In this document: positions 1 to 64,000 of the stretch, piece by piece
Layout: every line of letters starts with the position of its first letter
Numbering within the stretch: the stretch's first letter is position 1
Source: the human T2T-CHM13v2.0 reference genome, Homo sapiens
Length of the DNA stretch: 64,000 nt
Assembly (NCBI RefSeq): GCF_009914755.1
Contig: NC_060929.1
Reading direction: 5' to 3' (one strand)
Notes under the pieces: model-generated
What the model was told of the DNA's origin: nothing
The model's input: only the letters and a program-made list of their open reading frames with translations
Databases searched by the model: none
Program-made: the position numbers and the translations under genes

Positions 1-23
1 CCCTGAACAGATCAATAATGAGT

Positions 24-411
24 TGTATTAAATCAAGTTTAGCCTAAAGATGCCTCCTTACATTTTTTAAGTTTGGCCTAAAGGGTTCTCTGTTCATAGT
101 GAATATAACCTAAATGGAGGTGTAAACAGACTGTAATTTACTCTTGTGCCAATCACTGAGTTTTGACCAATCAAAGAGGGCAAATGTTGAAACTGTATTT
201 AAATAAGACAAATGCTGAGCTGTTTCTGTATCTTACTACTGTTTTCTGTATATCATTTTCCTTGTTCTGTCTATAAATCTTCTTCCACCATGTGGCTGCA
301 CTGGCATCTCTCTGAGCCTACTCTGGCTCAGGAGGCTGCCCACTTCATGAATCATTCTTTGCTTAAATAAACTCTGTTAAATTTAATTTGGCTAAGGTTT
401 CTTTTTTAACA
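24..411 (+). mobile_element. Solo LTR, ERV1/MER4 group, MER57-like
   Basis: TG...CA termini (TGTATTAAATCAAGTTTAGCCTAAAG ... TTTTAACA), CCAAT boxes, TATAAA and AATAAA; L1 sequence resumes on both sides. Confidence 0.8.
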
Positions 412-494
412 GTTCCAAAACTGAAGCAGTAATAAAAAGCCTGCCAACCAGAAAAAGCTTAGAACCAGATGGATTCACAGCCAAATTCTACCAG

Positions 495-1583
495 ATGTAT
501 AAAGAAGAGCTGGTATCATTTCTACTGAAACTATTCCAAAAAATTAAGAAGGAAGGACTCCTCCCTAACTCATTGTATGAAGCCAGCATCATCCTGAAAC
601 CAAAACCTGGCAAAGATACAACAAAAAAAGAAAACTTTAGGTCAATAGCTTTGATAAACATAGGTGCAAAACTCCTCAACAAAATACTAGAAAACCAAAT
701 CCAGCAGCACATCAAAAAGCTAATCCACCATGATCAAGTAGACTTTATTCCTGGGATGCAAGGTTGGTTCAACTTATGTAAATCAATAAATGTGATTCAC
801 CACATAAACAGAACTACAAACAAAAAGCACATGATTATCTCAATAGATGTAGAAAAGGCTTTTGATAAAATTCAGCATCACTTCATGTTAAAATCTCTCA
901 ACAAAGTAGGCATTGAAGGAACATACTTCAAAATAATAAGAGCCATTTATGACAAACCCACAGCCAACATTGTACTGAATGGGCAAAAGCTGGGAGCATT
1001 CCCTTTGAAAACCAGAACAAGACAAGGATTTCAACTCTCACCGCTCCTATTCAACACAGTGCTGAAAATTCTAGCCAGAAAAATCAGGCAAGAGAAATAA
1101 AGAAAAGCCATCCAAATAGGAAGAGAGGAAGTCAAACTATCTCTGTTGACAGACAATATGATTTACACCTAGAAAATCCCATAGTCCCTGACCGAAGCTT
1201 CTAGATATGATAAACAACTTCAGCAAAGTTTCAGGATACAAAATCAATGTAAAAAATCAGCAGCATTTCCATACATCAACAATGTCCAAGCTGAGACCCA
1301 AATCAAGAATGTAATCCCATTCATGATAGCCACAAAAAGAATAAAATACCTAAGAATATAGCTAACCAGGTATATGAAAGATCTCTACAATGAGAATTAC
1401 AAAACACTGCTTAAAGAACTCAGAGATGAAACAAACAAATGGAAAAATATCCCATGTTCATGGACAGGAACTATCAATATCACTAAAATGGCCATATTGC
1501 CCGAAGCAATTTACAGATTCAATGCTATTCCTATCAAACTACCAACATCATTCTTCACAAAACTAGAAAAAAAACTATTTTAA
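495..1583 (+). pseudogene. Disrupted L1 ORF2p reverse-transcriptase region
   Basis: Motifs such as [36 protein letters not shown] and TRQG; stop at 1100; the catalytic FADD reads LTDN (TTG ACA GAC AAT near 1146-1157). Confidence 0.9.
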
Positions 1584-4231
1584 AATTCATATGGAACCAA
1601 AAAAGAGCTCCAATAGCCAAGGCAATCCTAAGCAAAAAAAATAATAATAAAGCTGGAGGCATCCCATTACTCAACTTCAAACTATACTAAAACACAACAG
1701 TAAACAAACCAGCATGGTACCAGTACAAAAACAGGCACATAGATCAATGGGACAGAGCCCAGAAATAATACCTCACACCTACCACCAAGTGATCTTTGAT
1801 GAAGTCAACAAAAACAAGCAATAGGGGAAGGACTCCCTATTCAATAAATGATGGTGGGATAACTGATTAGCCATATGTAGAAGATTGATGCCGGACCCCT
1901 TCCTTACATCATATACAAAATTTAACTGATGATAAATCCAAGAGTTAAATATAAAACCTAAAACTGTAAAAACCCTTGAAGATAACCTAGGACATGCCAT
2001 TCTGAACATAGGCCCTGACAAAGGTTTCATGATGGAGATGCCAAAAGCAATTGCAACAAAAACAAGAATTGACAAATGGGATCTAATTAAGAGCTTCCGC
2101 ATACAAAACACACGATCAACAGAGTAAAAGACAACCTACAGAACAGGAGAAAATATTTGCAACCTATGCATCTGACAAAGTTCTAATGTCCAGAGTCTAT
2201 ACGGAACTCAAACAAATTTACAACCAAAAAACAAACGACCCCATCAAAAAGTGGGCAAGGACATAAACAGACATTTTCAAGAGAAGACATACACACAATC
2301 AACAATCATCTGAAAAAATGCTCAATATCACTAATAATTAGACAAATGCAAATCAATACCACAATGAGATACTGTCTCACACCAGTAAAAATGGCTACTA
2401 ATAAAAAGTAAAAAATAACAGATGCTGCCAATGTTGCAGAGAAAAGGGAATGTTTATATACTGCTGGTTGAAATGTAAATTAGTTCAGTCATTGTGAAAA
2501 GCAGTGTGGTGATTTTTCAAAGAACTTATCTTTGAAAAGTTCAAAAGAAGTATCATTTGACCTGGCAATCCCATTATTGGGTATATACCCAAAGGAATAG
2601 AAATCATTCTCCCGTAAAGACACATGCACATGTAAGTTCATTGCAGCACTAGTCACAATAGCAAAGACATGGAATCAACCCAAATGCCCACCAATGGCAG
2701 ACTGGATAAAGAAAAGGTAGTACATATACACCATGGAATACTACATAGCATATTAAGAATAAGATCATGTCCTTTGCAGCAACATGGAGGAAGCTAGAGG
2801 CATTACCCTAAGCAAACTAATGCAGGAAAAGAAAACCACATATTGCATGTTCTCATTTATAAGTGGGAGCTAAACATTCATTACACATGAACACAAAGAA
2901 GGGAACAATAGACACTGCAGCCTACTTAAGGGTGGATGGTGGGAGGAGGGAGAGGATCAAAAAACTACCTAGTGGGTACTACTATTCTTATTACCTGGGT
3001 GATGAAATAATCTGTACACCAAGCCCATGTGACATGCAATTTACCTTATAACAAACTGCACATTTACCCCTGAAGCTAAAATAAAAGCTAATAAATAAAT
3101 AAAATGTTTAGGCTTAAGGGTACATTAATATGATCATAATTTAAATATATGTGCAGAAGAAAGCCAGTGGAAGGAGATACAACAAAGCCTGTGTAGGCAT
3201 TATGGTTTCTTTTTCTTATTTATGCTTTTACTTATTTTATAATTTTCTACACTAATAAATGTTATAAAATCATCACATATTTGTATCTAAGTGGCTTCTT
3301 TAAACCCTACTCACTATTTTTTATTTATAAATACTGAAATTCAAACAAAGTATAAAAATCAAAATAAGTATTTTAAGAGATTTTTAAAATTATATATTTT
3401 ATTTTATTTCTTAGCCAATAAGAGAAGCTGAAAAAAAAAACAGAATTTATCCAGAAAAAGGGGAATGAAAAAGTTTAGCGTTACCAGAGGTTTGCTTTTC
3501 CAGTTCAGATCCCTCTCTTGGGGATCAGCAATGAAGGCAATAGGGCAAGGAATTTCACCTGTGCACAAACGAAATTCTTCTTGCTGTCCCTTGTGGCACT
3601 TCTCCATACCCTGTCTAATGGAATGGCTCTGAAACAACTGAGGCTGCTCCCCAGGCCCAGCAAAGCTCATCCCCTAAATGAGAGCAGGAAGAAATAGCTG
3701 CAGCCCAATCCCTGCACCCACCCATTGGCTCCCACCCAATGCTCCAGCCTCTGCCTAAGCCAGGAGATGCTGGAGGCTCTGCTGAAATTTTTTCATGCGC
3801 TTCTGAGAAGAGGTGATCCTTCACAAATCATGACATCAGCAATATGGTCCTCTCAAAGTGTCTGGCATTTGGATGCCTATCTTCTCTAGTTTCCAATGCT
3901 GATACAGAGATTGAACATAGACATATATGTAACAAAACTATGGAATAGACCCAATAACTGTATTTTATATGCCAGCTATGTCAGGACCTACTGGAGAGTC
4001 AGGTCCCCTATGTTCACTTGCCATTTAGTCTTCAATAAAGCAGTATATGATGATAGTATATTATGAAATATTTCAAATACTTAAAAAGATATGCAGGATA
4101 TTATGATAAACAATAGTATATCAACCACATGGCTTAAGAAACAAATAAGTACATCCCACATGGTCCTACACACCATATAATCCAAATACAATTTATCTTC
4201 CCCTGGCATAATGTTTATATAAAAATTATAT

Positions 4232-4410
4232 ATGGTTAGAACCTGGGGCCAGATGGTATAGGCTTAAGTGTAATCTCTACCACACAATTAAGTAATCTTA
4301 AATAAGTTACCTTACCTTTCCATGCTTCTGTTCATCATCCATATTATGAGCTGATAATAGTGTATACCTCACAAAGATGTATGAATATTATGTGGGTTTA
4401 ATATATGTAA
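4232..4410 (+). mobile_element. MIR SINE fragment
   Basis: Degenerate MIR core (AAGTTACCTTACCTTTCCATGCTTCTGTTCATCATCCAT...GATAATAGTGTATACCTCACAAAGATGT). Confidence 0.6.
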
Positions 4411-5126
4411 TTGTATTTAATTACATATACATGCATTCAGTTACATATATTAACTAGAATTCTACAGTCCTGAAGATCATTTCTTAATTATACTACTTTC
4501 TTAATTAGACTACTATCTTTCTAACTTCTATTCCATTTTTCACATAACCCAGAAATTCACTATTTAAAAATTAAATTATGGGAACAAGGGAAGAACATCT
4601 CTCTCCTCACTTCTATTCAAGATCATACTGGGAGTTCTAGCTGGTGCAATAATACAAGAAAAGAAAATTAAGGGTATATGGGCTGGAAAAGGAAAAATAA
4701 AACTGTAGCTGACATTCTTGTGTATGTAAAAAATTTTAAAGAATCAGCAATTAAAAAATCATAATGCTAATAAGTCGTTATAGCAAGATTGAGGATACAA
4801 GGTTAATTTACAAAAATTTATATACATATGAACAATTGAAATTTGATATTAAAAATAAAAGCCCACTTATAATAACACCCCAAAATGAAATCATATATAT
4901 ATATATATATCTAATATATATATGTAATTTATGTACAGAAAACTCGGATGAAATAAATCAAAGAAGATCAAAATAAGTGGAGAGATAGTCTATGTTCACA
5001 GATTGGAAGAATCAATGTTAATATGCTAATATATTCCAACTTGATCCATAGAGTCATCCTAATCCCAATCAAAATCCCAGCAGGCTATTTTGTAGATATC
5101 AACAAACTTATTCTACAATATATATG

Positions 5127-6052
<926 letters not shown>

Positions 6053-6585
6053 AAAAGAAAACTATATATGGAAATGCCAAAGACAGAATATCCAATACAA
6101 TGCTGAAGAAGAACAAAGCTGGAGAACTGACTGACTTCAAAACTTACTAAAAAACTGCAGCAATCAAGATAGAGTGGGATGAGTGAAAGAACACACACAG
6201 ATGAATTGAATATAACAGAAGGCCCAGAAATAGACCTACACAAAATATTCAATTGAGTTTAACTATGGAGCAAATTTAATTCAACGAAGAAAGGATTGTC
6301 TTTTCAACAAATAGTGCTGGAAAAATTGGGTATACATACATACATACACAAAAATATAGACATAGACCTTATAACTTTTACTAAAACTCATGCAAAATAG
6401 ATTATAAATCCAAATATAAAATGCAATACTACAAAACTTCTAGAAGAAAACATAGGAGAAAAATCTATGAAACCTTGGATTTGGAAATAAGATTTTAGAT
6501 ACAATACCAAAATGTAATCCATAAGAGAAAAATTTGATAAATTAGACTTTATTAAAATTTAAAATATTGGCTTATGAAAAAAACA

Positions 6586-7212
6586 GTTTTGGTGGGAGTA
6601 TAAATTAGTTCAGCCATTATGGAAGACAGTGTGGCTATTCCTCAAAGACTAAAACAAGAAATACCATTCAACCCAGCAATCACATTACTGGGTTTTTACC
6701 CAAAGAAATATAAATTATTCTACCATAAAGACACATGCACATGTATGTTCAATGCAGCACTATTCATAATAGCAATCACATGGAATCAACCTAAATGCCT
6801 ATCAGTGATAGACTGGATAAAGAAAATGTAGTAGATACACACAATGGAATACTATGCAGCCATAAAAAAGAATGAGATCATGTACTTTGTGGGAACACGG
6901 ATGGAGCTGGAAACCATTATCGTTAGCAAACTAACTCAGGGACAGAAAACCAAATACTGCATGTTCTCATTTGTATGTGGGAGCTAAATGATGAGAACAC
7001 ATGGACACATAGACCGGAACAACACACAATAACACCTATTGGAGGGTGAAGGGTGGGAGGAGGGAGAGGATCAGGAAAAACAACTAAGGGGTACTGGCTT
7101 AATACCTGGGTGATGAAATAATCTGTACAACAAATCCCCATGACACAAGTTCACCTATGTAACAACAAACCTGTACTTGTACCCTTGAACTTAAAATAAA
7201 GTTACAAAAAAG
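6586..7212 (+). mobile_element. L1PA (about PA13-15) 3' fragment
   Basis: ORF2 C-terminal motif WNQPKC..DWIKKM followed by 3' UTR and A tail. Confidence 0.85.
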
Positions 7213-7708
7213 AGAACCAAAAGACAAGACAGAATTAAAAAAAAAAAAATTTGCAGGCCTCATATCTTAAAAAGCATCTGTATTTCAAATGTACAAAAAA
7301 CTGAACCGATACCTCACCAAAGAAGATTAGACAAACCAAAGGCAAACAAGCATGTGAAAAGATAATCAGCATCATACATGATTATGAAAATCCAAATTAA
7401 AACATTATGTTACTACTACACACCTATTAGAGTGGCAAGAATCCAAAACATTGACAACACTAAATGCTGGCAAGAATGCAAAGTGAAAGGAACTCTCATT
7501 GATAGCTAGTAGGAATAGAAAATGGTACAGCCACTTTAGAAGACAGTTCGACAGTTCCTCACAAAGCTAAATGTAGTCTCATCATATGATCCAGTGATGC
7601 TCGCAGGTATTCACCCAATTGATTAGAAAACTTATGTCCATACAAGAGCACACATGTGAATGTTTCATAGCAACCTTATTCATAATCACTAAAAAATGGA
7701 AACAACTA

Positions 7709-7799
7709 GTTAGGCATGGTGGCTCATGCCTATAATCCCAACTAAATGGGCAGCTGAGGTGGGAAGATTGCTTGAGCCCAGGAGTTCAAAGCTGCAGTG
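7709..7799 (+). mobile_element. 3'-truncated Alu monomer (FRAM/FAM-like)
   Basis: GGCATGGTGGCTCATGCCTATAATCCC...TTGAGCCCAGGAGTTCAAAGCTGCAGTG, directly joined to L1. Confidence 0.8.
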
Positions 7800-8744
7800 C
7801 AAAATTTTTGGAATCTATCCATCTGACAAAAGTCTAATATACAGAATTTACAAGGAACTTAAACATATTTACAAAAAGACAAACAACCCCATTAAAAAAA
7901 TGGGCAAAGGACATGAACAGACATTTCTCAAAAGAAGACATTAATGCAGCTAACAAACATATGAAAAAAACCTCAACATCACTGATCATTAGAGAATGCA
8001 AATCAAAACCACAGTGAGATACTATCTCATGCCAATCAGAATGGTGGTGATTAAAAAGTCAAGAAACAACAGATGCTGGTGAGTTTGCAGAGAAAAGGGA
8101 ATCCTTTTATACTGTTGGTGGGAATGTAAATTAGTTCAACAGTTGTAGAAGACAGTGTGGTGATTCCTCAAAGACCTAGAAGGAGAAATACCATTTGACC
8201 CAGCAATCCTATTACTGGGTATATACCCAAAGGAATATAGATCATTCTATCATAAATATACATGCATGCATATGTTCATTGCAGCACTATTCACAGTAGC
8301 AAAGACATGGAATCAACCCAAATGCCCATCAATGACAGACTGGATAAAGAAAATGTGGTACATACACACCATGGAATATTATGCAATCATAAAAAGCAAT
8401 GAGATTATGTCCTTTGCAGGGACACAGATGGACCTGGAAGCTGTTATCCTCAGCAAACTAACACAGGAACAGAAAATCAAACACCGCATGTTCTCACTTA
8501 CAAACGGGAGCTGACCGATGAGAACATATGGACACATGGTGGGGAACAACACACACTGGAGCCTGTTGGGGGGTTTGGGGGAGGGAGAGGATCAGGAATA
8601 ATAGCCAATGGATGCTGGGCTTAATACCAAGGTGATGGGTTGATGTGTGCAGCGAATCACCATGGCACATGTTTACCTATGTAACAAACTTGTATATCCT
8701 GCACATGTACCCTGGAACTTAAAATAAAAGTTGATGGAAAAAAA
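7800..8744 (+). mobile_element. L1PA (about PA10-13) 3' fragment
   Basis: ORF 8266-8514 matches the ORF2p C-terminus (MFIAALFTVAKTWNQPKCPS...); 3' UTR and A tail follow. Confidence 0.9.
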
Positions 8745-10557
8745 TGGTGTCTTTTAATAGGTGAGTGGATAAAATAAACTGCACTGCACCCAGAAAATCA
8801 AATCTTATTCAGCACTAAAAATAAATGAACTATCAAGCCACACAAACATGGAGTGACCTTAAATGCCTATTACTAAGTGAAATGAGCCAAACTGCAAATG
8901 CTACATCGTGTATGATTCCAAATACACGACATTCTATAAAAGACAAAAGTATAAGGATGGTAAAATTATCAGTGATTGTCAGGGGACAGGGGGAAAGGAA
9001 GGATAATGGGCGAAGCACAGGGGATTTTTAGGACAGTAAAACTATTCTAAATAATACCGTGATGGCAAATACATGACATTACGCATTTCTAAAGCCCGTA
9101 GAATTTTATAGCGCAAAGAACGAACCTTAGTGAATATGAATTTAAAAGATCATTTTGAGGTTGGGGGATCCCAGGAAGAAATTTAAACCATGACCAGAGA
9201 ATCTAACTGTACTATGAATGTATTAACCACATGGGTAAAAGTGAGAAGAAAAGTTTCCGACTTAAGTGACTTTGGAAATGAGTAAAGTCTATGAAACAAA
9301 AGGCAACAGGAACTGCCCATAAACACTGTACTCTAGTTGATAAAGTTATATCCCAAAAATAAGGGCTACCAATGCTGATACTACTTACATGTACACTGGA
9401 ATTGAACAATTAAATGAATGTCAGATGGTGGAATCCAGGTTTCTCACTGTGGAAGTGAGAATTTATAGACAAACAAGGAGGAGGCTAGAATGATATATGT
9501 GGAAAGGAATTAGAGTTAGAGACATCAGTGTGAACTCATGTTTAGCTTAATATGGAAATAAATGGTAACATACATAAATATTTATAGATACATGTATATA
9601 TGAAGGTTAGCATATGTCCCTATATTCCCTTGCTGTGTCAGCTGTGCAGGTCTAATGAAACAACATCCCAGTAGCAATGAGGACATGTAGCACCCAGATC
9701 TTAGGTTCTAATATCATTCTCCAGTGGAAGAAGCCAGGGCTCCCTGGAGAAATGGCTAATTCTAGTACTGGGGCAGGAAATATACATGATAAGCCTAGAG
9801 TATCTTATAGAGTCAGATAGTAAGGAAGTGCTTAAAGGAAAACCCCATATTAATGGGAGTGTGTCAAAGGCACCCAGGAGCCACTGAAAAAAGTTCCCAA
9901 TGACCAAAAGTTGTTAAAGATTGTGTACACCAAAAGAGTTCTTAATGACCAATTTGAAAAACAAAATAATAAAATATTACTGGACTATAACCCAAAGCAT
10001 ATAATAAATATTCATGAGGCCGAAGAGGTGTAAATAAGTGATTAGTAATTACATACATTTATAAATGGGGAGAAGAGACAGTCTTACGGGTGGAAGAGTT
10101 CCTAATAATTTATGTAGATATTCTTTCCTCAAGAAGGGGGAGCATAAGTTCTACTCCCGAAAGTGTGAGTTGTGCATAGCAACTATCTTCCAAAAACTGC
10201 AGTGTCGAAAGGAAGAAAAAAAGAATAACTGTATAGAGGAGAAACCTGAAAAACACTACCTCAAACAGGTGATCAAGTTCAACATCAACAGCCACAAATC
10301 ATGTTGATAATATGTGCCTTTGATAAAATGAGATTAAAAAATGGCACTTTACTTCTGTGGTCACTCTTCAAATAATCCATAGCCCTACTCTCATCATGAA
10401 AAAAATCATCAAAAAATTCCCAATAAAGGGGTATCCTAAAAAACACCTGACCAGTATTCTCCAAAACTGCCAAGGTCATCAGAGACAACAAAAGGATCAG
10501 AAACTGCCACAGTCAAGAGTAAACTGAGACATGCCAATTAAATCTAACGTGGTATCA

Positions 10558-10896
<339 letters not shown>

Positions 10897-11545
10897 AAAT
10901 CTAACATGGTATCCTGAATGGACTCTTGGACCAGAAAAAGGACACTAGGTATAAATGAAGCAAATCTGAGTAAAGTATGCATTTCAATATAATAGTGCAT
11001 TGGATTGGTTCATTAATTGTAACAAATGTACTCTATTAATGTAAGATGATAAAAATAGGGAAAAATGGGTGTGGGGCATATGGGGACCCTCTGTAATATC
11101 GTCTAAATGATTCTTTAAATCTAAAAACATCCTAAAAAATTAAGGTCTATTAAAAATTTAAGTTAGATAATGAAAATTTCCTTTAAGCCCTTTAATGTTT
11201 CCTATTACTTGCCAGGTAAAATTGAAACTTCATCCTTAGTACTGAGTACCATCTCTTATCTTTCTCCCCTTTCCAACTCACACCTGTTCAACATTTCAGG
11301 GGACTTCTCATGTTTCTGCAAAAAAAAAAAAAAAAAAAAAAGATGCCCTCCCACAATTACCTGCTTTAGAGATATTTCTTCTGCATGACATTCCATTATC
11401 CTAGATCTCTCTCAGAAAATGGCTTATCTTTGAAGATTCAGCTTACTTGCTCCCTCCTTAGACAAGTCTTCTGTCACCCTACTATAATGGATTGATTGGG
11501 AACCTCTTCTCTGTGCAATTTGGCAACTAGAGATTACAATTTAGT

Positions 11546-11707
11546 CCTGCTTCTCAGTGTGGTCCAGGAGCCAACAGCAATAGGCATTACCAGGGAGCTT
11601 GTTAGAAATGCCGAATCTCAACTCATCCCAAACCAAAAGAAACAAAAGTGGCATTTTAACAAGATCTCCAGATTATTTATAGCCATATTACAGTTTAAAA
11701 TGCTTTG
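11546..11707. mobile_element. MER5A-like hAT-Charlie MITE
   Basis: CTTCTCAGTGTGGTCC...GGGAGCTTGTTAGAAATGC...TTTTAACAAGATCTCCAG. Confidence 0.7.
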
Positions 11708-11739
11708 AGTATCTAGAATTTAGCTCTCCTTAAGCCCTT

Positions 11740-11890
11740 AGCACATGGTTCTCTGGTTGTTTTAATTGCCTGTGTCCTTGCCAAGTTATGAAATCACCTG
11801 AGGACAAGGGTTATGTCTCATTTTTTTTCTTTATCTTCAATATGATCACAGTATCTGGAACATTCAGGATAACCAAAATGAATTAATGAC
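11740..11890 (+). mobile_element. L2 3' end fragment
   Basis: CCTGAGGACAAGGGTTATGTCTC...CAGTATCTGGAACAT...AATGAATTAATGA resembles the L2 terminus. Confidence 0.5.
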
Positions 11891-13821
11891 TAGCTGAAGG
11901 ACACATTAAATGAGAGTATGTATTACAAAGCTTTACAGTTTTTATAGGTTAATACCTAACACTATTTTTCCTTGCCAAAATTTGTGAACAACTGAGAGAC
12001 AGTCAAGGGTCAGAAAGATGATGTACAAAACATCAAATTTATTGCCAACAAAGCAGGTTTGGCAGAACATGGCTTTGTTGTGTAGCTAAGCAGCTTTTTA
12101 ATACTTTGCCCAGAATTAGGCAGACAAAAAGCTTACCTGGGGTTTCCCTTTGGGGGTGGGGATCTGCTCTTGGAAAACCTAAGGCATGGAGGAGCAGCCC
12201 TGCCTTGTGCTTTCTGCAGGCAGAATCCAAAGAAAGTAGAAAGAGAAGTGCCTTTCACCCTGCTCAGCTTCATCTGCCAAACTCACAGTCAGCCCGTCAC
12301 CCTTCCTTCTGTGTGACCCTGATGAAGAAATAAATACTCCCTGCACCCAGTGGGAAATTCAGAGGAAAAAAGGAGTGAGGAGGAACAAAAGGATAAAAGA
12401 GAAATACAACACAAGAACTATGATCATGATGATTTTAACATTTCACAGGGCAGATCATGCACCTGACACTGAGAAAGAATACTGAAAGGTGCTTGATTTT
12501 TAGCATGAGGCCCTCCAACCTGCCACACTGTCAATCAAACTAGAACTGCACATGTGGATTCTGAGGGTTTAAAATGCCTCATTCAGCCTACAACCCCAAT
12601 GAGGACACCCAAACTAAAGGGTGTGGTTACAATCACAGTGTTTTATTTACCGCTGCCAGTGGCCTCATTGTTTTCCAACAACTTCTTCCTCTATTGACTA
12701 GAAAATTACATAATATGAAATGTAATGACATCCTTAACCTGTTCAGTAAGTATCAACTCTAAGCAACCAACAGTGATCAGCTAAATTCTGAGGGAGCCAG
12801 GGACGTAAAAAGATCCTTTAATGTAGTCTAATACAAAATACAAGGGCTCAGAGTATTGTTATTTAAAGTATTATTTATTCTTTGCCTTTTATATACCATT
12901 GAATACTACAAAACTTGTTTTTTTCCTGCAAACCTTTGGGTAATTTACATTATAGTATAATATGTATCCTAATAATTTAATATTAATATTATGTATTATA
13001 ATTGCTTAATAATCTCATATGTATTATAATCTTCAATCAGGCAGAATGCCATATTCTATAAGTTCCCAAGTCTTTTTGAAATGCCATTTAACAAATGTGA
13101 TTTAAGGTCCATGTGTGTATTACCCTAAGTGATTAAGATGATGATACTCACTAGTCATACACATTTCAAAAATACACACAGTCAAGTTTATCAACTACCA
13201 TAATTTTGAAAGTTTTGATTGCTGATAGTATTGTCAAGGAGGAACAGAGTCCTCGAGGCCAGTGGCTTTACCCGTAAGCCTGCAACACATCCTAATGCTC
13301 AAGCAGACATGCAAGGCTTGTTTCCCCTGGTCCTTTGGAAAAAGATCTATGTTAGCAACAGAGGATGGGAAACACTTAGCATGCATGGCCATACACCTCT
13401 AGCTAGTGCCCTTGGCAGGCATTACTAATTGATCACAGCAGACTTCTCCCTTGACCTGGATGTTGCTTTCTCGAGTCAGAGCTCAGGGCAGCCACTATTA
13501 ATTGATTGGAGTTTGCATGTGAAATAAAAACTATCTGATATCCCATGGGCTTCTATGAGCTGGAAACTTTCTCTTTCTCCTTCCCCCAACCCCAACCCAA
13601 AACATAGCTGTGTGTAGATGCCTCAGCCTCTGATTTGGTTGTGTGTGATCTTTTTCCAATGTCAGCTCAAGGTTTTGATTCTTTACTGTCAGGTTGCCAG
13701 CATCTACGGAAGTGTGTGGCATATATTTGTTACAAGAATGAAGGAAGAGGTAAAGGTAGGTGATGAAAATTAATGCAGGGATTATAGGAGAAGACCAGGT
13801 CTGGGCAAAGTGGAGGTTTGA

Positions 13822-14662
13822 GCAATCCCACTACTGGCATTCATTTCCAAAGGCCATGAAATCTGTATATCTAAAGGCTATCTGCACTCTCATGTTTATT
13901 GCAGCACTATTCACAATAGCCAAAATATGGAATCAACCTAAGTGCTCATCAATGGATGAATGGATAAAGAACATGTGGCATATGTATACAATGGAATACT
14001 ATTCAGCCATAAAAGAAAATAAAATGTTGTCATTTACAGCAACATGAATGAGCCTAGAGGATATTGTGTTAAGTGAGTAAGTCAAGCACAGAAAGAGAAA
14101 TACCTCACGTTCTTGCTCATATGTGGGAGCTGAAAAGTTGAACTCATAGAAGTAGAGTAGAATTGTGGTTATTAGAGGCTGGAAATGGTAGCAGGGAGAA
14201 AAGGCGAGGTAGATGTTGGTTAACAGATACAAAATTACAGCTACATAGGAGGAATGAATTCAGTAGTTTTGCTGCACTGAAGGGTGGATACACAATAGCT
14301 TACTGTATATTTTCTCCTTTTTGAGATGGGTCTTACTCTGTTGCTAAGGCTGAAGTGCAACAGCTATTCACAAGTGTGATCATAGCTCACTATAGCTGCA
14401 AACTCCCGGGCTTAAGTGTTCCTCCTGTCTCAGCCTCCTGGGTAGCTGGGACTCAGCACGCCACCACACCCAGCTAGTATATTTCAAAAAGTTAGAAGAC
14501 AAGATTTTGAATATTTCCCACATAAATGATAAATATTTGAAATGATAGATATAATTACCCTAATTTGATCATTACACATAGTATACATGTATCAAAATCT
14601 CACTCTGTTGCATAAATATGTACAATGATTATGTATCAACTAAAAGTTAAAGGAAAAAAAAG
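13822..14662 (+). mobile_element. L1MA-type 3' fragment, interrupted by a FAM
   Basis: ORF2 C-terminal peptide (MFIAALFTIAKIWNQPKCSSMDEWIK) and L1MA-type 3' UTR ending TATGTATCAACTAAAAG plus A tail. Confidence 0.85.
14312..14475 (-). mobile_element. FAM (fossil Alu monomer)
   Basis: Monomer retaining the 7SL-derived TGTGAATAGC segment on the minus strand; GTATATTT on both flanks. Confidence 0.8.
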
Positions 14663-15652
14663 ACAAGCTTTGAAATCAAATAATACAACAATAACAAAGT
14701 TCAGGTTTGGACTGACTGAGCCTAAAGTATCTGTGAGGCATCTTCCTCCCCTGACACCCTCTGCTACCACACAGACCCCGGGAGCACAGGAGGTATGCAT
14801 GGTTCAGAACAGGGCCTGGAAGCTCACACAGGTCCAGTCAGTATTTGTTGATGGAGGCTGAATTCATAAGCCCATGGACTGTATGTATCTGGAGAGCAGA
14901 AGGGTCTGGATTAGCAGCAGAGATCTGAGAGGCATTCAAGGGAAAGTCAAAGGGAGAGCTCTGGGTGAATAGAAAATAACCAGATAGGATTCATCCTTTA
15001 TTGATGAAAGTGCTGGATGACAGTTTTATCATTTCAACAACCCAAGCTGAGACTTTAAGAAAAATATGAACTTTTGCTCTTTGAAATGGATTAATTGGCC
15101 ATACAATATAACCTTGCAAAAACACAGAAAATACCCCATCGAGACTAAAACATGTCAAGGAAAAAGACTTTTGGAGAGCTATAGATGTAATAATATAATT
15201 ACAAATACTTATAATAACAATTATATACTACATATTTATTACATTTGTTATAATATCACATATTATGTTATATTGTAAATATATTTATAGAAATAAAACT
15301 GGGCAAAATGTCTTTGGAAAATCAAGTGCACTAGAACCACAGCCCACCATGAGTACTCAAAAATTTAAAAACTGTGTCTAAGTTTAGGCAGGCTGAGGAG
15401 GTTGTTAAGGATTCACAACAGATCTCAAAACTTTGGATGGCTTCTGTGCAAACACCCATCCAGGTCTGATGGCTGCTGATACAATGACATGCTCCAGTGT
15501 ATGGCACACTATATAGTGTCCAGGGAAGACTGCAAAGTATTTCTATACCTATTTTTTTAAGTACAGTGCATTGTACTACATACAGAATTAAATATTGTTA
15601 AATTATGCAGGAAAATCCTTTAGGTACATAATGCCATTTGATTGTATCTTTT

Positions 15653-15955
<303 letters not shown>

Positions 15956-16614
15956 TTGATTGCATCTTTTAAGCTGCGATCGGATGACCCTGTTACACAA
16001 GATCTTCATTTATTATTAATCTTACATCTATTTCCTAGCACCTATATAACATAACTGTCCTGAATGCCAGCATGTCACCAACAAGACAAAGCTCTTGCCA
16101 TTGGGAAAATACAACCTAAACAAAATTATTATCACTGAGGAAGAAAGAAAATATTGGTCTAGCAATAAGAATGTTATCCCTCGGCATTTCTCAGGGAGTT
16201 AGTCACCAGATGGGAAATCCAGCCCATGGCGAACTCCTTCTTAGTGGTCATTCACCCCAAGAATTTCCCTGGGACTTTGCTCTGTCATGTAATTAATCAC
16301 ACACTAGGCCTGCAATCTGATGTTCACTTTAGCTTTATTTACAAGAGTAAGATCAAAGGAAAAACAACAAAAAAAGAGAGAGACAAAGATGGGGGGAAGG
16401 GAGGAGAGGAAGTGGGCAGAAAGAAGGAAACAGAAAGAAAGAAAACAGAAAGAAAAGATGTCACTATAAAGGGCCAACATCTGGGGAAATGGGCAGACAA
16501 ACTATATTACGTTCACATGACAGAAACTATATGGCTGCCAAAATTTTCTTTTCAAAAAACTTAATATAGGGAAATCCTTCTACTAAATGTTAAATTTTTA
16601 AAAGCAAAATTTAA

Positions 16615-17059
<445 letters not shown>

Positions 17060-17217
17060 TGTCTTCCTGTATTTATTATCCTGTAGTGCTCTCCAAACAA
17101 GCATGCTTTATTTTAAAAAGTAAAATAACAAATGCTACATTTAAAAAATACATCTGATTATCTTTTGTGGTTTTTAAATACATGTAAAGTACTCAACCAA
17201 GATTAAAAAGTGTGAGG

Positions 17218-17836
17218 TGTTGGGGCTCAGAAACCAATACACCAAAATATGGGGTTTTGACACATGCTGAACTGAAGCAGGCCCCTCTGACCATTCGCCC
17301 CACCCCCACTGTCTCTCCCAAATTGTAGGATAAAGTTGTTCTCTGAAGTTTCCCTTTCTGCCTGTAGTCCAGATCCCCCGAAGAAGAAAACAATGTCCTC
17401 CGGTTGGTCCCTTCCCTGAGTTTTCACTAACCGTACTCCCGTCAGAGGAAAGAAGATTAAAGTCTGTCAACAAACCTGGACAGACTTTTGTCACAAACCA
17501 TTTTCTGCTCCGCGGGCCCAAGAGGCTTTGTTCAAAGCCACTGTATGTTCTGTGAGCCTGTGGAATCCTCCCTTGTCATCACTGATTACCCCTCAGCTGA
17601 AATCTTCATTTCCCTTTCCCATAACCTGTTTTGCCAGGATCCAAGCCTCCATTCTTTCTGTAACCTCAAGACATTGTATAAGCTTCTGCACCCCATGAGG
17701 GGGTGAGTCTTCATTCTGAAGGCTCTGTGTATACACATTAAATAAATGTGCCTGCCTTTTCTCCAATTAACCTGCTTTTGCAAGTTGATATTTCAGCAAA
17801 CTTACAGAGGACCAAGGGGAATCCTTGGACTTTACA
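17218..17836 (+). mobile_element. Solo LTR, ERV1 MER34/MER39-like
   Basis: Starts TGTTGGGGCTCAGAAACCAATAC, ends ...TTTACA; AATAAA near 17742. Confidence 0.7.
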
Positions 17837-19097
17837 GGTATTTCCTTGATGGACAGCAAAAAGATAACTTGAGTTATTAATATATAATTCAAACATATGT
17901 CCTAACGCATATGACATATTCTAATTAGGAATCACTAACATATACTTTGTAAATAGGATCCATAGAACCCATGCGATTTGACATAGTGTGTCTATTTAGA
18001 GTCTAGTATATTTCATCATCTCAGAATCGAGCATGTTAAGACAGAATAACAGTAATATCACCAAAAATGAGTTTTAGAAATATAAATATCCTCAGCACTC
18101 CCCCCCTCAATATTTTATTGGTGGTCTTGTTATTTATAGTGAACTACTATCATGTAACAAAAGCCACCAATGAAAAAGGAATACATGGATGTTGTTATCT
18201 TCTCAGGAAAGGTTTTCAGGTAAGGCTGGCGTCTACACTGCAGTTTTATTTCATGACCTCCTCATCCCTGTCTGGGTGAGACAGCCCCATAGGAGCTGGT
18301 AGACTTGATGGATTATCGAGGCTGAATAGAAGGGCCGGATAATGCAGCTCTGTGTGCTTGGTCAAAGACTCCAGGATCACAGCTTAGACCCTCTTTTTCT
18401 GCTCTCTTTTTGTCATCCTATCTCCCGTGGCCTCCAAAGTGTCCCCAGCACCTCTAGCTTATTCCCCAGGGACCTCCACGGGCCATGCACAGAACAGGGC
18501 AGAAATGCTGGTCTGATGATGGTGTGTTTCCCAGTGCCATTCCAGAGCTGCCAGCTTTATCTCGCACCCTCTCTAAAGCTTCCCCCAATCCCAGAAGCCC
18601 ACACACATGCTTTGTAAAAGCGACTGTCTGCAGCTAGGCACACCAGGGCGGGAATGGAGCAGTGGGAACCCCTCCTGTGTTCACAGCTTTCTGCTTGGGG
18701 ACTGGCTGCTTTGGTATTGGCCAGAAATTGCCTAGTCAGAGCCAGGCCCTGGGAAGAAGTGCTAGGCAGAGACGGCCCCGACCATCACGGCATCAGCACC
18801 ATTTTCATCTGCTAATACAAGGCATTTAAAGGCTCCAGAGAACTCACCTGCTTCAAGAAGCTTTTCCAGGATCACTCTCAATGGAGGACCTCGATTCTTG
18901 CCCATTTACTGACTTTTATCAACTCTATGGCTCTACTCTGACCTGGCTAGCTCACTCACTCCATCTATCTTCCTAGCTACCTACCTATCATCTATCTACC
19001 TATCATTTATCCACCCTGTGACCTTTAACATTTCTGCTTATGTTTCCAAATTTATCACTATTGTAAAACTATCCAGTGGACTCCCAAAACTATGAGG

Positions 19098-19271
19098 CAG
19101 TCCTTCTCGAAGGGTGGTCCCCGGACCAGCAGTGTCAGAATTACCTGGGAACATGTCAGAAATGCAAATGTCCAGGTTCCGCCCCAGACCTACTAAATTA
19201 GAAACCCTGAGAGGGTTTAAAAATAAGCCACCCAGGTGATGCTGATTCGTGCTCGGGATTCAGAGCTATGG
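19098..19271. mobile_element. MER5A hAT-Charlie MITE
   Basis: GGTGGTCCCCGGACCAGCAG...AGAAATGCAAAT...CCCCAGACCTACT...CCAGGTGATGCTGAT. Confidence 0.8.
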
Positions 19272-20810
19272 CCGCAGGGATTTAACACCCACCAGTATCC
19301 ATTTAAATATATATATATAATCATAAGCTCTTTTTTAACAGTTGGAAAATTTATATCATTATTTTTGCTCCTTGGACTCTTCTTCCACAGATTTTTATCA
19401 CAATGTAATACATTTTTCAGGCTTGAGAGTCTTTTGTTTGTTACTCTATCACACTTCTCTGGAATAAAGTTGTATACAGAAATATTATCACTTAAAAAAA
19501 ATTTCTGTCTATAAGATACTAAATATTAAACGTTTTTTCTAGCTGTTATATATTATAATTTATGAAACATCAAAATTTTCATAAATCTTATTCAAATAAA
19601 ATATTACAAATTCATCTCCTAATAAGATGAGTGAGAATCTCTTTATTCTCAGTAGTTCACATATCCTCGGATGAAGTAATCATCTTGCTTACTGCACGAA
19701 TGAGCTGGGAGTCAGCATCATTTCTATTCTTATTTAACACTAAATGTTGAAAAACTGTGTTTGCATAAATAAGTTGATGAGAACAGAAGTTTTGTTAAAA
19801 TAGTTCTTTCCCAATTAATTGAATCTTTTCTAAACTATACAACCAAAACTGTATAGTAATCTAGCATTGGAAATTATTTTTAAAACCTAAAAACGTGACT
19901 AGAATCCTCTTCAACTTTGTTGAAAGAGAAGAACTAGAGCCTGCTTATGTGGTAACAGAATGTTACCCCGCTATTAAAAGCGTTCTTGTAATTTTTGTAA
20001 TTTCTGGAATATATATGCCCCCCAAATATTGACCAAGACTTATCAAATGACTTTCCTGAAGATGTACCTTTCTTAATATACACATTTGGGAAAATCAAAT
20101 GTTGTGATTTGTATTATTGTGTAGTGATTTTTAACTAGAATACCCATGTCTATGATGATGGCTGCACTGTAAAGCTTCTACTTAAGGGAATGGCATTGGC
20201 ACAGCCCCTAATACAGGTCATGGTCCCTGGATATGTGCAATGTGGTGGCCCTAACATGCTTTTGCCTTATCAGTTACTTAAAATATATTTTCATTAAAAT
20301 TAAGCACGCAACTCAGTTTATGGAAAATAACCTTCGTGTTGTCTAATTAGCCAAATGAGGAATCGTTGTCAGCCCAATCAAGTCAGCCTTAATTTCTGTC
20401 AGAGGGGGGGAAAAAAGTGTGACTTAATTTTGAGTTAAAAGTGTTGATACGTACCCCTTGACCAACCCTCTTGCTTCTGAATTTGTAACTGGACACAGAC
20501 ATAAACAAGCAGAAGATGCTTGCTGTGCATTGCCAACCACACGAAATAAGGGGCAACAGTTTTCATGCTAAAACCTTAGCCTCAGTTGTCCTGGGGCTCA
20601 TCCTCCTGAGCAAGGCATCCTTTACCAACAATCAGGACGTAGAAGAGAGGTCATTAAAAACAAAACAGAGCAAAGCACCCTTTCCACTACCCACTCTGAC
20701 ACAGATCTGAACACAGTCCATTCAAAAACAGGACAAAGCCCTTCTTTCTACCAGGCCTCACTCGACAAAGTGTGCGTAGCCCGGGGAGATAAACGTGGGC
20801 GTCTCTGCAC

Positions 20811-21258
20811 TGTCATGGGTTGGATGATGGTCCCCAGAAAGATATGTCCACCGCCTAATATGCAAAGCCTATGAATGTGAGTTTACTTGCAGATGTAATT
20901 AAGTTAAAGATCTCAAGATGAAATCATCCTGGATTATGCTGGGGGCCCCTCAATCCGGTCACATGTGTCCTCATAAGAGACATTCAGAGGGAGACAGATA
21001 GACAGGGAGCAGAACACAAGGCCCTGTGAAGACAGAGGCAAAGACTGAAGTGATGCAGCCTTGGGCCAAGGAATGCCTGGAGCCCCCAGAAGCCGGAAGA
21101 GGCAAGGATCCCCCATAGAACCTCCACAGGGAGTGTGACCCCGCTGGCACCTTCATTTCGGACTTCTGGCCTCCAGAACTGTGAGAGTATAAGTTTCTGT
21201 TGTTCTAAGCCACCAGGCTTGTGGTACTTTGCCTTGGCAGCCACAGGACGCAGACACA
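20811..21258 (+). mobile_element. MaLR solo LTR (MLT1C-like)
   Basis: TG...CA termini; GCAGATGTAATTAAGTTAAAGATCTCAAGATG; GACTTCTGGCCTCCAGAACTGTGAGAG. Confidence 0.85.
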
Positions 21259-22545
21259 GGCATTCAGGCTGAAGGAGGCTTGCCAAAGCCAGTCTTCCTC
21301 ACTGCATAGCATCTGCTGCTTCTCAGCTTCTTGGAAGATGCCAGATGAGCATGCCCTTATTTCATATCGTAAGGAAAGGTGATTATAAAAAGGGGATTGA
21401 GAAAGCAAAACTGGCATGAAGACTGAAGAAGTGAAGCAAAAGCATCTTCTAAAATGGCCAGGCTGGGGCTGGCCAGGTGGGGCCTGTGTTCCAGTTAAGG
21501 ACAGGCGGAACCCTTACATGCATGTTACTTGGTAAAACAAACTGAGATGTTTGATGCTTTCTTTGAGATCTGAGTTTCTGGTTCTATAAATAGGAACTTA
21601 CATGAATTTAGACTTAAAAAGAAAAAGTCCCCTAGAGTCCTTGTCCCTTAATAATGAAGCAGAGAATCAGGTCTGGGCAGATCAGATCATAATTTCCAGA
21701 AGGATAAAACAGGGATGACATATTCTCCACCCCAGACCCCTTTGCACTTTGGGTTCAAATTAGTCATCTCTTCTCCAGGGTTTGGAGTCCATGGAGTTCC
21801 ATTCTCAGCTGTCCTCTCATCCCCATGAAGAGGAGCCATGGGCTTGGCCTTGTCTCTGGGCTTGTGTCCTCATCGGGCTCCGCAGTCTGCATCTCATGCT
21901 CACTCCAGCTCCAGTGATGATCAAAGTTTGTGTTTCTCCCTTGGTTCGTGTGAAAGGACATCTGCACTCTACGTGCTTGTCAGAGCGCATCTGCAGCTCA
22001 GCACCAAGCCAGGATCACCGGCTAGTAGTTCAGAGGCCAACTATATACATAGGACTGCCTGAGGGATACAGTGCACCCTTGCTCCAGATTGGTACTTCTG
22101 AAAATGGAAGGCCACACACTTTCAGAGCCTGGTGAAGGAATGGACTTTCAACCATGTGCTACACAATCATATTTTTGTGTTCAATTTTATGGAGGTACAC
22201 AGACGCTCCCCCAACAAAGTCCATTCCTATGAATCCCAGTGGTTGTAGATATCCTCAAAGTTATCCAGACCATCAAAAAGCTGTACACCTGGTCAGAAAA
22301 TTTATTTCCCTGTTAAGATGTTCATCCCAAACTGCACTTTAGTCTCCTGCCATCTGCTTCCAGTAAGGACTCCTGAACAAAAGTGCTCTGCCCTTCCTCA
22401 CTTGCTTTGCAGTAGAACTACTGTGAATGATGTTCATCCTAATATAGGGCATTGTCTTCATGACATAATGAGAAGACCTTCTCCCAGATCTGCAGGCCTA
22501 AAAGAGCCAGGCCTCCTTGGATAAGCATTTATGTTGGCAGAGTCC

Positions 22546-22556
22546 ATGACTCAGCA
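22546..22556 (+). promoter_or_regulatory. Consensus NF-E2/NRF2-sMaf (ARE/MARE) motif with embedded AP-1 site
   Basis: ATGACTCAGCA exact match; GATAAG motifs at about 22520 and 22607; motif only, no functional data. Confidence 0.35.
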
Positions 22557-22833
22557 TGATATCCTTTATGTGATGCGGAGCTGGATTTGCTGATCTCCTC
22601 TTTGTAGATAAGCCTCGTCCTGGCCATATCTTTTTTTTCCCTCAACCCTGATTTCCTCACTTATTTCTTTAAAAATTTATTCACCAAGGAAGATGACAAT
22701 ATCTGGGGCACATGCTGAAGGCGGCTCATTTGGTTTATCTCTCTCTATGGAGTTTTCCTCTCTCTTTTCCTCCTGCTCCTCTCCTCTCCCATCAGACACT
22801 TCCACCCAGCCATTTCCAAAAGAAGAGCTTTCA

Positions 22834-23366
<533 letters not shown>

Positions 23367-24774
23367 AAATTTGGTCTCTTGCAGACATTTGCAAAAGCTT
23401 CCTCAAGTCTGTTTTTTTTTTTAAATAAAGAGGCATAATAATAATAAACAGACAAATACATTTCTTAAATTTCTATTATCTGTATCCCTTGTCCAGTAAT
23501 AATACCATGATCTCTGTCTTGATGCTTTCTGTCCCCAGAGTAAGACTGCCGACTACGTTGCCTTTTAAAAAAATAGGTATATCACACAGCTGCAGTTAAC
23601 TGACGCTTGGTCAGTTAGACTGGTTTTTATACAGTGTTGGTTGTTACATAGCAGTTTAAATAATATGGCCAGTTGTTATGCTCAACAACAATTTAGAATG
23701 CAATACATTTCAATAGAATTAAACTGGCTATTATAACGCAATAACCCTCACCTCCAGGTGTATCTTCAAAGAAATTACAAAAGTAAATTGAGAAGAACGA
23801 GCTTTTTAGTTTTTCCCCTGAGAGATATCCAATTTTAACAAAGCTATTACTGGTCTAGTGTTATCACATGGAAAACTGATTCTTAGTAATTCACAAACGA
23901 AGGTTTGTAACTAATTAGGTCCCCTTTGCCAAAATTAAGACACAAACCAATTACAAAATTGACACTTTTAAGTGTAGCATCAAAAATGTTTGCAGCTGTT
24001 GGCAATAAGAAAGCAGACGACAAATTGTAACAATGAAAAAAAACAAAATCAAACACATTTTAATGCATGAAAATGTGGAGGAAGTTAATAAGAGATCAAA
24101 GGGAAATGATTTTCCGTAGTTACAAATCAAACAAGACATAAACCAAAAATGACTTATTGTCTTTAGCTTAGGAGCCACCAAATCAGAGCCCTGAAAAACA
24201 TGTTTTTGTACACAAAAAAGTAAAAGAATAAGAAAATGGGATTTTGTTACCCTACTTACAAAACAAAGATTTTCTTAATTTGGGCTTCAATCATTTTAAT
24301 AGGTGCCATTTTGTGTTTGAAGTATATTTCCTCCTTTCGTGGCCCATCAATCTGTGAGAGAAAAATGTCAAAGGACCATTTTCTTTCTAATGAGTTTCTA
24401 TGTCTGTTCTTAATTGTAGATCTTTCATGTTACCTTATTTTAAATCTACCGTAACTCATGATATATTTTGCCAATAACTTATGTCAGTTATAACATAAAC
24501 ATTGAGGAGTTTGGTATGAAAAAATTAATAACTGTTGAAACAATTCCTCTCAATTTCTTTTTATCAAATTGCTTAGTTCAATTTTGATCATTAATATCCC
24601 ATGGGGGTCATTGCACAGAGTTGCCTCTTTCTGTAGAATTCACCAGTGTTTTAATTTTTATCATTTTATTTCACTATTAAAGGATTTTTCTCAAATCCAT
24701 GATATCATTCAGTGTTTTATTCTTGAGCTCTAGGAGTAGGTTAAACGATATGTAAAATCCTTTCTCCTTCCAGT

Positions 24775-24985
24775 TCATGGTGCTGATTCTAGCATTAACC
24801 ACCTGGGTCAAATCCCAAGGGCACTGTTTACCTGCTGTGGGACTTAGGGCGGTTACGCACCAGTACATGACTTCTATCTAAAAAGGAAGGAAGAATGTTA
24901 CTGATCTCACAGAGCAGATTAAAACAATTCAATCACTCATGCCTAGTCCATGGGAAGCTCCTAACAAAATCACTGCTATCATTGC
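24775..24985 (+). mobile_element. MIR fragment
   Basis: CCTGGGTCAAATCCC...CTGTGGGACTTAGGGCGGTTAC resembles MIR. Confidence 0.55.
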
Positions 24986-26068
24986 TGTTCTGACTATAAT
25001 TAGTAATAACATGATTACTGTTTTTGTAGTTTTAGTTGTCATCTTGCTGTAGTCCTGAGAAAGCCTCAATTCCCTTCTCAATAAAATAATGTTGAAGATT
25101 CAGGGAAACTTTAAAATTTATAATGAAACGAACAAAAAAATCTTGGATGAAGTCCAAGTTACATTTCTATTTTTGGCCTGTGGAAGAAGTTTGCACCAAC
25201 TCTCGGTAGATGGAACTGGGTTGAGATAAATTTAGGTAAATAAAGGTTGGACGACCTTTGATGTTCCCTACAGAATCCACTAGAAAGGGTGAGGCAAGAT
25301 GGGCCTAGATGCTGCATTTTGAAGATCTGAAGATGGACAAACCTTCCTCTGATCATTTAAAAAGCGGCTTGGGTGCACTGGGGGTGGGAGTATGGCTGCA
25401 TAGAGTCCAGAGACCCAAACTTGGAGAATTGCCAGGTCTCCACGACTCTACCCCTGAGGATGGCCTCTGGAAGGAAAAAGACCACAACCAAACACTGAGA
25501 AAGTACTAGGGGACGTCATCTGGAGACCTCAGCTAGGTTACATGCCTCAGTCAGAAATTAACCACGGCAACTGGAGCCTGACTCTGAATGGAGCCTGAGA
25601 GGCAGGAGAAGAGGCAGCCAGAAGCCATGAGAAGCATGGAGGGAAAGGCTTCTGGAGAAGTGAAGAGACGATACATAAAATTTGTTTTTAATGTGTGATA
25701 AAAACATTTTATAAAGTGATGAGCTGCATTAGGGTGGGAAATAAAGTAAATTATATGGTGGATGAATTCAAGTGTGCTACTGGCTGTGCAGAAGAAAAGA
25801 CAGGCAAGACAGAAAATAATAACCTAATGAATAACCTGTTTGGAAAGTTTCAGATTGTATAACAAAGCCAGAGGGAGAGTAAAACATTTGCAGTTTCTCC
25901 TATGACCCGGTAGAGTCAATATTCAAAAAAAAATTTTAGTATTACCTTTAAAAATAAGAGGTTAAACAATTTTTGAAAAAACTTAAAACTGATAAAATAT
26001 TTGACATGACCACTGGCTCAAAATGAAATCAAAACCATAGTTATAAGGTATAAATATATTAAACATGA

Positions 26069-26412
<344 letters not shown>

Positions 26413-26522
26413 TAAAGCATATAGCCAAGTATGTAATCAGAGGGACATTCATGCTTTAAATGCTTTCATTACAGATGAGATGAAACAAAGTGAACTAAAC
26501 AAACTACTAAAGAAATTCGCAA

Positions 26523-26941
<419 letters not shown>

Positions 26942-29900
26942 CTAAATCTGAAAGACACCTTTTTTGTTTAAAAAAAAAGACAACCTCTTGAAACAAAAAA
27001 AGACAAACAAAAATTTTAAAAATCAGGAAAAAGAAAAAAGGAAATTGTCCTCAAAAATACAAAATTTTGTTCACGTTCAAAATACTGCATCTGATATCTA
27101 GGCTTTAGAGGTAGATCATTTTATAGATGAGTTCTTTGAACCTCCAAAGAAAGAATTAGTTCATATAATAGATAAATTATTCAGGGCATTAAAAAAAATA
27201 GAACCAAGTTACCCAGTTCATTTTATCAAGCTAGTAAAGGCACATTAGGCCAAAGAGTGACAAATACAACACAGAATAAATTAAAGTTCAAGTCCAATTT
27301 CACTTGGAAATACAGATGTTGAACACAATTCAACTATTCATGAAAAAATAATCTGCCCCATAAAGAATTATTGATCCTATTAATGCAAGACTAGTTTAGT
27401 ATGAGAAGATAGATATTTTTGTATGTTTAGAGATCCAATATGAAAAACTAAGAATCCTTCTATTTGCCAAAAAATGTTCAAAGAATTTCAAAACTATTTG
27501 CTATATTTTAAAAGTGCAATAACAAATAGAATACTTTATAGACATCATTTTACAAATCTCACACCAGCAGCTATTATGCTTAATTTTAAAATGTTAAAGA
27601 CATTCTGGTTAAAATCAGGAATAAAATAATCATTGTTATTATTTTATATAATTCTAGTTTACACAGTAAGATGTGGAAATAAAGAAAAAAATCACTAAGA
27701 AGGTTAAGATCAAAGTTATTAGCAACTGCAGAAAAAAAAAAGATTTTAAAATCCAGGAAAATTATTTAAAAAATTTCTGAGCATTAGGAAGAAAATTCAA
27801 TAAAGCAACAAGAAGAAAACATCAGTCTCTACCTCACCAATATAAAAAATCCTTAACAGGTGGGGATATTTTCACAAACATTAGTAATATAAAGCACTAA
27901 GGAATAAATTCATTTTTTAAAAAACCATTTTATTATGAAAAATAAGGAACAAAAGGCTATGTTCTCAGACTGGAACCTGTTGAATATTTTAATATGTCCA
28001 TTTTCCTCAGTGAATATGTAGTTCTAATGGAATTCTAATCTAAACCCCAATGTATTTTTTCCTGGAACTTCAAAAATATGACTCAAAAACCAAAAGAATG
28101 AGATTGTACAAATGGCTTAGGTATTTTGTATTAATAGTTTTCAAGTGGATTATTTATGTTTGATCACTACAGCAGTATCATAAAATAACTCGCGTGACAT
28201 TCTCAAATGTTGTCAACATGATGTCAAAGTTGGCATCCCAAAATTCCTGAGCGATATTTTTCAATGGTTGTACAGAAAGCATCTTTCTGTTAAAGTTGTC
28301 GTGTTTTATCTTGTTTTTAACAAAGCTGAGACAAATTTTCCCACTGACTTTCACTCACAGTTCAAAAATGTGCTCTTACAGGAAAACCTAAAAGAGGGGA
28401 AGGGAAATAGCCTCCAGACACATAAACACACCCGAGAAGTCAGATGAATTCTATTTAACAACAACAAACAAATTCCTAAGTATTATACTCTATAAAGGCA
28501 GAGTGTCCTGGAAATGCCATCTGGTGCCGTGCAATCTGGATTCCTGTGAGTGCCAGGGACAAGTGGCTGAACCGCAATGAGATACGGCCAAACACCAGAA
28601 ACTTCACGAAAGAATATTATCTTGTAAATGTGTTCAGAGAAAATAATTTTGTCCATGCTGTTTCTGTGTGTGTGTTTTAGATTAATCTTTCCCAATATTT
28701 TATACAGCATATAAAGCACATAGCGTATCAAGTATATAAAGTATATATATTGAAAATGGAGTGGCATCCTGTTTCTGTTTTTACAATAAAGGAGACACTT
28801 CTTGAGAACTAAGCTCAAAACAGTTCCTGGCTCACTCAGAGTCCTTAGTACTTAACTGTAGGAATTTCAAAATGATGAATGTCAGATGGTACAATACAGA
28901 AGAATAGAGGTAAATTGTGAAGTCAGAGAGAATGAATCCAGATGCAAGAACATCAATTCGTTCTCACAGTTGCCTGCAAACTATGGACTAAACACAATGA
29001 TTAGAATATCTATTTCATGTAAACATGCTAAATAATCGAACATGTAAGTTCAATCAGAGATGCAATTAACTCTGCACACCAAAAATCAAAGTGATGAAGC
29101 TGAGCATTCGCGAATTGAATCAGTTCCCTTCGACGCTTTCATGCTCCCATTAATATGTAGCTGATGCCACTTTCTGACTTCGAAGGACGATTTATTCTTC
29201 TGAGGATGATTTATATGAGTTGAAATGATACACTTCTATTTTATTACTTGTGCCTACTGACCTTGAGCCACTACCAAGTCACAGAGATTCACATCAAAAG
29301 CCAAAGTCAGATTCTGTCACCAAAACTCATGGTCTCAGGGATTCTGTGATTTTTTTTTTCTGGCATCTAAACTCTGTCTATAAACACACTGTCCTTGTGG
29401 ACTGTAATTACTCATAGAAGGACCAAGTGCTGCTTTCATGAAGTCTCTGATGTTTGCCATATCTCTGGACAGTCGTGATAGGAACCTGATGAGTTGAAAG
29501 CTGACTGTCCGTCAGCCACCTTGCCTTTCTTCTTTCTACAAGCCTATATTATTTTAATTGCAGTATGCTGCTGCTGATTCTTAACTACTTTGCCCTCTAC
29601 AAAGACATTATTAGCTAAAGCCCTGTAGCATCTTTGAAGTAATGATTCATTTTTTTCTTAAATCAACATAAAGTTAGCGGACTCCCTGGGGCATTCTCAG
29701 CCCAAGGAAGAATCACAAGTATGCATCCCTGACAAAAAAGAAGCAAGTCTGTTTTTTCCCAAAGTTCTTCAGAAAAAAAGTATCCCATAATTTATCAGGT
29801 AATGCATTCCAGTGTCTTTATTAACTCAAAAAAAAAATCTGGTGTTTAACCTTATGCCAATGTGTGAAAAACAGAACTTCACTATACCTTACACAAACAA

Positions 29901-30384
29901 AGCTAATCCATAGAATCCTGAACACAATGAGGCATTTCCTCATCCATTCCACCACTGTCTTTTCATCAGGATTCTGAGTAAGTTGATTTTTTAAAAATGA
30001 CCCTGATTCAGTATCCAGCTTAGGGTTCCTAACATTGAAATGGAATCATTCATCAAGGTCACAATTATGAAATAATGAGGTTTCCAGACTAGAATCTATG
30101 TGTTTACCTAGTTTCGTTATAGGCCCAATTTAACAAGTAATACGAATTGTGATCTTAGGTAATGTAGACTTCTATTACAGACCAGCCATAGATTCACGGA
30201 AAATATACATGCTACCCTGGAGGTGCCCTTCACTATCCTTGCACCCATTTTCTATTTTCCACCCATGCACCCCATTTTCCACCCATGCACTTGGCCAGGA
30301 AGCAGCAGAAAAGAGAGATTAGGAAGGCCTTTCTCAGGAACTCAAATCTATATCGCATGATCACTCAGGAGCGTTGGGATATAA

Positions 30385-30795
30385 TGCGCTTGCTTGCTAG
30401 GACACCCGTAACAAAGTACCACAGATGGAGTGGCTTAAATTACAGCATTTTGTTTGATCACAGTCCTGGAGGCTAGAAACCCAAGATCAAGGTGTCAGCA
30501 GGATCAGTTTTCTCTGTTTTCTCTGTGGACTCTCTCCTTGGCCTGTAGATGACCGTCTTCTCTCTGTCTTCATGTGGCTTCTTTCTGTGCATGTCTCTGT
30601 CCTCATCTCCTCTTCTTATCAGGATGCCGGTCATGTTAGATTTAAGACCCATCCTAATAACCTCATTCTTAACTGAATTACCTCTTTAAAGACCCTGTTT
30701 CCAAATACAGTCACATTCTGAGGTTATGGGAGTTAGGACTGCAACATATCAATTGTGTGCAAGTGAAGTGTGGGGACACAATTTAGTTCATAGCA
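30385..30795 (-). mobile_element. MaLR solo LTR (MLT1A/B-like)
   Basis: CACAGTCCTGGAGGCTAGAAACCCAAGATCAAGGTGTCAGCAGG; CCAAATACAGTCACATTCTGAGG. Confidence 0.85.
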
Positions 30796-31011
30796 TAGAG
30801 AAAGCATCAGCATTGCAGCAACATTTCTCAAAAAAATGATGGAGTTGTTCAACACTCCTGACACAGGTGAACCCCGCTGGCAAATTAGTTTCTCAAAAGC
30901 GGAAGTGGGCAGAACAAATTATATTTCCTTATGTGTGTGTGTGGAGAAGGGGAGACAAGGGATTCATGCTGAACAAGATTATTATTTCATTAGCAACATG
31001 GCAGACACGCA

Positions 31012-31012
<1 letters not shown>

Positions 31013-31047
<35 letters not shown>
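31013..31047. repeat. (AC)17 microsatellite
   Basis: Perfect dinucleotide run. Confidence 0.97.
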
Positions 31048-31049
<2 letters not shown>

Positions 31050-32052
31050 CTTATAATCATATTCATCTGTTTCTTCCCGGACCCCTCCTTCCAATGAAAT
31101 TCCTTCTCTTTACCCATCTGGCAACAAGATGAATGGCAGCTTTTCTAGCTCTAGGTTGAGTAACTTTCAGTTACTGCAGGGAGCAAACTGCCTTTCTGAC
31201 AAGAAGAATGAAATATGAAAGGGTGACATTGGGTGTTTCAAAACTCCTCCTCAGTATCTTACAGATATTGCACGTGCTTATAACCTGGTACAATGACAAA
31301 GGAAAAAAATGCCTGTTTCTCTGGGAAGCAAGAACCACCATCAATAGACTGACATGAACTAAAGGAAATCTAAATGCTAGAAATGATCAATGATGATTAG
31401 ACAAATACTAATTTTAAAGCATATCTATGTGTATTGACTGCAAATACTTTCGTAAAGTTATTCCTTCGTATATTGAACAATTTTCTCCAGTTCTTATCAT
31501 AACAGTTTTTCACATGTTCTATATAGTTTATAAGATAACTAAACTTTTCCCAAATCAAGTTTACACACCAAAATTATAGTTCCTCTTCTTTCTTGCAGTC
31601 ATATTGTTACCATTTATAACCAAAATTTTGCAAAAAGTGAAGAGAATCCTTTTTTTTAGAATGAACAATTTCTTAATTTAATATAAAGTTTCTGTTAGAG
31701 TGAGATTAATGTGATGTACAGGGGCAAAACTGCCCAAAAGGTCATTTTATGTAGATAACAAAACAGAAGTTAGATTTCCCATCTTCAGAAACATTTAGGA
31801 CGATGTTGAGCATGAAATCCACTCCTAGAGCTGTATGTTTTAGGTTCTCTCATTTCTCCAAGTCAGTCAGTTTAAAGGCTCTATTCTTCTTGTTTCCCTT
31901 AAACCTTGGAATACTCTTCCAAATAAAAATCTATCAAAGACCTGTCCAATAAGTGCCAAATACTTCTAACAATTTTGCATGTGTGGGTGTAAAACAAGGC
32001 ATTTATTCATTAACTATGTATTTATTAAACTCTTACTCTTCTAGTGCTAAGT

Positions 32053-32270
32053 CACTGCTCCTGAACCAGGGAAAATTTTGCAACCCGCCCTCAGGACATT
32101 TGTGATGTCTGCAGACATTTTCATTATCACACTGGTTGGGGGAGAGGGTTGCAACTGGCATCTAGGTAAAGACCAGAGATGCTGCTAAACATCCTAAAAT
32201 GCACAGGACAGCCCCTCCACCAAAGAAATATCTGGTCCAAACTGCCGTTGGTGCCGAGGGGGAAAATCTA
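32053..32270. mobile_element. MER20 hAT-Charlie element
   Basis: GATGCTGCTAAACATCCTAAAATGCACAGGACAGCCCC. Confidence 0.85.
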
Positions 32271-32324
32271 TGTAGATCCTTGAAAATAAAAAGAAAGTCA
32301 TAGATAAAGACTGGAAATGATTAG

Positions 32325-32442
32325 AAACCCACCCGGCTGAGCCTGGCCTAAATTGTCAAGCAGAAACTATGAGTTAAATAGTTACTGTTTCAAGCAAATA
32401 CGTTTGAGGTTGACGTGTTTCACAGAAATAGTTAAGTGATAC
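32325..32442 (+). mobile_element. MLT1 LTR 3' fragment
   Basis: GCTGAGCCTGGCCTAAATTG...AAATAGTTAAGTGATACA resembles an MLT1H/I/J end. Confidence 0.45.
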
Positions 32443-34339
32443 AAATTGTTAATTGAAACAATGGGCCTGAATGAGAGCACCCAAAATGATCTTGTCAAAC
32501 CAGAAGACATAAGGGCAGAAGGATAGAAGGATGGAATGCTGACGAGAGGCAGGTTTCAGAGGACTGGTGGAGAGAAAGAGAGGAGCCAGCAAAAGTAAGG
32601 GCATTGGGGGTGGGGGTGTCAGATGGAGGGAGAAAGAAAACAAGGAAGACAGAGGTAAGAGAGTCAGCATGAACAGTTACAGGAAAGGAGGGGAAGGCAA
32701 TCAGATGAAAGGGAGAGGCCAGAAAGAGAAAAAGTATTAATAGGAATATCCTGTTAAACAATACCTCTTTAACTTCACACCTTAAAGAAAAAACAAAGCT
32801 AGATTCCAGGAATTTGTTTTTAGGCACAGGGACCACAGTTGGGCTGACACTTTACTGGCCTCCTGAAAGAATGAACAGATAATTGAGATTCTGGTCAGTG
32901 CCCATAATACCAGAATTAAGGGCAAATCCCTCTGCCAACAGCTGGAGAACTGTCCTCACTGGGCAGTGAAGACATCTCATGTGTAGCCACCAAGATTTCA
33001 TCATGGCCATGGCTTGTCACTGTCAGGAGCACTTTCAGGTATGATACTGTTAGGTGGGGCTATAGATTTGAAAACTTGTCAAACCAACATCCTCCAAACA
33101 GAAGGCTGAATTAAAAACAATAACTAAGTCTATAATACTGATGGGTGCTTTAGGCAATGAAGCTCATCTGACAGGTCCAGCAGGCATTTGATAGAAGGGG
33201 AGTTGTTCCAGGGAGCCTGTACTCTGTAGAGCGTCATGAGGGCACCCACTGGTGGAAGGAGCAACAGGGCCACATGGAGAGAAGAGGGGGACTGTACCTG
33301 CACAGGGGCTCCAACAACATATACACAAAGCACCCCTGATCAGCAGGAGTGACAGGAATGAGGTAGACCAATCCCCGGTAAGCTATGAGGACCAGCCTTT
33401 GAGTGGAACTTAAATGGCCACCAAGAAACCATGTGACCTTCCTCAGAACATGAAAGAACAAAGTCTTGGGGAACCTTGGCATTCCTGTCACTCTCCATGT
33501 GAAGATTTGGAAGCTTGCTTACATTGCATCTGTGCCTACAACTGTCCTAGGTCAGTTGGAGTGGATGAGGAGGCAGGACTGGATGTCAGAAGGAGATTTT
33601 ATTCATAGTCTTCAAAGGTAAAGCATAGCTGCTCTTTTAACTACTAGACTAAATGCATACTCATAGAACACCTAATATCCTAAGTCCAAGATTTTATTTA
33701 GGAGTGAGAGATTCAACTTTGCAGTAATAGAAACTGATTCCAAAGTGGTCAAAGTCATAAAGCTGATTTGTAGTAAAATCACACAAAATATTAATTTGCC
33801 CTGGATCCCTAGTCTAGAAAATTTTTGACTGCACTATGTTGCACTTAAACAGGAAATATTAATTGGCACTCTGATAGGTGAATAAATTCAGGGACAAGAA
33901 CTGAGGTGCAGCGATTCCCCTATCACTAGACAGAGCTAGGATGAAATTCAAATCCAGATCATAAGTGTTGGACCCCATGAGCTTAAGAGTACCTTAATTT
34001 TTGTTTTATGTTATGTTCTTCTCAATTTTCTGCATTACCATTTCTTCCCTCAAAAAGTTACACCTCCCCCAGAGTATCTTCTTTTTTTATTGACCCATGT
34101 TCTTTATCTACTTTCTGCAGCAACAGCTCCACTGAGAAAAAAAAAAAATCAGATATTACAAATCTAATTTAGTAACATGAAATAGTTCCCATGAGCTGCA
34201 AGCTGGCTGCTCGTGAGCTGTGGTGAGATTTAAGTATTTAAATGTATACGGTTAATACCCTCAAAGCACAGCAAAAGGCAGTTCACGATGAAGAAACCAA
34301 ATGAAGTCATCCTAAAATTGCAGATTTTTTAAGAAGCAG

Positions 34340-35150
34340 AAACATACAGATTTCAAAAAGGATAAGGAAAAATAATGGACAGATGACATGAAAAATTAGT
34401 TCACACACAAAAAAGTGGTAGACAAGTGGCCAACTAATATACAACTGAGGTTCATACTAACTTATAACAGAATGCAAATAAAACTCTAGTTTCTCATTCT
34501 TACTATCAGATTGCTAAAGATTAAGAATTTTAATAACACTCAAGGATGATAAGAGAGTTGGAAAACAGACATTTTCATATATTCTTAATAGGAATGTAAA
34601 TTGGTGCAAACTTCTTGAAGGAAAATTTGGAAGTAACTATCAGAATGCAAAATGCACATGCCCTGCGGTGTTACCAGTTTACTTCTAGCAATCTATCCAA
34701 CAGGTGTAGGTGCACAAATGAGCTTACAAGTTTATTCATTGCAGGATTATTTGTAATAGCAGAAAACTAAGCACAAGCTAAGCACTCATTAGTGGCTAAT
34801 TGGTTGTTCTTCTTCAATGGGAAAAAAACCATACAATCATTCTGTTTTTAATTGAAATAAATGTATACGTGGTCTTAGGCTGAAACTTCACACTAGAATT
34901 ACCGCAAAAAAAAAATCCCACAACAATTCAGAAAATTGCGTGCAAGACATGCATGCATGTGTATAAAGAGGCTTCTCTGTGCATGGACCATTAATAGACC
35001 AACACCAGAAAACTATTCAGAGTGGCTACCCCTGGCTAGAAGTTCTAGGGGAGGTGTGAGTAGAAATGGAAGATGATCTTTAATTTTTATACTATGCTCC
35101 TTTGTCATCTTTAAGTTATATCTTGTGAGCATGCATGTATTGCTTTCCTA
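34340..35150 (+). mobile_element. Old L1 (L1ME) 3' fragment
   Basis: GGAATGTAAATTGGTGCAAAC, TTCATTGCAGGATTATTTGTAATAGC. Confidence 0.65.
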
Positions 35151-35282
35151 ATAACTAAGCTATTTAATGAAAAGAAGTCACACTGCTTCAGATAAGTAAA
35201 CTAAAATTAAAATTCAGTTCTGATTGACTGTATCAATTCTAAGTGTCATTTTGGCCAATTTAGTCCTGAACCCAGGGGATTT

Positions 35283-35792
<510 letters not shown>

Positions 35793-37148
35793 CTAGAAGT
35801 CCCTTTGGCCCTCATACCTAAATCACATTCTCCAAAATAAGTTCTTTTAGAAATAAATACAATGTTCTGATCTCCATCAGAACTGAGGGACAGAAGATGG
35901 GTTTTATTTTAGGAGACTTCCTCAAACCCACAACAAATAATTATATACCTGCTACTACAAACTAGCACCATTTCTTATGGTGACAATTCAAATGTCCTCA
36001 CCCCACTTTTCAGGAGTGTTGAGGCTATCTTGGGCCAGTGGGGAAGGGAGGAAGTAGAGCCCTGGCCATACTCAGAACCAGGGGAACTGGCCTGGCCTGC
36101 GAAGCCACAACCCAAACACCTGTGACCAAACCAGGCCTCTCAGGCCAAGATATACACAAGTAGGAACTGTCCAGTGGGTAGACGGGGTCTTCCGAGCAAT
36201 TCCCAGACTCTCAGAGGCCACAGCGTCATTCATGGTTCCAGGTGCTCTGTCCTATTCTGAGCAAAACTCAAAAGCACTGGTGGGGACCAGGCTAGTGAGA
36301 GTTAGACAAAATGTCCATGCTCCAGGAAACAATGAAAGGTTTTAGGGAAATCATCTTTCTCATTAAGGGAGACAAAACATCAGAAACCAAAGAAGTTGAG
36401 TTGTACAGACATGAAAACCCTGCTGTATCTGAGTAGATGAGAGGGTAGGAGGGAGAAAGGCAGGCAGAATAATGGAGCTCAGAGGATATTTGAGTGCTCA
36501 GAACTCATCCCATGCTACCCGACGGAGAGCAGAGAGGAAGGCTTGGTCCACTCCCTGGGTGCTGCTGGGGAGGGAGCTGCAGGCATGGCAAGGCCTGTCT
36601 TAAGCAGGTGGTAGAATTTTCAGCCTCCACTCCCCCGACAGGGCAGGGCTGGAGAAAGCTGGCCCTGATATTAAAGGAGTATTTTGAAGTATTAAATGAT
36701 GCGGTTTTTTTAAAAAATATTTTTCTTCCCTTTATTTCTCTCTATCCCAAAGCGTCCCCTGCACACACACATATTTATTAGTTACTCAGCTTACTCTTGC
36801 CTCAGGATAGAGATGAGATGCAGTGAAGGACAGAAAAATCCTAAGCTCTTTAAGGTTCTTATTTCTAACAGCAGTCACTGCCCCAGAGCCAAGAGAGGAT
36901 CTTAGGCAGAGACAAAATACCCAAAACCTCAACAGGAGATGGATTTTTCTGAAGGCTCGGGAAGGATTCCCTCAGGCTGGTGGTGGAGCTGGGAGAAGAA
37001 TGAGAAGGCAGGAAGATGGGAACAAAGAGATCCATGAGTCCTGCAGACTCCCAACTCCCCAGCACACCTCCAACCCCAGGATGACATGGCAGACCCTCAG
37101 GAGGGAACAAAGGCAGGCTACGCCCATCCTCATCATCCAGGACTCTCA

Positions 37149-37550
<402 letters not shown>

Positions 37551-38499
37551 CTAGCACAACTCAGGGAGGGAGGTGGTGCGAAATAACTGAGGCTAACTAC
37601 TGTGCAGGAGCTGCAAAGACCCTGCAGATGCCCCTGTGTCACTCACTGGCTAGAACAACACTTTGCTCACAGCCTCTCCCTGCAAACACATGCCACTCTC
37701 TGCCTGGAGCTTCTTCTCACCAGAGTTTCTGGATGAGCTGACTCATGGGTCTCAGTGTGAAGCTTTATCTCTAGCGTTTAATGAAAGTGAGGAGACAGAA
37801 AGGACTCAACTATGAATATTCTGTCTTTACGGCGCAAGCTCCTGGCCGCATAGATCAGCATTTGAAGGCAGCCGAGGAAAATGAAACAAACTTCAAAGTC
37901 CAAAGAGGAAAAAAAGAAGGGCCCGTAGAATATTCTTCAAATGAAATTAACTGACCACCAGATGCTCTGAGGTTTTCAGGCTACTCAGCTTAAATCAGAG
38001 GGAGCGTATCCTAGCGATGGCAGGCCCTGTTCGGCCACAGACTGTCACTTTCTTTTGGTTCTCAAGTAAGAATCCTTGAGGTGCTGTGCCGCAGAGCAGA
38101 TTCAATTTTGTTCACTTAATTTTCATCTCTCCTACATGGTTTTCTTCTACAAAAACGGAGATACCATTTTCTTCAAGGGCCATTTACCATATAAAGAAAT
38201 ACATATAAAGGGAGTAAAAGAAAATTAATATAATCACGTCATAAGGCAATGGATTTTTGTCTCTCCTTTTACACAGTCTGACTTTTGCATACATTGATTA
38301 AAAGCTCCACCAGCGTCTGTCACATACTATTTATATGGAAGCTTTATCACAAAACAGAAACAAATGGTCTCTTTTTTTTTTTCTTTTCAGTCCTCATGAC
38401 TGCTACCTGGGTTTACGCCCTCTTCCTTTCATAGTTTTTATCTCACCCAGCATTCAATCATTAAATCTTGGGGTTTGGAGATAAGGCCTTTCTCTCTCC

Positions 38500-39045
38500 T
38501 GTGTATGTCAGAAATGCTTTCCGGAGAAAGTCATGGAATGCCCAACCGGTGCTGACTTAAACTCTCGACATTTATTGCTATGTAACAAAAAGTTCTAGGG
38601 TTGATTGGTGGCTCAGCAGTATCTCCAAACACCCAGGCTCTGTCTGTTCCCCAGCTCAGCCACATCAAGCGTAATAATTTCTTACCTCACTGTCACAAAA
38701 TAGCTGCCACAGCTCCAGGCACCATGCTCCCACACAGTTATATTCAAAAGCAAGAAACTCAGGAAGAAACCAGGGAAGTGAGAGTGCCTTTATCCTTTAG
38801 CTCTTTCTTCCATGGAGGGAGAGCATTAGGACAAATATCTAATGCATGTGGGGCTTAAAACCCAGATGATGGGTTGATGGGTGCAGCAAACCACCATGGC
38901 ACATGTATACCTACATAACAAACCTGCACATTCCGCACATGTATCCTAGAACTTAAAGTAGAAAAAAAAAAAAAAAAGAAAAGAAAACCCTTTCCAGAAA
39001 TACCTTCCACAGACTCACTCATTGGCTAGAAGTGGGTCATTGTTT
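38500..39045 (-). mobile_element. Old MaLR LTR (MLT1J/K/L-like) interrupted by an L1 tail
   Basis: CACAAAATAGCTGCCACAGCTCCAGGC; CTCATTGGCTAGAAGTGGGTCA. Confidence 0.55.
38814..38987 (+). mobile_element. L1PA7/8-like 3' terminal fragment
   Basis: GGGTGCAGCAAACCACCATGGCACATGTATACC...AGAACTTAAAGTA plus poly-A. Confidence 0.9.
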
Positions 39046-39210
39046 CAATTATAGGGCCTCGCTGATTTTTAAGTAACTGCCAGTTCAGTTTCTTTCTCTT
39101 CTTTCTAATTGCTGCATTCCCCAAATCATCATTCTACTGAACCAATATCCTCCTAAAAGGTCCCTGCCTCAAATCTACCCTCCATACCAATGCTACTCCA
39201 GTACTCAGTA

Positions 39211-39692
39211 AGGTGGCCAGTCTTCAAGAAGCCCCCATGACTCCTGCCTCCTTGCATTTATACCCTTATGAAGTCCCCTCCCACTGGTTGGGTGTGGCCA
39301 AAAGAACATGGCAGAAGTGGTGGGATTTTGTTTCTGAGGTTAGATGATAAAAGACACTGTGGCTTCCGTCTTGGTCTCTCTCATCCCTTCTCTGAGGACA
39401 GCCACTGCCACATTTTGAGGATACTCAGCCACTCTCTGGAGAGATCCACAGAGCAAAGATGGATGCCTCTTGCCAACAGCTGCACAAGTGATCTTGGAGG
39501 TGAATCCCCACCCAAGTCAAGCCCTCAGCTAACATTGTGACTAACACCTCATGAGAAGCTCGAAGCTGGAAACACCCAGCTAATCTGCTCCCTAATTCCT
39601 TACCCATAGAAAATGTGAGATAATAAGTGTTTGTTATTTTAAGTCACTAAATTTGGGGGTGATTTATTATGCAGTGATAGATAATGAATTCA
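39211..39692 (+). mobile_element. MaLR solo LTR (MLT1F-like)
   Basis: AAAAGACACTGTGGCTTCC; TGTGAGATAATAAGTGTTTGTTATTTTAAG...GATAGATAA. Confidence 0.75.
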
Positions 39693-39883
39693 CTTACTGT
39701 GAAACTGTCTTGGTTAAAACCCATAAATGGTCTCTACCACTTACAGCAGAGGACCTGGCATTGCCAGTAGGTGAGTTTTGGTCCACGGAGTCTTTTGAAA
39801 TATTTTGAACTGATGTTTCAAAATTGGGAGATGTTAAATAGACATCATAACATCTTGCCAACCAGGTCCACATTTCCACAGAA

Positions 39884-40146
39884 CACCCAAGGCCTTGGCC
39901 AGAGGATTGGCTGTCTCCTTTACAAAGAGCATGCCTTCCAACTACCAAAGGCCTGGGCCAAAGGATTGCCTGTCTTCTTTATGAGAGCATGCACTCCAAC
40001 TCACTGAGAGGATTGGCTGTCTCCTTTACAAAGAGTATGCTCTCCAACTTATCGAGTGCCCTCCACTCACCCAAGGCCTGGGCCAGAGGATTGGCTGTCT
40101 CCTTTACAAAGAGTATGCTCTCCAATTCATTGAGTGCCCTCCACTC
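39884..40146. repeat. Irregular tandem repeat, 4 copies of a core of about 42 bp
   Basis: Core AGAGGATTGGCTGTCTCCTTTACAAAGAG(C/T)ATGC starts at 39901, 39960 (variant), 40007 and 40085. Confidence 0.9.
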
Positions 40147-40640
40147 TAATTCCCCCAATAGTAGTGAGGACATGTCATAGTTGCCACTTTTTGATCCCTG
40201 CATGAACCATTACTTTAGTTATGTCTGAGACATAGTTTTGTGAACCTTTGCCCCTACCAAAAATGGGCAAACAAAAGATAGACTGAAATATCTCTAGTAA
40301 ATAAAAAGCTAGAAAAGGTTTCCGCACACCTAAGGAAACAGTCAACAGAGAAAGAAGGTAACCTATAGAATGGGAGAAAATATTTGCAAATCATACATCT
40401 GATAAGAGGCTAATATCTAAAATATATAAGGAACTCAATTCAATAGCCAAAAACAAAACAAAAACAATCCACAAATGACCTGATTAAAAAATTTGCAATG
40501 GATTGCAATAAATATTCCTCCAAAGAATACATACAAATGGCCAATAAGTATATGAAAAGATGCTCAACATCATTAATTATTAAGGCAATGCAAATCAAAA
40601 CCACAATGAGATAGCACCCCACACCTGTTAGGATGGTCAT

Positions 40641-40772
40641 TATATATATATGCATACACACACACACACATATATATATATAACCAGATTATATATATTA
40701 TATATATAATATATTATATATAATATATAATTATATTTATATATAATTTATGATATATATTTATATATATTT
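40641..40772. repeat. (TA)n/(CA)n low-complexity tract
   Basis: Nearly pure A/T alternation with a short CA run. Confidence 0.9.
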
Positions 40773-41436
40773 AAAAAACAGAAAATAAGTGTCAGAATGC
40801 GGAGAATAGAAACCCTTGTGCATTGTTGATGGGAATGTAAAATGTAAAATGATGCAGCCTCTATGAAAAACACTATGGAGATCATCAAAAAATTCAAAAT
40901 AGAATGACCAAGCGGAATCCAGCAATCCCACTTCTGAGTATTTATCTAAAAGAACTGAAATCAGGATCTCAAAGAGATACCTGCACTCCCATGTTCACCG
41001 CAGCATTATTCACAATAACCAAGAGGTGGAAACAACTGAAATGTCCATTGATGGGTGAGTGGATAAAGAAAATACAGTATATCCATACAATGGAATATTA
41101 TTCAGCCTTACAAAGAACTGAATCCTGTAATATGCTACAACACAGATGAACTTCGAGGACATTTTACTAAACGAAATAAGTCATCACAGAAGGACAAATA
41201 CTGCATGATTTCAGTTATATGAGGTATCTAAAGTAGTCAAACTCACAGAAGCACAGAGTAGAATGGTGGATGCCAGGGGCTGGTGGGAGGTGGAAACGGG
41301 GAGGTGTTCGATAGGTCTAGAGTTTCAGTCACGCAAGAGAAAAAGTTCCAGAGATCTGCTGCACAACAGTGTGCTTATAGTTTACAATACTATATTGTAT
41401 ACTTAAGAATTTGATAAGAGAACAGACTTCATGTTG

Positions 41437-41744
41437 TATTTATTTATTTATTTATTTTCTGAAATGGAGTCTCACTCTGTGGCCCAGGCTGGAGCGCAGT
41501 GGTGCAATCTCGCTGCAAACTCTACCTCCCAGGTTTTAGAGATTCTCCCACCTCAGCCTCCTGAGTAGCTGGGATTACAGGCACCTGCTACCACACCTGG
41601 CTAATTTTTTGTATTTTTTTTTTTAGTAGAGTTGGGGTTTCGTCATGTTGGCCAGGCTGGTCTCGAACTCCTGACCTCAGGCGATGCACCCACCTCGGCC
41701 TCCTGAAGTGCTGGGATTACAGGCATGAGCCACTGTGCCCAGCC
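41437..41744 (-). mobile_element. Alu (AluS)
   Basis: Full dimer with (TATT)n tail. Confidence 0.93.
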
Positions 41745-41777
41745 TTATGTTCAACGTTTTTTTTTTTTCACCACAAC

Positions 41778-41845
41778 AAAAGAGAGAAAGAGAGAAGGAA
41801 GGAAGGAAGGGAGGGAGGGAGGGAGGGAGGGAGGGAGGGAGGGAA
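41778..41845 (+). repeat. Polypurine (GA)/(GGAA)/(GGGA)n tract
   Basis: About 68 nt of purines including 9 GGGA units. Confidence 0.9.
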
Positions 41846-42096
41846 TAGAAAGTGGGGTAACATCTTTCTTTGTTAGAGAATATTTTCATCTTTTAACATG
41901 TAAACAAAGTGTCTAACAACTATAAGCAGGTCTCAGTTCACTCATTTATCTTACCTGCCTGGTCCCTTTAGGCATCAGTGTTTATTATCCCAGGTCTACA
42001 GGGCAGTGGTGCTTCATAGGCACAGTCCAGGTTCTCTGGAATCCAGCCCAGACCACCAATTCTTGCTGTCTTACCACTTTGTGACATGTCTCCCAC

Positions 42097-42695
42097 TGTG
42101 ATGGTTCACATTATATGCTGACTTGGCTGGGGTATGGTGCCCAGTAGTTTGGTCAAACACCAGTCTAGATGTTGCTGTGAAGGTAATTTTTAGATGTGAT
42201 TAACATTTAAATTGGTGGAATTTACTAAAGCAGATTATCTTCCATCTTGTAGGTGGGACTCATCTAATCAGTTGACAGTCTTAAGAGCGAAGATTGAGGC
42301 TTCTATAGACGAAGGAATTCAGCCTCAAAACTGCAATACAGAAAGCCTGCCTGAGTTTCCAGCTTGCCTGGCCTGCCATGTGGAATTCAGACTCCAGACT
42401 ACAACACCAACTCATACCTGAATTTCCAGCCTGCTGGCTTGTCCAACAGATTTTGTTCAGCACGCACATCATGTGAGTCAACTCTTTAAAGTAAATAAAT
42501 GTGTCTAGCACGTGCGCTGTCTCTCTCTCTCCTTCCTCCATTTATTACACACATACAGATGGGTGTGTGTATGTATGAAAGGAATGTGGGAGGGTGGGTA
42601 TATTAGTTAGGGTTCTCCAAAGATGTGGAACAAAGATACAGAACAAGTGGGAAAGACAGATCTTTCTGTATCTTTGGAGAACCCTAACTAATATA
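42097..42695 (+). mobile_element. ERVL solo LTR (MLT2C/D-like)
   Basis: Starts TGTGATGGTT, ends GGAGAACCCTAACTAATATA; perfect 5-bp TSD CCCAC (42092-42096 / 42696-42700). Confidence 0.88.
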
Positions 42696-42708
42696 CCCAC
42701 CCTCCCAC
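42586..42708. repeat. Perfect 39-bp inverted repeat with 45-bp spacer
   Basis: 42586-42624 GTGGGAGGGTGGGTATATTAGTTAGGGTTCTCCAAAGAT is the exact reverse complement of 42670-42708. Confidence 0.97.
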
Positions 42709-44204
42709 CTTCCTCACACCACCACCTTCTATCCTCCATGTCCTTGGTCATGCACTTGGCCCTGGTCATGCCACCCCCTTCCACCAGGACATCTTGCCCT
42801 CCCATCCCCCCAGCAATGCATTCTCCTTTAACTCAGTCCAACTGTCACCTTGCCCAGGAAGCTCCCCGTGACCACGCAGACTGGGATATATTTTTCTCCC
42901 CGATGACGCTCGTTTGTGCAGATCCCTCTCAACCCACACATTAAGTTGGAACATGACAACTTCCTTTATGTGGCCCACCAGAAGAGGAACCGTGTCTTAT
43001 TCTGTCAAATGAATGAATAAATAAACGGATGAATCCCAACGTGTTATTACTGAGGAGGACAAACATAATAATCTTAGACAAAAGTAGTTTTACAGAATTA
43101 CCATGTAAATCACCATAGAATAGAATAAATGCTTTGTAATTTAGGGGGAAACAGAAGGATTTTCTGGGCTTCTGGCAAAGCTTTTTCCTAACTAAATCAT
43201 TTCAGGCACAGCTTTTGCAAATGCGTCTTCTGCTGGTCATAATTATGCGACTCCCACCCCCCACTGCTTTGAATTACTTTGTGCTAACACCAAAATTGTT
43301 CCACAGAGAGTAGGATTTATTTGCTGAAATGTGATGAGGAGAAGTGGGATAAGAGACATACTTCACATGCGGTGCCTGTTGCTAGCACAGCTGTATTTCT
43401 GAGAAATATATTTCAGTCTTTTGGCTCCATTTCTTTTGTAGTTTAATAACTGAAGTACAAAGCTCATGAAAGCTGGGAATGTGTTGGAAGGTCAGTGAGG
43501 AAAAATGCACGTGGTGCAGTTAGGAGAGACAAGGGAGTTAAAATAACAGGAGAAATTGATCACTTACGATCTTTCTGGTTGGTGGTTTATGGCTAAATGT
43601 CTGTTTCAGCTAAAGACCAAACACTGGCTCACAGCTACAAAGAAAGTAGAACAATTAAAAAACTCAGCAAGGAGAATTCCTTTTGTACCTCTATTATAAG
43701 CATATTGTTTATTTAAAATTATTTTATGTAATGCCAATAGAGTAATATCTTCATGTCATTATATAAATGTAATGGCAGTGGCTAGTTTTGCCATTGGATG
43801 ACAGTCCTACACACTGGAACACATTTTCTCACCTAGCAGAAAGCCTTGCCTGCAGCACTCACCAAATGCCTCCTACAGTATCTTCCTCATGTGCACAAAT
43901 GGCTTTATGTCAGAAATCAACATCCACTGAGACACCAGAAATTTGAACAGGTCCCTAAAGACAGGTTGACTGCTTTTCCTCCCTGTGGCACAGTCATTTG
44001 CAGTCTTTACTTGGTATTGCATCTGTAAATGGGATGTAGATAATATCGCCATCATTTCCAGGGAATATAGTGTTATCCACATCAGCGTTCATGATAACAA
44101 ACACAATGTCCCAGCTGAACTTTGTAATCAGTACTTTTGGGAGAACCAAGTCTGTTTTAGTTTAACAGATGCATCTGATGTTGTTATCTAACCATCTGAG
44201 GCTG

Positions 44205-44420
44205 TGAGGAAGCACAGAACGCAGGCTTTGTCATCAGCCAGTGCTACACCATATCCAGGGCCGGCTTCACCAGATGTGTGATCTTGGGCAAGATGTTTTG
44301 CCTCTCTGACCTGCAGTACTCTGCTCTGTAAAGGAGGTCCATAAAATTCTCTTTGGAGGATCAATATGAAAATCAGAAACAATAAATTAAACTATCTGGA
44401 ATAGGGATTGGCACATAAGA
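44205..44420 (+). mobile_element. MIR fragment
   Basis: TGTGTGATCTTGGGCAAGATG...CTCTCTGACCTGCAG...CTGTAAA. Confidence 0.65.
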
Positions 44421-44739
44421 GATGACAAAAAACAAAAGAAAGTGTTTGTAATAGAATATGGCTGACACTATTCCTGCTGGTTCGGGATTCTGGCTGAAGC
44501 TTTAAATTGAGAATGGAAGAAAAGCCTTTCATGTTCCAAAGGAAAGTGCTGAACACATTTCCCAGCACTTCTGAAAGATCGAAGAGCCAATCTAGAAACA
44601 GAACTCTGTGTCTAGCATGATACATGCAATATGTGTGCAACATGCAACTTGCATGTATATACACCTATATTATGTGTGCATATGTACATACAGTATCTAT
44701 ATACACACCTACACATATGTAAATAAAGCTCATTAAACA

Positions 44740-45540
44740 GGATGTGCCAATTTGTCAGCCAATGGGGAATTGATGTGGATTCTCCCTCCATCATGAGAGA
44801 GGGAACTAGGGTGCTCGTCCACTCTTTCAAGCTAAGGAAAGGGGACTCCAGGAAGATATGTCAAAAGAAACTACACACACTTCAAGAGGGAGAGATTGGC
44901 ACCTTGCTCCCCAGCACAGCCAGTGCACTACAGACTGAACAAAGTGTAAAGGGAGCTCCTGAAAGAACTAAACGTGTGTGTGTGTCTAGGAATTTGGGGC
45001 ATATGGAAGCAGAGACTGCTGCCTCTCCTATTCTGAATAATTCTGAAGATGGGAAACTGGCAGGAGCAGTGCACCATAAAAGCCAGGGACCGAGGATGCA
45101 CTTGGGGATGCTACAGCAGGTGGTTGAACCTCACAGTTTGAAAGCACCCACCCAATTGGGCAGCCTGCTGGACTGAGGGCTCCCAGCACCAGGAGGCTGT
45201 GGGTATGAGGCCATTGGAAGCAACAACAGAGGAGAACTGCAAAAGGCCCTCCATACAGCTTATTGATTTATTTGGAGAGGCTTCTGCGGGGCCACTAGGC
45301 AACCACAAAGGTGCTCCCAAGGGAGTGCCAGCTTTGGGGACCAGCCACATGCATAGGGGACAGGACAGGTGGGTTTCAACAGCCTCATGTACAGGAGACT
45401 TGTCCTCTTTCCTCCAGTCTGTTTTCCCCCAACCCCTGCCCTAGAGAGGTGAGGAGAAGGAAGGAGACCCCAAGCCAGGGAACAGAAGAGCTTTGAACTG
45501 GATGGGAGACTGAAGCTTTCCCTCTACCTAGATTGTTAAT
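44740..45540 (+). mobile_element. Possible ancient Gypsy-type LTR (LTR85/MamGypLTR-like)
   Basis: Weak recalled similarity (TTTGAACTGGATGGGAGACTGAAG); boundaries uncertain. Confidence 0.25.
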
Positions 45541-45906
45541 ACCTGACAGTGAATCTCCTCTTACAAACTGAGCCAGAGCATCAAGAAGGCTATGAACGAA
45601 TCTCCCTGAGATGCCTTCAGTGAGCAGGGAAGGGAAAGCCAACAGAGCAAGATTGAAATATAAGTGGGAGAAAAGTAAAGCCATTTCCTGTTTATATACT
45701 TCAGCCTTCAGAGGCCACAAAAAACCAGCTACATACGATTATGTTATTTCGGAGCCTCCAAATGGAGTGACACATACTCTTTTACTGCCAATTACCAAGG
45801 CGTGGAAGGTGGAGAGAGGACTCTCTAGCTCCTCTGCTCCATCTCTTTGTGGCTATCACATTGGCTTCAATACAATGTGACTTAGGTACCCAAATTATTC
45901 TAGTAT

Positions 45907-46248
45907 TGAGACAGGCAAGTGTAAAGAGGTCCCTGGAGAAACTTCAACCAGCCTGGTCACTGGGAGGAATGTGCGCTGGGGAGGAGCCTCGGGAAGTCTG
46001 TGCCATTTTGCAGCAGGGAGGAGCCTGGCCTCTCTTGTTCTGGGGTGGGGAAACTGGGATTCAATCTGTGAGGCAGGAAGCCAGCTAGCAGGACTCTGGT
46101 TTTGCTGAGAGTCCCTGTTTCCCTTTTTTCCCTTTTCACCCAATAAACCCTGCTTTTCTCACCCTTCAAAGTGTCTCTGAGCCTAATTTTTCATGGTTGT
46201 GTGACAAGGACCCTGCTTTCAGCTAACTAAGGAGAAAGTCCTACAACA
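45907..46248 (+). mobile_element. Solo LTR, ERV1 MER61-like
   Basis: TGAGACAGG...CTACAACA termini; CCCAATAAACC; near-TSD GTAT/ATAT. Confidence 0.75.
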
Positions 46249-47139
46249 ATATAGTGGGACAAAACCCACAGACAACAATCGATTTCAGCCAATCCAGATT
46301 CTACCAAGTCTGTAAACAGTACATATATTATATATATATATATATGCTTACAGTTACTTCCAAACCTCTTTTTCTCATAATCACCCAAACCTAGACTAAT
46401 GAGTTCCCCCATTTCTGCTCTCAAAATTTCTCCAAACAAGCCCTTTTCTCTAGGGGTACAGAATTCCTCATAAGCTGAATTTGTACCTTCTCTTTGTACT
46501 GTAATCTATGATCATGCATAAGTCTTTCTCTGAAGGGGAAAAAATGACAACTTTTGACTTGAAATCCAGCTCTGGATTTACCTAGAAGTCAAGCTTGTTA
46601 AAATATGGTCCTCAGGGTTTAGAAGACGAGGGTGAGCTAATTCTGAGTCTCAGCCTGCCTACCAAACCAGCCATACGATCGATAAGGAAGACAGATAAAA
46701 CCACACAGGACTCATGCCTTCAGCATGACCAGACAACAGAGAACACTGCAACCTTCAAATTGCCTGAAAGTAACAAATTCCAACAGAACTCTCACCACCT
46801 ACTCATAGCTGCTAAGAGCCTGTGGATGCAGAGAGCAGAGAGGGAAGCAGAAAAGAGCTAAGAAAATAAACAGAGGGAGCAGAGGGCCACGAGGAAGCAC
46901 AAACTCACCCTAGAAAGAGGAAATGAAATAGACAATGCAAAACAACCCAATACCAGTCAGGACTTGGAGATGCATAGGAAGGCACTGGAGAGTGGGTGGG
47001 GCCAGAAGGGGTGGCCTCAGAACATACTACTTGTGGGGGATAATCAGATCTAAAGAAAAGATCTGATGTTCCTTGGAGATGAGACAGAGACGGGAAAGAA
47101 GGACTTAAGAAGGGGGAATAAGGAGCCTGCAGAAACACA

Positions 47140-48287
<1,148 letters not shown>

Positions 48288-48428
48288 GGCTGGGTGCAGT
48301 GGCTCACACCTGTAATCCCAACACTTTGGGAGGCAAAGACAGGAAGACTGCTTGAGGCCAGGAGTTTAAGACCAGCCTGAGCAACACAGACACCCTCATC
48401 TCTACAAAACAAAACAAAACAAAACAAA
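48288..48428 (+). mobile_element. FLAM_C-like Alu left monomer
   Basis: Single monomer with (CAAAA)n tail. Confidence 0.85.
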
Positions 48429-48459
48429 TCAAATCAGGCAGTTAGTGGAAAAGGAGGCA

Positions 48460-49187
48460 ACATTTTTGACCAGGTGGTCAAAATTACACCACCCATGTGA
48501 AGGACATAGTATGTGCTTCCAGAAGGGATGACAGAGGACACAGTATCTTCTATGCAGTGGGATGGCCGATAACACACCTCAACCCAATCACAAGGAAGCT
48601 TCAGTCAAGCATAAAATAGGGAGCATTCTGTTTAAAAAGTGAAGGGGCTACTGTATTAAAAAAAAAAATCAATGTCTTAAAAGGCAAAGAAAAATCATGG
48701 AATTGTTCTAGATTAAAGTAGGCTAAAGAGTCATGACAACTAAATGCCATGCCCAATTCTGAACTGAACCCTGTACTGGAGAAAAAGTGTTACAAAGGAT
48801 ATTAATTATTATGTTAACTGACAAAATTAGAATATGGGCAGTGGATTAGTTAAAGGTATTGCATCAATGTGTGTGTAAATCAATAGTGTAACATCATTAG
48901 TGTATGTGGTTATATTAATAAAAGATATTTTTCTACTTTTAGGAAATACACACTGAAGTATTTAGTAGGAAGGACCATGATACACATAACTTATCTGCAA
49001 ATGATTCGAAAAAAATTGTGTATGTGTGTGTGTGTACACAGAGAAAGAGAGAGAGATTGAGAGAACATAAATGATAAATCAAATGGGTTAAAAACAAGTG
49101 ATTCTGGGTAAAGACTGTAAGGATGTTCTTTGTACTATTTTTGGTTTTGCAACCTTCGGAGATGTAAAATTTGTTTTAACAAAAAAC
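48460..49187 (+). mobile_element. L1MC4/5-like 3' UTR fragment
   Basis: GTTCTAGATTAAAG...CATGACAACTAAATGC; TTCTTTGTACTATTTTTGG...GCAAC. Confidence 0.6.
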
Positions 49188-49239
49188 CTAGAAGCAATAC
49201 TTGTTTCACTCTTCACTCTCCCCACTTCCTCGCTTTTGT

Positions 49240-49915
49240 CTACCCTGCAATTCACTGTTACCAAGCCTGGGTCTCCACTCTTCCACTGAAAACTACTCTG
49301 GCAAAAGGCCCCAGTGCTTCCTTAAATGGGACATCCAACAGGACTTTTTTAATTATTCATCTTGCTTGAGTCAGTGGCAGCACTGGACTCTTCTGGCTTC
49401 CTGCTGCTGCTTAAAAAGCTACACTTCTGGCCGGGCGCGGTGGCTCACGCCTGTAATCCCAGCACTTTGGGAGGCCGAGGCGGGCGGATCACGAGGTCAG
49501 GAAATCGAGACCACGGTGAAACCCCGTCTCTACTAAAAATACAAAAAAAATTAGGTGGCGGGCGCCTGTAGTACCAGCTACTCAGGAGGCTGAGGCAGGA
49601 GAATGGCGTCAACCTGGGAGGCGGAGCTTGCAGTGAGCCGAGATCGCGCCACTGCACTCCAGCCTGGGCGACAGAGCGAAGATTCCGATTCAAAAAAAAA
49701 AAAAAAAAAAAAAAAACAAAAACAAACTACCCCTCTATGCTATTTTCTTTTCTTGCCTTCATGACCACTCCTCTTTGGCTTTCCTTTCTTTCTTTTTCTT
49801 CCTCTACTCACCTTTTAAATGTGAGTTTCCTAAGATTCCTTATTTAGATCTCATCTTACTCAACATTTCCCTAAGAATATTCTTCCATTTTTATGGCTCC
49901 AAATACCCCAAACTG
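49240..49915 (+). mobile_element. L2 fragment interrupted by an AluY
   Basis: CCACTGAAAACTACTCTGGCAAAAGG...; pyrimidine-rich L2-like continuation after the Alu. Confidence 0.5.
49429..49723 (+). mobile_element. Young AluY carrying the 12-bp left-arm deletion (AluYd lineage)
   Basis: CpG-rich; ATCGAGACCACGGTGAAACCCC lacks TCCTGGCTAACA; AluY words GAATGGCGT and GGAGCTTGCAGTGAG; long A tail. Confidence 0.9.
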
Positions 49916-49954
49916 GAGAGGCAGTTAAATAGTTGATTATTAAAAATTGATTAG

Positions 49955-50395
49955 TATATTATTTAGCTCTTGCTGTATGCCAACCAACCACAAAAATCTC
50001 TGTAGCATTCAACAAAAAGCACTTACTCTCGTGGATCTGCGGGTTGTAGAATTTGGCTAGTCTGGGCTGGGCTTTCCTGGGCATGGCTTTAAGCCACAGG
50101 GTGGGCTCACATCTACTCAGTGAGTTTCTCACCCTCTGTGGAATGGTGGGCAAGTTGGGACATCTTCTCATGGCAATGGCAGGAAGCAAGAGAGCAAACG
50201 GAAATGTGGAATGTACCTCTGAAGGCCTAAGGCCAGGACTGACCCACTGTCATTTCAACCCACATTCCTTAGGCCAAAGAAAATCACACAGTCAAGCCTA
50301 ACGCCAAGGGGAAGCGAAGTCTGCTCCATCTCAGGCTGGAAGGATTAAGAGTCTGACGAGAAAGAGAGTGACTGCAGGAAAGGGTGGGGAACTGC
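49955..50395 (-). mobile_element. Old MaLR LTR (MLT1I/J-like)
   Basis: TTCTCATGGCAATGGCAGGAAGCAAGAGAG; CACATTCCTTAGGCCAAAG. Confidence 0.65.
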
Positions 50396-51084
50396 ACCTG
50401 TCTGCAGTAGGAATGTATGAACTGACTTGGAAACTGTTTCAACCTTCCCTGGCAGGAAAGGATGAGCTACGGAGAGCAGAGTTCCTCAAGGTGGGGCATC
50501 AACAAGGACAGATGAGAGGGAAGGAGCAGAGAGAAGCAGTCTACCTTGAAGATTCACTCAGTGAGGAATTTTAAAACCTCTGCATCTCGAAGGTTTCCAG
50601 ATTTTCTTTCCACCCTAGCATTTTCCAGGGAGCCCCAGGAGTGCCATGCTGCACTTGGAGGGCTGCTGTGCCCATTTCTCTTGTCACATTCCATTAGACA
50701 GATGCCTCAGCTGCTGCAATGCTGGAAAATCTAGAACATGATGTGCTGTTCCACTAGGGCTGCTGCAGCGCCCACCCTGCCTGCTGCAGGGCAGTAAGCT
50801 AAGAACTGCGAGACGCGAGGTTTCCCTTGCCCATGTGCAACCTGCTTACCTATATAAATAGATAGCTGATCAAGCCTTTTTTTTGGCAAAAATTCTCTGA
50901 CAGGCTAGGAGCAAAGCACATGCCAGCAAAGGGCAAAGGGGCTCTCCATAGTCTATCTTTGAGGGTTCTTGTGAAGTTACTATGTGTGGCATGAAGGCTG
51001 CTTACATTTTTACATGCATTTGATCCCTTTAAAATGGTCCAGAAGAAAGTGGTATATGAAAGTACATTCTGAAACCAGAAACAT

Positions 51085-51295
51085 GGAGCATGACACTTCA
51101 AGCTACAGGATCTGGAGTCAGGTGGGTGTTCCCCGGTGCTGCTAGCCAGCTTTGATCTTAACTCTCCCAAGGGTCAACTCTTCATCTGGGAAGTATGGCC
51201 AATCCTAAGTCACAGCATTATATAAGAGTGAAACAAAAGCCTGTGTGAAAGTCCCTGGTGTCCTGACTAACCCACAGTAGGCGCTGAATGAATAG
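51085..51295 (+). mobile_element. MIR fragment
   Basis: TCTGGAGTCAG...CTTCATCTGGGAA...CACAGTAGGCGCTGAATGAAT. Confidence 0.5.
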
Positions 51296-51698
51296 AACCT
51301 TTTAAAGGTGTTATCATCATCATCATTTGCAGCATTGCTGGACTTTTTTCTCTTCCTAGCTCACCTCCTACAAATGTGTTACTGGATTGTGACAAATATA
51401 TTTTTGGACATTTTTAGTTGACAACTGCAAGTGATATTGAATATTGCAAATTAATTGACAGTTTAACTGCTTAGAGGATTTCTCTTACTTTGGGTAATTG
51501 GAAAGTAGGAAATTAAAGGAAAAGCAAATATGATATTATTTGAGTATTATTTATGAAATAGGCTCAATATTTCATTTCAATAAAATTTCATGTATTTTCC
51601 AAAAATATCTACTTTTTCTACTATACTACCTTCAACTTATCCAAAATAAAACCTAATAAGCAATAGTAATAGTCAACAGTCAAATATTGACTAACTTC

Positions 51699-52163
51699 TG
51701 TTCCAGGCAGCTTCTAACATAGTTCCCAAGAAACCCTACCTCCTTATAGGTGGCCAGACCAGTAACTTAACTTGCTACTTCTGAGAAGATGTTTTAAAAG
51801 ACTCTTCCTTATTAATCTCTCTCTCTCTCTTCTTACTTGCTCACTCTGATGGAGCAAGCTGCCATTTTGTAAACCTAAGGGTAAAGGAACTGATGATGAT
51901 GATGGTCTCTGGCCAACAGCTGGTAAGGACCTGAGGCCCTCAATCCAACAGCCCAGGAGGAACCGCTGCCAAGAGGACCCCCCACAGGGGACCCCTGAGG
52001 CCACCATGTCTCTGACTGCAACCTCATGAAAGACTCAGAGCTTCTGCACCCAACTTAACTGTGCCCAGATTCCTGACCCATAGACACAGTGAAATAATAA
52101 ATGCTGTCATTTTAAGCTACTAAGTTAAGGTAATTTTTTACATACCAATAGATAACTGATAAA
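51699..52163 (+). mobile_element. MaLR solo LTR (MLT1E-like)
   Basis: CTGAGGCCCTCAATCCAACAGCCC; CCCAGATTCCTGACCCATAGACACAGTGAAATAATAAATG. Confidence 0.75.
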
Positions 52164-54897
52164 TCTACATTGTACTAACACTATCTGGAAGTTTAGATGT
52201 AATCTACGTAAAATGGAAAGGTTAAATTTGCTGGTTTCTGGAGAAACCCAATGGATCTCTTTGGAGACAAAATGTTCTCTTTCCATGTCCTTTGGAGCAG
52301 GGGTTGTTGTGGAGTATTATTCTTAGAAAGTGAAATGCTAAGCTTCAGCATTGTGGGTCAGTCTCAACTTGCAAAGCAAAAGTTTAGATCTCCATATTCT
52401 TTTTACTTGTATTCAGTAGCTATGTTATCTTCCTCCTTTCCATTGCCTGAGCTATTTTCTGCATTACTGATCCCTCACACAGCCATCTCAGCTTACTACA
52501 GAAAAATACCTCCTGGTATTTAGAATGTTCAAAACACTTGAGCAAGCATATTCACAACCCATACTGTTGCCAAGGCTGAATAATTGGGCTTGGAATATGC
52601 CTGGCACCATCACTCCAGATGAAGCCCTAGACGGCTGCCATCGGCTCTGCTTTGCCCTTACTGCTTACATGGAAGTGGTCATTTAGGCTGTGAAATGGTC
52701 AGACAGAGGAGCTTACCACTAAGAAGCCTCTGCTGCATGACAAACACCCTGCCTCAAAGATTGTGCCTAATTCTTGAGTGGGCAACCTGCCTCTAAAGCA
52801 GATGGATAGAGTGAAAGCAGGATGGAGATGGAGAGCGAGCACAGAAATATTTCAGTCTAGGGTCATATTGGCATTTGGGAGCTTGTCACCATCTGCTGTT
52901 CCCGGGGTTCCCAGCTTGCTAATCCAGCTTGCAGATGGATTGACATTTTTCAATTTCTTAAATCTTGGGAAGAGTTTTGGTGGTTCTCTGTTGTTGCCAT
53001 GAAGACTGGGCCTGTTCTCTGTCAAAATGCAGCCAAGGTCTATAGCTAAGGTGCCTAGATTCTACCACTTCATTATCGTGGGCTTCTAGTCTTTTCCCGA
53101 GGGGAGAGTGCACTGATAATTGTGGACTGCGGGGCAAAAGCTTATTACCTGTCTTCACATTGTGTTGCATGGGCCCAACAGCACATTTTTATAAAGAGAA
53201 GACAATAAATTTGAAGAGATGAGGCCAACTCCTCTCAACTCCTCAACTCCTGCCACACCTGTTCCCCATGACTGGCCAGTCATGGACAATATCTGACAAA
53301 CACTCCCCCTTCCCAGGGCTCCTTCCATTAGGATCACTCCCAGGTGTGCAGTGCCAGGAAGAGGGGAGATGCCCACCCTCACTGCCAAGGAGAGGCAGGG
53401 GTGTGCCAGGGCACTTGGGTGCAGGGATGAGCCGCCATTGGCAACTCAGCTGGCCCCACTGGCCATGCCCTCGCAGGCTCTCAGCTTTCTGGTGCACCTG
53501 GTGATGCTAGTGACCCTCATCAGGGGTGAATGCACCTGGCTGGCATGATGACCAGTTGTGCTGCCGGGCACAAGGCTCCCAGCTGCTCTTTGCTCTCTTA
53601 GTCCTGGGAGGAGCTTTGCACTGGATCCAGGGAGAAAGGAGTAGCGCTTGGACATTGGTCCCAATGTCACCGAAATAAGGCAGAGGGCTCTTTCTTTGTT
53701 CTTCCTCATTGTTCCTTTGGGATGACCCTGTGACCTATGACCTGTGGAAGATGGAGCCATCTCAGTCTTTCTCCTGTTGGGATGTGGGGATGTAGTTGAG
53801 AATTGCATTGATCACTTTGCAAAAGGGCTTCTTCGTGAAGACTTAAGGAACAGCTCATGTTTCAGTGTCAGGAAGAACAGTCTTCAATTCCTGAGAAACT
53901 GACCAGTGCATGCCTTATTGAAATGCAACTGTGGCTGATTTCATTTGCATCTTCCCATCGGCCACATTAGGCCAAGAACCATATTTGTGGCCCACCTTCC
54001 ACCACATACAAGGCTGTATGGCCAGCAAGGCAACCTTTTTTTCTGGCTCTATTTTAACTTCAGACCCTTTAATCTTTATTTGGCCTTTTAAAAATGCCTC
54101 TCTTAGATGTTTCTTTCTTTTTTTTTTTTTTTTTACTATGTTGAATTATTATATCCTTTAAGGTCATTTTCCCTGTTCTTTTGCAATGAAATAGAACATA
54201 AATAGTATACTTAACATGCTAAAATAAACTTTTCTCCCAACTGTTATTTCCAAGACAAAAATCCATTTTATATCCTATCCCACCATGTAGGGACTGCAAA
54301 TGTAGTCTTTATGTTGTCCTTAAGAAAATCTACCAATAAGATAAAGCATTTTCCAGGAAACCACTGAGACACATTGTATCCTATTCCTGTGCAGATTACG
54401 GTAATAACTGACAAATCTCTGATGTCACAGAGCCAGGTGGAGCACAGGAATGACTTCATTTCTTCAACAAATATGAGTTTTCCTTGGGAGAGCTTTGAGC
54501 AAGTCTTCTCTGGTGTGTGGCTTCAGGGCATATTCATGTGTACCCACTTGGCTGGACACTGGGAGCAGAGTCAGAAAGTGGGTATGGAGGCACTTCTCTC
54601 AAATGACTTTACAATTTAGGAGAAAATCCTGGTTGCAATGTAATTCTTCCAGAAGCAATGACTAAATCAGTCAATTCAGCATTATAGAACCATGCAAGTG
54701 TGTGCATTAAGCCCTGGAAATACTGGAGGCATTTTGTGGGGCAGCCCATTTGAAACACATTGGTGCTGTGCTTCTGTGATTTGGTAACCAGCAGCCACAT
54801 GGGCCACCTGAGTCACCGAGCTGCCTAAAATCCGTAGTGTACAGGTGATGAGGGGGACTCCTGAGAGAAGGGGGTGAACTAGGTGATGGCATCCTAG

Positions 54898-56524
54898 TGA
54901 GAGGTGACAGCGTGCTGGCAGTGGTGACAGCGAGCCCTTGCTCGCTCTGGGCGCCTCCTCTGCTTGGGCTCCCACTGTGGCGGCACTTGAGCCCTTCAGC
55001 CCGCTGCTGCACTGTGGGAGCCCCCTTTTGGGCTGGCCAAGGCCGGAGCCGGCTTCCTCAGCTTGCAGGGAGGTGTGGAGGGAGAGGCGCGAGCGGGAAC
55101 CGGGGCTGCGCGCGGAGCTTGTGGGCCAGTGGGAGTTCTGGGTAGGCATGGGCTTGGCAGGCCCCGCACTTGGAGCAGCCGGCTGGCCCTGCTGGCCCTG
55201 CTGGCCCTGGGCAATGAGGGGCTTAGCACCCGGGCCAGCAGCTGTGAAGGGTGTACTGGGTCCCCCAGCAGTGCCGGCCTACCGGCGCTGCGCTCGATTT
55301 CTCGCCAGGCCTTAGCTGCCTCCCCACGGGGCAGGGCTCGGGACCTGCAGCCCGCCATGCCTGAGCACCGCCCCTCCCCCATCCGCCCCCGTGGGCTTCT
55401 GTGCGGCCCCAGCCTCCCCGACGAGCACCGCCCCCTGCTCCACGGCGCCCAGCCCCACTGACCACCCAAGGGCTGAGGAGTGCAGGCACACGGCACGGGA
55501 CTGGCAGGCAGCTCCACCTGCAGCTCCAGTGCGGGATCCACTGGGTGAAGCCAGCTGGGCTCCTGCGTCTGGTGGGGACGTGGAGAACCTTTATGTCTAG
55601 TTAAGGGATTATAAATACACCAATCAGCAGCCTGTGTCTAGCTCAGGGTTTGTGAATGCACCAGTCGACACTCTGTATCTAGCTATTCTGGTGGGGCCTT
55701 GGAGAACCTTTATGTCTAGCTCAGGGATTGTAAATACACCAATCGGCACTCTGTATCTAGCTCAAGGTTTGTAAACACACCAATCAGCACCCTGTGTCTA
55801 GCTCAGGGTTTGTGAATGCACCAATCGACACCCTGTATCTAACTACTCTGGTGGGGCCTTGGAGAACCTTTATGTCTAGCTCAGGGATTGTAAATACACC
55901 AATTGGCACTCTGTGTCTACCTCAAGGTTTGTGAACACACCAATCAGCACTCTGTGTCTACCTCAGGGTTTGTGAATGCACCAATCGACACTCTGTATCT
56001 AGCTACTCTGGTGGGGACTTGGAGAACCTTTGTGTTGACACTCTGTATCTAGCTAATCTGGTGGGGAGGTGGAGAACCTTTGTGTCTAGCTCAGGGATTG
56101 TAAATGCACCAATCAGCGCCCTGTCAAAACAGACCACTGGGCTCTACCAGTCAGCAGGATGTGGGTGAGGCCAGATAAGAGAATAAAAGCAGGTTGTCCG
56201 AGCCAGCAGTGGCAACCCGCTCGGGTCCCCTTCCACACTGTGGAAGCTTAGTTCTTTCACTCTTTGCAATAAATCTTGCTGCTGCTCACTCTTTGGGTCC
56301 ACACTGCCTTTATGAGCTGTAACACTCACTGTGAAGGTCTATAGCTTCACTCCTGAGCCAGCGAAACCACCAACCCACCAGAAGGAAGAAACTTCGAACA
56401 CATCCAAACATCAGAAGGAACAAACTCCAGACGCGCCACCTTAAGAGCTGTAATAGTTACCGCGAGGGTCCGCGGCTTCATTCTTGAAGTCAGTGAGACC
56501 AAGAACCCACCAATTCCAGACACA
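54898..56524 (+). mobile_element. Complete ERV9 solo LTR (LTR12C-like), 1627 bp
   Basis: TGAGAGGTGACAGCGTGCTGGCAG ... CCAATTCCAGACACA; perfect TSD CTAG (54894-54897 / 56525-56528); GC/CpG-rich U3 followed by tandem repeats. Confidence 0.96.
55570..56190 (+). promoter_or_regulatory. LTR12 U3 tandem enhancer repeats and core promoter
   Basis: Eight intact CCAAT (55620, 55739, 55780, 55821, 55899, 55940, 55981, 56109), TATCT GATA sites, AGATAA at 56173, AATAAAA TATA-like box at 56182. Confidence 0.75.
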
Positions 56525-57129
56525 CTAGCACCAACTGAGGATGATGGCTTATGGATTTCCCAAATTTAAAACTGGGACTTCTCAACAGAGAAGCTGAACA
56601 CGAAAGCTTCACCAAGCCATTTTCCTTTTGATAAGAAAGTGCTAATTAGCACCATGCATTCTCCATAGAAGACTTGTTTTCACACTGGTTTACCTACGGA
56701 TGGAGTTTTCATGTAAATCATGAGTGACAGAGGGGCCCATCATCAATGTTTAAAACGGAATGTGTACATGGTATTGCTCAACCTCTTTGAGAAATATGAC
56801 CCCATCATTTCATATTAGTAGTACAAGTAGTCATTTGAAATTCCAGTCACAGCAGTTCCTGAGCCACAAACATACCCACAAAACACATGCTTGGATGGCG
56901 TGTGATCTCACCTGCATTTACACTTGATCAAGCCTTTCATATTGTAGACAGTTTATTTCTTCCTCATTCCATCCTTGAATTGTTAGGCCTCAAAGAGATG
57001 AGGTATTATGTGATAGTCATCTTTGTTCCTCAGATCTTAGTACATTTCCACCAGGAAGCAGACATTTAAAAGTGATCATTGAATAAACAGAGTTAATGGA
57101 AAATAAAAATAATTAGTCTCAGATAACAC

Positions 57130-58026
57130 TTTTCGGAGTTAACTGACATGATGTTTCCATATTTGCTGGGACATTTTATCCTTCTCTATTTGAGAAACCA
57201 AGAGAGTAGACTTCATCAACTCAGGCAGGTAATCTTACAGCCGAAAGCCATGAGAATGCTTTGGAGATTCAGAAGTCTAGATCCCAAGTAAAAGACTGCC
57301 AACTCCTACCACCCAGGAAAGAAAGAGATTCCCCAGACTGGAGAGAGAAGAGAAATCAGATTGAAAATAATAGCAGCTAAGATATAGGCGGCCTCTGAGC
57401 AAAGGGTGGCACTGGTGTCCAACCCACACCAAGCCTCAGAGGTGCTGACAAGGAGTGCAGGACAGCTGGAGCCTTGAAACAGCAGAGACCTGGCCCCAGG
57501 TAGATGGTAACGAAGCTGCAAGAGCCAGAGTAGAAGTGTCTGCGTGGTCGGCTTCTTGCTTGAGGGCCCAAGGCAGCCTTGCAGAGCTCCCAGGGCCCCA
57601 GTGAGGTGCAGGACTAGCTAAACACTCCAAGCATCCAAGCACTTAGCCTCATGGGGTTGCCCAAGCCCAGTGAGCATGAGTAGGAAGGGGTAGAATGCAT
57701 CTTGGGTATGAATGCAGGGCAGTCGCCAGATCTACAGATGAGCCAAACAGAAATGGGGAACAATGGAGACACATGAAGCCTGGAAAGCAAAGAACAGAGA
57801 TGCAACAGGAGAGTCTGAACTCTGAAGGGACAACTAAGTACTGGATAGATCAAGCCCCTGTCTCCTCCCCCTAGATTAAATAGAACCCTAGAAAGGTTGG
57901 CAAAACCCAAATTGTTAGACTACATTTCTACCACCCCAATAGAATGGGGTCTCAAAGTTGAGTTATAGAAAAAAAAATCTTGCACAACAGAGATAATGTA
58001 GATTAAACTTATCTACATTATCTACA
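57130..58026 (+). mobile_element. Possible ancient MamGypLTR1-like LTR
   Basis: 3' end GAATGGGGTCTCAAAGTTGAGTTATAGAAAAA...TCTTGCACA...CTACA resembles the recalled consensus; 5' boundary uncertain. Confidence 0.4.
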
Positions 58027-59348
58027 AATAACAACCATATTGCCTGCAATACACAAATGAAGATGCAATATATCTGATATTAGCACAGTTTTCACTGGTT
58101 TCATAACAGACATTTTTAAAAATAAGGGAACAAAGTTCCAATATGACATTGCATTTACACAGTGTTTTCATGACCTGAAATTCAAGTGCTTTTAGACAAA
58201 ATAGTCTTTTACACAGTCACTGTTGGCAGACCGCCACCATGTAACTTGTGTTTTCAAATATTCAAGGTAGGAGAAAGGGTCAGGACTCATTTAGGAAGTC
58301 TGGTAGAAGTCAAGTTTGCAAAAAATGAATTTACCCAAATGTATAGAAGGCTTGCCCTACTAGGGTGGCCTATTTCATGTGGATGTAAATAGTTCATGGG
58401 GGATGAGAGCTGCTGGGAAGTAGGGGAGTAAGGGATAGAGAAGCCCATTTCCCAGATGAGCTGAAGAAATGGAGAGCGAAACCCAAGGGCAAGTGGCACG
58501 TCTGCAAGTAGAGCTCTTGCCAGCCCTTAGTGGCAGATCTGGGAACATGGGGTTTGCAAGACTCAACACACTCCATTCTTGGAGGAAACCAGTGGCTCCT
58601 TGGGACCCAAAGAAGATTCTATGGCATCTCGATCTCAGCAGGGAAAACTGAGGCCCGGCGCAGTTAGGATAGGCTCTCTTGTTCAGGACTGAAGAGGCTT
58701 CCCTGATGCAGGCAGGGAGTTGGTCAGCGTCTGCTGAGGAGACAAAGCCTGAGCTATCTTCTGGCTCAGAGAGAAAGAGCAGGCAGGAAGAAAAACCAGC
58801 ATCCAGCTGTGCCACAGATGTGCTTCCACCTCTGTCTTGCCCTCTCACCCTCGCCTTTAATCCCATTTTATAAAAACTCATACTCAGAGGTTAGCTGGGT
58901 TGGACCCCAGTCTGACCAACCCACAGCCCAGGCTGGCCACAATGTGTGTGTGTGCTTAGCAGGGGGGCAGTTTTTGGGGACTGCAAAAGGAGGGTCTATA
59001 AAGAAGGACCTCATCTCTCACCCCCTAGGGGCAGCCTCTATGGGGGAGGACGATGGTCCCTGACATCATGGGACAGTCACGAATGAGGGTCTGTCCTGGG
59101 GTCAGGCTGGTGGGCAAGTTGATCTGGCCTCTCCACAAGGCTGGCTCTTGCCTCCCCCATTAGTCAGTAGCACTGCTGCTCGTGGCTCTTTTTAGTTTCT
59201 GCCTTATGACCATATTTGACACACTGCCTCCAACCTAAGGTCCCTATTTATTCTTGGGCACACGCCTTGGTGACATGCTACCACTGCCCTCCCTGCCCAG
59301 AATTGTGTTTGGCAAGCTGTGGAGAAGCTTCCAGAATCCAAAAGACCC

Positions 59349-59405
59349 TTTTTTTTAAATATACTTTAAGTTTTAGGGTACATGTGCACAATGTGCAGGT
59401 TTGTT
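59349..59405 (-). mobile_element. Very short L1PA 3' terminal fragment
   Basis: T-run then ATACTTTAAGTTTTAGGGTACATGTGCACAATGTGCAGGTTTGTT. Confidence 0.85.
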
Positions 59406-60472
59406 TGAATGGAGACAATTAGTTTAAAGCAGGCACGCGTAAAACCGGAGGCAGCACTTAAATAAGGCACAAACATGCCTTTAAATGTTGTTTTAAAGTC
59501 AACCTTTACTTTCATCCTCAACGACTTAATTGACAGAAACAACAAGTGTATCTGCCAATATGTGGGCCGGCTCAGTGACCCATCCACTGAGAAGTAGAAA
59601 GCATATCATGTTTTGAGTTACAGTTTATTGAGCATTAAGCTTTCTTCCTGTTTTTTCTCACTTTTCAGAGTGATATCCACAGATATTTTCCTATAACTGT
59701 GTGTAACATGACTGTGCCCAACGTTAGACTGGTGGAATGGTAGATAAAGGGGGCAAGAATTCACAAAAGGGAAGTCCTGGGAAAGGAAATTGAGAGTTTA
59801 TAAATATATGAATGCCAGCTCATTTTTATTTTTTAAATACTCTGTACAACACACCAACATAAAATCATAGGATATAGTGGTGATTGCATTCTTATGCATA
59901 TATCTTTGGGTATTAATTTTACGAAAGATATAAAGATGATTTTGATGCAGATGGATTCCACATGTTACTGAGAACATGAAAAGGAGGATCAGACGGAAGC
60001 AAGAGAAAAATTCCACCTTAGGCTCTTTCTTGAAAGGTGCAGTTTCTCCACCATTGACATCTCCTTAGACCTCACAGTGAACTGGCAAGTAGGTCCAGGG
60101 AAGAGATTTCTATAGTATCTTGGCTTTGAGTAAAAGAAAATGGACCCAAAAGCCTCATCTTCACAAGACAACCTTTTGGAAATAGATAGAAGGCTTGATA
60201 CCAAATGTGCTTGAGGTGTAGCTCCAAAGCAGCAAATAAAGGCGCTGCCACACCTGTGCAGGTGCCACACCCGTGCAGGTACCATCCAGTGGGGGCCTGG
60301 GGCATCGCATGTCCCAGAGCACCCAGGCACAGGGAGGCTGCTCAGCAGTAGGATGTGTGGCTTTTGAGGACTCAAAGACACTTAGGGGGTCTCTGCTTCT
60401 GCATTTCCAAGAGGACAGATAGCTGGGGCAGGTGCACCACCCCACTGAGACACCAGGGCATGAAGAGTGGCA

Positions 60473-60814
60473 TGATATGGTTTGGCTGTGTCCCCACCCA
60501 AATCTCATTTATACTGTAGCTCCCATAATTCCCACGTGTTGTAGGAGGGACCCAGTGGGAGGTAATTGAATCATGGGGCAGTTCCCCCATACTGTCATCA
60601 TGGTAGTGAATAAGTCCCATTAGATCTGATAGTTTTATAAGGCATTTCCCTTTTCTCTTGGCTCTCATTCTCTCTTGTCTGCTGCCATTTAAGGGATGCC
60701 ATTGTGAGGCCTCTCCAGCCTCATGGAACTTTGAGTCTGTTAAACTTCTTTTTCTTTATAAATCACCCAGTTTCAGGTATGCCTTTATCAGCAGTGTGAA
60801 AACAGACTAATACA
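60473..60814 (+). mobile_element. THE1 (THE1B/C-like) solo LTR
   Basis: TGATATGGTTTGGCTGTGTCCCCACCCAAATCTC ... AGACTAATACA; near-TSD TGGCA/TAGCA. Confidence 0.92.
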
Positions 60815-61149
60815 TAGCACATAGGTGGACTGAAATCCGCTGTCCCCCATGAGTGTGTACCGACAGGTATGCCCTCCACCAGCTGAGCACACCAGCACCC
60901 ACCTCCCCTCCCTGACCTGCTCGCAGCCAGCCCACGCCCAAGCCCTGCTGACATTCATCTCCTTTATCTCTTAGCCTGACAACTCCCCTCCTTCCCCACC
61001 ACACTCCACTCAAAGCAACGTCATCTATCACCTGAACCTCCTCACTGACTGCTCTGCCTCCACTCCTGCCTCCCTCCCACCCGCATCTGTCCCCAAGCTG
61101 CATCCAGACTCCAGGGAACACAAACTCAGCCGCGGCACCCCCTTCGCTG

Positions 61150-61670
61150 CCTCCTCCTCGTGTCTTCTGTTGCCCTCGTGGTAGGGACTGACATCCTGAT
61201 ATGGCCCATGAGGCCCCCTGGAGTCTGCCCCACCCAGCAGCTTCCTCACCATCACAACGGATTCCCCTCTCTGAGCTTCTCCTAGGTGGCCATCAGCCCA
61301 TGCCTCCAACATTTTACTCTCCCTTCTTCCACCAGGCATTTGCACACCTGCAGTTTCCTCTTTCTGAAATATTCCTTCAGCACTCCTTACTTAATAAATT
61401 GCTACTCATCTTTCAAATACAGCCAACTTCCCATTCTTCTGGAAAGTATTCCTGGATCCCTGGAAAGGCCACAGTTCCCATGTTGTACTCCATGTGTGTC
61501 TTTTTGCAGCACTTACATGATTTCCATTTTACCTGTGGTTGTGTCACTTTTTGATAACTGGCTGTCCTTCCTACTAGACCAGAAGCTTCTGGTGGGCAGG
61601 ACATGTCTGCTTTTACAAATCATGGTAACCATGGTACTTAGTTTAGTTGTTGACATGTAGCCAGCACTTT
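61150..61670 (+). mobile_element. L2 3' fragment
   Basis: GGCATTTGCACACCTGCAGTTTCCTC...CTACTCATCTTTC...CTACTAGACCAGAAGCTTC...GGGCAGGAC. Confidence 0.6.
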
Positions 61671-62495
61671 CTTATTCATTTGCTAGTTATGGTTAACGCT
61701 GTGCTAAACTCTGGAGTTTAAACAATGAACCAGGCAGGCAAGGCCTTGCCTTCATGGTGTTTTTATTTTATTGCAAGAGAGATACAAACACAATAGAGAT
61801 TATGATGTTTACAATGTTTAAAAATAAGGACTGCTATGATAGAGAATAATGGCAAGATACATGGAGTCATCAGCAAAGACCTCCTGAAGCAAGTGACATG
61901 AAAACAGAGATCCAACTGGTGGGAAAGAACGAGATTTGCCCAAACCAGGGAGGAATATTCCCAACACTGGAAGCAGCAAGAGCCAAGGCCCTGAAGCAAG
62001 GACGAGGGCAGCCTTTAGTAATGTGTCCAGAAGGCCCGAGTTCTTGGAGCAGAGCATTGAAGGAAATAGTGGTTGATAATACAACTGGAAAGATGTGCAG
62101 TGACCAGCAGAAGAGGAAGAGTTTGGATGTTATTCTGAGTGAATGGGGGAGTCATTGAGGGGACTAAGGCAGAAGAATAACCACACCTCGTTTACATATA
62201 AGGCTCTCCAGGTGGGCTTTATGGAGAAAGGATTGCACAGAGGGTGGCTTGGATAGGGCAGAGCCATGGACAAGGGGAAGATGGAAGGAGATCTGTCCCA
62301 GAGGCATAGACAGGAGGCCAGGGTGTCCTTAGGAATTCTGGCTTCCATAGCAGGGTGGATGGTGGCTCATTTACTGAGGTGGAGAAGACTATTGAAGAAT
62401 GCATGGGTTGATGGATGAATAAACAAACAAGCAAATATGTAGAGATAAATAGTACAATAAAGGAGACTGGGCCTTCAGGGTGAGATATATTCATA
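61671..62495 (-). mobile_element. L2 fragment, antisense
   Basis: CTGTGCTAAACTCTGGAG...GGCCTTGCCTTCATGG; CAAAGACCTCCTGAAGCAAGTGACAT; GGATGTTATTCTGAGTG. Confidence 0.6.
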
Positions 62496-62510
62496 AGGCA
62501 AAAAAGCTTC

Positions 62511-62909
62511 CATATCGGTCAGGGTTCTGCTGAGAAAGAGAACCAATGGGATATGTATATAAAGAGATTTATTTTAAGGAAGTAGCTCACATGATCATAG
62601 AGGGTAGCAAGTTGATATTTGCAGGGCAGCCCACAGGCTGGAAACTCAGACAGGAGCGGATATTGCAATCTTGAGGAAGAATTATTTTCTTCCCAGGGAA
62701 ACCTTGTATTTTTTTCTCTTAAAGCTTTCAACTGATTAAATGAGGCCCACACATATTATTCATGATAATCTCCTTTACTTACAGTCACCTGATTATAGAT
62801 CTTAAACACATCTGCAAGATGCCCTTCACAGCAACACCTAGATTTGTGTTTGATTAAATAACTGGGTACTATACCTTGGATACATTGACACATAAAAATA
62901 ACAATCACA
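62511..62909 (-). mobile_element. ERVL solo LTR (MLT2D-like)
   Basis: GTCAGGGTTCTGCTGAGAAAGAGAACCAAT ... CCTTCACAGCAACACCTAGAT ... AATCACA. Confidence 0.85.
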
Positions 62910-62961
62910 ACTCTAAATGATTGTTCCGTGGAAACCACTAGGCTTTACCAATAATATAACT

Positions 62962-63185
62962 CAGAGGTCAGCAAACTATGGTCCATGGGCCAAATTTTGC
63001 CTTCCATCTGTTTTTGTGAATAAAGTTTTATTGGAACACAGCCATGCCAACTCATTTGTGCATTGTCTATGGCTGCCTTTGTGTAACAGCCACAGAGGTG
63101 AGCAGTTAGGACAGAGACCAAACAGCCCGCAAAGCATAACGTATTTACTATCTGGCCCTTTACAGGAAAACTTTGTTGAGCCCTG
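62962..63185. mobile_element. MER58A hAT-Charlie MITE
   Basis: CAGAGGTCAGCAAAC ... AATAAAGTTTTATTGGAACACAGCCA ... TTTGTTGAGCCCTG. Confidence 0.88.
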
Positions 63186-63724
63186 GTGTCACTTCATTTT
63201 GTGGAATTACTCAGGCAAAGTGACTGCTGCTAGGCAATAGTCAAAGTCAAAATGGTTAATGGGTCTGAAACCAGTGGAGATCTGGGAAAATTTTAAAAGA
63301 ATAGTCAAACATGACAAGAGGTATCACTGGGGAAAAGAAACCCAAAACATTAGCATTTGGCTTCCAAGCAGCTCACATTCTGGCCTTAGACAACTGTTAC
63401 CTCACTGCTCAGAAATGGAAGCTTGAAGCTCGTGTGGAAAACCGACCTCCTAATAAATCTCACACAGAGGATGCAGCAATTTGTTATGCGTGAGAAAATG
63501 GCACTGGGAAAGCAAAACACAGCCAGCTTGCTTCATATCACAAGTAGCAATTGGGCTCAGGTTTTCACCTAATTTTTAAGCAGCTTATCACCACCTCCGA
63601 AAAGAAAAAAAAAATTCTAAAAATTGCATTGCTTTTTTTTTTCTGAGAAGAGCATATTATGAAGTGTAAACATTAAGAAAGTCATTTCCCAATATAACTA
63701 TTTCCAAGCTTTGTCTACCACTTG

Positions 63725-64000
63725 TGCTATCATCCAAATGTTGGTGTCCCCTTCTCCCTGAAAATTTGGATGTTGGAACCTAATCTTTAGTGGGATACTA
63801 GTAGGAGGTGAGGCCTTTGGGGAGGTGATTAAGTCATGAGGTCAGAACCCTCATGAATAGGATTAGTGCCTTTGTAAAAGACATGTGAGAGAGCCTGTTT
63901 GCCCCTTCTGCTATGTGAGGACACCATGAGAATAATCTGCAGGAGATGCAAGAAGCAGAGGCCCTTCACTAGACATGGCATCTGCTGGCACCTTGATATC
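63725..64000 (+). mobile_element. MaLR LTR (MST/MLT1A-like), runs off the window end
   Basis: GGCCTTTGGGGAGGTGATTAAGTCATGAG...CCTCATGAATAGGATTAGTGCC; CTGCTGGCACCTTGAT. Confidence 0.8.

What the first reader, a model, noticed from the sequence alone, without database searches (positions are those of the whole stretch)
42579..42714. Perfect fold-back duplication of an LTR end, its TSD and flank, with a G4 motif in each arm
Seen: 42586-42624 and 42670-42708 are exact 39-bp reverse complements (45 bp with one mismatch). The right arm is the true MLT2 end, plus TSD CCCAC (matching 42092-42096), plus unique flank. The left arm is therefore an inverted copy placed inside the LTR after integration. 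The spacer holds a second inverted copy (CAAAGATACAGAA 42631-42643 vs 42664-42676) and a mini-hairpin GAAAGA/TCTTTC. The arm contains GGG-A-GGG-T-GGG-11nt-GGG, a candidate G-quadruplex. Inference: zero arm divergence inside an ancient element implies either a recent multi-step template switch, possibly triggered by G4 stalling, or ongoing arm-to-arm correction. The result could switch between cruciform and G4, or yield a pre-miRNA-sized hairpin if transcribed.
Basis: partly seen in the sequence, partly recalled or inferred. Interest (0 to 1): 0.7.

Follow-up and report, generated by a model that had tools for sequence, protein, structure and literature searches.

The report
Fold-back copy inside an old LTR
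A short stretch spanning the end of an ancient retroviral LTR and the host DNA next to it was later copied backwards into the LTR, which made a near-perfect hairpin; this looks like an ordinary scar of DNA template switching, with no sign of a function.

Summary
Arms 42580-42624 and 42670-42714 are 45-nt reverse complements with one mismatch and an exact 39-nt core. This is the only near-perfect inverted repeat in the 64-kb window.

- **Element:** 42097-42695 is a real, old solo LTR. It gave 2068 first-look candidates in the genome, K2P of about 0.28 to 29 relatives, and a 5-bp duplication CCCAC.
- **Which arm is the copy:** The right arm is the native LTR end plus duplication plus flank, so the left arm is the later copy.
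- **Private to this locus:** 6 of 6 relatives aligned at that end lack the extra block, and 0 of 29 carry such a fold-back.
- **Age:** It is younger than the LTR (P <= 3e-4 for equal age). The limit is loose: up to about 37% of the LTR's age, or roughly 24-53 My. "Recent or actively corrected" is therefore not required.
- **Mechanism:** It fits the published template-switch mutation type that creates inverted repeats (PMC5453318, PMC10710096).
- **G4:** The motif is non-canonical and commonplace in the window. On a single strand the hairpin wins by more than 70 kcal/mol.
- **RNA family:** None reaches threshold.
- **Family name:** "MLT2" could not be checked here.
- **Interest:** Low.

The parts
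42097..42695 (+). Solo LTR, 599 nt, of an old dispersed retroviral LTR family (class III / ERVL-like by its 5-bp duplication; the subfamily name was not testable)
   Evidence: The own-genome search gave 2068 first-look candidates, of which 40 were scored, at 73-79% identity over the first 360-400 nt or so. K2P to 29 relatives is 0.235-0.322. The element starts TG and ends TA and is flanked by CCCAC on both sides. Relatives with both ends seen are 445-465 nt long.
42092..42096 (.). Left copy of the 5-bp target-site duplication, CCCAC
42696..42700 (.). Right copy of the target-site duplication, CCCAC, which lies inside the right arm
42661..42714 (+).
   Evidence: It aligns to the 3' ends of 6 relatives up to 42695 and diverges from all of them after that. 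It pairs with the left side in three blocks.
42580..42624 (+). Left arm: an inverted copy of 42670-42714, 44 of 45 matching. The AGGAA at 42580-42584 may instead be microhomology at a switch point.
   Evidence: It is absent from 6 of 6 relatives aligned here. It contains the reverse complement of the duplication and the flank.
42625..42660 (+). Spacer: a 13-nt insert (42625-42637, repeating CAAAGAT), a copied block ACAGAA (42638-42643), a 7-nt insert (42644-42650), a copied block GAAAGA (42651-42656) and the loop CAGA (42657-42660)
   Evidence: Its 12-mers find no other nearby source, apart from the inverted match to 42663-42677.
42547..42579 (+). A 33-nt CA/TG-rich stretch directly left of the left arm, also absent from the 6 aligned relatives; origin unresolved
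   Evidence: Alignment A1. No nearby template was found.
42588..42612 (+). Extended G4 motif with loops of 1, 1 and 11 nt on the + strand, in the copied arm
   Evidence: G4Hunter 1.48; not canonical N1-7
42682..42706 (-). The mirror extended G4 motif on the - strand, in the native arm. Three G-runs come from the duplication and flank, and the fourth from the LTR end.
   Evidence: G4Hunter -1.64 for the C-rich + strand
41955..42174 (-). Annotated exon of LINC02112 / the TAS2R1 long isoform; its first 78 nt (42097-42174) and its acceptor are LTR sequence. The hairpin lies in the intron upstream on that strand (42175-42848).
   Evidence: Gene table in the brief; splice dinucleotides and distances

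Best explanation
An old solo LTR (42097-42695) later suffered a local template switch during DNA synthesis. The growing strand left its template, copied about 45-54 nt spanning the LTR's 3' end, the CCCAC duplication and 14 nt of host flank in reverse complement, and then returned. The copy landed 4-45 nt upstream of its source, inside the LTR.

[quoted passage not shown] It could have arisen by the nascent strand folding back on itself around the 4-nt loop at 42657-42660. It could equally have arisen by use of the opposite parental strand.

The two short inserts in the spacer repeat neighbouring bases. This points to extra slips or switches in the same event, or to later small indels.

The result is a neutral scar in an intron. 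It is younger than the LTR and of unresolved absolute age, somewhere between present-day and a few tens of millions of years.

**Shown:** the repeat, which arm is the copy, that it is private to this locus, and that it is younger than the LTR.
**Inferred:** the replication mechanism, the number of steps, and neutrality.
For: - **Copy direction:** The arm that abuts the true LTR end is followed by the same 5 bp that precede the LTR start. The other arm carries the reverse complement of that duplication plus non-LTR flank in the LTR interior.
- **Extra block:** 6 of 6 relatives aligned over the 3' part go straight from the LTR body to the terminal 35 nt or so, and they lack window 42547-42660.
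- **Length:** Relatives are 445-465 nt and this copy is 599 nt.
- **Not a family feature:** 0 of 29 relatives have an inverted repeat of 25 nt or more at their LTR end. In the 6 of 29 with a 3'-end hit, the hit to the left arm falls on the same bases as the hit to the right arm.
- **Source of the copy:** The left arm is 44/45 identical to this copy's own end, but only 83-93% identical to any relative's end. It was therefore copied from this locus, late in the locus's history.
- **Age relative to the LTR:** Equal age is rejected, with P(<=1 mismatch) between 8e-6 and 3e-4.
- **No paralogue:** The locus has no paralogue in the reference.
- **Print support:**
  - Type 1-4-3-2 / 3-2-1-4 'creates an inverted repeat' and made up 31% of high-confidence human-chimp events (PMC5453318 passages).
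  - Events of 62-125 bp and adjacent double events are reported (PMC9435742 passages).
  - More than 6,000 primate hairpins, and cases with multiple switches, are attributed to this mechanism (PMC10710096 abstract and section 4 part 1).
Against: - No outgroup or second haplotype could be read. The state before the event is inferred from paralogous LTR copies, not from orthologues.
- One switch-and-return does not explain everything. The 13-nt and 7-nt inserts and the 33-nt CA/TG stretch (42547-42579) have no identified template.
- The left boundary of the inserted block is uncertain, lying between 42547 and 42580. This part of the family is microsatellite-like and aligns poorly.
- Replication and break repair cannot be told apart from the product.
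- The relatives are the best-scoring 29 of 2068 candidates, and 6 of them are near-identical duplicates of one copy. The age figures are therefore rough.
- Neutrality is assumed from a lack of evidence, not shown.
Confidence: 0.62

Rival explanations
1. A repair scar rather than a replication error. A double-strand break inside the LTR, near 42547-42660, was closed by alternative end joining. In this pathway a 3' tail snaps back on nearby sequence and is extended in several aborted rounds, as in polymerase-theta-type templated insertion or synthesis-dependent microhomology-mediated end joining. That leaves a patchwork insert copied in reverse complement from the flank.
For: The spacer is a patchwork. 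It holds three colinear copied blocks separated by short inserts that repeat neighbouring bases (CAAAGAT twice; GTGGAA and GTGGGAA). Short direct repeats also lie near the block's edges: ATACAGA at 42553 and 42636, and ACAGAT at 42555 and 42656. Print describes templated extension in cis ('snap-back') and secondary-structure-primed synthesis in end joining. For PMC4912351 and PMC5728401 I saw only the search listing and the start of each abstract.
Against: By my recollection, not a call, templated inserts of this pathway are mostly shorter than 30 nt or so, whereas the copied tract here is 45-54 nt. The 6-7-nt direct repeats may be chance. The product cannot distinguish this from a multi-step replicative switch.
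Confidence: 0.2
2. The inverted repeat is old, but its arms are kept identical by recurrent arm-to-arm correction. Correction would occur through template switching between the arms of a quasi-palindrome, or through short-tract gene conversion.
For: Arm identity is far higher than the LTR's divergence would predict if the two were of equal age. Print states that template switching between imperfect arms can homogenise them and expand their size (PMC13100816, listing and start of abstract only; the classic model in PMC5453318 passages).
Against: No correction is needed, because 0-1 mismatches in 39-45 CpG-free pairs fits simple youth. The asymmetric 13-nt and 7-nt inserts have not been corrected. 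By my recollection, arms of 45 nt are short for recombinational conversion in mammals.
Confidence: 0.07
3. The hairpin is functional. It might be a source of small RNAs (a young intronic miRNA or hairpin siRNA) from the LINC02112 / TAS2R1 long transcript, or a structural DNA switch between G4 and cruciform.
For: It lies in an intron and folds strongly on the transcribed minus strand (-84.6 kcal/mol, z -12.6). Print reports that hairpins born by template switching are enriched in introns and that some became miRNA genes (PMC10710096 abstract).
Against: No Rfam family reaches its gathering score, and the hits are generic long-hairpin matches, several of them to plant families. No miRNA gene is annotated here (and the gene table). 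The stem is about 50-55 bp against the 35-bp preference. The G4 motif is non-canonical and commonplace, and it loses to the hairpin by more than 70 kcal/mol. The asymmetric bulges and nominal 45-nt spacer should hinder cruciform extrusion, which is an inference from general knowledge. No expression data could be consulted.
Confidence: 0.05
4. Assembly artefact: a fold-back chimera from the reads that was carried into the reference.
For: Fold-back chimeras exist in long-read libraries (general knowledge). Reads were not available to me.
Against: The inverted segment is only 45-77 nt. It is embedded between unique, colinear sequence on both sides, and it carries internal inserts and a mismatch, which is unlike a read-level fold-back. 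The reference is a finished assembly.
Confidence: 0.03

Closest known systems
Short-range template-switch mutations (four-point model; type 1-4-3-2 / 3-2-1-4)
   Same: [quoted passage not shown] This creates a new, initially perfect inverted repeat with hairpin potential, flanked by dissimilar sequence. The length is within the reported range, and adjacent multi-switch cases are reported.
   Different: The event is inferred here without an outgroup. The polarity comes from the LTR-end / duplication / flank junction. One switch-and-return does not explain the two spacer inserts or the 33-nt CA/TG stretch.
Primate hairpins and young miRNA genes born by template switching (PMC10710096)
   Same: It is an intronic, near-perfect stem created in one step from unstructured sequence.
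   Different: There is no evidence of processing or expression. The stem is longer than the preferred 35 bp, no miRNA is annotated and no Rfam family passes.
Templated (snap-back) insertions of alternative end joining
   Same: It is a patchwork of short tracts copied from the immediate flank in reverse complement, with repeats of neighbouring bases (listing).
   Different: The copied tract is long for that pathway (recollection). No deletion at the junction can be shown without the pre-event allele.
Solo LTRs of ancient class III (ERVL / MLT-type) endogenous retroviruses
   Same: It is a dispersed family with TG...(C/T)A ends and a 5-bp duplication. Its divergence fits an ancestral mammalian age. 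Print calls MLT1 and MLT2 the ancestral mammalian LTR subgroups (PMC5538554 passage) and lists the MLT2 LTRs under HERVL/ERVL (PMC5753468 passage).
   Different: This copy is about 135 nt longer than relatives because of the private fold-back block and a 22-nt or so insert. The subfamily name was not verified.

Membership tests
   There were 2068 first-look candidates, 40 scored, all at E <= 3e-49 apart from fragments. The 5' start is shared at query base 1-3 in many of them, and the 3' end is shared in 6 of 29 fetched.
   The window copy starts TG and ends TA. Relative L019 ends CA, L010 ends GA and L016 ends TA. This is compatible with a decayed CA.
   The window has CCCAC / CCCAC, 5 of 5. 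L010 and L019 show 4 of 5 each, and L016 shows none recognisable.
   No repeat library is on hand. The RefSeq soft mask does not even mask this element. A text search with a 10-base stretch of the LTR end plus 'MLT' found nothing relevant. My recollection agrees with an MLT2B-like LTR, but that is no test.
   This was left out, because the brief bars naming through inner genes.
Template-switch mutation (four-point model) | A fragment of 14 nt or more copied in reverse complement from nearby sequence, beyond chance | tested here: met
   There are 45 nt at 44/45, with an exact 39-nt core and the source 45 nt away. The chance expectation is about 2e-16.
Template-switch mutation (four-point model) | The fragment is absent from the ancestral (outgroup) sequence | tested here: inconclusive
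   No orthologue was available. As proxies, it is absent in 6 of 6 aligned paralogous LTR copies and in 0 of 29 relatives, and the copy contains non-LTR flank.
Template-switch mutation (four-point model) | A single switch-and-return explains the whole cluster of differences | tested here: not met
   Inserts of 13 nt and 7 nt in the spacer, and 33 nt to the left of the arm, remain unexplained. Multi-switch cases are nevertheless reported in print.
miRNA precursor | Match to a curated family at its gathering score | tested here: not met
   The best is mir-641 at 43.7 bits against 100. All 20 hits in 41500-43500 are below their gathering scores.
miRNA precursor | A stem of about 35 bp with an unstructured apical loop of 10 nt or more | tested here: not met
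   The stem is about 50-55 bp with a 13-nt bulge. The criterion is quoted from PMC10710096.
miRNA precursor | Small RNA reads with defined ends | not testable with these tools
G-quadruplex motif | Four G3+ runs with loops of 1-7 nt (the canonical definition, recalled) | tested here: not met
   The third loop is 11 nt. The arms appear only under the extended 1-12 rule, as 2 of the 18 such motifs in 64 kb.
G-quadruplex motif | Experimental G4 formation | not testable with these tools
   There is prediction only. G4Hunter gives 1.48 and -1.64. A single arm alone prefers a G4 in RNA parameters, but the full hairpin does not.

The most novel reading that the evidence does not exclude
The fold-back is very young, either hominid-specific or still polymorphic in people. 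It would then be a template-switch-born, near-perfect 50-bp intronic hairpin caught before decay. In that case it either feeds small RNAs from the LINC02112 / TAS2R1 long transcript or behaves as an unstable palindrome. The LTR / duplication / flank junction would also give an outgroup-free way to tell copy from source in such events.
Probability: 0.06. Interest if true: 0.45.

Novelty: new member of a known kind. Interest (0 to 1): 0.2.

Why it matters
This is a clean textbook example of a known mutation class. The copied piece straddles an LTR end, its target-site duplication and unique flank, so source and copy can be told apart from a single genome without an outgroup.

That logic could be used to polarise template-switch events genome-wide at transposon boundaries. 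Beyond this, the locus adds one more hairpin to the thousands already attributed to the mechanism. Nothing here suggests a function, a disease link or a new principle.

For the virus remnant itself, the element is real and very old, at roughly 60-140 My by pairwise divergence. It is a solo LTR with no genes, so it carries no biological risk or coding interest.

Tried and rejected
- **Rfam scan of 41500-43500.** Only sub-threshold generic hairpin hits cover the arms, several of them to plant or viral families. I rejected these as family membership.
- **Search for a paralogue of the locus that could show the pre-event state.** There is none. It returned only self-matches and one unrelated LTR end on chromosome 4.
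- **Search for a nearby template for the 33-nt CA/TG stretch and for the spacer inserts.** None was found apart from the inverted match already known.
- **Global alignment of the left side against the reverse complement of the right side.** It gives a different but equally scoring split of the spacer from the block reading I report. The fine structure of the spacer is therefore not unique.
- **Two head-to-head LTR insertions.** Rejected, because the left arm carries the duplication and non-LTR flank and is only 45-77 nt long.
- **Fold-back as a family feature of the LTR.** Rejected, since it is seen in 0 of 29 relatives.
- **Naming the family from print.**
  - The searches, and the passages, give the classification and age of the MLT2 LTRs in general.
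  - They give nothing that ties this sequence to a named subfamily.
  - The three papers that mention LINC02112 (one passage read) say nothing about this element.
  - I had no primate orthologues, other human haplotypes, reads, small-RNA data or G4 data.
The event catalogues of PMC5453318, PMC9435742 and PMC10710096 may list this locus. I therefore cannot say that it is unpublished, only that searches did not show it.
- **What rests on recollection.** Mutation rates, the 5-bp duplication as a class III hallmark, the canonical G4 loop limit, G4Hunter thresholds, the usual size of templated end-joining inserts and the limits on cruciform extrusion and short-tract conversion are all recalled, not taken from calls.
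Full report
**The observation.** The window holds a 45-nt inverted repeat, 42580-42624 against 42670-42714, with one mismatch (42585 / 42709) and an exact 39-nt core. A second inverted match, 42631-42643 / 42664-42676, is 13 of 13. The centre holds a mini-hairpin: GAAAGA 42651-42656, CAGA 42657-42660 and TCTTTC 42661-42666. As single-stranded DNA the 136 nt fold to -52.6 kcal/mol, against -14.45 +/- 2.69 for 200 shuffles (z -14.2). As minus-strand RNA they fold to -84.6 (z -12.6). About 2e-16 exact 39-nt inverted matches within 300 nt are expected by chance in 64 kb. It is the only near-perfect one of the 4 inverted repeats of 25 nt or more in the window; the other 3 are 76-77% complementary.

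**The element: real, how old, what family.** Window 42097-42695 (599 nt) is a dispersed repeat.
- The own-genome search gave 2068 first-look candidates. 40 were scored and 42 matches were listed, 2 of them self-matches, at 73-79% identity over the first 360-400 nt or so.
- The element starts TG and ends TA. CCCAC lies directly outside both ends, at 42092-42096 and 42696-42700. It is therefore a solo LTR with a 5-bp target-site duplication.
- Of three relatives with both ends seen, two show 4 of 5 matching flanks and one shows none. Their lengths are 465, 462 and 445 nt.
- K2P distance from the window copy to 29 fetched relatives is 0.235-0.322, median 0.283. Among the relatives the median is 0.307 over 406 pairs.
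- Half the median distance gives about 64, 94 or 142 My at 2.2e-9, 1.5e-9 or 1.0e-9 per site per year (the rates are recalled).
- This figure is rough. The 29 are the best-scoring of 2068 candidates. Six of them (L014, L026, L027, L031, L032, L033) are near-identical copies carried in segmental duplications (K2P 0.003-0.023). Subfamily structure is ignored.
- The figure agrees with print, which calls MLT1 and MLT2 'the ancestral mammalian LTR subgroups' (PMC5538554, passage). Print also lists the MLT2 LTRs under HERVL/ERVL of class ERV3 (PMC5753468, passage).
- By my recollection a 5-bp duplication is typical of that class, and the sequence resembles an MLT2B-type LTR. No repeat library is on hand, the RefSeq soft mask does not cover the element, and print gave no sequence-level match.
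- Naming through adjoining internal sequence was left out, as the brief requires.

**Which arm is the copy.** The right arm consists of the LTR's last 26 nt (42670-42695), the duplication (42696-42700) and 14 nt of flank (42701-42714). Six relatives align to the window up to 42695 and diverge from it, and from each other, after that point. The left arm carries the reverse complement of all three parts, deep inside the LTR. Only the right-hand junction can have been made by integration, so the left arm is the later copy.

**The block is private to this locus.**
- In alignment A1 all 6 relatives pass from the LTR body straight to the terminal 35 nt or so, and they lack window 42547-42660.
- That extra block consists of 33 nt of CA/TG-rich sequence, the 45-nt left arm and the 36-nt spacer.
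- Together with a 22-nt or so insert further left, it accounts for the 135 nt or so by which this copy exceeds its relatives.
- In 6 of 29 relatives with a 3'-end hit (L010, L015, L016, L017, L019, L028), the hit to the left arm lies on the same bases as the hit to the right arm, in opposite orientation. A seventh, L030, shows only the left-arm hit at its own end.
- A direct scan found an inverted repeat of 25 nt or more at the LTR end in 0 of 29 relatives. Only L023 has two, and both lie in its flank.
- The locus has no paralogue in the reference.

**Anatomy of the spacer.** Read as a continuation of the copy, the left side 42580-42656 (77 nt) matches native 42661-42714 (54 nt) in three colinear blocks.
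- The blocks are the 45-nt arm, ACAGAA 42638-42643 against 42664-42669, and GAAAGA 42651-42656 against 42661-42666.
- They are interrupted by 13 nt (42625-42637, which repeat CAAAGAT) and 7 nt (42644-42650), and they close on a 4-nt loop.
- Both inserts contain GTGGAA or GTGGGAA.
- A scored global alignment splits the spacer differently, so the fine structure is not unique.
- No other nearby template exists for the inserts or for the 33-nt CA/TG stretch.
- The single mismatch may be a later substitution. Alternatively, AGGAA at 42580-42584 may be pre-existing microhomology at a switch point, so that the copy proper is the exact 39 nt. This is an inference and I could not test it.

**Age of the fold-back.**
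- If it were as old as the LTR, 10.6-14.5 mismatches would be expected in 45 pairs. P(<=1) is between 3e-4 and 8e-6.
- It is therefore younger than the LTR, or it has been corrected since.
- The upper limit is loose. One mismatch in 45 gives a 95% limit of 0.053 substitutions per arm, which is 37% of the LTR's per-lineage divergence. The point estimate is 8%, or zero if the mismatch marks a switch point.
- In years the limit is 24, 53 or 105 My at 2.2e-9, 1e-9 or 5e-10 per site per year.
- The arms hold no CpG, so they evolve more slowly than average, which loosens the limit further.
- 'Zero divergence' over 39 nt therefore does not by itself call for a very recent event or for active correction.

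**Mechanism.** The product matches the published class of short-range template-switch mutations.
[quoted passage not shown] That type made up 31% of high-confidence human-chimp events (PMC5453318, passages).
- Events with fragments of 62-125 bp, and adjacent double events, are reported in human variation (PMC9435742, passages).
- More than 6,000 primate hairpins, and cases that need multiple switches, are attributed to the mechanism (PMC10710096, abstract and section 4 part 1).
- The 4-nt loop fits a nascent strand folding back on itself, but use of the opposite parental strand gives the same product.
- A break-repair origin cannot be excluded, and the patchwork spacer favours it somewhat. Candidates are snap-back templated insertion or secondary-structure-primed end joining (PMC4912351 and PMC5728401, listing and start of abstract only).
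- Correction between arms is also in print (PMC13100816, listing and start of abstract only), but it is not needed here.

**G4, cruciform and miRNA ideas.**
- The G-run pattern is real, but its third loop is 11 nt, so it fails the canonical 1-7 rule.
- Under a 1-12 rule the window holds 18 such motifs, and 31 regions reach a G4Hunter score of 1.5. The arms score 1.48 and -1.64.
- With G4 allowed in RNA parameters, one arm alone prefers a G4 (-11.1 and -12.6 against -4.6 kcal/mol). The full 136 nt stays a hairpin at -86.8 and -84.6.
- Nothing links the motif to the event.
- All 20 Rfam hits in 41500-43500 fall below their gathering scores, and those over the arms are generic hairpin matches. 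The best is mir-641 at 43.7 against 100.
- The stem of about 50-55 bp exceeds the 35-bp preference quoted in PMC10710096.
- The hairpin lies in the 674-nt intron 42175-42848 of the minus-strand transcripts, 406 nt from the acceptor and 135 nt from the donor. It would therefore be transcribed with the host. No expression data were available.

**Verdict.** This is a real and neatly polarised example of a known mutation class, sitting in an old solo LTR. It is most likely a neutral scar. It is a new member of a known kind, and its interest is low. The decisive evidence is the orthologous sequence in primates and other human haplotypes, which could not be read here.

Noticed in passing
window 41955-42174 (minus strand) and 42097-42174: The first 78 nt of the annotated LINC02112 / TAS2R1-long-isoform exon, and its AG acceptor (42175-42176 read on the minus strand), are antisense LTR sequence. 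The old LTR has therefore been exonised (and the gene table).
   Followed up: partly
window 42314-42434: The LTR holds an internal direct repeat of about 67-68 nt (42314-42339 / 42382-42407 and 42350-42367 / 42417-42434). Relatives give secondary hits at the same offset, so this is a family feature.
   Followed up: partly
L014, L026, L027, L031, L032, L033 (chromosomes 22 and 20 of the reference): Six fetched relatives differ by only K2P 0.003-0.023. They look like one LTR insertion carried along in segmental duplications.
   Followed up: no
window 41500-41743, minus strand: Sub-threshold matches to signal recognition particle RNA, with mir-1268 and mir-1285 hits beside them, are the usual signature of an Alu element. 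This coincides with the masked repeat at 41429-41849.
   Followed up: no
window 47991-48082 and 48256-48347: A 92-nt inverted repeat, 76% complementary, with 173 nt between the arms. It may be two old repeat fragments or a DNA-transposon relic.
   Followed up: no
window 42097-42695: The RefSeq soft mask (stretches of 100 nt or more) does not cover this LTR, although the genome holds thousands of relatives. The last masked stretch before it ends at 41849.
   Followed up: no
window 42090-42096 and 42702-42708: The 7-mer CTCCCAC left of the LTR recurs 6 nt beyond the right-hand duplication. The empty site seems to have held CCCAC twice, which does not disturb the 5-bp duplication reading.
   Followed up: partly
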